Source: Acidobacteriota bacterium (GTDB taxonomy: Bacteria > Acidobacteriota > UBA6911 > RPQK01 > JAJDTT01). Taken from it: 64,000 bases of DNA. Where the stretch lies: NCBI GenBank assembly GCA_965209055.1, contig OZ242374.1:4192001-4256000 (forward strand). Reading direction: 5' to 3'. The notes below the pieces were generated by a model that searched no databases, was not told the DNA's origin, and saw only the letters and a program-made list of their open reading frames with translations. Below, piece after piece: positions 1 through 64,000 of the stretch (the stretch's first letter is position 1; each line of letters begins with the position of its first letter). Both the position numbers and the translations under genes were made by a program.

Positions 1-2
1 CC

Positions 3-539
3 TCCTTGAAGCTGGTGGAGGAGGAACCGGACTACCAGGCCCTGTCCCTGCCGTCGGCCGCTTTGCCGGATCCCCTGGAGGAGGAACAGGTCCTCTGGAG
101 CAAGCTGGAGATCAAACGGGGCCTGCCCATGCCCGAGCTGGCGCTGAAGACGCTTCCGGAGGGAGAGGAGGTCTCGCTTCCGCTGGAGAAGGGAACGTCG
201 TACCTGCTGAATCTCTGGGCCACCTGGTGCGGGCCGTGCCGGCGGGAGATGCCTGAGTTGGAAGCGGCCAAGGCCAAGCTGGAAGAGAACGGCATCCAGG
301 TGATCGGTCTCAGTCTCGACCAGGGGGTTCCCCTCTCAGACGTGGAATCATATGCCCGAGACTTGGGCGTGTCCTATCCGGTCTACCTGCTGGAACAGGA
401 GGATCTGAAGAAGATCTTCGCGGGAGACGAGATGTTCGTCCCGTTCTCGATCCTGGTGGACGAGGAAGGCCGGGTCGCCGACAGCACCGCCGGTTGGGGA
501 GAAGAGGCCAAACGCAAGCTGGATCGCCTTTGCCGGTAG
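3..539 (+). CDS. TlpA/ResA-like thioredoxin-domain protein (5' partial, probably the C-terminal domain of a longer protein)
   Basis: LNLWATWCGPCRREMP CxxC motif; reading frame is open from the window edge. Confidence 0.85.
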   Translation, partial: SLKLVEEEPDYQALSLPSAALPDPLEEEQVLWSKLEIKRGLPMPELALKTLPEGEEVSLPLEKGTSYLLNLWATWCGPCRREMPELEAAKAKLEENGIQVIGLSLDQGVPLSDVESYARDLGVSYPVYLLEQEDLKKIFAGDEMFVPFSILVDEEGRVADSTAGWGEEAKRKLDRLCR

Positions 540-592
540 GAAGGGGACTGTCAGGCCGTCGTGGCCCTTTCGGTAGAGCTACTGGATACCGT

Positions 593-790
593 TTATAGGC
601 GAACTCCAAGTCGTTCCAGCGCCTGTTTTTGCAACGGCGTCGGCCGGGTCACGATGGTGAAGTGACGGGCTCCGGGGATCTTCAGAACCACCCGATACCG
701 AACGATGGTCGCCAGATCCTCCAGCAGCGTTCGGAAGCTGTGCCCGGGCTGGCCGTCGGCCATGCGTTTGGACTAGGCTTTCTGTCAGGA
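593..790 (-). pseudogene. IS1634-family transposase C-terminal remnant
   Basis: Manual translation gives KA*SKRMADGQPGHSFRTLLEDLATIVRYRVVLKIPGARHFTIVTRPTPLQKQALERLGVRL*, which resembles the typical IS1634 C-terminus (HSFRTLLxDLAT...PTPLQ..AL..LGV); in-frame stop upstream. Confidence 0.75.
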
Positions 791-863
791 GGCCGGACTT
801 GGCGATGACGACACCGGCCTGTCGTTGGCACGTGTGCGCGTACTGAACGAGGAGTCATGAGCC

Positions 864-2600
864 ATGCCGAACGCCCTTCTCCTCTACCCGAAGCACCCAC
901 CCACCTACTGGGGCAACGATTACGCCTTGGACATCATGGGAATCAAATCGACACATCCGCCACTCGGCCTGCTCACCGTCGCCGCGATGTTCCCATCCCG
1001 GTACAACTTGCGCCTGGTCGACCTCAATGTGACTTCGCTCGAAGACACCGACTTGAAGTGGGCGGATCTCGTGTTCACATCGAGCATGATTCCGCAACGC
1101 CCCTCCCTCGAGCAGGTCGTTGAGCGCTGCAACCGCGCGCAGGTTCCCGTCGTTGCCGGCGGGCCGCATCCCACCACGTTTCATGAGGAAATGGAAGGCA
1201 TAGATCATTTCGTACTCGATGAGGTGGAGGAGATCTTTCCTGGATTCCTTCGCGACCTGGAAACCGGCACGGCCAAACCGGTCTACCGAGCCCCGAGGAA
1301 ACCGGATGTGACCCTGTCCCCGGTTCCCCGTTTCGACCTCATCAATATGAACGAGTATTACTCGATGTCCCTGCAGTTCTCCCGGGGATGTCCCTTCGAT
1401 TGCGAGTTTTGCGACATTACGAAGCTGTACGGCCGTGTGTCCCGAACGAAATCACCGGAACAGATGGTGGCCGAGTTCGACCAATTGTACGAGTTGGGCT
1501 GGCGGGGTCCGCTTTTTCTGGTCGATGACAACTTCATTGGCAACAAACGGGAAGTTTCAAGGCTTCTCCCTGTGATCGCCGAATGGCAAAAGGAGCATCG
1601 CTATCCCTATACACTGACCACCGAAGCGACCGTCAATCTCGTTCGGATGAACGACTTGATGGATGTCATGATCGAGGCTGGCTTCGAATCCGTCTTCATC
1701 GGCATCGAAACGCCCAACCCGGCGGCTCTCAAGAAGATGAAGAAGCCTCAGAACATCGACATGCGCGACGACAACTACTTGCTCACGGCTGTGCGCAAGA
1801 TTCAACAGAAGGGGATGCATGTTCTGGGCGGCTTCATCCTCGGCCTGGACGAAGACGATGAGAACGCGTTTGACGCCCAGATCGAATTCATTCAGGCAGC
1901 CGGGATTCCGATCTCACTGATCGGGTTGCTGACCGCACTCAAGGGAACCAACCTGTGGGACCGGCTGGAGCGCGAGAATCGGCTGTTGAACAAACCTGTC
2001 GAGATCGACGACACTGCCCTGAACTTCAAGCCGCAGATGGATCCCGGGGTATTGGTGGAAGGGTATCTCCGGGTCATCAGGACCATCTACGATGCAACGT
2101 TGGAGAACTATTTCGACCGCTGCCTGACCCTGCTCGACAACCTCAACCCCGTACCACACGTCTACAAGCCGGTAAGCAACCACATACTCTTGGCGGGAAT
2201 CATGCGGATCCGACGGCGCCTGACGCCGGAGCAGTTGCCGCCGTTTTCGCGCTATATCGCCCAAGTCTCCAGGAATCATCCTCGATTCCTGCTGCTCGCA
2301 ATCCGTCTGGCCGGCATGGGTCATCACTGCGAAAAATTCACGCGCCAGCAGACCGTTCTCCGTGGCTTCAAGGAGTACTTGAAATCAGAGTTGGCATCAT
2401 TCAATGAAGCCGGATGGGAGTCTGAATCGGCGCCGGGAATGCAGGACGAGTTCAGACAGGAGATGCTGAAACACGCAAATGCGCGCCAGAAGGCCATCCC
2501 CGATGAATTCCGTTTTTACGGGGACGGCATCTCCGAGGCTCTGACGGCTTTCCAGCATGCGTTGAGTCCGGAGGCTCCGTTGGCCTTGCCGGTCAAGTAG
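864..2600 (+). CDS. B12-binding domain radical SAM protein (DUF4070-type)
   Basis: N-terminal PPLGLLTVAA...GGPH cobalamin-binding region; SRGCPFDCEFC CxxxCxxC motif; VDDNF; GGAG RBS. Confidence 0.92.
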   Translation: MPNALLLYPKHPPTYWGNDYALDIMGIKSTHPPLGLLTVAAMFPSRYNLRLVDLNVTSLEDTDLKWADLVFTSSMIPQRPSLEQVVERCNRAQVPVVAGGPHPTTFHEEMEGIDHFVLDEVEEIFPGFLRDLETGTAKPVYRAPRKPDVTLSPVPRFDLINMNEYYSMSLQFSRGCPFDCEFCDITKLYGRVSRTKSPEQMVAEFDQLYELGWRGPLFLVDDNFIGNKREVSRLLPVIAEWQKEHRYPYTLTTEATVNLVRMNDLMDVMIEAGFESVFIGIETPNPAALKKMKKPQNIDMRDDNYLLTAVRKIQQKGMHVLGGFILGLDEDDENAFDAQIEFIQAAGIPISLIGLLTALKGTNLWDRLERENRLLNKPVEIDDTALNFKPQMDPGVLVEGYLRVIRTIYDATLENYFDRCLTLLDNLNPVPHVYKPVSNHILLAGIMRIRRRLTPEQLPPFSRYIAQVSRNHPRFLLLAIRLAGMGHHCEKFTRQQTVLRGFKEYLKSELASFNEAGWESESAPGMQDEFRQEMLKHANARQKAIPDEFRFYGDGISEALTAFQHALSPEAPLALPVK

Positions 2601-2674
2601 AAATACTCTTCAGTTGACTGAGGGACAGTCGGGACTGTTGGTCCGCCAGTCTTCGTCGGCAAGTTTGTCACAAC

Positions 2675-2730
2675 GGAGTGCGGCGGTAGGAAAACCGCCG
2701 CTCCACCGGCGACAAGACTGTCGCCGCTCC
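2675..2730. repeat. Pair of REP-like hairpins between convergent genes (possible terminator)
   Basis: GCGGCGGTAGGAAAACCGCCGCTCC and GGCGACAAGACTGTCGCCGCTCC. Confidence 0.65.
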
Positions 2731-2731
2731 C

Positions 2732-4183
2732 CTATGCGAGCAGCTTGTCCACCACGTGGCCGCCCACGTCCGTGAGGCGGAATTGGCGTCCCTGGAACTT
2801 GTAGACCAGCCGGGTATGGTCCAGACCCAGCAGATGGAGAATGGTTGCGTGCATATCGTGCATGTGGATGGGATCTTCCACGATATCGAATCCCAACTCG
2901 TCGGTCTTGCCCACGGTGGTTCCCGGCTTGGTGCCGCCGCCGGCCATCCACATGGTGAATGCGTACGGATGATGGTCTCGTCCCGGATACTTTCCGGGAT
3001 GCTCGTTCATGGGAGTCCGGCCGAATTCGCCGCCCCAGACCACCAGTGTGTCCTCCAGCAGGCCCCGGTCTTTCAGGTCCTTCACCAGGGCGGCTGAGGC
3101 CTGGTCGATCTCCAGGCAGCGGGTCTGCAACCCCTCCTTGTGGATGATGGACCCCGAGGCGATCAGTCCGTGGTGGTCCCATCCGTGGTGATAGAGCTGG
3201 ACGAAGCGGACGCCCCGCTCCACCAGGCGCCGGGCCAGGAGGCAGTTGTTGGCGAAGGATTCCTTTCCCGGCTCGGTCCCGTACATGCGGTGGATGTGCT
3301 CCGGTTCGCCGTTGATGTCCATCAGTTCGGGGACACTGGTCTGCATCCGGTAGGCCAATTCGTAGGAGGCGATGCGGGTCAGGATCTCCGGATCCCCCAC
3401 GGCCTCGTATTGCCGTTGATTGAGCTTCTTCAGAGTGTCAAGCGATTGGCGGCGAGCCTTGCGGGTCATCCATTCGGGATCGGACAAGAAAAGTACCGGA
3501 TCGCCCTGGGACCGGAACTGGACTCCCTGGTAGACGGTGGGAAGGAATGCAGGACCCCAGCACGAATTGCCGGCGAAGACCTCCACCGGACCCGATTGCA
3601 GGACCACGAAGCCCGGGAGGTCGCGGTTCTCGCTGCCCAGCCCGTAGGTCAGCCACGAACCCATGCTGGGCCGGCCGATGAGATGGTGCCCCGTGTTCAT
3701 GAACAATTGTGCCGGAGCGTGGTTGAACTGCTCCGCGTGGACCGACTTGACGATGGTCAGGTCGTCCACGACCTCGGCGAGGTGGGGCAGCAACTCCGAG
3801 ACCTCGCCCCCCGACTCACCGTATTGACCGAAAGAGTAGGGAGAAGCCAAGGCCTGAGGCGTCCCTCGCAAGAAGGCGAACCGTTTGCCGTCCAGCGTTC
3901 CCTCCGCGACGTTCTGGCCGTCCATTTCCGTGAGCCGCGGCTTGTTGTCGAACATGTCGAGCTGAGAAGGACCGCCCGACATGAAAAGGAAGATAACGTT
4001 CTTGGCCTTGGGTTCGAAGTGCCCCGCTTTCGGCGCCATGGGATGGCGGGCATCCGGGGCGGGCGCCGACAATAGCCGGTCGTCCAACATTCCGGCCAGG
4101 GCGATGGAACCGATGCTCATCCCTCCCCGGAAGAAAAAGTGACGGCGGGTGACGGCTTTCAAAAACTCCTGTCGGCTGTTCAT
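2732..4183 (-). CDS. DUF1501 domain protein (Tat-like N-terminus)
   Basis: [51 protein letters not shown] motifs. Confidence 0.93.
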
Positions 4184-4202
4184 GGGTGCCTTTTCCTGGG
4201 AC

Positions 4203-7200
4203 TCACGGTCGCGAGATGGTTTCATCCAAATTCAGGAGTACCTGAGCCACACTGGTCCAGGCCATGAAATCTCCGGTTTCCGCCTTCTCGCGCGCTTTTC
4301 CCGCATCCGGAGCGGATCCGGACAGGTTCTGCATTTGAAGCCGATAGAGGGCGGTCAGATCCTGAAGCTCTCCTGGTGACGGCCGGCGACCGACACTAAG
4401 GCGAAATCCGTGGGAGATCCGGTCGGCCGTTTCCGGACCCGTTTCCGAGATCATGCGGTGGGCCAGTCCCCGGGCGGCTTCCAGAAAGGTCTGGTCGTTC
4501 ATCAAGTTCAGCGCCTGCAGCGGCGTATTGGACCGGCTGCGGGCCACGCACGTGGACTCACGGCTGGGAGCGTCGAAATTGGCATAGAAGGGATAGGGAC
4601 GAATCCGCTTCAGGAAAGTGTAGAGTCCCCGCCGGTAGCGGTCGTCACCGCGACCCGTGATCCAGGTGTCCGCCACGTACAGGTTGTCCCAGAGCCCCTT
4701 GGGCTGAGGCGGAAAGACACTGGGACCGTAAGGCCTCAGACTGAGGAGTCCTGCGGTGCTCAGCGCGCTGTCCCGAATCATTTCGGCATCCATCCGGAAG
4801 CGCGGCCCACGGGCGTAGAACTGGTTGGAGGGGTCCTTTTCCCGCAGGACCTCTCCCATGCGGGAATCTTGACGATAGGTCGCCGATGTGACCATCAGAC
4901 GATGCATGGTCTTCATGGACCAATTCTGATCCACGAACTCGGTGGCGAGCCAATCCAGAAGCTCCGGATGCGTGGGTCGGTCGCCCTGCGTCCCCAGGTT
5001 TTCCGGCGTCGTGACCAGTGGCCGGCCGAAATGATCGGCCCAGAGCCGATTCATGGTGACCCGTCCCACCAGGGGGTTCTCCGGCGAGACGAGCCAGCGG
5101 GCCAGGGTCAGGCGATTGGGCGGCGTGTCGCTCTCGGGCAAGGCATGGAGCACCGAGGGGACGCCCGGATGGACCTCCTTGCCCGGGTCCAAAAAACTTC
5201 CCTTGACAAACAGATGGGTGGTCCGGGGCTTCTCCAGCTCCTTCATGACCAGGCTATTGGGCGAGGTCAACTGCTTCCAGAAGGCCAGAAGCTCGGAGAG
5301 CCGTTGCCGTTTCGGCGTCAGCAGGGGGGCAAAGCCGCGATAGTAGTCGTTCAGGATCCGGCGTTGGACCTCGGTCCTCCGGACGGGGGGAACGGCCAGG
5401 ACGCGTTCTGCCCGCGTCGGGAGCTTGACGTTCCGGGCCGGGTCCTGATCCCGGGTCACGGAAAAACGAAAACGGCCGATTGTTTTGCCCGGCTTCTCTC
5501 CCTCATGTCTCAGGCGGATGGTAAACCGGGTTCCACCCGAAAAGCCCAAGGGAGACTCGGACAGGAAAATGGCCTGGCGTTCGACCCTGTTCTCTTGCTT
5601 GGTCCCGCTGTTGGACCAGCCGGTGGTGGGGTCGCCGTCCAGGGCGCGGCGAATTCCCATGGTAACGGGATCGATCTCGGCCGCGGCGCCGCTGAACGCC
5701 ACCGGTGAGGAGGATCCCGAGGCGGCCAGAGGCTCCGCCACCACTTCAAACTCGGTCAAAATGAACTCCCCGTCGGAACTCCGGCTGGACCCGCCGTGGG
5801 GCAGGCTGGGATCCGTCAGGGTCTCCAGACGGATGGCGGTGATTCCCTCGACGTGGGTCTCGGTCACGACCACAAACGTTTCGCGCCCCGGCTTCGGTCC
5901 GGAAGCCAGCAGGGCACCGTCCCCCTGAAGGGTCAGTTCCGCGCCGCCCAGGGAGAAGTAGGTGACCGGATCCAGATCGCTCCAGGAGACCATCTCCGTG
6001 GCCGTTTGCGTCTCCCATTGAGTCCGCGCCGCCTCCAACTCCGGCGTGGAACGTTTCAATGCAGCCTTCAGCTCCACGATCTCCCGCTCGATTTCGGAGC
6101 GGTGAGAGGACAGATAGTCGGCGGGAGGCAGGGTGATGCTGGCGTTCTGCGGCCGGACCTTCGTCTTCGGGTTGTTCTCCTCCATCGTGTTGTTGAAGAA
6201 GGCGTACATCCCGAAGTACTCCTCCTGGGTGATGGGATCGTACTTGTGATCGTGGCACTGGGCGCAGGCAATGGTGCTCCCGAGCCAGACGGTTCCGGTG
6301 GTCTCGACCCGGTCCAGGATGGCCGCTACCCGGTACTCCTCCGGGTCGGTGCCACCCTCGGTGTTGATCATGGTGTTGCGGTGGAATCCGGTGGCGATCT
6401 TCTGCTCGGGAGTGGCGTCGGTCAGCAGGTCCCCCGCGATCTGCTCGATGGTGAACTGGTCGAAGGGCATGTCGGAGCTGATGGCCTTGATCACCCAATC
6501 GCGATAGAGCCACATGTTGCGCCGCCGGTCGTGGATGTAGCCGTTGGTGTCGGCATATCGGGCCAGGTCCAGCCAGGGCCGGGCCCAGCGCTCTCCGTAG
6601 CGGGGCGAGGCCAGGAGCCGGTCGACGAGTCGCTCGTAGGCCAGCGGACGCCGATCCTCGACGAAGGCGTCCACTTCCTCGGGAGTCGGCGGAAGCCCGA
6701 TGAGATCCAGGGTCACGCGGCGGATCAAGGTCTCCCGCGAGGCTTCCGGGGACGGCTCCAGGCCTTCCCGTTCCAACCGCTCCAGGACGAAGCGGTCGAT
6801 GGCATTGCGGACCCGGGACATATCTTTGACCTTCGGAAGGGAAGGACGGACCGGATTGACATAGGCCCAGTGCTTCTTGACGCCGTCGCCGGTTCCATCG
6901 ATGGCCTCGGTCCAGGGGGCTCCCTGGTCCAGCCAAGTCCGGATCATCTCGACCTGGTCGCGGGGCAGGGTACCTGTGAGAGGCATGGGAGACCCCGGGG
7001 CGTCGCCGACGATCTTCCGGTAGAGGAGGCTCGAGGAACCGTCGCCGGGAAGGATGGCCGGTCCGGACTGGCCCCCCTTCAGGGCCGCCTCCCGGGTATC
7101 CAGGCGAAGACCGTTCATGCTCTGGTCGGCGCCGTGGCACTGGTTGCAGCTGGCCTCGAGGATGGGGCGGATGTCGCGGGCGAAGTCGACGTCCCGGTCC

Positions 7201-7307
7201 GCGGAGGGCGGCGGGCCCGATCCGCTCATCAGGGCGACGGTGCTCATAATGCTGAGCACAAAGAGAGATGCCCAGGTTTGGAGCCTTCGGACTGGTGTCC
7301 AGCGCAT
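4203..7307 (-). CDS. PSD1/planctomycete cytochrome c protein (PSCyt1-DUF1549-DUF1553)
   Basis: CNQCH and CAQCH heme motifs; [17 protein letters not shown]; [11 protein letters not shown]; SNTPLQAL. Start codon uncertain. Confidence 0.92.
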
Positions 7308-7489
7308 ACGCCAACCTCGATTCGGGGTGTCGCACGAGTATATCAACCCAGGGCGAGTATCGTCGCCAGGAGGAGGGACTGTTAGTCCCCCGTCTTCTTT
7401 TGCGCGTAATATCTTGAGGTTTCCCAAACCGGAACAGCGGGGGTAGGAAAACTCCGGCTCCCATTAGACAATAGGGAGAGGTTTCGACC

Positions 7490-8767
7490 ATGGCCATCGG
7501 ATTGAGACGCATCGGACCCGCGTTTATCGTGGGGGCCTGTATTATCGGACCGGGAAGCGTCACCCTGATGTCGCGAACCGGCGCGGTCTACGGCTACTCC
7601 ATGCTCTGGCTGGCCATCCTTGCCGGCGCCCTCATGGCGGGGTTTCTCGCCCTCTTCCTGCGATTCGGACTCTACTCACAAGAGACCTTTCTGGGACTGG
7701 CCTCCCGAAAGCTGGGCCCCTGGTTCGCCGTGGTCTGTGGCTTCTCCCTGGCCTCGGTGAACGCCACCTTCCAGTTCGGGAACAACCTGGGCGTCACCGC
7801 CGCCATGACCACGCTCTTTGGAGACGTCCCCAAGTTGGTCTGGCCGGTGGGATTCACGCTGCTCTCCATCGTCTTCCTCGCAGGCTTCCGGAACATCTAC
7901 CTGCTGCTGGAAAGGTTGATGACCTTCTTCCTGGTCTTCATGGTCCTGGCGTTCGCGGCCAACCTGCTGTGGGCCGGCCCCGACTGGTTGTCCGCCCTGA
8001 AGGGCGCGACCATCCCCAATATTCCGGAGGGCGCCGATTGGCTCACGTTAGGCGGCCTGGTGGCCACCACGTTCGTGATGGTGGCGGCCTTCTTCCAGGC
8101 CTACCTGGTCCGTGCCAAGGGCTGGAAGGAAGAAGATCTCTCCAGCGGCGTCACCGACACGGTGCTGGCGTCCGTTCTCTACACGGCCATCGGCTGCGTG
8201 ATCATGATGACTGCGGCCGCCGTTCTTTACCCGGACGGACGTGTGGACAGCGCTGCCGGCATGGCGATGCAACTGGAGGGCGTCTTCGGACCGTACGCCC
8301 GGATCATCTTCTGCGTCGGTTTCGGCACCGCAGCCTTCTCCAGCTTCGTGACCAACGCCATGGTCGGCGGGGTCCTGGTCAACGACGGGCTTGGCCTGGG
8401 GGGGAGGGTGAACTCTCCCACGACCAAGCTCATCGCAGGGATCATCCTGGTCATCGGCATGGCCACCGCCGTCGCCATCCTCCAGACCGAGGCAACGGCA
8501 GACGCGGCGGCCGCGTCGGGATCCGTAGCCAAGAGCCAGTTGGAGATCCGTGCCCTCGCCTTGGCCCAGGCCCTGACCCTGCTGGCGATGCCCCTGGGCG
8601 TACTGGCCACGTTGCTGGCCTTCTTCGACCGGGACGCCATGGCGCGGCGTCCGTTGTCGCTGCCGGAACGGGCCTTCGTCCTCGTGGGCGTAACCGTCCT
8701 GCTGGCAATTGCCGGCATGACGGCCCTAAGGGTGATTCCGATGATTTCGGAAATTGTGTGGGGTTAG
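7490..8767 (+). CDS. NRAMP-like divalent metal transporter
   Basis: IGPAFIVGACIIGPGSVT...GAVYGYSMLW, FQFGN; about 11 hydrophobic segments. Confidence 0.85.
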   Translation: MAIGLRRIGPAFIVGACIIGPGSVTLMSRTGAVYGYSMLWLAILAGALMAGFLALFLRFGLYSQETFLGLASRKLGPWFAVVCGFSLASVNATFQFGNNLGVTAAMTTLFGDVPKLVWPVGFTLLSIVFLAGFRNIYLLLERLMTFFLVFMVLAFAANLLWAGPDWLSALKGATIPNIPEGADWLTLGGLVATTFVMVAAFFQAYLVRAKGWKEEDLSSGVTDTVLASVLYTAIGCVIMMTAAAVLYPDGRVDSAAGMAMQLEGVFGPYARIIFCVGFGTAAFSSFVTNAMVGGVLVNDGLGLGGRVNSPTTKLIAGIILVIGMATAVAILQTEATADAAAASGSVAKSQLEIRALALAQALTLLAMPLGVLATLLAFFDRDAMARRPLSLPERAFVLVGVTVLLAIAGMTALRVIPMISEIVWG

Positions 8768-8774
8768 TCGAACA

Positions 8775-9135
8775 TCAATCGGAACTTCCGTGCTGCCGCT
8801 CGTCCTTCAACAGGAATTCAATCTCACGTCGAAGCGTCGGCAGATGAGTCTCAACGACATCCCAGACCAGCCGATCGTCTACATCTGCGTAGCCATATCA
8901 GAACGTTTCGAAAGGCAATGATCCGTTGATACTCACTGATTCGGCTGGCGAATTTTTCATCGAGTCTTGCAAGTTTCGCTACTGCTTCACCAATGACTTC
9001 GAATTTGGGCTCAACGGCAGCCTGCAGCATGGCGTCGCACTGATATTTCCGGAAGGATATGCCGACAGTAAACCTCGTGAGTAATTCGACGGCAGTCCGG
9101 ATATCGAACAGATTTTTCTTGACCTCAAGCCTCAT
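8775..9135 (-). pseudogene. HepT-like (DUF86/HEPN) toxin, frameshifted
   Basis: MRLEVKKNLFDI...IIAFRNVLI, then a frameshift; the alternative frame continues GYADVDDRLVWDVVETHLPTLRREIEFLL. Confidence 0.85.
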
Positions 9136-9433
9136 AGATCGGAGTCTTCGTCTCTTCGACAGATTGCCGAAAGTAGGGATTTCGGATGGCTGAGCCGACT
9201 ACGAGGTCCACGGGTCGTCCGAAGAGACCGGACAGACCTTCTAGAAGGCCGAAATAGGTGTCGGCATAGGCTCCGGAAGGGAGCCGCTGGAATTCAACCA
9301 GGAAATCGAGGTCGCTATCCTCCCTCAGATCGGGGAAGGTCGCGGCCGAACCAAACAATTCAAGCCTCCGTACACGGTAGCGAAGGCAAAGCTCCTCCAG
9401 TTCGGCGGTGTGCTTTTCAATGGCCCGAGTCAT
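9125..9433 (-). CDS. MNT minimal nucleotidyltransferase antitoxin
   Basis: LFGSAA...SDLDFLVEF, LFGRPVDLV, IRNPYF; overlaps the HEPN gene start. Confidence 0.9.
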   Translation of the reverse strand: MTRAIEKHTAELEELCLRYRVRRLELFGSAATFPDLREDSDLDFLVEFQRLPSGAYADTYFGLLEGLSGLFGRPVDLVVGSAIRNPYFRQSVEETKTPIYEA

Positions 9434-9661
9434 TGCAGGTTCCTCATTCCAACATGATAACCGCAATCGATCTGGATTCGCCGTCATCACCAAACTCAAA
9501 GGAGAACTTCGACCATCTACCTCTCATACTCACTCAAACGCTTTACTATCCCGGCTCCACTATGGGTCGAAGCAAATTGTGACGCGCTGTAGACTAAGTG
9601 CGGTAGCGACGGGGCCAGTGATCCCCCAAGCATGCCCGCGTAAGAGGGTAACGAACCAGCT

Positions 9662-11041
9662 ATGGAAACGGATGTTCGGGTCCTTGAGATCCAACCTTAC
9701 TTTACCCGGGAGCAGTCTCGGACGCCCCTGAAGTTCGGTGGCGTGGTGATGGATTCGGCCTGGCTGTGCCACGTTCGGGTCCTGGTGGAGAACCGGCGCG
9801 GAGAGAGAGGAGAAGGCTGGGGCGCCATCTTTCTTTCCGACGTCTGGGGCTGGCCCTCAAGCCGCGTGGACCATCCGCAGCGGGAGAACCTGATGGTCCA
9901 ACTCGTGCGTTCCTGGTGCCGGCGTCTCCGGGACGTACAGGATTTCTCCCACCCCATCGACCTCTTTTGGGAACTGGAGCCGGAATTGGAGACCCTGGCG
10001 CGAGACCTCTGCCGGGACGCGGGGGCCGCCGAGGAGATGCCCCGGCTCAATGCGCTCATCTGCGCATCGGCCGCCGACGCCGCCCTCCACGATGCCTTCG
10101 GGAACACGGCGGGCATCGACACCTACCTGGGATACGGCCCCGGGCACATGGACCACGATCTCTCCCGTTGGTTGGGGTCATCCTACGCGGGCCGCTATGT
10201 TGAGGATTTTCTCCATCCTTTGCCGGAACAGGTGGATGCCTTCCACCTGGTGGGGGGGATGGACAAGCTTTCGGAGGCCGAAGTCACGGAAGATGACCCC
10301 GACGACGGCCTTCCCGTTTCCCTGGACCAATGGATCCGCTACGAGGCGCTCCGCTGTCTGAAGGTCAAGCTGGTGGGGACCGACCTGGAGTGGGATCTCA
10401 ACCGGCTCCTGGAGGTCTATCGCCTGGCCCGTGCGGAGCAACGCCGCCTCGGTATCGATGAACTGTGGCTCACGGCGGACACGAATGAGATGTGCGACAC
10501 ACCCCAGTACATGGTGGAGCTTCTGGTGCGGTTGAGGGAAGAGAACCGGGCTGCGTTCGACTCTCTGCTCTACGTGGAACAGCCGTGCGAGAGGGATCTG
10601 CGAAAACGAATGTTGGACATGACGGAATTGCGGCAGATCAAGCCGGTGATCGTGGATGAGGCCCTGAGTTCGCTGGAGGATCTGGAACTGGCGTTGGAAC
10701 TGGGCTACAGCGGGCTGGCCTTGAAGACCTGCAAGTGCCAATCGGCCGAACTGGTGCTGGCATCCCGGGCGGCGGCGGCCGGCGTTCCGTTCGCGGTGCA
10801 GGATCTGACCAATCCGGGGATCGCGCTGCTTCAGTCGGCTGGGCTTGCCGGTAGGCTGCAGACCATACGGGGCGTGGAGTCCAACAGCCGCCAGTTCTTC
10901 CCCGCCAGCAGCGAACCGGAACGGACGGTCCATCCTGGATTCTTCAAGCTGGAGCAGGGAAGGATCCGCACGTCTACCCTTCGGGGGCCGGGACTCGGCT
11001 ACCAGTGGGACCGCATCGACCGCCGATTTGAAACCTCCTGA
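9662..11041 (+). CDS. Enolase superfamily (mandelate racemase/MLE-like) protein
   Basis: KVK motif; metal ligands in DTNE, EQP and DE; ALKTCK. Confidence 0.85.
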   Translation: METDVRVLEIQPYFTREQSRTPLKFGGVVMDSAWLCHVRVLVENRRGERGEGWGAIFLSDVWGWPSSRVDHPQRENLMVQLVRSWCRRLRDVQDFSHPIDLFWELEPELETLARDLCRDAGAAEEMPRLNALICASAADAALHDAFGNTAGIDTYLGYGPGHMDHDLSRWLGSSYAGRYVEDFLHPLPEQVDAFHLVGGMDKLSEAEVTEDDPDDGLPVSLDQWIRYEALRCLKVKLVGTDLEWDLNRLLEVYRLARAEQRRLGIDELWLTADTNEMCDTPQYMVELLVRLREENRAAFDSLLYVEQPCERDLRKRMLDMTELRQIKPVIVDEALSSLEDLELALELGYSGLALKTCKCQSAELVLASRAAAAGVPFAVQDLTNPGIALLQSAGLAGRLQTIRGVESNSRQFFPASSEPERTVHPGFFKLEQGRIRTSTLRGPGLGYQWDRIDRRFETS

Positions 11042-11063
11042 CGTCGTGGTAATCTGAATCCAA

Positions 11064-11171
11064 AGGAGCGGCGGCTTCTAGCCGCCGAACAGGAACGGCG
11101 GTTTCTAGCCGCCGAACAGGAACGGCGGTTTCTAGCCGCCGAACAGGAACGGCGGTTTCTAACCGCCGAAC
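11064..11171. repeat. Tandem array of four 27-bp palindromic (REP-like) units
   Basis: AGGAACGGCGGTTTCTAGCCGCCGAAC-type units starting at 11064, 11091, 11118 and 11145; no unique spacers. Confidence 0.92.
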
Positions 11172-11243
11172 TCCGACGTAACAAGGAACGGCCGTACAAA
11201 GGAATGGGCGATTAGGAAATCGCCCCTCCAAGGAGGATCAGCT

Positions 11244-12026
11244 ATGGCGGCGATACAGACATCAGTAGTCTCCCAGGTTCCTCGGGAAATCGATGCTGTC
11301 GAATGGGATCTCCGGGTCCAGCTCGCGGCGTGCTACCGGATCGTGGACTATTTCGACTGGTGCGAGCTGATCTACGGGCATATCTCGCTTCGTGTGCCCG
11401 GCCCCGAACACCACTTTCTGATCAACCCCTACGGGCTGCGTTACGACGAGATGACGGCTTCCAGCCTGGTGAAGATCGACCTGGACGGGAATCTGGTCGA
11501 GCCGTCCGACTATCCGTTCAACCCGGCCGGGTTCGTCATCCACAGCGCCATTCACCAGCACCGGGAGAATGCCCACTGTGTGATCCACACCCATACCCGG
11601 GCCGGAATGGCCGTGGCGGCGCTGGAATGCGGACTCCTGAACATCAGCATGAACGCCACCAGCTTCTACAACAATATCGGCTACCACGACTACGAGGGCT
11701 CCCAACTGTTCCTGGACGAGCGCAGGAAGCTCGCCGAGGACCTGGGAACGTCGAACGTCATGATCCTGCGCAACCATGGTCTGCTGAGCGTCGGAGCAAC
11801 CGTCCCCGAGGCGTTCCTGCACATCTACCGTCTGGAGCGGGCCTGCCAGGTCCAGCTCGACGCCATGGCCTGCCGGCAGAACCTGGTGATCCCGTCCGAT
11901 TCGGTCGTCGCGCGGTCGGCGGATCAGATGGACGATTTCGCCAAGTGCGCCGCCGACCTGGGCCAACTGGAATTTGACGCCCTGGTCCGGCTCATGGACC
12001 AGAGGGATCCCTCGTTCCGTAACTGA
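11244..12026 (+). CDS. Class II aldolase/adducin family protein
   Basis: GHISLRVPG, FVIHSAIH, HTHT, ILRNHG; AGGAGG RBS. Confidence 0.92.
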   Translation: MAAIQTSVVSQVPREIDAVEWDLRVQLAACYRIVDYFDWCELIYGHISLRVPGPEHHFLINPYGLRYDEMTASSLVKIDLDGNLVEPSDYPFNPAGFVIHSAIHQHRENAHCVIHTHTRAGMAVAALECGLLNISMNATSFYNNIGYHDYEGSQLFLDERRKLAEDLGTSNVMILRNHGLLSVGATVPEAFLHIYRLERACQVQLDAMACRQNLVIPSDSVVARSADQMDDFAKCAADLGQLEFDALVRLMDQRDPSFRN

Positions 12027-12089
12027 GCCCGGCTTCGCCGAATCGATTCGAGCGCGCCGGCCCGAAGGCTCCCGTATGGCAACTGAGCG

Positions 12090-12443
12090 ATGAGATTCCT
12101 GCGGCTCGTCGTGGCCGTAGCCCTGTCAGTCCTCCTGTACGAAAGATTGGCGTCCCTGGATCAGTACGTCGGGCCCCCACTGTACCGGCCGCTGCACTTC
12201 TTGGGATTTCTGATCACCGGAGTTGTGATCTATCTCGTCCTCCTCCCCAAGAAAAAGCGGGTCTGGACCGGGCGGGACTCGGCCTTTGTGGCAGCCAGCG
12301 CGTTCACCGCGGCCGCCGTTTGGATCTACGAGTTCCTTTTCTCGTATCAGGTGAGCCACTTGGGGGGAATCATGATCTACATGATCCCGTTGGCGCTCTT
12401 CATCCTGAGCCGGTGGATCACGACGACGAAAGCCGGCGCCTGA
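12090..12443 (+). CDS. Hypothetical 4-TM membrane protein
   Basis: Four hydrophobic segments; GC3-rich codons; same strand as neighbours. Confidence 0.6.
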   Translation: MRFLRLVVAVALSVLLYERLASLDQYVGPPLYRPLHFLGFLITGVVIYLVLLPKKKRVWTGRDSAFVAASAFTAAAVWIYEFLFSYQVSHLGGIMIYMIPLALFILSRWITTTKAGA

Positions 12444-12519
12444 CGCGCTCGCAATGGAGGGTACGTCAGGAAGAGCCGCTTGGAAGCAGGGCCGGATGAC
12501 GGTATCGAAGGAGGAATCC

Positions 12520-13662
12520 ATGAACCAGGAGAAAATCACCCGCCGCCGGATCCTGGGAGGGCTGGCCACCCTCGCCGTTTCTTCCGGGAGAGTAGAACCC
12601 GCCTGGTCTCTACCGGCTGAAGGATCCCTCAGCGCCGGCCTTTTCAGCGAAGCGGGCAGCCACGCCGAACACTACCTGAAGGGCTTTGCGCAAGCCCGTG
12701 GAGTGGGTCGAGTGGCCGTTTCCGACCCCACGGGGAAGACCTTCGAGCAGGCGAAGCAACTACTGGGCGGGCGTCTGGAAGGAACCTACCGGAGCCATCG
12801 GGAGATGCTGGAGAGAGTTCATCCCAAGCTCGTAGTCGTGACTTTGGAAGGACATCACGCGCCTCCCGCCATCCGATTGGCCTTGGAGGCGAACTGCCAT
12901 GTGATGACAGAGAAGCCGGGCTGTGCCCGGCTGGAAGACTTCGAGCCCCTGGTCGAGCTGGCGCAGTCGCGCGGCCGGGACCTGATGTTGGCCATGGCGA
13001 CCCGAATGAGTCTGGCCGTCAAGAAGGCGCGCGACCTGATCCGATCCGGCTTTCTGGGGAAGCCCTACTCGGCCACCATGGACTGGATCAGCGACCAGAC
13101 GCGGCTGACGCGCCCCGAACATCAGCGCTCCTGGCTCTCCTTCAAGGACAAGGCTGGAGGCGGAAAGCTCATCTACCATGGGATCCACTACTTGGACCTG
13201 ATCCAATTCCTCACCGGAGATCGAATTGACCGGATCACATCCCTCTGCGAGAACGTGGGAGGCCAGCCCATCGAGGTCGAGGATGCGGCAGTCGTCTCCT
13301 TTCGCCTCAGCAAGGGCCTGGTGGGAACCCTCAACGCCGGATACTACTTGGACGAGAGCTACCAGAACCAGATCCGTTTCTGGGGTTCGAAGGGTTGGTT
13401 CCATATGGACCTGCCCTATGGGGAGACCTTGAAATGGTACTCCACGCATCCCGAGGCGCCCCGGGGTGTCCAGTTCTTCCAATATCAGGACGATCCCAAT
13501 CCACCCTACGTGTACGGTCCGCTGGTGCAGGAGGCGGTTGACGCCGCCTTGGGGCTCTCCCCGCCTCCCATGACGGCAGCGGAGTGCCTCCACCTCATGA
13601 GGGTGATTTTCGCTGCCTACCGGGCGGCGGAAACAGGGAAAACCCAGGAGGTGGCGTCGTAA
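12520..13662 (+). CDS. Gfo/Idh/MocA oxidoreductase with Tat signal
   Basis: ITRRRILGG signal; HVMTEKP; GGGKLIYHGIHYLD; AGGAGG RBS before ATG 12520. Confidence 0.9.
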   Translation: MNQEKITRRRILGGLATLAVSSGRVEPAWSLPAEGSLSAGLFSEAGSHAEHYLKGFAQARGVGRVAVSDPTGKTFEQAKQLLGGRLEGTYRSHREMLERVHPKLVVVTLEGHHAPPAIRLALEANCHVMTEKPGCARLEDFEPLVELAQSRGRDLMLAMATRMSLAVKKARDLIRSGFLGKPYSATMDWISDQTRLTRPEHQRSWLSFKDKAGGGKLIYHGIHYLDLIQFLTGDRIDRITSLCENVGGQPIEVEDAAVVSFRLSKGLVGTLNAGYYLDESYQNQIRFWGSKGWFHMDLPYGETLKWYSTHPEAPRGVQFFQYQDDPNPPYVYGPLVQEAVDAALGLSPPPMTAAECLHLMRVIFAAYRAAETGKTQEVAS

Positions 13663-13758
13663 ATGAGAGCCCTGACCGACCTTGTCTACCCTGTTCCGTG
13701 CGACTCGTCTCGGCGCTGATCCGAGCGCCCGCCCCTCAGGACCCGGCCACGCCTGGCG

Positions 13759-15195
13759 TCATGCCAGGATCTCTTTCACCACCCGCCCGTAGACGTCCGT
13801 GAGGCGGAAGTCGCGACCGCTGTAGCGATAGGTCAGCCTCTCGTGGTCGAGGCCCAGAAGGTGGAGGATGGTGGCGTGCAAGTCGTGGATGTGCACCTTC
13901 TGGTCGACGGCCCGGAGGCCGTACTCGTCGGTGACCCCGTGGACCATGCCGCCGCGCACGCCCCCTCCGGCCATCCAGGTGCAGAACCCTTCGGGGTTGT
14001 GGCCCCGCCCGTATTGGGACTTGTCTCCGAAGGAGAAATCCTCGAAGTGGGGGGTTCGCCCGAACTCACCCGACCAGACGAGGAGCGTGTCGTCGAAAAG
14101 TCCCCTGGCCTTGAGGTCCGAGATCAGGCCGGCCGTGGGCTTGTCGATGTTGGCGCACTTCTTGGGGAGGCCCTTGCCGATCGCTTCGTGATGGTCCCAG
14201 CCGCTGGAGGTGATTTGGATGAAACGCACGCCGGCTTCGGCAAAGCGACGCGCCAGCAGGCACTGGCGTCCGAATTCGTCGGTCTCTTTCCGGCCGATGC
14301 CGTAGAGATCGAGCGTGGCCTTGGACTCGGACGACAGGTCGATGAGGTCCGGAGCCTCCGACTGCATTCGAAACGCCAGCTCGAAGGACTGGATGAGTCC
14401 CTCCATCCGGCGGTCGGATCGAACCTGTTGCAGGTGCGCCCGGTTCATCTGTTGAATGAAATCCACCTGATCGCGCTGCAGCTCGACCGGCAGGCTCGGA
14501 TCCTCGATATAGCGAAACACCGCTTTCTCGGCGCCGGTGGCCCGGCTTCCCAGCACCGTTCCCTGGTAGACGGCGGGGAGGAATGAATTCCCGAAAAACT
14601 GGACGTTCCCGGTGTCGCCGACGAGGAGGGGGCAGATGGTGATGAAGCTGGGAAGATTCCGGTTCTCGGTTCCCAGCCCGTACCCGACCCACGATCCCAT
14701 CGACGGACGAATCAGGCGGGGATCACCGGTGTGCAGTTGCCTGGCCGCGGGGGCATGAGCTTCGTTGTCCGCCTGCATGGCCCGGAGAAGACACAGCTCA
14801 TCGGCGTGCTTCGCCATGTGGGGCAACCAATCGGTCATCATCATTCCGGACTGTCCCCGGGGCCGCATCGGGGAGATCGGTCCCATCAGGCGGCTCAAGT
14901 CCATCCCCACCCCATCCGGGATCTCGTAGGGAATGGCTTCTCCACTCTCTTTCGCCAGCCGCGGTTTGTAGTCGAACATGTCGAGTTGGGAGGGGCCGCC
15001 CGCCATCCACATGAAAATCACGCGCTTGGCGCGGGGCGGAACATGCGGAACCTTCGGCGCCAGGGGGCCGGCGGCGGCCGAAGCCTGCTCGGTGCACATG
15101 GCGGCCAGCGCCACGGAGCCGAAGCCGCAGGCGGAGGATTGCAAGAAACGGCGGCGCGTCAAGTTTCGGTGAGGCGGGAGGTTCATGGGGATCAT
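13759..15195 (-). CDS. DUF1501 domain protein
   Basis: TRRRFL, AKRVIFMWMAGGPSQLD, GEFGRTP, DFRLTDVYG. Confidence 0.93.
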   Translation of the reverse strand: MIPMNLPPHRNLTRRRFLQSSACGFGSVALAAMCTEQASAAAGPLAPKVPHVPPRAKRVIFMWMAGGPSQLDMFDYKPRLAKESGEAIPYEIPDGVGMDLSRLMGPISPMRPRGQSGMMMTDWLPHMAKHADELCLLRAMQADNEAHAPAARQLHTGDPRLIRPSMGSWVGYGLGTENRNLPSFITICPLLVGDTGNVQFFGNSFLPAVYQGTVLGSRATGAEKAVFRYIEDPSLPVELQRDQVDFIQQMNRAHLQQVRSDRRMEGLIQSFELAFRMQSEAPDLIDLSSESKATLDLYGIGRKETDEFGRQCLLARRFAEAGVRFIQITSSGWDHHEAIGKGLPKKCANIDKPTAGLISDLKARGLFDDTLLVWSGEFGRTPHFEDFSFGDKSQYGRGHNPEGFCTWMAGGGVRGGMVHGVTDEYGLRAVDQKVHIHDLHATILHLLGLDHERLTYRYSGRDFRLTDVYGRVVKEILA

Positions 15196-17762
15196 CCTCG
15201 AAAAAGGAATTCGTTTGACGCGAACACGGAATGACAGTAGCGCGCCCAGGCTCGCAGGCGCAGATCGTCAGGCGCCCCCGGCAGACGGCCCAGCTTCTCT
15301 TCGAAATTCGCGATGAAATTCAGAGCCTGCTCCACCTCCTGCTTTGTCGCGCGCCGGTTCAAGGCTTGCAGGAAAAAATCGGAGACCCGCGTTTCGTCGT
15401 CCGGCCCCCCGTCCTCCAGGAGGGTGCGGGCCGTCAGCAGAGCCTGCTCCCGGAGGAAGGGTGAATTCAAAAGATAGAGGCTCTGCGTGGGGACAGTGGT
15501 GACCGACCGGGCTCCGATGGTCTGATCGGGATCGGGGAAATCGAAAAGATTCAGCAGGTCGAGCTGCGGGAGTTGATTCTTGCGCACCGACGGCAGGTAG
15601 ATCGTTCGACGATTCAGAATCTCGTCGTTCACCCTGGCGTCCTGAGTCAGAGCCGTCGGGAAACCCAACGCGATACTTTCGGGGATATCCAGGGGCAGGG
15701 TAGGGCCTCCCCGGGTGCGGTCCAGTGCTCCGCTGATGGCCAGGACGGCATCACGATAGGATTCCGCCTCCAGCCGGCGCCGATTGGCCCGCCACAGCAG
15801 GCGGTTGTCCGGGTCAACCTCGTGGCCTTTCAGATTGTGACTGCTGGCCTGGCGGTAGGTCCGCGTGAGAACGATCTCCCGGATCATCCCCTTGACGGAC
15901 CATCCCAGCTCGACAAAGCGGGAGGCGAGGTGGTCGAGCAGTTCCGGATGGCTGGGAGGCTCTCCGCCGGCACCGAAGTTGTCGACCGTACGGACCAGGC
16001 CGGCGCCGAAAAGATGATGCCAGATCCGGTTGACCATGACTCTGGCCAGCAGGCGGTTCTGCGGGTCGATGAGCCACTCGGCCAACTCCAGGCGGCCGCT
16101 CGATTTCTGGAAACCCTCGTAGAGCCCTTTCAGATTTCGATGGCTGTCGATGCGGCCGGCCTTGGCGGGCGAAGCGACTGAGAGAAACGCCCTGGGAACC
16201 TCTTCGCCGAGATTGTGCGGGTCCCCGCCGATGTTGACGCGACAGTCTTTGGGGACCGGCCGATCCTGGACGGCAATGGCCATCGGCGGACCGGGACGGC
16301 GGAACTCCAGCAGTCTGATCCGGTCCTTCGCTTCCTTGAGCTTCTTGTCGATTTCCTTGATTTCTTTTTCGAGTTCCTCCTTGGCTTCGGTTCCTGCCTC
16401 TTCGAGCGCTTTCTGCCGGTCGGTCAGGCGCTTCTTTTCAGTTTCGACGGCTTCATATTCCCTCAGGAACCTGTCCAGAGCCCCCTGATATTCCTCCGTG
16501 GCGAGGGCGCGCTTCCTCATCTCGGACGGGGTCTCCGGCAGCAACACCCGGTTGACGTCGCTGAAGCCGCCGCTCATGCGGCCGTTGAGCGTTCGAGTGC
16601 TGCGGAAGATTCCCGCCAATGCGTAGTACTCGCGGGTGGGGATGGGATCGAATTTGTGATCGTGGCAGCGGGCGCAACCGAGGGTCAAGCCTTGAAGGGC
16701 CCGGCCCAGGGTGTCGAGTTGTTGGTCCACGACATCCATGCGGAGTTTTTCTTTGTCGGAATCCACCACGGCCCAAGGCCCGATGGCCAGGAAACCCGTG
16801 GCCACGAGTTGCTCCCGGCGCTGGTCGTCGGTCTTCCAGGGGAGGACGTCGCCTGAGATCTGCTCTTGGACGAAGCGGTCGTAACGCTTGTCGGAATTGA
16901 AGGCGTTGATAACGTAGTCGCGATATCTCCAGGCCTCCCTTGCCGGAATGCGGCGGCCCTGGCCCAGACTGTCGGCGTAGCTGGTCAGATCGAGCCAGTG
17001 CCGACCCCAGCGCTCGCCGAATCCGGGGGATCTTAGAAGGCGGTCGATGACCTTTTCGAAGGCGAGTCCGGAATCGTCCGTGGCGAAGGACTCCATGTCT
17101 TCGGGTTCCGGAGGGAGACCGGTGAGGTCGAAGTAAACCCGCCGTAAGAGCGTGTACCAGTCAGCCTCGGAAGAGGGGCTCAGATCCTCGGCCTCCAGTT
17201 TCTGAAGAATGAAGTTGTCGATAGGATCGGCGGGCCAGAATTTGTCCCGGACCGGGGGAGGGAACACCTTCTGCACCGGCTTCCAGGCCCAGTGGCTATG
17301 ACTGGCGGCCAAGTTGGCTTGCTCGGCGGGGCCCTTGTCTCCAACAGTCTTCTCCAGATCCGTCCAGGGTGCGCCCATCTCGACCCATTGGACCAACACA
17401 TGGATCTGGTCCTCCGACAACCTACCAGCCGGAGGCATTTCGAGGTTCTCGTAACGGACAGCCTGAATGAGCTGGCTTGCGTCCGGGTCACCGGGGACGA
17501 TTGCCGGACCTCGAGTGCCTCCATCGAGCAAGGCGTCCCGGCCATCCACCCGCAAGTTCGAGTACAGAACCTTAGCCTGTTCGCTGTGGCACTGGTAGCA
17601 GTTTCTTGCCAACAGCGGCCTGACTTTGGATTCGAAGAAATCAGTCTGTTCGGTTGTGGGCGGGGCTCCGAGCAGAGCACCGCCGGTGAGCAAAAAGATC
17701 CCTAGCCTAGCTGAGAAACTCCGCAAGCTCGGGTGAGAGATGTCTCGTAGGCAGGGGCTCAC
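15192..17762 (-). CDS. PSD1/planctomycete cytochrome c protein (DUF1549/DUF1553)
   Basis: CYQCH, CARCHDHKFDP, FGERWGRHWLD, PSHPELLDHLA; 4-bp overlap with the DUF1501 gene. Confidence 0.92.
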   Translation of the reverse strand: MSPCLRDISHPSLRSFSARLGIFLLTGGALLGAPPTTEQTDFFESKVRPLLARNCYQCHSEQAKVLYSNLRVDGRDALLDGGTRGPAIVPGDPDASQLIQAVRYENLEMPPAGRLSEDQIHVLVQWVEMGAPWTDLEKTVGDKGPAEQANLAASHSHWAWKPVQKVFPPPVRDKFWPADPIDNFILQKLEAEDLSPSSEADWYTLLRRVYFDLTGLPPEPEDMESFATDDSGLAFEKVIDRLLRSPGFGERWGRHWLDLTSYADSLGQGRRIPAREAWRYRDYVINAFNSDKRYDRFVQEQISGDVLPWKTDDQRREQLVATGFLAIGPWAVVDSDKEKLRMDVVDQQLDTLGRALQGLTLGCARCHDHKFDPIPTREYYALAGIFRSTRTLNGRMSGGFSDVNRVLLPETPSEMRKRALATEEYQGALDRFLREYEAVETEKKRLTDRQKALEEAGTEAKEELEKEIKEIDKKLKEAKDRIRLLEFRRPGPPMAIAVQDRPVPKDCRVNIGGDPHNLGEEVPRAFLSVASPAKAGRIDSHRNLKGLYEGFQKSSGRLELAEWLIDPQNRLLARVMVNRIWHHLFGAGLVRTVDNFGAGGEPPSHPELLDHLASRFVELGWSVKGMIREIVLTRTYRQASSHNLKGHEVDPDNRLLWRANRRRLEAESYRDAVLAISGALDRTRGGPTLPLDIPESIALGFPTALTQDARVNDEILNRRTIYLPSVRKNQLPQLDLLNLFDFPDPDQTIGARSVTTVPTQSLYLLNSPFLREQALLTARTLLEDGGPDDETRVSDFFLQALNRRATKQEVEQALNFIANFEEKLGRLPGAPDDLRLRAWARYCHSVFASNEFLFRG

Positions 17763-18046
17763 CTGAAATCACCTCCCGGAGTCTGTCCGGCAAGGCTGGG
17801 ATAAGCAGAAAAGGCAATGCACGGTAGATGACTGTGGAAATACTACCTTGAACGCCGGATTCCGACAACTGCTTGTGTACTAAGGACATCCGACCATCCA
17901 AGTGTTGATTTGAACAATATGGGTCTTGCTCGAACCGATTTGATGCCCTGCCGACCGGCGTCGGGAATCGAGCCGAATCAAGTTTTCAGCTCCGAGCAAC
18001 GGCGAGGGGATGTTGGTCGCTGGCCTTGGCCTACGGGTTCAGACGG

Positions 18047-18376
18047 CTACCTTCTCTTCGATGCTTGCTCAAACCCGTTCGACGACCGGCCGGGCGAAGG
18101 GTTCCCGACCACACGTGTCGGATCACCGAAAGAGACAATTCTCTTGGCAAAGCTGCATGTGTGGTAGCCGCAGAAAACCAGGACGGTCCATCCGTACAAA
18201 TGTTCTCCACTCACATCAAGGCCCAACATACTCTTTATGCCGCATTTGGGGCACTGGGCATTCCAGTACTCCCGTGCCACGTCGCGAAACCACTCGGCGT
18301 CCGCTCTATGGTCAATACTCCACGACTGTGACTCGTCCAGACCCTTGCCCTCCACCGTCCAGACACGCCGGGACAT
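18047..18376 (-). CDS. Possible small Zn-ribbon hypothetical protein
   Basis: CPKC...CGYHTC pattern in a lower-GC stretch; no recognisable family. Confidence 0.3.
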   Translation of the reverse strand: MSRRVWTVEGKGLDESQSWSIDHRADAEWFRDVAREYWNAQCPKCGIKSMLGLDVSGEHLYGWTVLVFCGYHTCSFAKRIVSFGDPTRVVGNPSPGRSSNGFEQASKRR

Positions 18377-18544
18377 GATCTTCACACTAACTCTTTCCAC
18401 CTCTAATCCCACCTTCGTCCCTCCTCTTGATGCTTCTCCTTCGCGGCCATCTCGTAATCGATTGTGATTGGACTGTTTTCGCAGGAATGGAGACACCACT
18501 GCATCCAAACGCGCCTTCCCACTCTCGTTCCACGCCCTTGCGAC

Positions 18545-18770
18545 ACTGCGATGATCGGCAAGGACTGCACCGCCTTTCGTTTCGACCACGCAGTGCGCCC
18601 GCACGGACCCGTCGGCAACGACCAGAATAGACCCGTCCGGGTTGGCGTGGTTCAGGGCGGCCGGGCCGCGACCTTCTCGGAAGGGTTGGTGTAAACGCTG
18701 ACCGCGGCGTTCTTCGCGAGCCGATCGGCGAGACCGGCGTCGACGGCAGACTCGTTGACGACCGGGGCAG
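18545..18770 (-). pseudogene. Degenerate type III restriction (Res) endonuclease C-terminal fragment
   Basis: Two frames read ...LADRLAKNAAVSVYT and ...NPDGSILVVADGSVRAHCVVETKGG, resembling the Res C-terminus (LEKNEAVKVYAK...YNPDWAVL...YFVVETKG). Confidence 0.55.
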
Positions 18771-20384
18771 CTAAAGCGAGTTGAGAAACGCCAACAGGGC
18801 ATCCAGTTCGCGCTTGGACAGTTCCTCTACGAACAGGCGCGACTCTTCCGCTTCTCCCCCGTGCCACATGATCGCTTCGAGCAGGTTTCTGGCACGGCCG
18901 TCGTGCAGAAACGAGGTGTGACCGTTCACGACCTTGGTCAGGCCGATGCCCCACAGCGGAGGCGTTCGCCATTCGCTGCCGGTTGCCAGGAAATCCGGCC
19001 GGAAATCGGCCAGTCCCGGCCCCATATCGTGCAACAACATGTCGGTATAAGGACGGATCACCTGGTTGGCCAGCTCGGCGATGGGGAATTCGCCGGTCTT
19101 CAGCGCCGGAACGTGGCAGCCGTGGCAATTGGCCTGGGCAAATATCATCTGTCCCAGTTGGACGTCCGGCGACTCGACGTTGCGCCTGGCCGGAACGGCC
19201 AACGTCTGGATGTAGAAGGTCGCGTCCCCGAGAATGTCCTCGTCGATTTCGGGATCGTCGTCCAACAGGTCGTCCTGGACCTGTCCCGTGGAGCTCTCTT
19301 CAACGAAAATCGGAGAGGTGACGCCGATGTCGTTATGGTACGCCGTCGCCGTTTGCAACCGTAAATTGGGAATGTTCGCCTTCAGCCCGAAACGTCCGAG
19401 CGCTGTCTCTTCCTGCTCTGCGTCCCAAACATAATTGGCCCGTCCTGAAATCCCGTCGCCGTCCGCATCCTCCTCGTCGGCCATCTCCAGGATCGTGTGT
19501 GCCGGTATCGCCTCGAGCAGCCCCCGGCCGAAAACAGGTGGTCCGATCCGAGGGGAGAACAACGTCTCATCCGGCAAATCGTTGAAGGTTTCCACGATGT
19601 GGGAGGGTGTCCGCAAACTCACCTCCACGCCGCTTCCCGGCAATGTGACCGTCTCTTCCTCATAAGTAACGGTCACTGTCCCGTGCGGGTCCGTCCCGAA
19701 GTTAGCCTTCGTGAACAGTTGCGTGCCGAATTCCGGAACCGGAACCGGACCGCCCGTAAGGGGATCGGTCCCGGGCAGGCTCAGACGGAGAAACATGGTG
19801 TCCATTTCCTCGCCGTCCCCGGGCGCGGCGTCTCGCCCGTCCTTCGGGTGACAGTTCTCGCAGGCGGAATGATTGAAGATGGGACCCAACCCGGAATTCA
19901 CCGCCGCCGGGGCCGTGACGAAGATGGCCCCGAAATCCTTGTCACCCTCCCGGTGACGCTTTGCCCCCTCCGGCGACAAGTTCGGCGCCGGCGTAGAGAA
20001 AGAGTTGCTGGTGCGAGTGAAGGTCGTCGTTTCACCGCCCGAGACGGCAGGGTCCAATTCGGCCACGACGATATTCGAGACCGCGTTGAGATGCACATGC
20101 TCCCGGTAGGGGAGAACAGCCATCACATAGCTGTCCAGATCGCCCAACTCCAACGAATGGCTGCGCTGCAGGCCGAGATCGACACCGCGGGCGGGCTGAA
20201 ACTCCGGAAATGGAGCGTAGACGAAGATATAACCTTCGGCCCAGCTCACGGCCGTCCATTCGACCGTGATCGTTGATCCGTCTTGGGAATACGTGAGGAC
20301 AGGTGAGTCGGTCATGGTGAGCCCTACAGTGGCGCTCACCACGACCAAAATTGAGAAAATCGCTATGCAGAGAACGAATTTCAT
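18771..20384 (-). CDS. Di-heme oxidoreductase (DUF1111/DHOR) with extra N-terminal FN3-like domain
   Basis: GLGPIFNHSACENCH, CHGCH, PYTDMLLHDMG, EWRTPPLWGIG, LHDGRARNLLEAIMWHGGE. Confidence 0.92.
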   Translation of the reverse strand: MKFVLCIAIFSILVVVSATVGLTMTDSPVLTYSQDGSTITVEWTAVSWAEGYIFVYAPFPEFQPARGVDLGLQRSHSLELGDLDSYVMAVLPYREHVHLNAVSNIVVAELDPAVSGGETTTFTRTSNSFSTPAPNLSPEGAKRHREGDKDFGAIFVTAPAAVNSGLGPIFNHSACENCHPKDGRDAAPGDGEEMDTMFLRLSLPGTDPLTGGPVPVPEFGTQLFTKANFGTDPHGTVTVTYEEETVTLPGSGVEVSLRTPSHIVETFNDLPDETLFSPRIGPPVFGRGLLEAIPAHTILEMADEEDADGDGISGRANYVWDAEQEETALGRFGLKANIPNLRLQTATAYHNDIGVTSPIFVEESSTGQVQDDLLDDDPEIDEDILGDATFYIQTLAVPARRNVESPDVQLGQMIFAQANCHGCHVPALKTGEFPIAELANQVIRPYTDMLLHDMGPGLADFRPDFLATGSEWRTPPLWGIGLTKVVNGHTSFLHDGRARNLLEAIMWHGGEAEESRLFVEELSKRELDALLAFLNSL

Positions 20385-20419
20385 CGTCAGATAGCGATAC
20401 CTGATGGTTCTCGGTGGAA

Positions 20420-21739
20420 CTACTCGCCCCTCACGTGGTCGAGCAGATCTCCCTCAATCAGTTCCTGCAACGAGCGAACGGCTTCCTGCGCGATTTCGAC
20501 CTGAGCGCGTCCTTCGTCTGTCCCGATCGCGTCCCTGAAGGGATATGGGATCTTCTCAATCTCGCTGATCGCCATCGTGATCTTATCACGCATCTCCTGA
20601 TCCAATTCGGTGTTGGTCCGTTTCACGAGATCGTCCAACCCAGGACCGTCGTGGCGCTGGTAGCGGCCGATGTAGACGTTTTCGACGCCCCTGATATTGT
20701 CGGCAAAGTCCATGATCGAGTTGTAGCTGAACTGGGATTCCACCAGTTCGGTGTTCCTCTCGTCAAAGGGGTCCGCAATCTTGCCGTTACCGACTTCATC
20801 CGCAATGACAGCCATCCCTTCAACCAACTCCTCGAGAGCTGCGGTTGTGTCGGGGTACTCGGGGTTGTCGACTCCGGTATTGACGAACGTTTCGATAAAA
20901 CCGCCGGCCCGCCAGCCATCGGCCAGAGTCCTGGTGGCAGTCGCCAGGTTCTGGGTTGCCGCCACCAGGTATTCTTTCTGCCTCCCGGTCAGTTCAGACG
21001 GGCTCTTGGCGCTGCCGACGCCGAACAGCAGGTATTCGATGGTGTGAAATCCCTTCAGGGTGTCGTCCAGATTGCCCACGAAGTCCTCGGTGAGAGTGTT
21101 GGCGCTGTTCAGCACCTCATCCAAATCGACGCGATTCACGGGCCAACTGTCGATAGCCGGATCGAGTCCCTCCGTAGCCACCGGGCCGAACAGATACGCT
21201 TCCGTCTGCTCCCAGGCTCGCCTGGAATCGCGCCAAGCCTGTTGGGCCGCCAACAGGTTCTCGTCGGTGGTCCGGAAGCTGACGTTGTAGACCGTCTTGA
21301 GCAAAACCGCGGCGCGTCTCTCCAGTTCGGCATAGTCGGCTGCGATGACCGTGTTGGCCACGTTGGTGATGATTTCCGCGTCAGTGGCGTTGGCATCGGC
21401 GGCGTCCACAGACGTCGCGAGGAAAATTTCGATGTTCGACCAATCGCTTTCCTCGTCGCCATTAAACGCAGTGACAGCAGTATAAAAATGCGCCCCCTCC
21501 GTCTGGGTGGTCGCGACTGTTGTGGTATCGGTATCAAAGTCCACGTAGCTGACCGGATCGGAGCCGCTGGGCACCGGCGCGTAGTAGACCCGGTACTTGG
21601 TTGCCCCGATGACGTCGTCCCAATACAGAGTCACCTTCAAACCCTCCTGGGTGACCGACAGCACCGGAGGACGGATCTGAGCCTGGGACCATGAACTGCA
21701 AAGCAGGGCCAGGCTTGCTACCAAAATTACTCGTCTCAT
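20420..21739 (-). CDS. Imelysin (IrpA/peptidase M75-like) iron-regulated protein with N-terminal FN3-like domain
   Basis: AWEQTEAYLFGP, IDSWP, KGFHTIEYLLF (GxHxxE), ESQFSYNS. Confidence 0.92.
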   Translation of the reverse strand: MRRVILVASLALLCSSWSQAQIRPPVLSVTQEGLKVTLYWDDVIGATKYRVYYAPVPSGSDPVSYVDFDTDTTTVATTQTEGAHFYTAVTAFNGDEESDWSNIEIFLATSVDAADANATDAEIITNVANTVIAADYAELERRAAVLLKTVYNVSFRTTDENLLAAQQAWRDSRRAWEQTEAYLFGPVATEGLDPAIDSWPVNRVDLDEVLNSANTLTEDFVGNLDDTLKGFHTIEYLLFGVGSAKSPSELTGRQKEYLVAATQNLATATRTLADGWRAGGFIETFVNTGVDNPEYPDTTAALEELVEGMAVIADEVGNGKIADPFDERNTELVESQFSYNSIMDFADNIRGVENVYIGRYQRHDGPGLDDLVKRTNTELDQEMRDKITMAISEIEKIPYPFRDAIGTDEGRAQVEIAQEAVRSLQELIEGDLLDHVRGE

Positions 21740-21766
21740 TTCTGATTTCTCCTTTCGATTGATCGA

Positions 21767-23281
21767 TTAATATTCGTAAGCAACGCCTGCTGAAAGAGTG
21801 TTTTCCTTGTTCTCCCTGGAGAGGCCCAATGTCCTCCAGCTATGTCCGAATTTTCCGACGAATCCACGAGCGAACCGGTAGTTGAAGCCAAGCGTCCAGC
21901 TCTCCCGGTCCCACCGGGGGTTCTTGAATATGACCGGCTCCACTTCGTCCATGCTGTCGACCTGGTCGTAACGGACGAACAGGTCGAGCGGTCCGGGATT
22001 GAAGCGGAGACCGCGCCTGAGCCAGCCGGATATGTCGTAGCCGAACTCGACGTAGATCGACTCGGCGGCCTTGGCCACGGGGGAGCGGACGACGCCCAAA
22101 TTGTTGGACAGGCGCCGGTTGGATCGCGACAGCAGGTCGGAATTTCCTAGGACTCCACGGATATATTCCCCGCGCAGGGTGATGGGACCGGTCTCCCAGG
22201 TCCCAAACACCGAGCCGATGTTCACGTGCACGTCGTAGTCGACGTCATCCTTCGGACGATTCTCGGCCGTGTTGCCGCGGTAAAAAGAGACGCCGACCAT
22301 GCTGTTGCCGGTCGGGTGGTAGTTCACATTGAAGACGTAGGCGGGACTCTCGGCCACTTTGTATTCGAACCGCTCTTGAAACCCGCCCCGGATCCAGTTC
22401 GCCGAACTGAATCCCGTGGAGTCCAAGCCATTGACGAACTGCGCCTGGTATTCCAGATAGGTGTTACCGAAAAGCCCGATCTCGCCGAAAATACCGACGC
22501 CGTTTTCGTGCCACGTGACGGGAATCAGCGGGCTGGCCGTCGCATCGCGAGCAGCGGTGAAGTATTCGGACGGCAGGTGGCGTTGGTTGAGCAAACCCAC
22601 AGGAAGGATCAAGTGCCCGAATTTCAGGCTCAGAGGCCGGGAAAACAGGATCTCGGCGTGTGCCTTTTCCAGTTCGACTTCACCGCCTTTTTCAATCTCC
22701 TGTTCGAATTCCCCGAACTCCTCGAAGACGTCGAACTCCATGGCGGCTCCGACGCCCCCATGCTCAATAGCCACTTCCACCTCAACCTTGAACTTGTCGA
22801 AGGGCTGGTATTCGGCTTCGACCAAGATCCGTTCGACATCGGTTCTCGCCCGGCGGTCGGCATGAGTTTCCCAGTCGTAGCTTTCGAAAAAGATGGTCCC
22901 GTAGCCTGAAAACTCCCATTTGGAATCGGCGTCGCCCTTGACGTCCTCCTTGACGGGGGGACCGGGCTTTCTCTCGGCCAATTCTCTGTCGGGCCGGCGC
23001 GGAGCGGGCGTCTCTTGGGTCGGGTGCTCGACCATTCCCTCCACCTGTTTTCGGAGTTCATCCAGCGCCTGTTGCAGAGCGTGGATCTGCTCTTGTTGCG
23101 CTTCGATGATCTGAAGCAATTCCTCAGGATCGGAAATCTTCCGGCTGTCCGGCTCTTCATTTGAGATCGGCGTCTCTCGTTTCTCCTCCGGCGGTGCGGC
23201 AGCCTGAAGTGTCGCAAGGAGCAGAAGAAGGCTCGCCGTTCCCAATACACTCGCCCTCGCCAACGTCTTCTCTCGAACCAT
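21767..23281 (-). CDS. Outer-membrane porin-like beta-barrel of the iron-uptake operon
   Basis: Signal peptide, coiled coil, EHGG...EKGGEVELE, PVGLLNQRHLP; C-terminal aromatic residue (VAYEY). Confidence 0.85.
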   Translation of the reverse strand: MVREKTLARASVLGTASLLLLLATLQAAAPPEEKRETPISNEEPDSRKISDPEELLQIIEAQQEQIHALQQALDELRKQVEGMVEHPTQETPAPRRPDRELAERKPGPPVKEDVKGDADSKWEFSGYGTIFFESYDWETHADRRARTDVERILVEAEYQPFDKFKVEVEVAIEHGGVGAAMEFDVFEEFGEFEQEIEKGGEVELEKAHAEILFSRPLSLKFGHLILPVGLLNQRHLPSEYFTAARDATASPLIPVTWHENGVGIFGEIGLFGNTYLEYQAQFVNGLDSTGFSSANWIRGGFQERFEYKVAESPAYVFNVNYHPTGNSMVGVSFYRGNTAENRPKDDVDYDVHVNIGSVFGTWETGPITLRGEYIRGVLGNSDLLSRSNRRLSNNLGVVRSPVAKAAESIYVEFGYDISGWLRRGLRFNPGPLDLFVRYDQVDSMDEVEPVIFKNPRWDRESWTLGFNYRFARGFVGKFGHSWRTLGLSRENKENTLSAGVAYEY

Positions 23282-23417
23282 GCGTTTACCTTTATTTGGA
23301 TGAGCCGCGAGCAGCGGAAAAGACCACTTACAGCAATACTCTCCGCGTGCCTCCCACAAATTCGCCGAGTCTCGGACGGATTCCCATGACAGGAGGCTTT
23401 TCGGCTGAATTCTCGAT

Positions 23418-23499
23418 GAAAATGAAATGCAATTTCACTAAGGGTGCCCATAGTAGGAAGTTCTTCGGTCAAGTACAAGTGAAATTGAAATCCTATTTC
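23418..23499 (-). promoter_or_regulatory. Sigma70-like promoter flanked by two Fur-like boxes
   Basis: Minus strand TTGTAC(23478-73)-N17-TACTAT(23455-50); boxes GAAAATGAAATGCAATTTC (13/19 to Fur consensus) and GAAATTGAAATCCTATTTC (11/19). Confidence 0.65.
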
Positions 23500-23702
23500 A
23501 ACTGTAAACGGGCACTTTCCCTGCGGGGCGGCGACCGCCGGCCGCGATGATCAAACGAAAAGCTTCGGCATTTCCAACCGCCGAAACTCCCAATGGGGCC
23601 CGGGGCAGGCGTAAAGGATGGAATGAAATCACCGACGAGCGGACGACGGCGCGACTGGAAATCTCCACTCCGTGTCAGCGGCCGGGTGATCGGACGAGAT
23701 GC

Positions 23703-26210
23703 TTATCGGACTTGAAATCCGTACAGATCAGCCTTCCGGACGTAAAACCGGAGACGAACCGGCTGGCCCCGCAGCGCTGAAAGATTCGACTTTTCGCGCC
23801 ACATGACCTCTTGCCGGGTGCTGTCGAAGGTCTCAATAAGGCAATCCTCGCGGCCATAGCCGGGCAGGGGACGGCCCTCTTCGTCCAGGACCTCTACCGT
23901 TACTCGACCCGCGCCGGCCGCGGCGTTCACCGTCAGACGGTTTCCCTGGAAGATCAATGGATGGGTCGTCAAGACACCTTCCTGCTCCCCAGCCTGTCTG
24001 GACGCGAACCCATTGGTCCGAAACTCCACGCGAAACGGCACGATCTCGTACTCCCAGCTTTTCTCGACGTGGTTACCGCGATTTTGCCCCGTGTGCGTCT
24101 CCAGCTCGGCCCAGAAGGCCTCCCGCACCTCCTCCATGGTCGGGTTGCACTGCGGCCGCCGCCAGCTCCAGATGCAGTCGTACATGGCCCATCCCGACCC
24201 CACCGGCGCCGGCGGGGACAGGTAGGGCCGTCCGTTGTAGGTCTTCTCGTCATAGATCTCGGAAGCCGGCACCGGAGGATCATCCAATCCTCCCCGCAAC
24301 CGGTTCAGGATCCAGGCGTTGAAATGCAGCGTGTTGGTCCCGTGGTAGAACGCCTCTGACCGGTCTCCATCCACCGGACCGTCGATGAGGCTGTAGACGA
24401 TCCCATGATCGAAGCTGCCATCGGGTCCGTTGGGGATCCAGGCCTGGTCCCCGCCCACGTCCTCCCAGTGGATCCCGTTCCGGCTCACCCAGATGTGGAC
24501 GTCCATCTGCTGCGTCTCGCAGTCGTAGAGCGGAAAGAACGCCACGTAGAGGTCGCCGATCTGCTTTACCCGCTGCATTCCGTAGCTCTGGTGTTTCGGA
24601 TGCTCCCGGGGCGGCGCCCAGATGTAGCTCCGGTGCCAGTTCACGCCGTCCCGCGTGGTCATGCGCCCCAGGTTCCGCGAGACCGCCCACTTGTTGTCGT
24701 AGCGCACCAGCCCCCGCCCCATGGCCGGAGGATGCGGCGCGAAGTACAACACCAGCTCACCTGTCCGCTCGTCGTAAAACATGGGCCCCAGGTTGTCGTT
24801 GGGGTTGTCCAACGATTCCAACTGCGAGTGATGCCGCATGAAGGGCCGTTCCGTGGTGAGATACCGGATCCCATCCGAGTCCGTGACCATGAGATACGTC
24901 CCCCGGAGGAAGAACATGTCTTCGGTCTTGGGGGTGTAGACCATGGTGGCGGTCCGAAGATCGGGCACCCCGCGAGTCCGGTAGTCCCAAAGTCCCCCGA
25001 AACTGCCCCTCGCTTCCATGTTGCTTCCGCGGGGAATGACCTCCAGGATGTTGTTGGCCCGGGATCCCTCGAACTCCACCAGGCCCAGATCCGGTTTGGT
25101 CCAACGCACGCCGTCACTGGAGACGGCCAGCAACCGGTGGCGGGGATTGAGGCTGTTGTATTCCAGTTCGTAACGATTCTTGTTTTCGTTGAATTCGTAT
25201 CTCGAGCCGACGGGGACCATGACCGCGTGCCCCTCCCAGGGCCGGTCCGCCCGGACGAGCGGCTGGCTGTCCAGCTTGCGGGCCGGATGGAAGACCCTCT
25301 TCAGATTCTGCTGTTCGTCGATCAGGAAGTCGTCCAGGAACAATTGGGGGGCCACCGGGATCTCGATGGGCGGCTCCGGTTTGGGCGGCGGCCCGTTCCG
25401 GAACACGTAAAGAGCCCGGCGGACGCCGTCGTCCCAGAGGTGCCCGTCGATCCGGGGCCGGACTCGAACGTGATATGTCTGAGGCTCCAGGTCCGTCAGG
25501 TCGAATGACACCCCGACCTTGTCCCGGGTCAGGCGGACCGGGCTGGAGGAGGATCTGAGGACACCGGTCCGGGCTTCCACAATATCCACTTCGACGGCCA
25601 GCTCGGTGACCGGTGCGCCCTTTTCCAGCCAGAGATCGATCTTGGCCGCGTTGTCGTCGATGTAGGCCAAGCGGTCCAGATCCGCTCCCACCCAGGTCTG
25701 GACGGGGAGACGCAGGTCGGTGGTGAACAGGGTCTTGCCGTCCTGCACCCGACGCGCCATGACGGTGACGAGATACTTGCCCGCGTCCTGCGTATCGACC
25801 CACCAGCCGGTGCGCAAGGGACGCCAACTTCTGGCCTGGGGACCCTTTCGGGTGTAGGCGGGGATCGGACGATAGGGCCCATGGGCCAGCAGCGGACCCA
25901 GATCGAAACTGTGCCGAGTGGCTTCCGGGCTCGGTTCCAGCAGTCGGCGCAAGGTCCGAGCCCCTCCCGCCGGGTATCCGACGGACACCTGAAGCTCGAC
26001 GGCCTCCGTGGCGCCGTATTGGAACTCGAGCCGGTGACCGGCCTCGCCGGCGAAGGCCAACTTGAATCCGGATGGGCCTGGTCCCTCTGCTTTCGGCTGC
26101 ACGAGATAGGGGGTCAGATCCACAGCGGCGGTCGGATCCTGGGATCGGACATCCTGCGCGAGACCCAGACAGACCAGGATCGGAGCCAAAAACCAACGGG
26201 TGTTTGTCAT
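23703..26210 (-). CDS. Secreted protein with GH32/GH130-like beta-propeller and C-terminal beta-sandwich
   Basis: Signal peptide; QLFLDD, DRPWEG, SSDGVRWTKP, TRDGVNW, SRNGIHW Asp-box-like motifs; paralogous to 38754-40331. Confidence 0.8.
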   Translation of the reverse strand: MTNTRWFLAPILVCLGLAQDVRSQDPTAAVDLTPYLVQPKAEGPGPSGFKLAFAGEAGHRLEFQYGATEAVELQVSVGYPAGGARTLRRLLEPSPEATRHSFDLGPLLAHGPYRPIPAYTRKGPQARSWRPLRTGWWVDTQDAGKYLVTVMARRVQDGKTLFTTDLRLPVQTWVGADLDRLAYIDDNAAKIDLWLEKGAPVTELAVEVDIVEARTGVLRSSSSPVRLTRDKVGVSFDLTDLEPQTYHVRVRPRIDGHLWDDGVRRALYVFRNGPPPKPEPPIEIPVAPQLFLDDFLIDEQQNLKRVFHPARKLDSQPLVRADRPWEGHAVMVPVGSRYEFNENKNRYELEYNSLNPRHRLLAVSSDGVRWTKPDLGLVEFEGSRANNILEVIPRGSNMEARGSFGGLWDYRTRGVPDLRTATMVYTPKTEDMFFLRGTYLMVTDSDGIRYLTTERPFMRHHSQLESLDNPNDNLGPMFYDERTGELVLYFAPHPPAMGRGLVRYDNKWAVSRNLGRMTTRDGVNWHRSYIWAPPREHPKHQSYGMQRVKQIGDLYVAFFPLYDCETQQMDVHIWVSRNGIHWEDVGGDQAWIPNGPDGSFDHGIVYSLIDGPVDGDRSEAFYHGTNTLHFNAWILNRLRGGLDDPPVPASEIYDEKTYNGRPYLSPPAPVGSGWAMYDCIWSWRRPQCNPTMEEVREAFWAELETHTGQNRGNHVEKSWEYEIVPFRVEFRTNGFASRQAGEQEGVLTTHPLIFQGNRLTVNAAAGAGRVTVEVLDEEGRPLPGYGREDCLIETFDSTRQEVMWREKSNLSALRGQPVRLRFYVRKADLYGFQVR

Positions 26211-26513
26211 TATTACGGTGCCTCCGCGGAGTGTTGTGCCTTGGGATTCGGCAATCCGGCCTCGGAATATTTCCGCGGCGAACGTCCCCCGGTAACGGGA
26301 CCGGGGCGTGGCTAGCCGGACCAAGTGCGATAGCTGAGCATTCTAGCCCTTCTCCGGCGGAGGGGCCATGACGCGGGAAGTATCGATGTTTCAAGTCGTG
26401 GGTGCGGTGTCCGCCCAACTTCGCACTCTGTAGTGACAACAGCGAAAACCCGGTCCAGGGATCGACCAATCCACAATCGACACGGAGCCCGTGCAACCAT
26501 ATCCTGTGTCGAT

Positions 26514-26742
26514 ATGAAACCTAACTCTCTCGGTTGATGCCGCCGTCGCTGTACGGGCCCGAAAAGCGGCTGCTGCCCTGGGACTGAGCTTGAATCAAGC
26601 CGTACGGAATTATCTCATCGATCTCGCTGGCTGCTCGTCGCGGGAGGTCGTTGCCGCCGAGGTGGCTCGCCTGTCACATCAAGCCCACGGTGACCGGGCA
26701 GATTGGAAATTCGACCGCGAGCAGATTCAAGAGCGCCCGTAG
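26514..26742 (+). pseudogene. RHH-type (DUF6364-like) antitoxin with +1 frameshift after the start codon
   Basis: ATGAAACCTAACT; removing one A gives MNLTLSVDAAVAVRARKAAAALGLSLNQAVRNYL...WKFDREQIQERP. Confidence 0.7.
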
Positions 26743-26950
26743 TTTCCTGGACACGAACGTACTGGTCTGCATTGACGACGCTTTCGGACCCCGCAAGCAA
26801 AGGCAGGCACTTGAACTCTACCGCAAGTGTTGCACGACCGGTCGCGCCGCCTTGGCAACCAATTGTTCGGTGCTGTATTCGGAGGATCTCCAGCACGGAT
26901 TCAAGACAAACGGCCTGCAGATCCGGAATCCCTTCACCGAAACGGCGTAA
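26729..26950 (+). pseudogene. PIN/VapC toxin, start codon lost and internally deleted
   Basis: SFLDTNVLV...KQRQALEL joined directly to ALATNCSVLYSEDLQHG...IRNPF; about 73 codons versus about 140 expected. Confidence 0.8.
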
Positions 26951-27022
26951 TCGCTCCCTCTCTCCGCCGCTTGTGGGCGACAACATTGTCTTCTGCACGC
27001 TCCAATCGGGTAGGCTTTAGCG

Positions 27023-28498
27023 ATGCTGTTGGGCAAGACGATCCTCTCATTGCTGCTTTTCACATGCGCTGCCATCGCGTCGGACTGGACGCGGTTCAGG
27101 GGGCCGAACGGAACCGGAGTCGCTGAAGAGGGCCCGCTGCCCGTGGCCTTCGGACCCGGGTCCAACGTGATCTGGGAGACGAGTCTGCCTCCGGGCAAAT
27201 CCTCTCCGATCCTGACGGACAGCAGAATCTTCCTGACGGCCCACGATGGGGACAGGCTCCTCACCATCGCCCTCGACCGCTCGACCGGCCAGGAGGTCTG
27301 GCGCCGGGCCGCGCCCTCCAGAAGAGTCGAGCGGATGCACCGGCTGAACGACGAGGCCGCGCCGACTCCGGTCACCGACGGGACCAACGTCTACGCGTTC
27401 TTCGGCGGGTATGGGCTCGTCGCCTACGGTCCGGACGGAACCGAACTCTGGACGCTGCCCATGGGGCCGTTCTCTAATTTTCACGGCATGGGGTCCTCCC
27501 CGATCCTGGTCGACGGGAAGCTGGTCCAAGTCTGCGACCAGGACCTCGACGCCTTTGTCGTCGCAGTGGATCCAGCCGGCGGAAAGATTCTCTGGAAGCA
27601 GGCGCGGCCCGACTTCGTGCACAGCTTCTCGACGCCCGTGGTCCACGAACGCGGGCAGGGAAGACCCGAGATCATCGTCCCGGGGTCTTACCGCATGACC
27701 GGCTACGCGACGGACGGCCGCGAACTGTGGCGGCTCGACGGACTGACCTACCAGGTCAAATCCGTGCCGGTCGTCGCCGGGGACCGGCTTTACTTCAACG
27801 GGTGGGCTCCCGGGGGAGAACCGGACGTCCGCCTCGAGTTGCCGCCGTTTGAGGAGATGCGGGACCGGTTCGACACGAACGGCGATTCGGAGTTGACCAA
27901 GCAGGAGATCCCCTCGGAATGGCTGCCCCGCGGTTGGGAGATGCACGACCGGAACAAGAACGGCACCATGGACGCACGGGACTGGGCGCACTACCGGGCC
28001 CGCCGGATCTCCGAGAACGGGTGCATGGCCATTCGCCTCGGCGGCCGGGGGAACGTGACCAAGTCTCACCTGCTCTGGCGTCATCAGAAGTCGCTGCCCG
28101 ACGTCGCTTCACCGATTCTCTATCGCGGTGTGCTCTACCTCGTGCGTAACGGCGGCATCGTGACGGCTTTGGATCCGGATAGCGGAAAGGTCCTCAAACA
28201 GGGCAGGCTGCAGGAAGCTCTGGACGGCTTCTACGCTTCTCCCGTGGCCGGGGACGGCAAGATCTACATGGTGAGCGACGCCGGGAAAGCCGTGGTGTTG
28301 GAACCCGGGCGCGACTGGAAGGTGCTGCAGACCAACGACCTGAACGAGGACGTGTACGCGACACCGGCGATTACCGGCGGGCGTCTCTTCATTCGAACGC
28401 AGAGCCGGCTCTATTGTTTCGGCGCGCGTGACGAGATTGCGAGGGGTGGGAGGGGGGACAGTCTTGTCCCCCATTCACCTCGTTCTGACCCCCGATGA
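27023..28498 (+). CDS. PQQ-binding-like (BamB-type) beta-propeller protein with EF-hand-like insert
   Basis: WTRFRGPNGTG, SSPIL, YASPVAGDG, ATPAI; DTNGDSELTKQE and DRNKNGTMDARD loops. Confidence 0.9.
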   Translation: MLLGKTILSLLLFTCAAIASDWTRFRGPNGTGVAEEGPLPVAFGPGSNVIWETSLPPGKSSPILTDSRIFLTAHDGDRLLTIALDRSTGQEVWRRAAPSRRVERMHRLNDEAAPTPVTDGTNVYAFFGGYGLVAYGPDGTELWTLPMGPFSNFHGMGSSPILVDGKLVQVCDQDLDAFVVAVDPAGGKILWKQARPDFVHSFSTPVVHERGQGRPEIIVPGSYRMTGYATDGRELWRLDGLTYQVKSVPVVAGDRLYFNGWAPGGEPDVRLELPPFEEMRDRFDTNGDSELTKQEIPSEWLPRGWEMHDRNKNGTMDARDWAHYRARRISENGCMAIRLGGRGNVTKSHLLWRHQKSLPDVASPILYRGVLYLVRNGGIVTALDPDSGKVLKQGRLQEALDGFYASPVAGDGKIYMVSDAGKAVVLEPGRDWKVLQTNDLNEDVYATPAITGGRLFIRTQSRLYCFGARDEIARGGRGDSLVPHSPRSDPR

Positions 28499-28567
28499 TG
28501 TTCGGAAATTCGGCGGCTGACGGCAAAGCGGGTTCCGCCGCAACGTCCCAAATTCAGGCCTTTACAA

Positions 28568-29329
28568 CTAGAAACGATATCCGACCCCCAATTCCAGAGA
28601 TTGGGAGGCGGCCGTGTCGAGATACGCACCAACGAACGAGTAGCCCGCCCGCAAGACAACGCGCGGCGCCAGGCTCACCAGCACACCCGCACGGAGATTC
28701 AATGGCAGGATAGATACCATGTCCCTGGACTCCACAAATTCTTCAGAGCGGACAAGGATGCGGTTTCCATCCGGTTTCTCCTGTTCTTGAGCCGGTTGAT
28801 ACCTGATCAGTTGGCGCTGTTGCTCGAACCCAAGGCCGCCGCCGATGTAGGTTGAGAATCGATCCCTTCTCCACAGCCAGACGACGGATGGCAGAACGGA
28901 AATCAGTCTCTGCGTCGTAACGTCGTTGTTCTGAATCCCCGGATTCTGTCTGTAGAACTCTGTGAATGGATGGTAGGTGTATCGATTGTGAGGCCCTTCG
29001 TTGACTTCCAGATGGCTCGTGACGCCATCGATCATCAGCGCCCACTTCGATCCCAGAGGCAACAGGCCACCGACCCCGATTTGTGGTTTCCATTCCCCGC
29101 CTTTCAACACGTGCGATGTATTCCCAAAATAGTAAGCGCCTGTTAATCCGTAGATCTCTATTGCGGGATCCCTCTGTTGCGCACAGAGCGGCCCCCAACT
29201 GAAGAGTTGCAACGTTGCCGCAAGGGCGAAAAGGTACGGACGCCACGGAGTCGACCGCAGCGAGGGTATCAGTCCCATCGTTGAGAATTTGGTGAAACGT
29301 TTTCCGGGGTTTCGGGGGATGTTTTTCAT
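28568..29329 (-). CDS. Outer-membrane beta-barrel protein (OmpA/OmpW-like)
   Basis: Signal peptide; YIGGGLG; C-terminal LGVGYRF; lower GC than neighbours; start uncertain. Confidence 0.7.
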   Translation of the reverse strand: MKNIPRNPGKRFTKFSTMGLIPSLRSTPWRPYLFALAATLQLFSWGPLCAQQRDPAIEIYGLTGAYYFGNTSHVLKGGEWKPQIGVGGLLPLGSKWALMIDGVTSHLEVNEGPHNRYTYHPFTEFYRQNPGIQNNDVTTQRLISVLPSVVWLWRRDRFSTYIGGGLGFEQQRQLIRYQPAQEQEKPDGNRILVRSEEFVESRDMVSILPLNLRAGVLVSLAPRVVLRAGYSFVGAYLDTAASQSLELGVGYRF

Positions 29330-29610
29330 GGCGTCTCCAAGCTCACTGAAGACAAATGTGTTTTTTTCTCCGGAAAGGGCTCACCGGGCAAAAAATTAAT
29401 GGGATCGAGCGGCTCAGGACTGATCCACTCCTTCGAGGTCTGACAATTTCGACGGCCACTTTCCTGCATCCGTACATGGTCGCCAGCATTCCCGTTGCTC
29501 TGACACTGAGAAATCTCGCCTGGACACGCATCCAAGATAGTGGTGGCAACAATCTTTAGGTTGCGTGATTCAAATTCCCGTCAATACAAGGCCGACGAAC
29601 CGCAGGGGGA

Positions 29611-29883
29611 GTGAATATGGAATCGAGACAAATTGTCAGGTTGGCTGATTGGTACAGCCGGGTGGTGTTTGGGGTGATTGAGGTAGCACTCGCAATCCTG
29701 GCGGGCCAAGGGGCGTGTTCGATGGAACCGGTCGCGCGCGCACAGTCCGGGCCATGCGGGTCACCGGATCAACCGTGCTTCGTTCGGATTCCGGCTCTTG
29801 AAGATATGATCCAGGTTGATCACCCGCACCGACAACCCAGGTTGAGAGTTCACGTGGTCAATCGAGTGAATACCTCCAAATGA
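29611..29883 (+). CDS. Small hypothetical membrane/secreted protein
   Basis: AGGGGGAG RBS; one hydrophobic segment; CGSPDQPC. Confidence 0.4.
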   Translation: MNMESRQIVRLADWYSRVVFGVIEVALAILAGQGACSMEPVARAQSGPCGSPDQPCFVRIPALEDMIQVDHPHRQPRLRVHVVNRVNTSK

Positions 29884-30132
29884 GAACTCCGGATCAGCTA
29901 GGGAACTGTCCCTTCTCTGTCCAGAGTTCCGCGCGGTCCCGAGCCATTCCACGAAGCCCAGAGGAAGGGCCTACCGCGGCTCTGTTTTCTCTTCCATGCC
30001 TATGGCGATATTTCGGGGGCTTGACGGCAATTTCAGGGCGGAGAGGACGGACGATGATGCAACCGCACGGGCGCCCATGCTTTCGAGCTCCATTGTGAAA
30101 ATTGGTCACGCGGGGGTTAACAACCCCCGCTC

Positions 30133-31254
30133 CTAATACGACAGCGACCGGGAATCGAGCCGGTGGATCGTCGCCGCTTTCATGGCGTCCCAGTCGACTT
30201 CCACCCCCAGGCCGGGCCCCGATGGCGCGACGACATGTCCGTCGGGACCGGTGCGGATCACGTCGTGCATCCCGTATTCGTACGGTTCCCACGGGACCGC
30301 CTGCTCGAAATAGGTGCTCAGTCCGGTCCCCAGCATCAGGTGGAGGTTGGCGGCGGAGACCAGCGTGGTGCCCCAGGCCATGACCTCGCAGCGCATACCC
30401 GCGGCTTTCGCTGCGGCCAGGTACTTCCGGCCCCCTGTGAAGCCGCCGGCGACTGCGACGTCGGTCCGGGCCGCCGTCCAACATTGGGTCGCCACTGCGT
30501 GTTTGAATGCCGTCAGGTCCTGAAGCCAATTCCCCGAGGGAATGACCGGAACCCCAACGCTCTGGGTCAGCTCGCGATAACCCGGCAGGTCGTAGTCAAA
30601 CAGAGGAGCTTCGAACCAGGTGAATCCCAAGTCGTGCAGCTCTGCGCCGACCCGCTTGGCGCTCTGCAGGTCGTAGTTGTTTTCCGCGTCCAACATGAAG
30701 GCCACACCGTCGCCGAATTCCTTGCGGGCGGCGCGGGCCAGCTCCAGGTCCTTTTCCGGAAGGCACCAGCAGTGGAACTTCACGGCCGAAAAGCCGCGCT
30801 CGATCATTTCTTCGATAAAGCGGAGGTACGTCGGCACGTCGTCCAGCATCGGCGTGCTGGCATACGATGGGATTCGATCCATTGCTCCTCCCAAGAGTTG
30901 ATAGAGGGGTTTTCCGGCGGCCTTTCCCCTCAAGTCCCACAACGCGATGTCGATGACGGACAGGGCTTGCGGCGGAAGGGGAAAGACCCGCGGCCACAGG
31001 CTTTTCCAGATCTCTTCCCGCGCCGTGGCGTCCCGGCCGACCACCGCGGGGATCAGGTGCCGCAATGTCTCGCAGGTGTAGCGATCAAAATCGTAGGACG
31101 TGCTGTTCCAAACGCCGCCGATGCCCTCATGGCCGTCCTTCGTCGTGATCCGGACGATGGTATGGGTCGTGTACTGCTCATCCAGGTCGTGCGACCACGT
31201 AAAGCGCTGAACTTTCGGCGCCACGACCATGACTTCGACACGTTCGATCTGCAT
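30133..31254 (-). CDS. Mandelate racemase/muconate lactonizing enzyme family protein
   Basis: IDIALWDLRGK..GKPLYQLLGG, MLDAE, WFEAP, PSGPGLGVEVD. Confidence 0.9.
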   Translation of the reverse strand: MQIERVEVMVVAPKVQRFTWSHDLDEQYTTHTIVRITTKDGHEGIGGVWNSTSYDFDRYTCETLRHLIPAVVGRDATAREEIWKSLWPRVFPLPPQALSVIDIALWDLRGKAAGKPLYQLLGGAMDRIPSYASTPMLDDVPTYLRFIEEMIERGFSAVKFHCWCLPEKDLELARAARKEFGDGVAFMLDAENNYDLQSAKRVGAELHDLGFTWFEAPLFDYDLPGYRELTQSVGVPVIPSGNWLQDLTAFKHAVATQCWTAARTDVAVAGGFTGGRKYLAAAKAAGMRCEVMAWGTTLVSAANLHLMLGTGLSTYFEQAVPWEPYEYGMHDVIRTGPDGHVVAPSGPGLGVEVDWDAMKAATIHRLDSRSLSY

Positions 31255-31393
31255 GAGGACCGTCCTCCGGGGGGGTGGGGGCTCTACCGTAACGGCGCTC
31301 GTACCGGCCACAACCGGCCCCTTCTCCCTCTGATCCTGTCACTCTTCCGATCAGGGTTCCTGGCGACGAAACGTTCTTGAAAACGCAGGACGA

Positions 31394-31546
31394 TGTCAAG
31401 GGAGCCCGCCCGGGGCCGGTGCTTGACACGCGGTAAAAAAGCGAACCTAATGCTCCGAAGCGTTCCTCAACGCACGGATGCCCGGAGCCGTTGCGGCAGC
31501 GCATGCTCCGGGCCGGTCACAACGGATCGAGGGGATCGACCATGCA
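31394..31546 (+). promoter_or_regulatory. Conserved promoter + structured leader, copy 1 (candidate cis-regulatory RNA)
   Basis: TGTCAAG-N21-CTTGACA, then a 77-nt core 73/77 identical to the copy at 34133-34057. Confidence 0.75.
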
Positions 31547-32657
31547 GCAATCGATCACCAGCGTCGCCCGGAATGTCGATGACCTGACCGCGGTTTGGAG
31601 CGGTGGCGAACGCACCCGTCTTCCCTACCTCTGGCTGCGCGACAATTGCGGTTGCAGCGAGTGCCGCGTCGTGCAGACCACGGAGAAGCGGTTCCACATC
31701 TTCCGGGTCGCCAAGGACCTGAGACCGTTGCAGGTCAGCATCGAACGCACCGGATCCGAGCACGAAGCCATCTCCATCGCCTGGCCGGACGGACACCGCA
31801 CGCGCTTTCGGTCACGCGAGATCCACGGCCTCCTGAGCCGGCCTCGTTTGGACCTGCGCTACTGGGACAGCCGGTTCCAGCCGCGCAAGTACGACTATCA
31901 ACGGTTCCTGGCGGACGACAGCACGGCGGCGGAGATGATCGAGGAGATTCTGCGGACCGGGGTCTGCGTGCTGGTCGACGCCCCCACGGATCCGGATTCG
32001 TCGGAGCAGCTCGCGACCCGTTTGGGACCGATCCGCGAAGTGCTGTTCGAACGCATCCACAACGTCGTGGTCGACCCCAAGGGATACAGCATCGCGCACA
32101 CGGATCTGGCGGTCGCGCCGCACAACGACTTTACCAGCTACAACTGGCCGCCCAGCGTGCAGGCACTGCACATGCTGGTGAACGAATGCGAAGGCGGCGA
32201 GTCTTGCGTCGTGGACGGCTTCGGCGTGCTCAACGAACTACGCAACGATCACCCCGGCAAGTTCGACGTGCTTTGCGCGGTGCCGGTGCCTTTTCGCCTC
32301 TTCAGCGAAGAGTACGAGTGCTACGCGGCCAACCCCATGGTCGAGCTGGACAGCGGCGGCGAGATCAGGTTGCTGCGCTTCAACACCCAGCAAATGCAGG
32401 CCATTCCCCTGTCTGAGCCTCGGCTGGGCGACTTTTACGCCGCCTACCACGAGCTGTCCAGGCGCATCAATGACCCCAACGCCCAGGCTTCCGTCCGGTT
32501 GGAGGGCGGGCAGATTCTGCTGTGCGCCGGGCACCGTGTGCTGCACGGCCGCACCGCGCTGCGCTCCAAGGGGCGCCGCCACCTGCAGGACGCCTACTTC
32601 GAGCACGACAACGTGCGCAACCACCTGAGGTTGCTGCGCCGCACCGGCCGGATCTGA
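31542..32657 (+). CDS. Fe(II)/2OG dioxygenase, gamma-butyrobetaine hydroxylase (BBOX/TMLH/TmpA)-like
   Basis: WLRDNCGCSEC...WPDGH N-terminal Zn domain; PHND (HxD); RVLHGR; RHLQDAY. Confidence 0.92.
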   Translation: MQQSITSVARNVDDLTAVWSGGERTRLPYLWLRDNCGCSECRVVQTTEKRFHIFRVAKDLRPLQVSIERTGSEHEAISIAWPDGHRTRFRSREIHGLLSRPRLDLRYWDSRFQPRKYDYQRFLADDSTAAEMIEEILRTGVCVLVDAPTDPDSSEQLATRLGPIREVLFERIHNVVVDPKGYSIAHTDLAVAPHNDFTSYNWPPSVQALHMLVNECEGGESCVVDGFGVLNELRNDHPGKFDVLCAVPVPFRLFSEEYECYAANPMVELDSGGEIRLLRFNTQQMQAIPLSEPRLGDFYAAYHELSRRINDPNAQASVRLEGGQILLCAGHRVLHGRTALRSKGRRHLQDAYFEHDNVRNHLRLLRRTGRI

Positions 32658-32759
32658 AGGCCGCAAACCCGCGGACATGCTCCGAATTCCGAGCCCGACC
32701 GTCAAGCCGGCATCAGAGCCGGTTTGCGGCGGCCCGAACCTGCTCACGGATGCGGGCGC

Positions 32760-34061
32760 CTACACCGTCGCGTCCAGGCCCCGGGCGAAAGCGATCTCGC
32801 GGGCGCTGGGGTTCACTGAGGGGCGGAAGGGAACCTCGCACACCCGTGCGCGGTCCGGCCGGCCCGCCTCGCTGGCGTATTCGTCGGGCAGCCACACCGT
32901 GAGCTCCGTGCCGACGGCCGACTTCCCGGGGGGCACGTACCCGAGCGCTATGTTGCACCCCAGTTCGGGGGAGTGCCACGGCGACGTGAGGTAGCCGATG
33001 GGATCGCCGCCGTCCGCGTCCGACACGAGCCAGAAGTCCGGAGCATATTCGTCGATGGGGCTCCCGCCCAGCGTCATCCCCACCATGACCATCGCGAACG
33101 GACAACGCCCGGCGTCGAGCTCGGCGCGCTGGCGCTCCAGCACGGCCCGCCCGATGTAGTCTCCCGGCTTCTTGCGCGGCACCTGGTAGGCCAGGTTGCA
33201 CTGGAACGGACTCGTCTCGTGGTCGATGTCCTGTCCCCACGACAGGATCCCGGCCTGGATCCTGCGCTGGTGGCCCGGCGCAATGACCATCAGTTGGTGC
33301 CTGTCCCCCGCGTCGAGCACCGCGCGCCACAGCTTCTCGGCGTGCAGCGTGGCGTCGCGAAGATAGATCTCATACCCCTTCTCGCCTGAGAACCCGGACT
33401 GGGAGACCACGACGGAACACCCCGCGATCTGCGCCTCGAGAATTCCGTAGTAGGGGATGTCCCGGATGCCCGCGCCCACCAGGTCGGTCATGAGATCGAG
33501 CGACTTCGGTCCCTGGATCTGCAAGGGACAGACGTCGATCTCGTCGATCTCCACCTCCATCCGAAGCCCGACGTTCACGCCCTGGAGCCAGTACAGGAGG
33601 TCGGAGTCGGCAAGCGAGAACCAGAACTCGTCCCGGGAGAGCCGCAGCAGCACCGGGTCGTTGAGAATGCCGCCCTTCTCGTTGCAGACGATGACGTACT
33701 TCGCGTGCATCGGCTCGATGCGCGTCGCGTCCCGGGTGATCACGTAGTCGGTGAACCGTTCCGCATCCGGCCCCTTGACGCGGATCTGCCGCTCCACCGC
33801 GACGTTCCACAGCGTGACGTCCCGGGTCAGCGCCTCGTGCTCCACCGCCGCGCCGCCGTCCTCGGGCCGCACGTAGCCGCGGGGGTGGTAGATGCGGTTG
33901 TACACGGTGGCCCGCCAGCAGCCCGCTTCATGCGACAGATGCCAATAGGGGGACTTTCGGACCCGGGTGGAAATGAGCAGCTCGGTCGGCGTGCGGCCGC
34001 TCTGGCGAAGGTTGATCGGGACGATCCTGTCGGACTGGTCCACGCTGATCGGTTGATGCAT
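32760..34061 (-). CDS. GcvT-family THF-dependent aminomethyltransferase/demethylase (DmdA-like)
   Basis: LWNVAVERQI, GGILNDPVLLRL, LQIQGPKS, SQSGFSGEKGYEIY, RRIQAGILSWGQD. Confidence 0.9.
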   Translation of the reverse strand: MHQPISVDQSDRIVPINLRQSGRTPTELLISTRVRKSPYWHLSHEAGCWRATVYNRIYHPRGYVRPEDGGAAVEHEALTRDVTLWNVAVERQIRVKGPDAERFTDYVITRDATRIEPMHAKYVIVCNEKGGILNDPVLLRLSRDEFWFSLADSDLLYWLQGVNVGLRMEVEIDEIDVCPLQIQGPKSLDLMTDLVGAGIRDIPYYGILEAQIAGCSVVVSQSGFSGEKGYEIYLRDATLHAEKLWRAVLDAGDRHQLMVIAPGHQRRIQAGILSWGQDIDHETSPFQCNLAYQVPRKKPGDYIGRAVLERQRAELDAGRCPFAMVMVGMTLGGSPIDEYAPDFWLVSDADGGDPIGYLTSPWHSPELGCNIALGYVPPGKSAVGTELTVWLPDEYASEAGRPDRARVCEVPFRPSVNPSAREIAFARGLDATV

Positions 34062-34223
34062 GGTCGATCCCCTCAATCCGTTGTGACCGGCCCGGAACAT
34101 GCACTGCAGCAACGGCTCCGGGCATCCGTGCGTCGAGCCTCCAACGCACGTGAACGATTCCCGGCATTAGGTGCGCTTTTCCTGCGCCTGTCAAGCAGCG
34201 GGCCCGGGCAGGCGTCCTTGACA
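34057..34223 (-). promoter_or_regulatory. Conserved promoter + structured leader, copy 2
   Basis: Inverted copy of 31394-31546 with the same TGTCAAG-N21-CTTGACA spacing and a short insertion. Confidence 0.75.
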
Positions 34224-34283
34224 AGGCCCTGCGCCTTCAATCACGCTGGAACTAAAGGAGCCCTGCTCAGGAGAGTGGCAAAC

Positions 34284-34880
34284 ATGCAAAAAATGGCACA
34301 GGTGAGCGGTCCGACGGTGAGCTTCACCAGTATGGCGGACGGCACCCGCGAGGATTACGAGTTGCTCGGGCGCCACGAGAAGGAATTCGCCGCCGGCACC
34401 GCCGACCGGGTGTTGGCGTATCTTCGCGAGTTGTCGGGTTCGCTCGCCGGCTACCAGGTCGACCGGCTGGAGCATTCTCTGCAGACCGCGACCCGCGCCT
34501 ACCGCGACGACGCGGAAGAGGAGCTGGTGGTGGCGGCGCTCCTGCACGACATCGACGACATGCTGGCCCCGCACAGCCACGGCGAGCTGTCCGCGCTGCT
34601 GCTGCGCCCCTACGTGACCGAACGAACGTACTGGATCGTCCGGCACCACGGCCTTTTCCAGCTCTACTACTACGCCCACCACGTGGGCGGCAACCGCAAC
34701 GCGCGCGACAAGTATCGCGATCATCCCTGGTATCGGGACGCCGTGGACTTCTGTCACCGCTGGGACCAGTGCGCGTTCGATCCCGACTACGATTCGCTGC
34801 CGCTGGAGTTCTTCGAGCCGATGGTGCGCCGCGTGTTTGCGCGCAAACCGTTCAGCCTGGCGCCGAGGAAGCGTTCCTGA
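34284..34880 (+). CDS. HD-domain protein (PhnZ/TmpB-like diiron oxygenase or phosphohydrolase)
   Basis: LEHSLQTATRA, ALLHD, HSHG, RHH, WDQ; AGGAGAG RBS. Confidence 0.88.
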   Translation: MQKMAQVSGPTVSFTSMADGTREDYELLGRHEKEFAAGTADRVLAYLRELSGSLAGYQVDRLEHSLQTATRAYRDDAEEELVVAALLHDIDDMLAPHSHGELSALLLRPYVTERTYWIVRHHGLFQLYYYAHHVGGNRNARDKYRDHPWYRDAVDFCHRWDQCAFDPDYDSLPLEFFEPMVRRVFARKPFSLAPRKRS

Positions 34881-34938
34881 CCACGGCCGCGCCTGTAACC
34901 GGGCGGCGCGAGGATGTCCGCCATGGGCTCTTCGCCCG

Positions 34939-35730
34939 TCAGTGTCCGGCGATGATGTCCTGAAGCTTCTGGCCCTTTTCTTTCCAGAAGGAGTAGAGGA
35001 TCCCCAGGTCGCCGCCCATGATGAAGTGGCGCACGCCCATGTCCAGGTATTGGCGGGCGTCCTCGGGTGAGTGAATTCCGACCTTGGGCTGAACTCCCAT
35101 TTTGAGGGAGGTTCGGATCACCCGGCTCTTGGCCGCGTTGACCTCGGGATCCTCCCATTGCCCCGGCTTGCCGATGTTCAGGGAGAAATCGGCGGCGCCG
35201 AACTGGACCATGTCGATTCCCTCCACGTCCAGAATGGCCTCCAGGTTGTCCACCGCCGACTTCTTCTCGATCATGAGAGCCACGACCGAGTTCTCCAGAA
35301 TGCTCACATAGTTGGCCGGACCATCCAGAAAGTAGCGGGCCACGCGCCGGTCTCCATAGCCCTGGTGCCCCACCGATCCCGGGGTCTCGGGTTTCATGGC
35401 GGCGACGCATTCCCGGGCTTCCTCGGGCGTGCGGACGTCGGCGAAGAGGACGTTCTGGATGCCGGCGCCGATCGCCCGGGCGGCCATGAAGGTCCTGGGC
35501 TCCTGGTCGATCTTGATCATGGCGGACAGATGGGGGAACAGTTCCGTGACGCGGGCGAAGTGGTCCATCCAGTGCAGGTCGTAGGGGACATATTCGGCCT
35601 CGAACTCCACGTAGTCGATGGTGCCGGCGTGTCCCAGCATCTCCACCACGTCGGGCGAGGAGGTGTAAATGTTGGTGGACACCGTGGTCTCACCGGCGTC
35701 GAGCTTCTGGCGCAGTCGGTTGGGTTTCAT
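34939..35730 (-). CDS. HpcH/HpaI aldolase family protein
   Basis: DYVEFEAEY, ALMIEKKSAVDNLEAILDVEGIDMVQFGAADFS; AGGAG RBS. Confidence 0.88.
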   Translation of the reverse strand: MKPNRLRQKLDAGETTVSTNIYTSSPDVVEMLGHAGTIDYVEFEAEYVPYDLHWMDHFARVTELFPHLSAMIKIDQEPRTFMAARAIGAGIQNVLFADVRTPEEARECVAAMKPETPGSVGHQGYGDRRVARYFLDGPANYVSILENSVVALMIEKKSAVDNLEAILDVEGIDMVQFGAADFSLNIGKPGQWEDPEVNAAKSRVIRTSLKMGVQPKVGIHSPEDARQYLDMGVRHFIMGGDLGILYSFWKEKGQKLQDIIAGH

Positions 35731-35817
35731 TTTCGTCTCCTTTTCCGGTGAGCAAGGGTGACAGAATGATCTGTCATTATGGTTTCCGCTCTTCAGCAGA
35801 CTGGATGGAAACGGGCC

Positions 35818-36870
35818 ATGTCTTCCGCACCCATTCGAGGCCGCGGCGCCGCCGAGAATCCGGCCAACCGTTTCGAGCCGATCCACTATGTTTCCGACAC
35901 GGAAGATGAAGAGACTCACCCGGATACCCGTCTCTACAAGGACACCAGCCGGACCATCCTGGCCCGGAACCAGAGCCCGGACGTCGGTTTCGAATTCAGC
36001 GTGAACCCCTACCGGGGCTGCGAGCACGGTTGCGTTTACTGCTACGCACGTCCCTACCACGAGTATCTGGGATTCTCGGCCGGTCTGGACTTCGAGACCC
36101 GGATCCTGGTCAAGGAGGACGCCCCCCAGTTGCTGCGGCAGGAGCTTCGGTCTCCCAAATGGGAGCCCCAGACCATCGCCATCAGCGGAGTCACCGACGC
36201 CTATCAGCCGGCAGAACGACGGTTGGGCATCACCCGGGCCTGTCTGAAAGTCCTGGTGGAGTTCGGCAATCCGGCGGCCGTCGTCACCAAGAACCATCTG
36301 GTGACCCGGGACGCCGACCTCCTTTCGGTGCTGGCGGCGAAGGACGCGGCGTCGGTAAACCTGTCGATCACCACACTGGATGCCAGGCTTCAGAGGACGA
36401 TGGAGCCCCGGGCGTCCACACCGTCGGCCCGGTTGGCGGCGGTTCGAGAACTATCGGAGCAGGGAATTCCGGTCCGGGTGATGGTGGGGCCCGTCATCCC
36501 CGGTCTCACGGAGCATGAGATTCCGTCGATTCTGGAGGCGTCATCCGAGGCGGGAGCCGTCGCGGCATCTTACATCCTGCTGCGGCTTCCCTATGGAGTG
36601 AAGAATCTCTTCGAGTCCTGGTTGCAACGGTGCTATCCGGACAGGAGGAAGCGGGTCCTCAACCGGATCCGGGAGACACGGGGAGGGAATCTCTACTCCT
36701 CCGAGTTTCACGAGCGAATGAAGGGAACGGGTGTCTACGCCCGCCAGATCAGCGAACTGTTTCAGGTCACCTGCCGCCGCCTGGGGCTCAACCGGAAGTC
36801 CATGGCCCTTTCGGCTGCCGCCTTTCGCCGCCCCGGAGAGAAGCGGCAACTGGATCTGTTTGCCGGCTAG
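35818..36870 (+). CDS. PA0069-family (SPL-like) radical SAM protein
   Basis: GRGA..NP.NRF, NPYRGCEHGCVYCYARP; C-terminal QLDLF clamp-binding-like motif. Confidence 0.93.
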   Translation: MSSAPIRGRGAAENPANRFEPIHYVSDTEDEETHPDTRLYKDTSRTILARNQSPDVGFEFSVNPYRGCEHGCVYCYARPYHEYLGFSAGLDFETRILVKEDAPQLLRQELRSPKWEPQTIAISGVTDAYQPAERRLGITRACLKVLVEFGNPAAVVTKNHLVTRDADLLSVLAAKDAASVNLSITTLDARLQRTMEPRASTPSARLAAVRELSEQGIPVRVMVGPVIPGLTEHEIPSILEASSEAGAVAASYILLRLPYGVKNLFESWLQRCYPDRRKRVLNRIRETRGGNLYSSEFHERMKGTGVYARQISELFQVTCRRLGLNRKSMALSAAAFRRPGEKRQLDLFAG

Positions 36871-37028
36871 ACCAAGTCGAACAGCGTAGCGGAACAGTCG
36901 ACCACAATATGGGTCGAGGAGCGTTCCTGGAGTTATGCGCGAAAAAGTCGGTGCAGCCCGACGAACACGGCTTCGTCAATTCCAGGCTGATCCACGAATA
37001 GCGGGATCCGAATTGAATGGCGAGAGGA

Positions 37029-37298
37029 TCAATCGGGGTCGTCCGCCAAAGTGCGGCGACTGCGTGTTTTTCTCTTCGCGCGGATAAACTCTGCGATGTC
37101 CACGTTCGCTCGAGCGGCGCCATGGTGGACCAGGATGCCCTTCTTGCAAACGAGCGACGGCTTGGCGCCGACCTTGCGCAGCGTCAGGCCCTCTGCAGTG
37201 GCTTCGATCTCCAACTGTGTCCCGGCGACGAGATTGAATCGATCGCGAAGCGGCTTCGGCACCACCACTCTCCCGTCCCGATCAATAGTCGTAATCAC
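37029..37298 (-). CDS. AbrB/MazE/SpoVT family antitoxin-like DNA-binding protein
   Basis: TTIDRDGRVVVPKPLRDRFNLVAGTQLEI. Confidence 0.82.
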   Translation of the reverse strand: MITTIDRDGRVVVPKPLRDRFNLVAGTQLEIEATAEGLTLRKVGAKPSLVCKKGILVHHGAARANVDIAEFIRAKRKTRSRRTLADDPD

Positions 37299-37672
37299 GG
37301 AATCATGGTGTGAAACATGGCACTCCGCGTCAAGGTGTCCCGGCATGGACGTGTCCGGCTCCGTCGGGAAACGGTGTTGCCTCACGAGGATGCGCAGTTG
37401 TTTCCATCGACCGGTGCAATCCAGAGAGAAGCAGGGTTTGTCCGGGGACTGCGGTTTACTTGCCGCCTAACGGCCATTGACCAAGGGTAAAGGAGGAATG
37501 GGGGGATAGGAATGTCCCCCCTACGGTAGTCGCCCAGGGGCGTTGAAGCGGGGGTCTGGTTTCATTGCCTTTACGGTGCGCAGAGCAAGAGCGGGGGACA
37601 GGAAAGTCCCCCCTCCTGGTAGTAGACTGGGCGGCGCCGATAGCGGCTGATTCGAGGTAAGGGAGATCCAGC

Positions 37673-38728
37673 ATGAAGAAGAAGCCATTCGTCCTCACCG
37701 TTTTGATCGGGCTTGTTGCGGCGGCTGTTGTGGTTGCCGCGGTTATGCCGCCCTCGTCACACGCCAAGAAGTGGCAGGCAGGGAAGGGCTGGGGTTGGGT
37801 CTGGGGCAAGGACGACGAAGTGGGGGCGCTCAACGAGATGACCGACGCCTCCCGCCTCGCGGCCCTGAAGATGGTCCGGCAGGGAAGGGTCTTCGATCTG
37901 GGATTGAGTTATGACCGGACCTCCTACAAGTGGCCCGGGCACAGTCCGGGCGAAATCATCATGTTCCGGTCTCCCAGCGGCGTGAAGAGCCAGAAGGACA
38001 TTCCGGGCGTGATCCAGGACAATCCCTCGTTGACCGCCTGGCACAGTTGCGCCCTGTTTATCAACGACAACGTGGCGACCCAGATCGACGGGCTGGGCCA
38101 CGCCGTTCAGGGGAAGGACAACCACTGGTACAACGGATTCAAGGAGTCGGACGCCTCGGGCGACTGGGGCATCCGCAAATGCGACGCCACCACCATTCCC
38201 CCTATCGTGGCCCGCGGGGTCATGATCGACGTGGCCGCGTACAAGGGGATGAAGGCGTTGCCCCCCAACTACGAGATCACTCCGGCGGACCTTCAGGGCG
38301 CGCTCAAGAAGCAGGGAACCAAGCTACAGTTCGGTGACGTGGTTCTGGTCCGGACCGGGACCACCCAGTTCTGGGGCACGGCCGGATCGGATCATGCGAC
38401 CATCGACCGGCATGACTCGGCCGGCATCAACCTGGACTCGGCCCGCTGGCTGGTGGAGCAGAAAGGGGCCATCATGGTCGGCGGAGATACCAGCGGCGTG
38501 GAATACAAGCCCACGGCGGCGGACAACAAGGCCTACCGCGAGAAATACGGCTCCTTCATGCCGGTCCACAACTACCTGTTGATCGAACAGGGCGTCCACA
38601 TCGCGGAGTTTCACGCCCTGGAGGAACTCTCTCGCGACGGCGTCTACGAGTTCACCTACGTCTGCACCGTGAACAAGATCCGGGGCACCGTTGCGGGGTT
38701 CGCCCTTCGCCCCATCGCCATTGTCTGA
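37673..38728 (+). CDS. Secreted cyclase-family (kynurenine formamidase-like) protein
   Basis: Signal peptide; WGKDDEVGALN, TQIDGLGH, RGVMIDVA, GDVVLVRTG. Confidence 0.9.
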   Translation: MKKKPFVLTVLIGLVAAAVVVAAVMPPSSHAKKWQAGKGWGWVWGKDDEVGALNEMTDASRLAALKMVRQGRVFDLGLSYDRTSYKWPGHSPGEIIMFRSPSGVKSQKDIPGVIQDNPSLTAWHSCALFINDNVATQIDGLGHAVQGKDNHWYNGFKESDASGDWGIRKCDATTIPPIVARGVMIDVAAYKGMKALPPNYEITPADLQGALKKQGTKLQFGDVVLVRTGTTQFWGTAGSDHATIDRHDSAGINLDSARWLVEQKGAIMVGGDTSGVEYKPTAADNKAYREKYGSFMPVHNYLLIEQGVHIAEFHALEELSRDGVYEFTYVCTVNKIRGTVAGFALRPIAIV

Positions 38729-38753
38729 GCCTTTTCGGGACAAGGAGAAAGAA

Positions 38754-40331
38754 ATGAGACATCAAGGAACAACATGGATCGTCGGAATGGCTCTGATGCT
38801 AGCGGCCGGAACGGCTGCGTCTGGTGGGGACGGGGGTGCGGGGCTCGCCGAAATCGGCTCCCGGACCCAGCTTTTCGTGGACGACTACATGATCCAGCAC
38901 CTGTCCCATGCCAAGCAGGTGCTCAATCCGGCACAAAAGCACCCGAACAATCCCCTCATCGCCTCCGACCGTCCGTGGGAGGGACACTACCTCGGCCTCA
39001 GCCGCGTCTTCTACGACGAGGAGGAGGGCGTATTCAAGATGTGGTACCGGAGCAACAACGACTTCAAAGTCAAGAAGGGCGCCGACATCACCGACTACAA
39101 GTGGACCGAAAACGGCGTGGTTCGCGAAAAGGTCTGGTCGCCTGAGAGCTACAGCTTCGTAGGCAACTCCAACGGCGACGTGTGGCTGCCCCTTTTCGCC
39201 ACCTCGCGGGACGGCGTGATTTGGGAGAAGCCGAGTCTCGGGAAGGTGGAATTCAACGGCTCGACCCGCAACAACATCCTGCCTGAGGAGAGCCGGGTTC
39301 CCACCTTCCGCGACCCCAATGCCACCGACCCGGCCAAGCGGTACGTCTCCCTCGGACACCGGCGCGGTACCCGTGGGAAACCGGGATTCATGCTGGACCT
39401 GTACCACTCGCCCGACGGGTTCAACTGGACGCCCTACGAGAACAATCCGGTCGTGGACACGTCTCCGGTGCCGGGAGTGTGGGGACCCACCGTATTCATG
39501 GGATGGGATCCCATCCGGAAGGTGTACGCCGCCCACATCGAGAGCTGCATCCACCGCGCGTGTCCGCTGGGGAAACGGCTCATCGGCCGGGCCGAGAGTC
39601 CAGACCTGATCCATTGGAGCCGGGACCAGTTGATCGTCCTGCCCGATGAGCACGACTCGCCCGACACCGAGTTCTACGCCATGGCCGCCTTCGACTACGA
39701 CGGGATCTACCTGTCCATCATCAAGATCTTCCGGACCACCAAGACCTGGCACTATCCCGAGCTGGCCATGAGCCGCGACGGACTCCACTACGAGCGCAAC
39801 TACCGGGAGCCCTTCATCCGGCTGGGAGACTTCGGGGATTTCGACGAATCCACCGTCTACGTCTTTCAGGCCCCCATCGTCCACAAGGACAAGGTCCTGG
39901 TCTACTACTACGGCGGGAACTGGCGCGGCGCCGACGCCCTGCACGAGAAGGGAGACAAGGGCATCTTCGCCATCGGCCTGGCCACCGTTCCCCGGGACGG
40001 ATTCGTCTCGGTGGATGCGGGCAAGCTCCACCCCGGACGCCTGGTGACCCGGCCCGTCAGCTTCCAGGGGGACGGCCTCTACGTGAGAATGGAGGCGGCC
40101 AAGCACAATTGGGGCTCCGGCGTTCCCGAGCTCCGGGTGGAGATCCTGGACTCGAACCAGCACCCGATTCCGGGATTCACCATGGAGGACTCCGATCCGA
40201 TCCGGACCAGCGGCCGGCACCGCATGAGCTGGCAGGGAAGGAAAGACGTGGGAGGACTGGAAGGTACGCCCGTCCAGCTCAGGTTCCACTTCAAGAACGC
40301 GAAGCTCTTCTCATTCCAGTTCCAGCCCTAG
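38754..40331 (+). CDS. Secreted GH32/GH130-like beta-propeller protein
   Basis: QLFVDD, DRPWEG, SRDGVIWEKP, SPDGFNW, RDGFVS; paralog of 23703-26210. Confidence 0.82.
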   Translation: MRHQGTTWIVGMALMLAAGTAASGGDGGAGLAEIGSRTQLFVDDYMIQHLSHAKQVLNPAQKHPNNPLIASDRPWEGHYLGLSRVFYDEEEGVFKMWYRSNNDFKVKKGADITDYKWTENGVVREKVWSPESYSFVGNSNGDVWLPLFATSRDGVIWEKPSLGKVEFNGSTRNNILPEESRVPTFRDPNATDPAKRYVSLGHRRGTRGKPGFMLDLYHSPDGFNWTPYENNPVVDTSPVPGVWGPTVFMGWDPIRKVYAAHIESCIHRACPLGKRLIGRAESPDLIHWSRDQLIVLPDEHDSPDTEFYAMAAFDYDGIYLSIIKIFRTTKTWHYPELAMSRDGLHYERNYREPFIRLGDFGDFDESTVYVFQAPIVHKDKVLVYYYGGNWRGADALHEKGDKGIFAIGLATVPRDGFVSVDAGKLHPGRLVTRPVSFQGDGLYVRMEAAKHNWGSGVPELRVEILDSNQHPIPGFTMEDSDPIRTSGRHRMSWQGRKDVGGLEGTPVQLRFHFKNAKLFSFQFQP

Positions 40332-40443
40332 GAGCGGCGGCATCCTTGCCGCCGGACACGAGCCGGGTCCTTTCTAGGCGCCGGACTCCGGTGAAGCTGG
40401 GAAACGAGGAGCATGGGGGGACAAGAAAGTCTCCCCTCCCAAC

Positions 40444-43400
40444 ATGGCAAAGGACGCCACGGACGGTCTCAAGTACCTGCTGACCGCCCAGTTCTTCGGG
40501 GCCTTCAACGACAACGCCTGGAAGTTGATCGTCACCTTCCTGGCCATCAAGGCCGCCACGGCGCACCTGGCGCCCGGAGGTCCCGAATACCAGTCGGCGG
40601 CGCAACTCCAGACCGCCATCGCCTTCTGCGTCCTGACCATTCCCCTCATGGTCTTCTCGCTCCCGGCCGGCCTCCTGGCCGACCGGGCCAGCAAGAGGAC
40701 CGTTATCGTGGCCATGAAGATGGCGGAAGTGCTGCTCATGGGCAGTGCGGCGCTCTGCCTCTACGCGGCGCCCGGATCGACGCTGTTTCCGCTGGTGATC
40801 CTGGGCTTCATGGGCCTGCAGAGCGCTCTCTTCAGCCCCGCCAAGTACGGGATCCTTCCCGAGATGCTGTCCCACGACCGGCTGACCGCCGGGAACGCGC
40901 ACCTTGAGACCTGGACCTTTCTGGCCATCATCCTGGGGACGGCATCAGGCGGCCTGCTGCTTGACCTTTCGGGAGAGGCAGCCTGGTTGGCCGCGGCGGT
41001 CCTGGTTCCCGCGGCGATAGCAGGGCTTCTCATCTCCTTGCGTCTTCCCCCGGTGCCGGCGGCCCGTTCCGAAGGTGACTTGGGCGAGACCGTCCGCACC
41101 GCCTGGCGGGCCATCCGTCGGGAACGGGTTCTGGGTCTGGCCGTGGCCGGGTCCGTCGTCTACTGGACCATCGCGAGTCTTCTGGGCCAGGACATTCTAG
41201 TCTACGTCAAGTCGGTCCTGGGCCTCTCGGACACCCATGCGGGGATCCCTCTTGCCCTGTTCGGTCTGGGTGTGGGAGGCGGAAGCCTGATCACCGCCCG
41301 GCTCTCCCGAGGCAAGGTCGAGTACGGCGTGATCCCGCTGGGCGCCATCCTGATGGCAGGGAACTGCGTACTGTTGGCCCTGGTCGTGCCCGGATTCTAT
41401 GGGCTCCTGGCCTTTTCGACAGGGCTGGGTGTGGCCAGCGGAATGATCATCGTGCCACTCAACTCCCTGCTCCAATGGCGGGCTCCGGATCAACACCGGG
41501 GAGCCGTCATCGCGCTGGCCAACGTCTGGATCTTCGGAGGAATAACGGTGGGATCGCTGGGAGCGGCAGGCCTTGCCGCTCTGGGACTCTCGCCGGTATC
41601 CATCCTGCTGGTGGCGGCATTGGCGCTCTCGGCGGGTATGTTCTGGTCCGTCTCACTGCTTCCCGATGTCCTGCTTCGCCTGCTCCTGGTCCTGGCGACG
41701 CACTCCCTCTACCGGCTCCGGGTCGTGGGCCGGGACCAGGTTCCGGAGAAGGGAGGAGCGTTGCTGGTCCCCAACCACGTCTCCTTCGTCGATTTCGTCC
41801 TGCTCCTCGCCGTAATCGACCGTCCGATCCGATTTATCGTTCATCGAAAATACTATGAACGTTTCTACTTCAAGCCATTTATGAAGTCATTGGGGTGTAT
41901 TCCCATCTCCTCGTCCGGGGGGCCGCGGGAGATTCTGAGAGCACTGAGGGATGCCGGGAAACGCTTGGACCAGGGTGAGCTGGTCTGCATCTTCCCCGAG
42001 GGGCAGATCTCCCGTACCGGCACTCTTCTCCCCTTCAACCGGGGCCTGGAGCGGATTGTCCGGAACCGGCAGGCGCCCATCATTCCCGTCTACCTGGACC
42101 GGATCTGGGGCAGCATCTTCAGCTACGAGCGGAACCGGTTCGTCCTCAAGATTCCGCGGGAGATCCCCTACCACGTCACTCTGGCCTTCGGCGCCCCTCT
42201 GCCTTCCGGGACGGACGCGGGAACGATTCGCCAAGCCGTCCAGGAGCTCTCCTGCGCCGCGTGGAACCGCCGTCAGGAGGGCGCCCGGCCTTTGCACCGG
42301 GCCTTCGTGCACCGGGCCAGGACGCGTCCACTGACTCTCGCCTACGCCGACGAGAGCCGGCCCCGCCTGAACCGCATCAAGTCCCTGTCCGGCGCCGTGG
42401 CCCGGGCCCGGGCTCTCAAATCGGAATGGGCGGGACAGGAGAGAGTCGGGATCCTCCTGCCGTCCAGCGTCGACGCCGCCTTGATGAATCTGGCCTCCGC
42501 CCTGGCCTGCCGGGTGACCGTGAACCTGAACTACACCGCGGGCGCCCAAGGGATGGAGTCGGCCGTGGATCAAGCGGGGCTCGAGACCGTCGTGACCAGC
42601 CGCGACTTCTTGCAAGAGGCGAACCTGACCCCGCCCGGAAACGTCCGCCTCATCGACCTGGAGGATTTGACCGAACGCATCGGCGCCGGACTTCGGGCCA
42701 CCAGCCTGCTGGCCGCCCTGTTTCTTCCTTCCCGCTGGCTGGAGAAGCTGTGCGGCGCCACCCGTGTCCCCGGCGCCCACGACCTCATGACCATCATCTA
42801 CAGCAGCGGCGGCGCGGGAAACCCCAAGGGCGTGATGCTCACCCAGTTCAACCTGGATTCAAACATCACGGCGTTGGAACAGGTCCTCCGGACGAAACCG
42901 GCGGACCGGGTTCTGGGCATCCTTCCCCTCTTCCAGTCCTTCGGCGCCATGGCCTTCTGGTTCGCGGCCAAAAACGGCCTGGCTCTGCCCCTGCACCCCG
43001 ACCCGCTGGACGGTCCGGCCGTGGGCCGGCTGGTGGAGCGCTACCGGGTGAGCATCATGCTGGCCACTCCGGCCTCACTGCGGATCTACATGCGTTTGTG
43101 TTCCCCCGGGCAGCTCGGTTCGCTGCGGTTGTTGTTGACCGGCGCCGAAAAGCTGCCGGAAAAGTTGGCGGCGGCCTTCCAGTCACAGTTCGGGCTGCGG
43201 CCGCTGGAGGGTTACGGGACCGCCGAATGCGCCCCCGTCGTCTCCGTAAGCGTCCCCGACTACCGGGCGCCCGGCTTCTTCCAGCTCGGCTCCCGGCCGG
43301 GTCACGTGGGCCAACCGCTGCCCGGCGTGGCGGTGCGGGTCGTGGACCCGCAGAGCTTCGAACGCCTGCCGCCGGGGACCCCCGGGATGTTGCTGGTCAA

Positions 43401-43569
43401 GGGTCCCAACCTGATGCGGGGTTATCTGGGACGGGACGACCTGACGCGTAAGGCGATCCGGAACGGGTGGTACGTGACCGGCGACATCGGCCTGGTGCGC
43501 GAGGACGGGTTCGTGAAGATTACCGAACGCCGCGCCTACCGGGAGCAGGAGCAGGCTGCTATCCGATGA
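40444..43569 (+). CDS. aas: MFS (LplT)-acyltransferase-AMP-binding fusion (Aas-like), C-terminally short
   Basis: QFFGAFNDN, FSPAKYGILPE; PNHVSFVD, FPEG; EGYGTAEC, WYVTGD. Confidence 0.88.
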   Translation: MAKDATDGLKYLLTAQFFGAFNDNAWKLIVTFLAIKAATAHLAPGGPEYQSAAQLQTAIAFCVLTIPLMVFSLPAGLLADRASKRTVIVAMKMAEVLLMGSAALCLYAAPGSTLFPLVILGFMGLQSALFSPAKYGILPEMLSHDRLTAGNAHLETWTFLAIILGTASGGLLLDLSGEAAWLAAAVLVPAAIAGLLISLRLPPVPAARSEGDLGETVRTAWRAIRRERVLGLAVAGSVVYWTIASLLGQDILVYVKSVLGLSDTHAGIPLALFGLGVGGGSLITARLSRGKVEYGVIPLGAILMAGNCVLLALVVPGFYGLLAFSTGLGVASGMIIVPLNSLLQWRAPDQHRGAVIALANVWIFGGITVGSLGAAGLAALGLSPVSILLVAALALSAGMFWSVSLLPDVLLRLLLVLATHSLYRLRVVGRDQVPEKGGALLVPNHVSFVDFVLLLAVIDRPIRFIVHRKYYERFYFKPFMKSLGCIPISSSGGPREILRALRDAGKRLDQGELVCIFPEGQISRTGTLLPFNRGLERIVRNRQAPIIPVYLDRIWGSIFSYERNRFVLKIPREIPYHVTLAFGAPLPSGTDAGTIRQAVQELSCAAWNRRQEGARPLHRAFVHRARTRPLTLAYADESRPRLNRIKSLSGAVARARALKSEWAGQERVGILLPSSVDAALMNLASALACRVTVNLNYTAGAQGMESAVDQAGLETVVTSRDFLQEANLTPPGNVRLIDLEDLTERIGAGLRATSLLAALFLPSRWLEKLCGATRVPGAHDLMTIIYSSGGAGNPKGVMLTQFNLDSNITALEQVLRTKPADRVLGILPLFQSFGAMAFWFAAKNGLALPLHPDPLDGPAVGRLVERYRVSIMLATPASLRIYMRLCSPGQLGSLRLLLTGAEKLPEKLAAAFQSQFGLRPLEGYGTAECAPVVSVSVPDYRAPGFFQLGSRPGHVGQPLPGVAVRVVDPQSFERLPPGTPGMLLVKGPNLMRGYLGRDDLTRKAIRNGWYVTGDIGLVREDGFVKITERRAYREQEQAAIR

Positions 43570-44872
43570 AGACGTACTTGGCGATGAAGATCACCGCCAG
43601 GACGTCGACCAGCCAATGCACCTCGTCGCCTCGTCCGCTCAACCGCTTGACGATGGGATAGGAGATGAACCCCAGAGCCAATCCGTCCGCGATGCTGAAG
43701 GTCAGCGGGATGGCGATCAGCGTGAGGAAGGCCGGCACCGACTCGGAGACGTCATTCCACCGGATCCTCGCGGCGGCGCCCATCATCAGTACGCCCGTCA
43801 CCACCAGCGCCGGGGCGGCGGCGAATGTGGGCACCGCCTGAACCAACGGCGTCAGGAACAACGCGGCGGCGAACAGACCACTGACCACGACGCTGGAAAA
43901 ACCGGTCCGGGCGCCGGAAGAGATGCCGGCGGCGCTCTCGATGTAGGTGGTCACCGTCGACGTCCCGATGACGCTGCCGCATACGGTTCCCACCGAATCG
44001 GAAAGCAGCGCGCGGTTGGCTCGCGGAAGCCGCCCCCGCTCGTCCAGGAAACCGGATCGTTCCGACAAGCCCAAAAGCGTCCCCATGGTGTCGAAGATGT
44101 CCACGAAAAGCAGGGCGAGGATCAGTTCGATGAAGGCGACATTCAGGGTTTGGGGCAGGTGACGGACGGCTTCGCCGAAGAGATGCACAGGCCAGACCGG
44201 CATGCTGACCAAGCCCGTCGGCCATGGCGTCGCCCCGCAGATCATGGCCACCAGGGTTACACCCATCATGCCGAGCAGAATCGCACCCCGAACTCTGCGG
44301 GCCATCATCACGCCGATCGCCAGCAGGCCCAACAGGGCCAAGCCGACGGACCAGGAGCGGACGTCGCCCAGGCTCACCAGGGTGGCTTGATTGTCGACGA
44401 TGAGTCCCGCGTTCTTCAGTCCGATGAACGCGATGAACAGACCGATCCCGGCCGCCACGGCTCTTTTCAGGGTGTCCGGAACGGCGTTGATGATCGCCTC
44501 CCGGACCCGCAAGACGGTCAGCAGCAGAAACAGCAGCCCCGAAGCCAGGACCACGCCCAGGGCCAGCTTCCAGTCCACCCCCATGCCCAGGACGATGGTG
44601 TAGGCGAAAAATGCGTTGAGGCCCATTCCGGGAGCCAGGGCGAAGGGGTAGTTGGCCAGGAGGCCCATCAGGAGCGTGGCCAGGGCGGCGGCCGCGCAGG
44701 TCGCGAACAAGAGCTCCCCGAGCATGTCCTTGCCCAGGGCATCGGACAGGATGGCGGGATTCACGACCACGATGTAGGCCATGGTCATGAACGTGGTCGC
44801 GCCGCCGGTCACTTCGATCCGCCAGTTCGTGTTCTCCTGCTCGAACTTGAAGAATTCAGCGATTTGTTTCAT
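43559..44872 (-). CDS. NCS2/AzgA family purine permease
   Basis: TTFMTMAYIVVVNPAIL, APGMGLNAFF, FDTMGTL, TTYIESAAG. Confidence 0.94.
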   Translation of the reverse strand: MKQIAEFFKFEQENTNWRIEVTGGATTFMTMAYIVVVNPAILSDALGKDMLGELLFATCAAAALATLLMGLLANYPFALAPGMGLNAFFAYTIVLGMGVDWKLALGVVLASGLLFLLLTVLRVREAIINAVPDTLKRAVAAGIGLFIAFIGLKNAGLIVDNQATLVSLGDVRSWSVGLALLGLLAIGVMMARRVRGAILLGMMGVTLVAMICGATPWPTGLVSMPVWPVHLFGEAVRHLPQTLNVAFIELILALLFVDIFDTMGTLLGLSERSGFLDERGRLPRANRALLSDSVGTVCGSVIGTSTVTTYIESAAGISSGARTGFSSVVVSGLFAAALFLTPLVQAVPTFAAAPALVVTGVLMMGAAARIRWNDVSESVPAFLTLIAIPLTFSIADGLALGFISYPIVKRLSGRGDEVHWLVDVLAVIFIAKYVFIG

Positions 44873-45009
44873 TGGAGTCTTATATCAAGGAATAGTAGAT
44901 ATATAACTATGGAATAAGGTGATTTACCAGGGGAGACTGTCTTGTCGACCGCTTCGTCGCCGATTGGAATCCGGAGTACGGGGGGACTAACAGTCCCCCT
45001 CCTATTGGC

Positions 45010-47838
45010 TCATTGGTAGCTGATGGAGACCGAGTCCAGGACCGGGGAATTGGCGGCGCCGGGACTGAGGAGGCTGGCCTTGTATTGGATCCAACGGGTG
45101 CCCTCTCCGGAGTTCGGAAGCCGGGCGCCGGACTGCTTGTAGTAGCTCTCCGGGCCGGCCGGTCCCATCCAGGAGGCTGACTCCAGGCCCTCCCGGGTGG
45201 CGGCCCAACGCACCTGGAATTCCAGGCCGGTCCGGAACGGCGTCTCCCCGTCCCAGGTGATGGTTCCCAGACCCTCCACGGAACCGGCGTCGAATGGCGG
45301 AGAAATATAGTCGTAGCGATGGCCCCGATCATAGGCATGGCCCGGATCGGAGGCAAGATGGTGGGGTCCGAGGACCGGCAGGGAGGTTCGACGCTCGGTG
45401 GAGAACCCCTCCGGCCCTCCCCAGTAGAGGAAGGCGTCGTTTCTATGGTTGCCCTGCTTGGAGTGGCAGGCGAAAAGGATGTCCACGTGGCCGTCCAGGT
45501 CGAAGTCGTTGGCGAGGACCCCCGAAGCGGAGTTGCTGGGAATCTCCATTTTGCGCGAAGGATCGAACCCGGAGGGACCGTTCCAGTAGATCCTGGAGGG
45601 GTGGCTGCGAGTATATCCGGCATGGTAGCTGCTCAGGACCAGGTCCAGGAATCCGTTCCCGTTCAGGTCGGCCACCGCGGCCGAGGAGTTGCCCACCGAA
45701 GGCAGGATGGTCCGGTTCGTTTCGGAATAGCCATCGGAACCGCCCCAGTAGATGAAGGTGTCCCCCTCCGCAGAGCCGCCGAAGGACCGGGGTTTGCCCG
45801 GCGCCGGATCCCGGTCGTAGAGGTTGCTGGCGATCACGTCCAGAAAGCCGTTCCCATCCAGATCGGCCACTTCCACGCCGACCGAAACCCGGGAGGGCAA
45901 TTCGGTCTTGCGCTCATTGTCGAATCCCAGCGGACTGTTCCAGTAGACCACCACCTTGTTCTGGGTCCCGCTGAAGATCACATCGATCCAACCGTCACGA
46001 TTCAGGTCGCCGATGGTGTGCTCCCGGATGCTGCCGATCCGGAAGATGAAGCGGTTACCGTTCGAGAATCCATCCGGGCCGCCCCAGTAGAGGCTGGTGG
46101 CCTCGGTACCTGGGCGCCACTGGGTGAAGACGGCGTCCAGGTACCCGTCCCGGTCGAAGTCGGCGAGCCGTGAAGAAAAGCTGTTGCCGGTCGCCAGAAC
46201 GGCCCGATTGGACCCGGAGTACCCGGAAGCCGATCCCCAGTAGATGGTCGGACCCGGATTCTCCCCGTAGACGCCAGGAAACAGGAGATCCACATGGCCG
46301 TCCCGGTTGATGTCTGCGCTGGAACAGTATCCGTTGCCTGTGGGCAGCAATTGTCGGCGAGACGGCTCGAATCGCCCCTTGGGTCCGCCCCAGTAGATGT
46401 AAGCCGGGATGCCGTGGGTGGTGTCGGCGGCATGGACGAAGACCAGGTCCTTGCTGCCGTCTCCGTCCAGGTCTCCCGCCTGGACCCCGGTGGCCTCGAA
46501 CGTGGGCAGCTCGGTTCGCCACTCGGGCGAGTAGCCCTCCGGGCTGCCCCAATAGACGTACGCGGGGGGTTTTCCGTGAGGCTGCCCGCCTTGCTGCGAG
46601 AAGACCAGTTCGAGGTAACCGTCCTCGTCCAGGTCCTCCACCAAGCAGCGAGTCGGCGCCAGCGTGGGAATCGATGTCCGCCGATGGGAGCGATAGCCAT
46701 CAGGAGCTCCCCAATAGATGAAGGAGACCAGACCCGACTTGTTGGCGAAGACCAGGTCGGCGTGGCCGTCCCGGTTCAGGTCTCCCACGGCGACGTCGGA
46801 CGCTCCCACGGTGGGCAGCAACGTCCTGGAATCGACCGAATAGCCGTCGGTCGAGCCCCAATAGATGAACGAGGGCACGCTCACCGTGTCTACGATGTTG
46901 TACATGCCCATCTCCCGGGTCTTGAGCCGGTAGGAGTTGGCCAGGACGATCTCCGGAAAGCCGTCCCCGTTGAGATCGGCGGCCTCGACCGCCGAGGAGC
47001 GGTCGCCGGGCAGATGGACCGCCGCGCGGCTGGTGTAGTCTCCGTCTGCCGTACCCCAGTAGAGGAGGGCCCCTCCCTCCGCGTCCGTGTTCCCTTCGTT
47101 GGCGAAGACCAGGTCCAGGTGTCCGTCCCGGTCCAGGTCGGCCACCTTCACGTCCCGCCCGTTCACGGTCCGCAGGACCTGCCGCCGTTCGGCGGAATAA
47201 CCGTCCGGCGATCCCCAGTAGACGAAGGACTCATTGTGCGGGTCGACCGTCACGTGGTAGTCCAATCCGCTGTTGGCGAAGACGATGTCCTCGTGCCCGT
47301 CCCGATTCAGATCCTCCACGGCCACCGCGCGAGCGCCCCGCGTGGGAAGGCCGCTGCGGTCGGAGGCCTTGGGACCTCCCTTGGCGCCGCGGTAGATGAA
47401 CGACTCCAGGTCGGTGCGGGTCCCGTTGAAGTTGTTGGCGACGATCAGCTCGGCTTGGCCGTCCCCGTCCAGGTCGGCCACGGCGCCGTCATGGCCTCCG
47501 TTGGTGGGCAGGCGGCTGCGGCGCTGGGTCGAGTATCCCTCGCCTCCCCCCCAGTAGATGAACAGGTCCGCCCGCTCGTGAGGATCGTGGTCATTGGGGA
47601 AGATGATGTCGACGCGTCCGTCCTGATTCAGGTCCAGCAGCTTGATGAGGACCACCTCTCCTTGAGCGGTGACGTAGGTATTGACTCCCCCGTCGCTGAA
47701 GCTCCCATCCGCAAAGTCGAGGAAGGAGGATGTCGTCCAGACCTTTTCTTCGGCGGCGAGAGGCGCGACGCTCCAGGTCAACGTCAGTATGGCCAACATC
47801 CGAATCGAAGCCGATTGGATCGAGTTCCCAAGGCTCAT
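45010..47838 (-). CDS. Secreted FG-GAP/VCBS repeat protein
   Basis: About 14 DLxxDGxxD(L/I)VF repeats, each followed by (I/V/L)YWG/YWN; signal peptide. Confidence 0.9.
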   Translation of the reverse strand: MSLGNSIQSASIRMLAILTLTWSVAPLAAEEKVWTTSSFLDFADGSFSDGGVNTYVTAQGEVVLIKLLDLNQDGRVDIIFPNDHDPHERADLFIYWGGGEGYSTQRRSRLPTNGGHDGAVADLDGDGQAELIVANNFNGTRTDLESFIYRGAKGGPKASDRSGLPTRGARAVAVEDLNRDGHEDIVFANSGLDYHVTVDPHNESFVYWGSPDGYSAERRQVLRTVNGRDVKVADLDRDGHLDLVFANEGNTDAEGGALLYWGTADGDYTSRAAVHLPGDRSSAVEAADLNGDGFPEIVLANSYRLKTREMGMYNIVDTVSVPSFIYWGSTDGYSVDSRTLLPTVGASDVAVGDLNRDGHADLVFANKSGLVSFIYWGAPDGYRSHRRTSIPTLAPTRCLVEDLDEDGYLELVFSQQGGQPHGKPPAYVYWGSPEGYSPEWRTELPTFEATGVQAGDLDGDGSKDLVFVHAADTTHGIPAYIYWGGPKGRFEPSRRQLLPTGNGYCSSADINRDGHVDLLFPGVYGENPGPTIYWGSASGYSGSNRAVLATGNSFSSRLADFDRDGYLDAVFTQWRPGTEATSLYWGGPDGFSNGNRFIFRIGSIREHTIGDLNRDGWIDVIFSGTQNKVVVYWNSPLGFDNERKTELPSRVSVGVEVADLDGNGFLDVIASNLYDRDPAPGKPRSFGGSAEGDTFIYWGGSDGYSETNRTILPSVGNSSAAVADLNGNGFLDLVLSSYHAGYTRSHPSRIYWNGPSGFDPSRKMEIPSNSASGVLANDFDLDGHVDILFACHSKQGNHRNDAFLYWGGPEGFSTERRTSLPVLGPHHLASDPGHAYDRGHRYDYISPPFDAGSVEGLGTITWDGETPFRTGLEFQVRWAATREGLESASWMGPAGPESYYKQSGARLPNSGEGTRWIQYKASLLSPGAANSPVLDSVSISYQ

Positions 47839-47931
47839 GGTGGTTTTTCCTTTCTGTCCGGAACTGAATGCCTGTAGCGGATAGTCTACACCGGAGAGGA
47901 AAGAGAAAAGAGGGGCCAACCTGGTGCGTGG

Positions 47932-48273
47932 TCACTTGGGGGGCAGGGACTCAGCGTAGATGGCGGCTCTGTCGACCCAAGTTTTCAAATCGGTGGCGGA
48001 TTCGATGCCGGCCGGCTCCACCACGGCCCATCCCTTCATCACCCGGCCTGTCATGTCCGCCGGCCTGGTGTGCGGTTCCGCCAGAGTCCTGTCGTGATCC
48101 TTCCTGTCCAGCCGTACGATGAGCGAACCCTTCCAGGCGCCGGCGCACATGTTCCCGTTGATCATGAAGCAAATACCGCCGAACATTTTTCTTTCGGAGT
48201 ATCCATTCCGGCTGGAGAGACACTGCCGGACGCGTACCGCCAGCGTACCGCCGGTGTCCATTTGTGCACACAT
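47932..48273 (-). CDS. TfoX/Sxy N-terminal domain protein
   Basis: ERKMFGGICFMINGNMC, MTGRVMKGW, SLPPK. Confidence 0.9.
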   Translation of the reverse strand: MCAQMDTGGTLAVRVRQCLSSRNGYSERKMFGGICFMINGNMCAGAWKGSLIVRLDRKDHDRTLAEPHTRPADMTGRVMKGWAVVEPAGIESATDLKTWVDRAAIYAESLPPK

Positions 48274-48306
48274 TGGTTCTTTTCCACCCGATTGGAGGGG
48301 GGACCG

Positions 48307-49023
48307 TTAGTCCCCCCTTCTTCTTTCGCCTGTTTCCTTGGTGCCCCGCGGTGTCACTGGAGTTCGCCGATCGGAAATCGCCGCTTCTATTCGCCGACCG
48401 TAAATCCCCGCTCCCCGGGACTTTGGAACCGGGAATCCTCCCCAAACGCGCAAGACCTGACCAGACATCGTTCCCTCGATGGCCTGGACATAAGCCTCCG
48501 CGCACTGCTCCGCCGTCACCGCCCCGCGTCGTTCATGTCCAGGCTCAACCACGGGGCCCGGGCTCACGACGTTGATTCGAATGCAGCGAGGCCAAAACCG
48601 GGCCGTGTGTTCCACATAGGTTTCAAGCGTTGCATTGAACGGTCCCGTGGCGATGCCCTTCCGGTTCGAGTAGTGGCTCAGGAATCCGCTGGTCAACGTA
48701 AACGAGCCGCCGTCTCGAATCGTCGGTTGCCCCAACGTCATTAACCGGATCTGGGACAGGAACTTCCGTTCGAAGCCGTAGCGAAAGTCATCATCGGACA
48801 ATTCCTCATACGGGAGGAATCGACTGTCGCCGCCCACGGCTGACACGAGCGCATCGTAGCTTCCCACTGTCGCGAACATGCTGCGCACCGACTCCGGATC
48901 GGTGTAGTCACACTGCACGTCGCCATCGACCAGCCCGACTCGAACCACTTGATGATTGGCGGATACGGCCCTGTCGACGCCACGACCGATCTTGCCGGAT
49001 GCTCCGACGAGGATCACTTTCAT
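48307..49023 (-). CDS. Short-chain dehydrogenase (atypical SDR)
   Basis: ILVGASGKIG, GGSFTLTSG, IRINVVSPG. Confidence 0.88.
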   Translation of the reverse strand: MKVILVGASGKIGRGVDRAVSANHQVVRVGLVDGDVQCDYTDPESVRSMFATVGSYDALVSAVGGDSRFLPYEELSDDDFRYGFERKFLSQIRLMTLGQPTIRDGGSFTLTSGFLSHYSNRKGIATGPFNATLETYVEHTARFWPRCIRINVVSPGPVVEPGHERRGAVTAEQCAEAYVQAIEGTMSGQVLRVWGGFPVPKSRGAGIYGRRIEAAISDRRTPVTPRGTKETGERRRGD

Positions 49024-49037
49024 CTGAACTTTCCCAA

Positions 49038-49757
49038 TTAGACGGATCGGGTGATGCCTCCATCGATCCGAATGTTCTGTCCCGTGATGTAGGCGCCGCC
49101 GTCGGAGGCCAGAAAGAAGATGACGTCGGCAATCTCTTCCGTCGTTCCGTAGCGTCGCAGCGGGATGCGGTCGCGATACTCCGGATTCTCGGGGAAATTG
49201 TTGATGAACCCGGGAAGAACATTGTTCATACGAATGTTGTCCGCGGCGTACTTGTCTGAAAACAGTTTTGCAAACGCCGCCAATCCGGCCCGGAACACCC
49301 CGGAGGTCGGAAAGGCAGGTTCGGGCTCGAATGCGGCGAAGGTGGAGATGTTGAGGATCACACCACGCTTCTGACGCTGCATGATGGGAGTCACCAGGCG
49401 TGTCGGACGAACGGCACTGAGGAAATAGACCTCCATCCCCAAGTGCCAGTCGTCATCAGAGAGCGCGAGGATCGGCGATCTCGGACCGTGTCCCGCGCTG
49501 TTCACCAATACATCGATCCGGCCCCACTTTTCCATGGTGAGATCCACGAGGCGCTTCAGGTCGTTGTTGGATCGATTAGAGCCCGTCACACCGACGCCAC
49601 CGAGTTCCGTAGCCAGGGCTTCCCCTTTGCCCGAGGAAGACAGGATGGAGACGCCGAATCCGTCAGCGGCAAACTTCCTCGCCGCAGCGGCTCCCATGCC
49701 GGTTCCGCCAGCGGTGACGACCGCCACTTTCCTTTTGTTGTCAATTTCTGCATTCAT
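49038..49757 (-). CDS. SDR family oxidoreductase
   Basis: VTAGGTGMG, VLVNSAG, NNVLPG, YITGQNIRIDGG. Confidence 0.92.
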   Translation of the reverse strand: MNAEIDNKRKVAVVTAGGTGMGAAAARKFAADGFGVSILSSSGKGEALATELGGVGVTGSNRSNNDLKRLVDLTMEKWGRIDVLVNSAGHGPRSPILALSDDDWHLGMEVYFLSAVRPTRLVTPIMQRQKRGVILNISTFAAFEPEPAFPTSGVFRAGLAAFAKLFSDKYAADNIRMNNVLPGFINNFPENPEYRDRIPLRRYGTTEEIADVIFFLASDGGAYITGQNIRIDGGITRSV

Positions 49758-49937
49758 GAGTTCTCTTTTACCCGAATGGAGGGGGGCCCAGGAGGGGCGA
49801 CATGTAGTCCCCCACACCCCGAAGTAACGGCGGCAGGAGAGCCTTCACTCCCGACTCCGCGTATCGTGAACCGGATTTCGCCTGGACATCCTGGCAGGCC
49901 GTACCCGCGAACGGGATCTTGCGGGCGTGGCGGGTGC

Positions 49938-50456
49938 CTAGCCTCCTTTGGCCAGGCGGTGCGTCCCGAAATTGAAAAAGTGGGCTGTTTGCCGTTGCCA
50001 CCAGGTCACGGCTACCTGCTCCTTCTCGTCGGCGTAACCCATTGCCCGCAGAAGGTCATTGTGGCAGAGCACGTCGAGCACTTGCATGACGGGAGGTTCC
50101 AAGGCCTCCAGATCCAGACGTTCCTGGGTGACGGCCATGACCGTCTCCTCGGAGTCATCGGCGCGGAGCCGCTTTTCGAGCAGTGTGAAGTCCCTGACGA
50201 ACTGGGCATGTTGGGTCGCCTTGACGGCAAAGGCGAAGACGAGCTTGAGGCTGGAAATGAGCGCAACCCCTAGTCCCAATCCCAGAATCCACGACGGACG
50301 GTCCTGGACCGCCAGAGCGACCGTTCCGGAACCGAACAGCAGCAGCAGGAAATTGGTCCATCGATTCACGCCCTCGAAGAACGCTTGGCGTCTGGAATGG
50401 TAGCGGATCGAGCGGCGGACACCGAAAAGGAGAACATCGTATTCGCAGGTCTTCAT
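49938..50456 (-). CDS. 2-TM hypothetical protein (SLATT-like), paralog A
   Basis: LLFGVRRSIRYH, two TM helices, LCHN, WWQRQTAHFF; GGAG RBS before MKTC. Confidence 0.75.
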   Translation of the reverse strand: MKTCEYDVLLFGVRRSIRYHSRRQAFFEGVNRWTNFLLLLFGSGTVALAVQDRPSWILGLGLGVALISSLKLVFAFAVKATQHAQFVRDFTLLEKRLRADDSEETVMAVTQERLDLEALEPPVMQVLDVLCHNDLLRAMGYADEKEQVAVTWWQRQTAHFFNFGTHRLAKGG

Positions 50457-50779
50457 GTCTTCACGGCTCCTCATGCCGGCCTCGGGATCAGGAGCCGCCC
50501 TTTCCCGAGCCCTTGCTCCCTCCAGGTTTGTCCGCTGACGGGGGAGAAACGGTGTCGCGGACCGCCATGTCCTGGGACCGGTTGACGGCGGTTGCGGTCC
50601 TTTTCCCGGAGGCGGCTGCCTTCCTGGCCACCCGCCGCTTGGGTCTCCCCGCCGAGGTCGTCTTTTCGGCGCTCACAAGGCTGCGTCGGTCGCCAGTATG
50701 TTCGAGGAGGCCAGGAGAAATCCACACCGCCTGACCCGGCACCCGTTCTCCTCCGCTACCCGAACCCGTGTCTGACTCC

Positions 50780-51334
50780 CTAATCGGTTCGAGAACCCGA
50801 GGCCGCGGCAGGCCCTTGATCTTTCTTGGCGAAGCGGTTCGTCCCCAAATCGAAAAAGTGGGCCGTCAGCCGTTGCCACCAAGCCACGGCAATCGGATCT
50901 TTCTTGCCGGCAAGGTCCATGGTCCGGATCAGGATGTTGTGGCAGAGCGCCCAGACCACATACTTCCCCTGGGGCGCCAGGAAATCCAGGTCCATATTGT
51001 CCTCGAAGACGGCCTTGACCGTCTTCCGGGAGGAACTGGCGTAGAGTCGATTGGCGAGCACCGTGTAGTCCCGGAGCAACTCGGCATGCCAGGCCACCTT
51101 GTCTTCAGAAGGAATGATGAGCTTCAAAATGGAGACAAGCGCAGTCCCCAATCCCGCTCCGAGAATCCACCAGGAACCGTCCTGGAGGGCCAGCACAGCC
51201 GTTCCGGCGCCGAGCAGCAACAACGGGACGTTGCTCCACCGACTGAGAACCTGGAAGAAGAACTGTCGCCTGGCGTGGTAGCAAATCGAAATACGGACCT
51301 GGAAAAGAAGATTGCTGTGTTGCTGGTTCTTCAT
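50780..51334 (-). CDS. 2-TM hypothetical protein (SLATT-like), paralog B
   Basis: LLFQVRISICYH, two TM helices, LCHN, WWQRLTAHFF. Confidence 0.72.
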   Translation of the reverse strand: MKNQQHSNLLFQVRISICYHARRQFFFQVLSRWSNVPLLLLGAGTAVLALQDGSWWILGAGLGTALVSILKLIIPSEDKVAWHAELLRDYTVLANRLYASSSRKTVKAVFEDNMDLDFLAPQGKYVVWALCHNILIRTMDLAGKKDPIAVAWWQRLTAHFFDLGTNRFAKKDQGPAAASGSRTD

Positions 51335-51549
51335 GACTTCACTTCTCCCGGGGCCGTAGCCCTCACCCTCCGGATCTCGAACCTGTGTTTGAATCCCTGT
51401 TTGGAGTTAACGATTGCAGGCCAGAAAAGACGAGGTTCAACCGGTGGCGCCAGGCCGGTTCTTCTCATACCCGACTCTCGTCATCCGTCGTCTTGCGCAT
51501 GGGCGCCGCGGTTTGGAAGAATGAACCGCCCAGCCGAAGGGTGGCTTTC

Positions 51550-52380
51550 ATGGTCGAGTCTCTGCTGAAGAGTTTGGATGAAGACGGGTGGCTCCTGCTG
51601 GAAAACGTCATTCCACCGGACCGGGTGGATGCCGTCCGGCGGAACGTGTTGTCCGCCCGGGACCGGTCTCTGGAAACCGAGGAAGCCAAGCTCGTAGCCA
51701 AAGACGCCCGGGTCACCACCCGGGGCGGGGCCGTGGTGGGACTCATCAACCTGGACCAGTCCATCGCCCCCTATCTGGCCGACCCGCGGGTCCTGGCCAT
51801 CATCGAGCGGCTCTGGGGAGACTACACCCGGATCGTCTCCCTCGGCGGGCTGATCAGCGACCCGGGCCACCGGGACCGGGTGTGGCACGCGGACTGGCCC
51901 TTCAACCAGACCAACGCCGCTCATATTCCCGCTCCCTATCCCGACTCGGTCCAGGTCCTCACCGGCATCTTCATGCTCACGCCCTTCACGGCCGAGACGG
52001 GGGGCACCTTCGTGGTGCCGAAAAGCCATCGCTCTTCCAACAACCCGACGGGAGACAACGGCGTCGACCGCGGGGCGCCCCATCCCACGGAGGTCCAGGT
52101 GACCGGGGAAGCGGGAAGCCTGCTCCTGTTCGACAGCCGCATCTGGCACTCGGCGGCTCCCGTCCTCAGCCGTGACGCCCGGGTGGCGGCCGTGGTCCGC
52201 TACGCGCCGTGGTGGATCAACCTGAATCCGATACTGCTCGGCACCGACGACCACGCTCGGATCGTGACCGAGACCAACGGCAAGCCTTATCTGGTGCCGC
52301 TGGTCATGCGGGAGGTTTTCGAGTCTCTGCCCGGGACGGTTCAGCCTCTGCTCCGGCATTGGGTGGAACCGGGCGGGTAG
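51550..52380 (+). CDS. Phytanoyl-CoA dioxygenase (PhyH) family protein
   Basis: WHADWP, GGTFVVPKSH, GSLLLFDSRIWH. Confidence 0.9.
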   Translation: MVESLLKSLDEDGWLLLENVIPPDRVDAVRRNVLSARDRSLETEEAKLVAKDARVTTRGGAVVGLINLDQSIAPYLADPRVLAIIERLWGDYTRIVSLGGLISDPGHRDRVWHADWPFNQTNAAHIPAPYPDSVQVLTGIFMLTPFTAETGGTFVVPKSHRSSNNPTGDNGVDRGAPHPTEVQVTGEAGSLLLFDSRIWHSAAPVLSRDARVAAVVRYAPWWINLNPILLGTDDHARIVTETNGKPYLVPLVMREVFESLPGTVQPLLRHWVEPGG

Positions 52381-52393
52381 CGGGTTCCTCGAC

Positions 52394-54034
52394 CTACCAG
52401 AAGACGTAGAAGACCAGCAGAAGGGAAGCCGCCATCACCAGGCCGGCCCAGAGATTGGGCCGGGCCCACAACGGAACCGTGCGGGCGGGCGCCTCGAAAG
52501 GAGAATCCACCAGATCGGGCACGCCCTGGCGGGACCGGTCGAGCCAGCCGCCCACCTGTCCCCGGGGCAGGGAGGACGCCGGATCACGGCCCAAAAACAA
52601 CGAGGTCAGAATCATGGCGCCCGAGGTGGCGACGATGCTCCAGACATAGGCGGCGAACTTGTCGGTGAACCAGACGGGAAAGAGTTCCACGCCGGCGCCC
52701 ACCAGGGCGAGGATGCCGTAACCCGAACCGACCGCCAGGCCGATGCTCCCGCTCTTTCGGTGGACTCGCGTGAAGACCCCCATCAGGTAGACGGTCATGA
52801 GGGGAATGACGAACACGCTGGTGACCCGGATGAAGAAACCGGCGATGTTCTCGAAACGGAGAATGAAGGGAATGTAGGCAAAGGAAGCGGCCACCACAAA
52901 GGGGGTCACCCAGCGGCTGACCCGGAAATAGTGGCTGTCTTCCCGGTCCCGAACGAAGAGCCGGGCATAGATGTCCCGGGTGCAGAGGGCCGCCAGGGCC
53001 GATCCGATCCCTTCGTAGGTGGTGATCGCCGCCGCGATCACCCCGGCCACGACGATTCCCTTCAGCCCCGGTCCCAGGAACTCGTTCACCAGCAGGGGGT
53101 AGATCTGGTCCGGCCGCTGCAGCGTCTCGGGCCAGATGGCCCGGCCCAGGATCCCCAGCGTCCCGTTGAAGTACATCAGGATCATGGTCATGCCCGAGGC
53201 CAGGAGAACCGACATCTTCACGTCCCAGAGGGAGCGGGCGCCGAACAGCTTCATGGTCTCGCTGTGATTCACGATGGGGTAGGCCGCTCCCAGGATGAGC
53301 CAGGCCGCCGTCACCACGAGGGGATCGGGGCTGCCCGGCCGGGAGATGCCGATATGCAGCAGGTAGCGGGGCAGTTCGGTTCCCCCTTTGAGAGCCAGTT
53401 TTTCCACCGCGCCCGACCAGCCGCCGGCGACGTTCCAGACCACGGACCACAGGACCAGGACTCCGGTGATCATGGCGACGGTCAGGAAGGCATCGACCCA
53501 GGCGATGGTCTTGAGTCCACCCCGGGCCGAGTACAGGGTAGCCATCCCGGCGAACGCGGCGACGGCGAACCAGGCCGAGATCTCGTCGAGCCCCATGACC
53601 AGGGTGAGCGTCAACTGGAGGGAGATGGCGATTCCCGCCAGGATGTTGGTCCGGTACTGGAACTGCACCAGGGCGCTGACCACGCGAGCCGCCGGACCGA
53701 AACGATATTCCAGGTACTCGGCATTGGTGAACAATCCGGCCCGGTACATGGGAGGCAACACGTAGAAGGCGGCGATGAAGTATCCCGTCACCACCCCCAG
53801 CCACCAGGTCGTCAGGACGGACATGCCCTCGATATAGGTCATCCCGTTGACACCCACGATGTCGCCGCTGTCGACGGAGGTGGCGAAAAGAGAGATGGCC
53901 ACGATCCAGAAAGGGAGGCTGCGGCCGCCCAGGAACCAGTCCAGGTTGGTCTTGGTTTCGCGTGAACGCACCAGTCCGTAGCCGAAGACCAACAAGTTGA
54001 GACCCAGGACGATGACCCAGTCTATGGCCGACAT
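52394..54034 (-). CDS. Sodium:solute symporter (SSS/SLC5)
   Basis: FLGGRSLP, SLFATS, EYLEYRF, GGLKTIAWVD; many TM segments. Confidence 0.9.
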   Translation of the reverse strand: MSAIDWVIVLGLNLLVFGYGLVRSRETKTNLDWFLGGRSLPFWIVAISLFATSVDSGDIVGVNGMTYIEGMSVLTTWWLGVVTGYFIAAFYVLPPMYRAGLFTNAEYLEYRFGPAARVVSALVQFQYRTNILAGIAISLQLTLTLVMGLDEISAWFAVAAFAGMATLYSARGGLKTIAWVDAFLTVAMITGVLVLWSVVWNVAGGWSGAVEKLALKGGTELPRYLLHIGISRPGSPDPLVVTAAWLILGAAYPIVNHSETMKLFGARSLWDVKMSVLLASGMTMILMYFNGTLGILGRAIWPETLQRPDQIYPLLVNEFLGPGLKGIVVAGVIAAAITTYEGIGSALAALCTRDIYARLFVRDREDSHYFRVSRWVTPFVVAASFAYIPFILRFENIAGFFIRVTSVFVIPLMTVYLMGVFTRVHRKSGSIGLAVGSGYGILALVGAGVELFPVWFTDKFAAYVWSIVATSGAMILTSLFLGRDPASSLPRGQVGGWLDRSRQGVPDLVDSPFEAPARTVPLWARPNLWAGLVMAASLLLVFYVFW

Positions 54035-54073
54035 GTTGATTTAGCCCCTAGTTCCCGCGGACGTCCGACGGCT

Positions 54074-55186
54074 TCAGAGAGCCGGCCGGCTCCGCTCCGC
54101 GTATCCGGTCAGTTCCACGTATCCCTGTCCTTTCGGGCCGCCCGACGGCGTTTCGACCCGGACCGGGCCCTCCCAGTAGGCGAGTCCCGGCAGGAGCCGG
54201 CTCACGTTCTCCGAGTCGGGGACCTCCGGAGTCACCATCAACTCCAGACCCTCGCCCGGGACCTGCAGCCGCCACCCGGCGGGATAGCGGGCGCCGTTGT
54301 GGGGACTGGCCCAGGCTCCGGTGGCCCGCACCGACCACTCCTCCGGTCCCAGGTACCGGGTTCGACCCTCCTTGGATATCAACGTCCCATTGGCAAAATC
54401 CACCCGATTGCGGCGATCCCTCAGAAGATAGAGCATCAGGTCGCGGCCGTCGTCCAACTGCAGGCTGAACCAGTCCCATCCGATCTGACGGGCTCCCAAT
54501 TGATTGGACCCGAACTCCTTGTCCATCCAGGAGACGCCCTCCACGGCGTGTTCCTCGCCTCCGATGGAAATCCGGCCGCCGGTCGCCATCCGGGTGAAGC
54601 TGTAGTACTGGCTCGCGGCGCCCTCGTCTCCTCCCTTGATGCTGTAGCCGTTGGGACCCTGGAAAACCGGGCCCTTGGTCCCGCGGGTCGTGAGCCGGAA
54701 GGAAAAGTCCCGGCCCTCGTCCGAGGCGGCAAGGTCGAAGCCCTTGCCATTCCAATGCAGGGTCCAGTGGCCGGAACTGCCGGCGGGGGGCCGGCTCCAG
54801 GCGATGAGCGAAGACGATCCGTCCCCGAATTGCCCCAGCAGCGGTGTGGCGCGATAGAGGATCTCGGTGAAGAGATGCTGCTTGTTCCTCAGGTCGGTCA
54901 GCGCCGCGTGCCCCATGATGACGTCCCGGGCCGTCCAGGCGGAGTCGAGCGGCGGAGATTCGGGCTGGAGCCCGACCCGGAAGAAGGTGAACTGGTAGCC
55001 GAACCGGCGCGGAGTCTCTCCGCGGGTCCGCAGATGGCCCGTGAAGTACCACCATTCGGTGCGATAGCCGTTCCGGGCCCAGTGATCCTGCGGGAAGGAC
55101 CAGGTGTAATCGGAGCGCGCCGGTTTCCAATCGAAGGTCGTCCCCAACAGGCTCAGAACAATCAGAGCTCCGGCGAGGAATGGCAT
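54074..55186 (-). CDS. Lipocalin-like/CrtC-type hydratase (AttH-like)
   Basis: FPQDH, TEWWYFTG, SQYYSFTR, WMDKEF, GWDWFSLQL, YWEG, GYVELTGY. Confidence 0.9.
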   Translation of the reverse strand: MPFLAGALIVLSLLGTTFDWKPARSDYTWSFPQDHWARNGYRTEWWYFTGHLRTRGETPRRFGYQFTFFRVGLQPESPPLDSAWTARDVIMGHAALTDLRNKQHLFTEILYRATPLLGQFGDGSSSLIAWSRPPAGSSGHWTLHWNGKGFDLAASDEGRDFSFRLTTRGTKGPVFQGPNGYSIKGGDEGAASQYYSFTRMATGGRISIGGEEHAVEGVSWMDKEFGSNQLGARQIGWDWFSLQLDDGRDLMLYLLRDRRNRVDFANGTLISKEGRTRYLGPEEWSVRATGAWASPHNGARYPAGWRLQVPGEGLELMVTPEVPDSENVSRLLPGLAYWEGPVRVETPSGGPKGQGYVELTGYAERSRPAL

Positions 55187-55190
55187 TTGG

Positions 55191-57713
55191 CTAAAGGTCC
55201 TCTCGGCTGAGTTGGGTCGCCGGCGTCCGGCTGGCAGCCAGCGCCGGATACAGGCTTGCCAGCACTGCCGCCGCCAGGATGGTCGCCGACTGGACCAGGA
55301 CCGTTCCCCAGGGCCAGTGGACCTGGATGGTCCACCCGAAGTAGGCCCGATTGATGACGAAGACCAGGATGCCCGCCAGGAGCACTCCACCCGCCAGACC
55401 CAGCGCGAGCCCGGCGACCCCCATGCCCAGCCCCTTGCCCACAAAGATCCGGAAGAGCTGCGACCGCCGGGCGCCGAGGGACCGGTAGAGGGCGAGCTCG
55501 GCCGACTCCTCCCGAGCCAGCACCAACAGCGTCAATATGATGCCCGCGACGGCGATCAGCAGGCTCGTCCCCTGCAGGAGCCGCGTGACGGCAAAGGTCT
55601 GGTCGAAGATCTCCATCACTTCCTGGCGCAGCTTCCGGTTGCTTCGAAAGAGGAGCGAATCACCCGCGTGCGCCGCCCGGAGGCGGTCGACGGTCTCGCC
55701 GGTGTCGGCTCCGGACTCCAGATAGAGGGCCACGCTGTGGACGGGCCCCGGACCGAAGAGCCTCTCCATGGTCTCCAGGCCGACCACAGCCAGCCCCGTT
55801 CCCGGCTGATAGTCGTAGTAGATGCCGGCAATGGGAACCCGCCGCTCACCGTCTGGAGTGACCAGAAGGAGGTGGTCCCCCGGCTCCAGACCGCGCCGCC
55901 GCGCCAGAGTTTCCCCGACCAGAGTTGCGCCCTCTTCCCGGAACTGCCGGTAAACGGCGACCGGATCTCCTCCCGTCAGCGGAAACCGGGCTTCGCCCCC
56001 GGGAAGGCTGGTCTCGACTCCGGCCAGAAAGATGCGCTCGCCGCCGGAGCGGACCGTCAGCCTCCGGTAGCGGTCCAGAGCCACGACGTCCCTGGTCCGG
56101 GACAATCGGGAAATCAGCCCCGGGCTCAGGGCGGTCTCGTCGCCTCGTCCTCTCCAGGATTCGGTCTTGACGTAGATGTCGGCCTGGACCGAGGTCCGAA
56201 GCCAGACCTCCAGTGTCTCCCGGAAGCTGCTGGTCTTGAGGGTGACGCCGACCATCATGCTGACCGCGATGGCCAGGGAGGAGGCCGTGAAGACGGTGGT
56301 GGTCCAGCGTCCGGCCAGGGAACGAAACCCGTATCGGACGCCGAGTCCGGACAGGGGCAGCAGCGACGCCGCCCGGACCAGGATGGGAGTGAACAGAGGG
56401 ATGGACACCAGGAGAGCGACGCCCAGAACGAAGCCGGCCGGCCGCCAATCCGCGGCGAACCGGTACCAGGCTGCCGCCATCGCCAGAATCCCGGTCCCGG
56501 CCAGGGCCAGGGGAATCGCCGAAGTCCTCACCCTTTCCTGCAGCAGCCGGGAAGAGAGAAGCGATCGGGGAGGAGAGAGACAGAGGTCCAGGGCGGGGAG
56601 GAGAGTCCCGGCCAGCGCGGCGCCCATGCCGGCCGCGGCTCCCGCCAGGTAGACCCAGCGGGGAACCTGGAGGGAGGTGATCTCGTTCAGGAGATAGACC
56701 TGGGTCAGCGTGGCGCTGACGGCGTCCACGTTGGCTCGGGCGGCCCAGTAGCCCAGGCCGGTTCCCAGGACCACTCCCAGTGCTCCCACCAGAGCGGCCT
56801 CGAAGGCGATGAGTCCCAAGAGCTGCCCCCGGGTCGCTCCCACGGCCCGGAGCACTCCGAACTCGCGCCGCCGGCGCACCAGCAGAGCCTGGGAGCTGGT
56901 ATAGACGACGAAGCTGCCCACGAAGAGGCTGATCAGGCTCAGCGCCGTCAGGTTCAGGCGGAATGCGCTCAGAAGGCCGGCCGCCTCGTCCTCCCTCTGC
57001 GTCGGAGTCAGCACCTCAACCGACGGACCCAGGCGTCGTTCCAGAAGCGCCTTGAGATCCGCGCGATCTTCAGGCGCCGCCTCGACATGGATCTCGTGCA
57101 GGTCGCCCGGCCGGCCCAGCAGGCCCTGGACCTGGGAGATGTCCATGACCGCCAGCTTGGCCCCGGCCAACGTCGTGACCCGGGCGAAGTCCACCAGGGC
57201 GCCGATGACCAGGCGGGCCTCCCGCGGGCCGCAGGAAACTTCCATTGAATCTCCCACGGACCAGCCTTGGGCACGGGCCAGCTCGGGAGTCACGGCCATC
57301 CAACCGGGTTGGGTCAGGCCTTCCGACGCCTTCTCCCGGCCCAGCAGTTCCAGACTCTCCCGCGAAGCCGGAGAAATGAGATCGATTCCCATCACCTCCA
57401 GGAGCAATGAATCCGATCCCTTCACCGCCACGTCCAGCCGGTAGACCGGCCAGGCTCCCCGGACGCCGCGGGTGGCGAGCACTTCCGGAAAGAGGCTCTC
57501 CGGGAGAGTCCGGTTCAAGCCACGAACGGTGAGATCCGCCTCCGATCCCACGGCCCGGAGAGCTCCCCGGAATGCGGCCACAGCGCTCAGGTTGATGATC
57601 TGCACCGAGAGGACCGAGGCGACACCCAGGGCGACTCCGAAGATCGTCAGAAGATAGAGCGACCGGCCCGCCCGGAGACGGGTCTTCAGGGTGTGCAGCA
57701 GGTAGCGCCTCAT
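55191..57713 (-). CDS. ABC transporter permease (double FtsX-like, AttF/G-like)
   Basis: GVALGVASV, AFRLNLTALS, FDQTFAVT, INRAYFGWTI. Confidence 0.92.
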   Translation of the reverse strand: MRRYLLHTLKTRLRAGRSLYLLTIFGVALGVASVLSVQIINLSAVAAFRGALRAVGSEADLTVRGLNRTLPESLFPEVLATRGVRGAWPVYRLDVAVKGSDSLLLEVMGIDLISPASRESLELLGREKASEGLTQPGWMAVTPELARAQGWSVGDSMEVSCGPREARLVIGALVDFARVTTLAGAKLAVMDISQVQGLLGRPGDLHEIHVEAAPEDRADLKALLERRLGPSVEVLTPTQREDEAAGLLSAFRLNLTALSLISLFVGSFVVYTSSQALLVRRRREFGVLRAVGATRGQLLGLIAFEAALVGALGVVLGTGLGYWAARANVDAVSATLTQVYLLNEITSLQVPRWVYLAGAAAGMGAALAGTLLPALDLCLSPPRSLLSSRLLQERVRTSAIPLALAGTGILAMAAAWYRFAADWRPAGFVLGVALLVSIPLFTPILVRAASLLPLSGLGVRYGFRSLAGRWTTTVFTASSLAIAVSMMVGVTLKTSSFRETLEVWLRTSVQADIYVKTESWRGRGDETALSPGLISRLSRTRDVVALDRYRRLTVRSGGERIFLAGVETSLPGGEARFPLTGGDPVAVYRQFREEGATLVGETLARRRGLEPGDHLLLVTPDGERRVPIAGIYYDYQPGTGLAVVGLETMERLFGPGPVHSVALYLESGADTGETVDRLRAAHAGDSLLFRSNRKLRQEVMEIFDQTFAVTRLLQGTSLLIAVAGIILTLLVLAREESAELALYRSLGARRSQLFRIFVGKGLGMGVAGLALGLAGGVLLAGILVFVINRAYFGWTIQVHWPWGTVLVQSATILAAAVLASLYPALAASRTPATQLSREDL

Positions 57714-58390
57714 GCGGCGTCCAGGACCCCGCTGTGGATCCGCCAGGTCTCGTCGGCCAGTCCCGCCAGCTCCCGGCTGTGGGTGACGTAGAGCAACGTG
57801 GCCTTCTCCCGGGTCACCAGCTCCAGCATCAGCTCCAAGACCAGCCAGGAGTTCTCGTCGTCCAGGTTGCCCGTGGGTTCGTCCGCCAGGATCAGCCGGG
57901 GGCGCCGCAGGAGAGCCCGGCAGATGGCCGCCCGCTGCATCTCGCCGCCGCTCAGGTTGCTCACCGGATCGTCGGCGCGATCGGCCAGGCCGACCCGGTC
58001 CAACAACTCCATCACCCGGGGTTCGAAGTCATGGGGTTTCCCGCCGGCGACGAGCGCCGGGAGCGCCACGTTCTCCCGGACCGGCAGGTGGGGCAGGAGA
58101 TGGAAGAACTGGAAGACGAGGCCGATCTCGTTTCTGCGCAGCAGGGTCCGGTCGCGGTCCGAAAAACGGGAGAGGTCCTTTCCCAGAACCTCGACCCGGC
58201 CGCGGGTGGGCAGGTCGATGCCCGCGGCCAGATGAAGGAGGGTGGACTTGCCGCTGCCGCTCCGTCCCACGATGGCCACCCGGCGTCCTGAGGACACCTG
58301 GAAAGAGACGTCGTGAAGCGCCGTCAGACCTCCTCCGGCAGATTCTCCGTAGGTCTTCGAGACGCGTGAAAACGCCAGGAGGGGAGTCAT
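57710..58390 (-). CDS. ABC transporter ATP-binding protein (LolD/AttE-like)
   Basis: GRSGSGKST, LSGGEMQR, ILADEPTGNLD, VTH. Confidence 0.95.
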   Translation of the reverse strand: MTPLLAFSRVSKTYGESAGGGLTALHDVSFQVSSGRRVAIVGRSGSGKSTLLHLAAGIDLPTRGRVEVLGKDLSRFSDRDRTLLRRNEIGLVFQFFHLLPHLPVRENVALPALVAGGKPHDFEPRVMELLDRVGLADRADDPVSNLSGGEMQRAAICRALLRRPRLILADEPTGNLDDENSWLVLELMLELVTREKATLLYVTHSRELAGLADETWRIHSGVLDAA

Positions 58391-58470
58391 CTCGATGGAA
58401 CAGGTTATGGGGAACGGCGGAACGAATTCAACTCAGGGAGAAAACACTTAACAGCACATACCCTTCTTAT

Positions 58471-58614
58471 GAAAGTGATTATCATTATCATGTCATAGTA
58501 GACATTGTTACTGAAATTGAATTTCATAATCATTGATATTGATGTCTGATTTCAATTAAGTCGTTTATTTACTATGTTTTATATTTGACAGCCCTTTCAT
58601 TTAACATGTACATT
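58471..58614 (+). promoter_or_regulatory. AT-rich ferritin promoter with upstream Fur boxes
   Basis: GAAAGTGATTATCATTATC (16/19 to Fur consensus) at 58471; GAAATTGAATTTCATAATC (13/19) at 58513; TTGACA(58585)-N18-TACATT. Confidence 0.78.
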
Positions 58615-58680
58615 GGTTGGCATGGAGTCTGCAGATCGCGACTTTGACAGGCGACGGATTTGATCAACAGGGAGAAAGAT

Positions 58681-59166
58681 ATGAACGGAAAAATCAATCA
58701 AGCCTTGAACACACAGATCCACATGGAGTTGGAATCCTCCTACCTCTACCTGGCCCTTTCGGCCTACTACGACTCCAAGGACCTGCCCGGTTTCGCTCAT
58801 TGGATGAGGGAGCAGAGCCGGGAGGAGTATGGGCACGCCATGAGATTGTTCGACTACCTCCTGACCCGCGGAGCGAAGGTCGATCTGGACACCCTCGGAA
58901 AGCCTGCCGACGGGTTCACGTCCCCCGTGAGTGCCTTCAATCGAGTCGTGGACCATGAAAAACGGGTCACCAATGCCATCCACAAGCTCTATCTCTTGGC
59001 TCTCGAAGAGGGTGACCTGGCCACCGGAGTGGAACTGCAGTGGTTCATTCAGGAGCAGGTCGAAGAGGAAAAATCGGTCTCGGAGGTCGCGGCTCAACTG
59101 CGATGGGGCAACGGTGAACCCATGGGCCTGCTGATGGTGGACCGCGACCTGGCCAAACGGGAATAA
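58681..59166 (+). CDS. ftnA: Non-heme ferritin
   Basis: LNTQIHMELESSYLYL, QSREEYGHA, HEKRVT, LQWFIQEQVEEE ferroxidase residues. Confidence 0.95.
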   Translation: MNGKINQALNTQIHMELESSYLYLALSAYYDSKDLPGFAHWMREQSREEYGHAMRLFDYLLTRGAKVDLDTLGKPADGFTSPVSAFNRVVDHEKRVTNAIHKLYLLALEEGDLATGVELQWFIQEQVEEEKSVSEVAAQLRWGNGEPMGLLMVDRDLAKRE

Positions 59167-59279
59167 CCCCGGCCGGTTCCCTCCGATCCCCCCGCATTTC
59201 CTCCGCCGGTCCCGCAGGTAGCGGGGCCGGCGGCGATTCTTGACAGTTTCGGCGTCCGCTTGGTAGCTTCGGGCGCCTC

Positions 59280-60914
59280 ATGAGCACCTACCAGATCGGC
59301 GATTACCGGCAGACTTACGCCAGTTTTCGCCTCACCCGGCCCGAGCGCTACAACTGGGCCTTCGACGTGTTCGACCGTTGGGCTGCGGATCCCGGCAAGG
59401 TAGCCATGCGTTGGGTGAGCGACGCCGGGGACGTCCGGAACGTGACGTTCCGGGAGTTCTCCCGGTCCTCGATTCGTTTCGCCAACGCTCTGGCAGGACT
59501 GGGAGTGGAAACGGGAGACCGGGTCTTCGTCATGCTCCCCCGGATCGTCGAATGGTGGGAGGTCCTCCTGGGCGGAATCCGGTCCCGGGCCGTCACGGTA
59601 CCGGGCACCACCTTGCTGAGGCACAAGGACATCGTCTACCGGATCAACGCCTCGGGCGCTTCGGTGGCCGTAACGGATGCCGCCAACGCCGACAGGATCG
59701 AGGCCGTCCGCCCGGACTGCCCCGGGCTGCGGCATGTCATCGTCGTGGGTGGGAGTTCCGGCTGTCTGGGCTATGAGGACCTGCTGGCCAGGAGTTCTCC
59801 CAGCATGGACCATCCCCGGAACCCCTCCACCGATCCCCTCATGGTCTACTTCACGTCGGGGACCACCGGACCTCCCAAGATGGTCCTGAACGACCACGCC
59901 AGCTATCCGAAGGCGCACATCATCACCGGCAAATTCTGGCTGGACAACCGCCCCACGGACCTCCACTGGACGCTTTCGGACACGGGATGGGCCCAGGCCG
60001 CGTGGACCTGCCTTTTCGCTCCCTGGAACATGGGCGCGGCCATTTTTATCTGGGACCACCGGGGACGGTTCGATGCGGAGCGGACGCTGCGGATGCTTCA
60101 CGACCACCCCATAACGACCTTCTTCGCTCCTCCCACGGCCTATCGGATGATGGTCCAGGAAGATCTGACCCGCTGGCCGGCCCGGGCCCTGCGCCACTGT
60201 CTGGGAGCCGGGGAAGCGGTCAACCCCGAGGTGATCGCCACCTGGAAGGGGGCCATGGGTCATCACATCTGGGAGGGCTACGGCCAGACCGAGACCGTCC
60301 TCTGCGTGGCCACGTTTCCCGGCATGGAGTACCGGCCCGGGTCCATGGGAGTTGCCTCGCCCGGGTTCCGAATGGGCGTGGTGGACGACTCGGGGAATGA
60401 ACTCGGTCCCGGAGAGGAGGGAGAGATCGCCATCCGGGTGCGTCCCGAACGGCCTCTGGGCCTGTTCTGCGGCTACTACCGGAACCCGGAAGCGACCACG
60501 AACTGTTACGTCGGCGACTGGTACATGACCGGAGACCGGGCAACCCGGGACGAGGAGGGCTACTTCTACTTCGTCAGCCGAGCCGACGACGTCATCAACA
60601 CCTCGGCGTATCGCGTGGGGCCCTTCGAGGTGGAGTCGGCGTTGCTGGAGCATGCGGCGGTGGCGGAGGTGGCCGTGGTGGGAAGCCCCGACCCGTTGCG
60701 GGGAGAGATCATCAAGGCGTTCGTCGTCCTCGGTCAGACTGCCCGCCCTTCGGACGAACTGGTCCGGGAACTCCAGGCCCACGTGCGCGGCGTCACCGCT
60801 CCCTACAAGTACCCTCGCGAGGTGGAGTTCATCGAAGAACTGCCCAAGACCATCAGCGGCAAGATTCGGCGCAACGAACTCCGGCGGCGGGAGTTGGAGA
60901 AGAAGAGCCGCTGA
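59280..60914 (+). CDS. Acyl-CoA synthetase (ACSM-like)
   Basis: YFTSGTTGPPK, EGYGQTET, TGD, PKTISGKIRR. Confidence 0.94.
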   Translation: MSTYQIGDYRQTYASFRLTRPERYNWAFDVFDRWAADPGKVAMRWVSDAGDVRNVTFREFSRSSIRFANALAGLGVETGDRVFVMLPRIVEWWEVLLGGIRSRAVTVPGTTLLRHKDIVYRINASGASVAVTDAANADRIEAVRPDCPGLRHVIVVGGSSGCLGYEDLLARSSPSMDHPRNPSTDPLMVYFTSGTTGPPKMVLNDHASYPKAHIITGKFWLDNRPTDLHWTLSDTGWAQAAWTCLFAPWNMGAAIFIWDHRGRFDAERTLRMLHDHPITTFFAPPTAYRMMVQEDLTRWPARALRHCLGAGEAVNPEVIATWKGAMGHHIWEGYGQTETVLCVATFPGMEYRPGSMGVASPGFRMGVVDDSGNELGPGEEGEIAIRVRPERPLGLFCGYYRNPEATTNCYVGDWYMTGDRATRDEEGYFYFVSRADDVINTSAYRVGPFEVESALLEHAAVAEVAVVGSPDPLRGEIIKAFVVLGQTARPSDELVRELQAHVRGVTAPYKYPREVEFIEELPKTISGKIRRNELRRRELEKKSR

Positions 60915-60945
60915 CTCTCCCCCGATCTCCGGGAACTGACCTCTC

Positions 60946-62085
60946 ATGCCCTTTTCCGAAGACCACGAACTCTTTCGAGAGTCTCTGAGACGCTTCGTGC
61001 AGGAAGAGATCCTGCCTCACGTGGAGAAGTGGGAAGAGAAGGAGGAGACGCCCCGTTCGCTGTTCGAGCAAATGGGGGAACTGGGTTTCCTCGGCGCCGA
61101 GTACCCGCCCGAATACGGCGGCGGCGGCGCCGACTTCTGGATGTCGGTGGTCCTGGCCGAAGAGCTGGCGCGCTGCCGCTCCGGCGGCGTGGCGTTCGGC
61201 GTCATCGTCCACACGGACATGTCCTCCCCCTGGCTGGTCCATTTCGGAACCGAGGACCAGAAACGGCGTTACCTGCCGGACATCATCCGGGGCCGGAAGA
61301 TCTGCGCCCTGGCCATCACCGAGCCGGACACCGGATCGGACATGGCGGCCCTCTCCACCCGGGCGGTCCGCGACGGCGGCGACTGGGTCCTGACGGGCGC
61401 CAAGACCTTCATCACCAACGGCGTGAACGGCGACCTCTACTTCGTGGCCGCCCGGACCCGGGGCGACGGTCCCCGCCGTGAGCGCCTCTCCCAGTTCCTG
61501 GTGGAGAGGGACACTCCCGGCTTCAGCGTCGGCCGCAAGCTGAAGAAGACCGGCATGTTGGCTTCGGACACGGCCGAGCTGGTCTTCGACGAGGTCCGCG
61601 TCCCCGGAGAAAACCTCCTGGGAGTGGAAGGAAAAGGATTTGCGCAACTGGTCTCGGGATTGCAACGGGAACGCCTCATGGCGGCGGTGCTGTGCGTCTC
61701 CGCCGCCCAGCAGGCTCTGGAGGACTGCGCCGAGTACCTGAACCAGCGCCACGCCTTCGGACGGCCTCTCTCCCGGTTCCAGGCCCTGGCCCACCGGCTC
61801 GCCGACATGGCGACGGAAGCGGAAGCGGCCCGGCAACTGACTTACCACGCCGCCTCCCTCTTCGCATCGGGGCAGGAGTGCACCCGCGTCGTGTCGATGG
61901 CCAAGCTCTACGCCACCGAGATGGCCAACCGGGTCGCCTACCACGCCGTCCAGATGCACGGCGGGTACGGCTACATGCGGGAGTACGCCGTGGAGCGCTT
62001 CGCCCGGGACTACCGGCTCTGGCCCATCGCCTCGGGCACGTCCGAGATCATGCGCGAGATCATCTCCCGGGACCTGTTGAGGTAG
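60946..62085 (+). CDS. Acyl-CoA dehydrogenase
   Basis: AITEPDTGSD, GAKTFITNG, QMHGGYGYM, GTSEIM. Confidence 0.95.
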   Translation: MPFSEDHELFRESLRRFVQEEILPHVEKWEEKEETPRSLFEQMGELGFLGAEYPPEYGGGGADFWMSVVLAEELARCRSGGVAFGVIVHTDMSSPWLVHFGTEDQKRRYLPDIIRGRKICALAITEPDTGSDMAALSTRAVRDGGDWVLTGAKTFITNGVNGDLYFVAARTRGDGPRRERLSQFLVERDTPGFSVGRKLKKTGMLASDTAELVFDEVRVPGENLLGVEGKGFAQLVSGLQRERLMAAVLCVSAAQQALEDCAEYLNQRHAFGRPLSRFQALAHRLADMATEAEAARQLTYHAASLFASGQECTRVVSMAKLYATEMANRVAYHAVQMHGGYGYMREYAVERFARDYRLWPIASGTSEIMREIISRDLLR

Positions 62086-62201
62086 GGAAGCGGCGACATC
62101 CCTGTCGGCGATGCGACCGGCACCGACGTCGTTGACGCTTCTGGTGCGGCCTTGCTAGTCTGATTCCAACAGCCCCTCTTCTTCCACGAGGCAAGAATCT
62201 C

Positions 62202-62798
62202 GTGCCAAGGAAACCGGTCCTCATCACGTTGTTCCTCCCCACCTTGTTCGTCACGGTCGTAAACGGCCAAACGTCGGTCAGAGACCATCAACGCTTTGCG
62301 CTCTACAACGAGTGCCGCCCCATGGAGTTGGTCGTGGATTTCGGGTTGTCCCGGATTGAGGAAAGTCCTTTCACATCGCTGGTTGCTCAGATCAAGAAAG
62401 ATTCGGAGAAGCTGTTGGAGGAGCAGGGTCTTTTGACGGGCGACCCGATTGACTCAAACAGGGCGTACCTGAAGATCAGGGGTTCGTTCCGTGATGAAGG
62501 TGACGAAGGGTATTCCTTTAAAATCTACCTGGAATTCAACAAACTGGTGATCGACTCGGCCTCAGGCATGGAAAACGTCGTGATGACGTGGGGAGGCATT
62601 CGTGCCAGTGGTGCTGGGTCGGGGCTTGATAATGAGAATCTCATTGGGTGGAAAGCATCAAGAATAGTCGGTGGTTTCCTCGATCGGTATATCAGGGTAA
62701 ATGAGAAAGCTTGCGGAGACGCGGTGATCCAGAGACTGAAAGGATTGGGAGACCAGATCGATCCTGAGTCTCCAGGCAGGGATCCCAGCGGGTTCTGA
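62202..62798 (+). CDS. Hypothetical exported protein
   Basis: N-terminal signal peptide; two Cys; lower GC than neighbours. Confidence 0.65.
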   Translation: MPRKPVLITLFLPTLFVTVVNGQTSVRDHQRFALYNECRPMELVVDFGLSRIEESPFTSLVAQIKKDSEKLLEEQGLLTGDPIDSNRAYLKIRGSFRDEGDEGYSFKIYLEFNKLVIDSASGMENVVMTWGGIRASGAGSGLDNENLIGWKASRIVGGFLDRYIRVNEKACGDAVIQRLKGLGDQIDPESPGRDPSGF

Positions 62799-62980
62799 CT
62801 GCCATTCCGTCCCTGATTCCTGCCGTATAACGGGCTGTCCGGTGGCCGTGCAAACCTGGCCCGGCAACACCGGGGACCCGATCCCATCTGTTCCTGCACC
62901 TCCTGTCCTACTACCCGGACCTGAACCACCCGCTGGAGCAACTGGTCTGCGCGGTCATCGACGACTCGGAATCGACATGG

Positions 62981-63895
62981 TCAGAACAGGCCGCTCGCCT
63001 TCAAATAATCCAACGTCGCCGCCGCGCTCGCCTCCGGCTGCTCCAGTTGCAGGAGGTGCGTCCCTCCCGGCAGATAGGCGTAGTCCACGGTCGGGATATG
63101 ATGGAGTTCGGTGGTCGGGAAATAGGTGTACGGGATGGCGGGGTCGGCCCCCATGACCATCGTCGGACAGGCGAGTGCCCCAAAGTCGATCAACGCCGCA
63201 TACTGTCCGCCGTACCTGTAGATCCGGGCCTCATATTCGCGGGGACAACGAAGAATGTAGCCGTCCCCGTCCGGGCATCGGCGTAGCGTCGTCCGGGCCA
63301 TGAGGCGGCGGACGCCGGGGACCACGTACTGGAAGCCGGGCATGTAGAGAAGCACCTCCGCGAAGTCCGCGCGGGTCGGATACCGGGCCGTGCGCGAAAG
63401 CGTCATCGCGGCCGCCCGCCTCGCCACGTCGGCACACTCCTCGCGGGCGGGGCCGAATTCGCACAGCGGCGGATCGAAAAGAACGCGCGCTACGAACTCT
63501 CCCCCTCGCGAGGGGGACAGCAGCGAAACCAGGCCCGAGAGAGAATGGAACACGCCGGCCTGCGGCTTCTTCCCGAATCCCTGTTCGATGGCATCCTGGA
63601 TGCGCAGGTGGTCATCGATGAGTGTGGGCACATGGTGGCTGCGCAGCGGCCCGGGAGCATTCCAGCCGTGGTTCCTGAGGTCGTAGAGCACGAGATCGAA
63701 GACGTCCTCGAACAGCGACCAGAACGGGTAATAGAGGTCGATCGCGAGGCTGTTGCCGTGGCTGAGAACGATGCGCGGGCCGGAGGGATTCCCGTGGCGC
63801 CGGAGCGTCGTCACGGCACCGTCGCCCAAGCGAGCGTCGTGCATGGCAAGGGGCTCGGGCACCTGCCAAACCTGCGTGCGTTCAAGGTCACTCAT
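62981..63895 (-). CDS. Alpha/beta hydrolase
   Basis: LSHGN, YDLRNHG, FHSLSG nucleophile elbow, THLLQLEQP. Confidence 0.88.
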   Translation of the reverse strand: MSDLERTQVWQVPEPLAMHDARLGDGAVTTLRRHGNPSGPRIVLSHGNSLAIDLYYPFWSLFEDVFDLVLYDLRNHGWNAPGPLRSHHVPTLIDDHLRIQDAIEQGFGKKPQAGVFHSLSGLVSLLSPSRGGEFVARVLFDPPLCEFGPAREECADVARRAAAMTLSRTARYPTRADFAEVLLYMPGFQYVVPGVRRLMARTTLRRCPDGDGYILRCPREYEARIYRYGGQYAALIDFGALACPTMVMGADPAIPYTYFPTTELHHIPTVDYAYLPGGTHLLQLEQPEASAAATLDYLKASGLF

Positions 63896-64000
63896 GGCGG
63901 AGCCGGGCGGGGATGGATTCAACGCGGGGCAAGTCGCTGGCGAAGGGATGACCACCCACGGGCTCACCGCCCCCGGGCTTGCATGGGGGGCGCGAGGGGG

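Follow-up and report, generated by a model that had tools for sequence, protein, structure and literature searches.

Two neighbouring genes of the window (the whole 64,000-nt stretch of DNA analysed here) code for different enzymes, and still start behind almost the same promoter and leader sequence, arranged in inverted orientation. Why would this be so? A preliminary description regarded the two genes as unrelated and their common element as a candidate riboswitch. Our results favour another answer: it is reasonably probable that the element is a shared promoter/5'-UTR module of a three-gene catabolic cassette. This module has been duplicated, gene conversion has probably made its copies alike, and it is not shown to be a riboswitch.

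The duplication was confirmed by inverted-repeat search and by pairwise alignment, and proved longer than the 77 nt first noticed. The search yields two adjoining arm pairs: one of 92 nt that is 92% complementary (31466-31557 / 34046-34137) and one of 129 nt that is 73% complementary (31337-31465 / 34152-34280). The repeat therefore spans nearly both whole divergent intergenic regions plus approximately 15 nt of each coding sequence, and about 220 nt are duplicated per region (Table 1). Pairwise alignment exactly reproduces the 77-nt core with its four listed differences, and also shows that the GcvT copy carries a 14-nt insertion between the promoter-like part (-10-like box) and the core as compared to copy A. 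When the 81-nt core is compared by blastn with the complete 6.08-Mb genome, only two copies (100% and 94%) come up, and the next-best match has E=0.23; the two-copy repeat is far above chance expectation. The inverted repeat in the -35 region is present in both copies. Neither copy's promoter-like boxes are detected in a strict sigma-70 consensus scan, and a scan of 31200-34400 found no terminator-like sites. Three coordinates given earlier were corrected (dioxygenase ATG at 31542, GcvT-like ATG at 34061 on the minus strand, HD start at 34284).

Table 1. Features of the duplicated module and the surrounding genes.
Feature	Position	Strand	Remarks
Enolase-superfamily (MR_MLE) gene	30133..31254	-	Divergent from dioxygenase; outside the cassette in other phyla
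Copy A of module	31337..31557	+	Inverted-repeat arms I1 + I2, pairwise alignment; back-to-back -35-like boxes, -10-like box, 5' leader, first five dioxygenase codons
Copy A -35-like box, minus strand	31395-31400	-	TGTCAA (TTGACA on minus); sequence reading
Copy A -35-like box, plus strand	31423-31428	+	TTGACA; sequence reading
Copy A -10-like box	31446-31451	+	CCTAAT; sequence reading
Copy A hairpin P1	31480..31513	+	GCCCGGAGC (31480-31488) pairs with GCUCCGGGC (31505-31513); inner UGCG/CGCA stem
Copy A 3' tract and SD	31514..31541	+	Conserved tract CGGUCACAACGGAUC, then extended SD GAGGGGAUC (31529-31537), 4 nt before ATG
GBBH/TmpA-like Fe/2OG dioxygenase	31542..32657	+	371 aa
GcvT/DmdA-like aminomethyltransferase	32760..34061	-	433 aa; convergent with dioxygenase
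Copy B of module	34046..34280	-	Leader runs into GcvT-like gene; repeat search, alignment, folds
Copy B ATG	34061-34059	-
Copy B SD	34074-34069	-
Copy B P1 arms	34123-34115 and 34098-34090	-
Copy B -10-like box	34171-34166	-
Copy B -35-like box	34194-34189	-
Copy B opposite -35-like box	34218-34223		TTGACA, directed toward HD gene
HD-domain protein	34284..34880	+	198 aa; divergent from GcvT-like gene; weak PhnZ/TmpB relative

In two metatranscriptome runs, contigs of a relative (approximately 97% alike) extend from the GcvT 5' end through the leader as far as 34133, beyond which they run about 30 nt into unlike sequence. Since such libraries may hold DNA and the contigs show no starts, nothing on the transcription start site or on expression is derived from them.

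The dioxygenase matches Pfam TauD (1.2e-35) and GBBH-like_N (3.6e-11) and, among PDB entries, human GBBH (8.8e-38) and TmpA (1.6e-37). It stays below the equivalog cut-offs of NCBIfam for both GBBH (228.8 bits, cut-off 414.75) and TmpA (224.1 bits, cut-off 400), and its membership is at the superfamily level only. The GcvT-like gene matches Pfam GCV_T (1.2e-39) and GCV_T_C (1.4e-9) and scores 256 bits for NCBIfam DmdA, below the cut-off of 410. For the HD protein (Pfam HD, 3e-6) the NCBIfam scores are far below threshold (Phn-HD 38.1 bits, cut-off 214.6; TmpB 32.8 bits, cut-off 300), so that it does not qualify as TmpB or PhnZ by equivalog score; its PDB match to PhnZ (7.1e-5) is aligned over 50 residues only. 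The MR_MLE gene (Pfam MR_MLE_C 1.8e-41, MR_MLE_N 3.8e-14; NCBIfam dehydratase matches all sub-threshold) has a counterpart of 94% identity at the equivalent position in another genome of the genus, L078.

A similar gene pair is known from Leisingera caerulea, where the 2OG dioxygenase TmpA hydroxylates 2-(trimethylammonio)ethylphosphonate and the HD-domain diiron oxygenase TmpB next cleaves the C-P bond of the hydroxylated product (PMC8177086). As in that system, a GBBH-type Fe/2OG dioxygenase gene neighbours a PhnZ/TmpB-type HD gene. There are differences: the cassette proteins are far below the equivalog cut-offs (224 of 400 and 33 of 300 bits), the dioxygenase is equally close to human GBBH and to TmpA, and a GcvT/DmdA-like gene belongs to the cassette. 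The available part of PMC8177086 does not mention a leader RNA for tmpA. The combination of HD, dioxygenase and GcvT genes points to the breakdown of a quaternary amine: the substrate is probably a host-derived trimethylammonium compound, and might be a phosphonate as in the TmpA/TmpB pathway.

Gene order was compared in the best 80 of the 149 related dioxygenase loci found, which are labelled as Acidobacteriota, Gemmatimonadota/Longimicrobiales/Ca. Palauibacter, Gammaproteobacteria and Spirochaetia. Many carriers are MAGs from sponges. Among these best 80, the HD gene lies divergently upstream of the dioxygenase gene in 67 (orthologues with 79-89% identity) and in 0/7 loci of the window's own genus. 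The 1.5-kb flanks hold a GcvT-like gene in 32 of the 80, convergent downstream in 25 and beyond the HD gene in seven. Judged by gene order, the two leader-bearing genes are thus not unrelated, as had been assumed, but members of one conserved HD / dioxygenase / GcvT cassette. Four-fold degenerate sites are still 0.58-0.83 identical across phyla, so the transfer is not ancient. This identity also suits the possibility that the leader has no function apart from its promoter and SD, having spread because the cassette was transferred recently and being present twice because of a recent duplication; weighed with the findings below, we consider this unlikely.

The preliminary description suggested looking for homologues outside this genome, and these exist well beyond it, both in the genus and at loci of other phyla. 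The element is present in 9/9 genomes of the genus; a search of 67 other genomes of the order gave no match below E=0.09. A covariance model of the leader matches just upstream of the dioxygenase start in 78 of the best 80 of 149 loci; these matches end 17 nt inside the coding sequence and 58 have E<1e-4. Whole-genome scans of five other genomes place the leader only at dioxygenase genes or at one dioxygenase fragment. Of 26 GcvT orthologues from elsewhere (60-91% amino acid identity), 25 come without the leader and one has a weak match of 16.9 bits; a GcvT-like gene carries it in the window's own genus only. By this distribution the leader is native to the dioxygenase gene family only, and its association with GcvT is a duplication in one genus; both genes come from one cassette. 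The argument that one leader before two unrelated genes signals a riboswitch consequently fails, since the genes make up a single mobile cassette and only one of them has the leader natively.

Duplication, distribution and gene order of the module are directly observed, and the following mechanism would account for them. The repeat would consist of the divergent promoter region and the 5' untranslated leader of a cassette for a PhnZ/TmpB-like HD oxygenase, a GBBH/TmpA-like 2-oxoglutarate dioxygenase and a GcvT/DmdA-like methyl-removing enzyme. Other bacteria have a single module between the HD gene and the dioxygenase, whereas in the Acidobacteriota-labelled genus a second, inverted copy would have been fused at the GcvT-like start codon with the HD gene carried along. 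In this genome the convergent dioxygenase-GcvT pair has one copy on either side, the two copies being 2.5 kb from each other. Both genes would be under the same kind of promoter and the same 85-100-nt leader, and so would be expressed together. The leader itself would have P1 as its one stable hairpin, besides an unpaired conserved tract and an extended Shine-Dalgarno sequence, and would set mRNA stability and/or translation efficiency. Finally, the 94-95% identity of the copies would stem from recent duplication, or from gene conversion between nearby inverted copies, rather than from the constraint of a ligand-binding fold. Counted against this explanation are that a leader surviving transfer among four phyla suits a host-independent sensor, as well as the compensated pairing in P1, the better-kept 80 nt upstream and the boxes failing the strict promoter scan.

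As to the rate of change, mean identity within the genus (28 pairs) is 0.90 for the 77-nt core, 0.88 for four-fold degenerate sites of the GcvT gene and 0.84 for the promoter part. Core and four-fold sites being so close, the near-identity of the two copies is not a sign of constraint in this comparison, with the caveat that at a GC3 of 0.86-0.90 the four-fold sites of a gene are not strictly neutral. Change at about this pace speaks against a riboswitch and in favour of a functionless leader. Within this genome the copies are 94% identical, against 80-90% between the dioxygenase leader and leaders of other species; the GcvT leader and its orthologues are 0.86-0.92 identical. The copies, about 2.5 kb apart, are closer to each other than sister-species orthologues are, which points to an inverted segmental duplication, probably with gene conversion. 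A functionless leader is less compatible with the finding that the 80 nt upstream of the gene are kept better than the 80 nt of non-coding control downstream (in pairs whose four-fold identity is below 0.85, 0.54-0.71 matches per 80 nt as against 0.45-0.56). Extra synonymous conservation in codons 2-7, which would hint at a start-codon hairpin, is unexceptional (0.85-1.0 against a gene-wide mean of 0.86).

Stem P1 of the preliminary description holds up as a recurring hairpin in most relatives. It is part of the minimum-free-energy fold in 4/4 folded stretches (GCCCGGAGC / GYUCCGGGC), with modest z-scores of -2.69 and -1.08 for the 106/108-nt stretches and -2.13 and -0.25 for the 81-nt cores. 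Hairpins at the P1 site in relatives have a mean z of -1.7, with z<-2 in 22/53 and z<-1 in 37/53. Pairing is kept with a different sequence in several lineages: G-C became A-U in L120, L111-115 and L142, and C-G became U-A in L083 and L146. Cells changed on both sides of P1 exceed all 500 shuffles in both alignments: 26 against 7.9 and 31 against 15.5. Together with the pairing kept across lineages, this makes a role of the hairpin at the RNA level likely, at odds with a functionless leader, as are the fold energies below shuffles. L-INS-i was used for alignment. The measures counting pairs and pair types in P1 are not above shuffles in the sequence-only alignment, and under a tree-aware null no pair is significant (best P1 pair E=24, best of all pairs E=5.9). 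This null is a home-made, branch-preserving approximation of R-scape with limited power (approximately 5-6 substitutions per column), applied to 58 dioxygenase-linked leaders of 68 aligned; its outcome is in line with a functionless leader. A first tree null, in which column substitutions were re-placed independently, was discarded for its unrealistically low paired fraction (0.37-0.43), which arose because root states were drawn independently.

P1 varies in length and loop while its base is kept, with conserved unpaired tracts on both sides. In Spirochaetia-labelled loci its interior has shrunk to a 3-nt loop; P1 base and 3' tract persist where the interior is deleted, which a functionless leader would not explain. 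Losses occur as well. The 5' arm of P1 is missing in L089, L095 and L101 and the whole leader in L119, L136, L144 and L148, while two members of the window's own genus, L084 and L082, have the leader either deleted or replaced. So many deletion variants favour a functionless leader.

These data also bear on a translational riboswitch, in which the leader would bind a small molecule (a trimethylammonium compound, betaine, phosphonate or phosphate) linked to the substrate or product of the cassette, and alter access to the SD. Such a reading would fit a leader that accompanies its gene at loci with four phylum labels and, in one genus, also came to serve a second pathway gene, as well as the kept base, variable loop and flanking unpaired tracts of P1 and its both-sided changes above shuffles. 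Against it, one helix at most is supported, and this is not significant once phylogeny is counted; the interior of P1 can be as small as 3 nt, three loci lack its 5' arm and at least four the leader, which in addition is native to a single gene family. We rate the riboswitch as very improbable.

The other pairings proposed earlier do not strengthen it. The second stem (GGUC..GAUY/GAUC-GACC) is not above shuffles, one of its pairs being unpaired in 35/60 sequences, and neither is the CGUUG/CAACG pseudoknot (paired in 58% of cells). The changes from G-C to G-U, read as preserving pairing, come from a single within-genome comparison; genus-wide no proposed helix beats shuffles. In 15 leaders of the genus, covariation does not exceed shuffles for P0, P1, P1b, the second stem, the pseudoknot, the start-codon hairpin or the local CCGG/YYGG hairpin, and RNAalifold finds 0 compensatory pairs. 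Local P2 and the start-codon hairpin are likewise not above shuffles, pairing of the P1 3' arm with the SD is unsupported, and a search for stacked covarying pairs among all columns returns scattered pairs only and no new helix. Lack of covariation beyond this genome had been named beforehand as a reason to abandon the riboswitch; with no pair significant under the tree-aware null this largely applies, though homologues exist. As far as these comparisons reach, there is neither an aptamer fold with covariation-supported helices nor an expression platform, whether a terminator or an alternative pairing by which the SD is masked or released.

The proposed likeness to SAH and SAM/SAH riboswitches comes down to short words in common. 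Searching 4227 Rfam families gave 0 matches at gathering scores over the 64 kb, and three at E<=10 within 31300-34300, none of them in either leader; the expectation that no known family would match was correct in this respect. Because no known family matches, a riboswitch here, if real, would be new. A comparable setting is that of the proX motif, which precedes glycine/proline betaine transporter genes, is regarded as a riboswitch candidate and is described with a stem that can occlude the ribosome-binding site (PMC8632094). Both are short 5' leaders of a quaternary-amine gene, in both the ribosome-binding site is conserved, and for both translational control has been proposed. If Rfam 15 includes the proX motif, the searches above gave no match to it. 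By the description given there, however, proX is set apart: our leader has no supported SD pairing and occurs at another gene family and in other hosts. In the literature passages covered, on TmpA/TmpB, sponge symbionts, betaine riboswitch candidates and Palauibacter, no description of this leader was found.

We assign an equally low probability to a small riboswitch or self-contained RNA sensor formed by P1 and the conserved CGGUCACAACGGA tract beside the SD. If it existed, this sensor would respond to a trimethylammonium or phosphonate compound from the host and move between phyla as a unit with the catabolic cassette, and the one Acidobacteriota-labelled genus would offer a case of natural sensor re-use through promoter-leader duplication onto the next pathway enzyme. 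A leader that senses a metabolite would also offer a way to learn what these uncultured bacteria obtain from their host.

Across the best 80 of 149 loci, no part of the leader is kept more widely than the 3' tract and SD. By sequence reading, 8/9 positions of GAGGGGAUC pair with GGAUCACCUCCUU, the 16S 3' tail of this genome. An upstream ORF starting at the ATG within GGATGCCC was rejected: other lineages have GACG, CAGG, GGCG or GTTA instead of this ATG, and length changes in P1 are not multiples of three.

Conserved tracts of this kind might alternatively serve a trans-acting factor: an RNA-binding protein or small RNA on P1 and the GGA tracts, or a transcription factor on DNA palindromes (the two inverted TTGACA boxes; GCCCGGAGC..GCTCCGGGC). 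GGA-containing tracts (CACGGAUG, AACGGAU, GAGGGGA) do flank P1, the TSS-proximal block GGTAGCGTTCGCGTGCGC is common to loci from Spirochaetia-labelled through Acidobacteriota-labelled, and both copies have the -35-region inverted repeat. The member genes of the cassette include no regulator, though, and a host-specific factor fits poorly with the spread over four phyla. P1 arms that vary in sequence yet keep pairing, G-U pairs included, are unsuitable as a DNA operator, and the inverted TTGACA boxes are more simply the -35 boxes of two divergent promoters. Such a factor is therefore quite unlikely in our view. CsrA-type control, which the GGA motifs had prompted, was rejected: CsrA is found in 0/5 leader-carrying genomes, with control genomes positive.

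The favoured promoter/5'-UTR module is in many respects an ordinary one. Ordinary bacterial 5' UTRs can combine a stabilising stem-loop with a strong Shine-Dalgarno sequence, and this leader likewise has one GC-rich hairpin, an unpaired tract and an SD matching the 16S tail. Unlike ordinary 5' UTRs, leader and promoter have stayed attached to the GBBH/TmpA-like gene through transfers among four labelled phyla, and an inverted duplication has given a second pathway gene the same control region.

A repeat search finds a stretch of about 220 nt twice in the window, on opposite strands, once at the dioxygenase gene (copy A) and once at the GcvT-like gene (copy B). Repeat arms, pairwise alignment, genome-wide blastn and folds confirm the duplicated inverted element of the preliminary description as an observation, and the alignment also recovers its 77-nt core with four differences between the copies. 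Beyond the core, the likeness takes in the promoter-like region on the upstream side and the opening five codons of each gene on the downstream side; copy B has 14 nt inserted between the promoter-like part and the core. Across the whole 6.08-Mb genome blastn returns only these two copies of the core. The candidate promoter boxes fail a strict consensus scan. The best reading, which we hold to be reasonably probable, is that the module is the shared promoter-plus-leader of a mobile HD/dioxygenase/GcvT cassette. In the window's genus it would have been duplicated in inverted orientation, bringing a second pathway gene under the common control region, and recency or gene conversion would have kept or made the two copies in the window's genome alike. 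Upstream of copy A weak similarity runs on (window 31262-31335) in sequence that corresponds, at copy B, to the HD gene's 5' leader and opening codons; an HD gene once present on the copy-A side may have left this piece behind.

Positions of the repeat arms, the leader hairpin and the genes in the window
Feature	Position	Strand	Remark
Inverted-repeat arm pair	31466-31557 / 34046-34137		92 nt, 92% complementary
Inverted-repeat arm pair	31337-31465 / 34152-34280		129 nt, 73% complementary
Leader hairpin P1, copy A	31480-31513	+	
Enolase-superfamily gene	30133-31254	-	divergent from dioxygenase
TauD-fold dioxygenase with GBBH-like N-domain	31542-32657	+	below every NCBIfam equivalog cut-off
GcvT/DmdA-like aminomethyltransferase	32760-34061	-	
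HD-domain protein	34284-34880	+	weak relative of PhnZ/TmpB
1041-aa ORF	40444-43569	+	fusion of MFS transporter, acyltransferase and AMP-binding enzyme domains

The dioxygenase is equally close to human gamma-butyrobetaine dioxygenase (8.8e-38) and to TmpA (1.6e-37), and the GcvT-like and HD genes form a divergent pair. The TmpA/TmpB pair hydroxylates 2-(trimethylammonio)ethylphosphonate and then cleaves the C-P bond (PMC8177086). By analogy the cassette might perform similar chemistry followed by demethylation.

Gene order was read by tblastn of the window proteins against the best 80 of 149 dioxygenase loci (L078-L157). In 67 of these 80 (64 with at least 150 aa aligned) an HD gene is placed upstream of the dioxygenase in divergent orientation, at a median start-codon distance of 185 nt; none of the seven loci of the window's own genus has it there. 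In 25 of the 80 the 1.5-kb downstream flank holds a convergent GcvT-like gene, and in seven, all Spirochaetia-labelled, the GcvT-like gene lies beyond the HD gene; on one metagenomic contig (L071) the HD gene is directly upstream of the GcvT-like gene in the same direction. From this order it follows that the three genes form one cassette and that the HD-dioxygenase intergenic region is the element's home. The window's genus has a second copy of this region, now between the GcvT-like and HD genes, with its leader side fused to the GcvT start codon. GcvT orthologues elsewhere start ATG ATC CAT CAA CCG ACC AGC and the dioxygenase starts ATG CAT CAC TCG ATC AGC, a likeness that could have served as junction. 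In the window's genome and one other of the genus the dioxygenase and the GcvT-like gene converge, which is the canonical arrangement of the cassette, and therefore the two module copies are inverted, 2.5 kb apart.

Among the best 80 of 149 loci, protein identity across MAGs of four labels (Acidobacteriota, Gemmatimonadota/Longimicrobiales/Ca. Palauibacter, Gammaproteobacteria and Spirochaetia) is 74-95% for the dioxygenase, 79-89% for HD and 83-98% for the GcvT-like protein, the 98% coming from a 58-residue end fragment. This looks like a catabolic cassette transferred fairly recently between phyla. Cross-phylum identity at four-fold degenerate sites is 0.58-0.83, so the transfers are not ancient. 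Several genomes hold two or three dioxygenase paralogues.

All nine genomes of the window's genus have the core, eight of them ahead of the GcvT-like gene and seven ahead of a dioxygenase or dioxygenase fragment. A covariance model (R1) built from 15 leaders of the genus gives no match below E=0.09 in 67 other genomes of the order. Among metagenomic GcvT orthologues (60-91% protein identity) 25 of 26 lack an R1 match, the lone match is weak (16.9 bits), and the upstream regions are visibly unrelated to the leader. At the dioxygenase (one-genome-per-species contigs, best 80 of 149 relatives, 74-95% identity) R1 matches 78 of the 80 loci, ending exactly 17 nt inside the coding region, with E<1e-4 in 58 of them. 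The record titles of the 80 name Acidobacteriota (one record of this group being labelled Aminicenantes), Longimicrobiales/Ca. Palauibacter/Gemmatimonadota, Gammaproteobacteria and Spirochaetia. In whole-genome scans of five of these genomes, every copy of the leader adjoins a dioxygenase gene or a dioxygenase fragment of 69 codons. Low-GC marine GcvT-like orthologues (L064-L068, L072, L075, L077) have a conserved upstream region of their own with TTACACTTCTGTAGTAAA, unrelated to the window leader, which looks like an operator.

That the leader lies outside known RNA families is borne out by cmscan against Rfam 15: no match reaches gathering scores over the whole window, and none of the three matches at E<=10 in 31300-34300 falls inside either leader. 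The literature searched, supplementary files aside, yielded no published description.

The minimum-free-energy structures of all stretches folded contain stem P1, proposed from the sequence; their z-scores are modest (-0.25 to -2.69). When the P1 segments of 53 distinct variants are folded, most form a hairpin in the corresponding position (mean z -1.7; z<-2 in 22). Cells changed on both sides number 26 against 7.9 in shuffles in the model-fitted alignment (66 distinct rows) and 31 against 15.5 in a sequence-only MAFFT alignment (68 rows), values reached by 0 of 500 shuffles in either case. On the measures that the covariation tool treats as robust to relatedness, P1 in the MAFFT alignment is not above shuffles (pairs 7 vs 7.4, pair types 21 vs 23). 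An R-scape-like test, using a G-test with APC correction and 150 null alignments in which the Fitch substitutions of each branch are reassigned to random columns, finds no significant pair (best P1 pair E=24, best anywhere E=5.9). Its tree came from dioxygenase coding sequences; of the 68 aligned leaders it took the 58 that belong to a dioxygenase, omitting the copies at GcvT genes and L088, which is interrupted. The arms vary by lineage (GCCCGGAGC/GCUCCGGGC, GUCCGG/UCGGAC, GCCCGA/UCGGGC, CCGGAAC/GUUCCGG, GUCCC/GGGAC), down to a bare CCCGG-GUU-CCGGG under the Spirochaetia label. Uncompensated mismatches are A.C in L085, L092 and L113, C.C in L015, L078 and L014, and C.A in L088, L079 and L100. 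Of the other proposed pairings, neither the second stem (one pair unpaired in 35 of 60 sequences) nor the CGUUG/CAACG pseudoknot (58% of cells paired) exceeds shuffles. A scan of all column pairs reveals no further stacked covariation. Three more candidates, a local GGUC/GAYY hairpin, a GAUCGA/UCGAUC hairpin around the start codon and pairing of the P1 3' arm with the Shine-Dalgarno sequence, were likewise not above shuffles.

Across loci the leader is not conserved as a whole. Three Palauibacter-labelled loci (L089, L095, L101) lack the P1 5' arm, and in two genomes of the window's own genus (L084, L082) a deletion or replacement has removed the dioxygenase leader and left the copy at the GcvT gene intact. 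Four loci (L119, L136, L144, L148) have a -10-like box (CTGATAG) 3-4 nt before the dioxygenase ATG and therefore no leader, which suggests leaderless mRNAs; in all four, no more than about 100 nt separates the dioxygenase from the end of a GcvT-like gene downstream. The part retained almost everywhere is CGGUCACAACGGA-N2-GAGGGGAUCGACC-AUG, in large part because GAGGGGAUC, which can pair at 8 of 9 positions with the 3' tail of this genome's 16S rRNA, is an extended Shine-Dalgarno sequence. The leader probably has one genuine RNA hairpin together with this strong, extended Shine-Dalgarno, and its role is presumably in mRNA stability or translation efficiency. A ligand-sensing riboswitch, as first proposed, is very unlikely: the leader lacks the defining features, having no multi-helix fold backed by covariation, no supported switching pair, one family as its sole native gene association and frequent partial deletions. 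We also give little credence to a platform for a trans-acting factor; CsrA is absent in all five leader-carrying genomes searched, and domain searches of the window proteins found no regulator gene near the module. A passive passenger, too, is an unlikely account of the leader.

In another genome of the genus (L088/L016) the leader and first few dioxygenase codons lie at L088:304-395 and the remainder (residues 5-371) starts at 1501, with about 1.1 kb, possibly a mobile element, inserted just past the start codon; translation from the ATG would meet a stop after 15 codons. Two sponge metatranscriptome runs hold contigs of a relative about 97% alike, spanning the interior of the GcvT-like gene and the leader to 34133 and running some 30 nt further into unlike sequence; the libraries may contain DNA and transcript ends are not shown, so these contigs are given no weight.

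In 28 pairwise comparisons of GcvT loci within the genus, the core averages 0.90 identity and the promoter part 0.84, with four-fold degenerate sites at 0.88; thus the core is not detectably more constrained than synonymous sites. Among pairs with four-fold identity below 0.85, matches kept per 80 nt are 0.54-0.71 upstream of the gene against 0.45-0.56 downstream, a sign of some constraint, chiefly close to the start codon. Codons 2-7 show no exceptional third-position conservation. The two copies in the window's genome are 94% identical, against 80-90% between its dioxygenase leader and those of other species, a pattern that fits recent duplication or gene conversion. In a second genome of the genus the GcvT and dioxygenase leaders (L014 vs L018) are only about 80% alike by eye count, against the 94%. 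Variants in that genome's dioxygenase leader (GAGCGGCUGCGG, GCUCCCGGC) also occur in a third species, in the leader of its GcvT gene (L015), which hints at repeated exchange between the copies.
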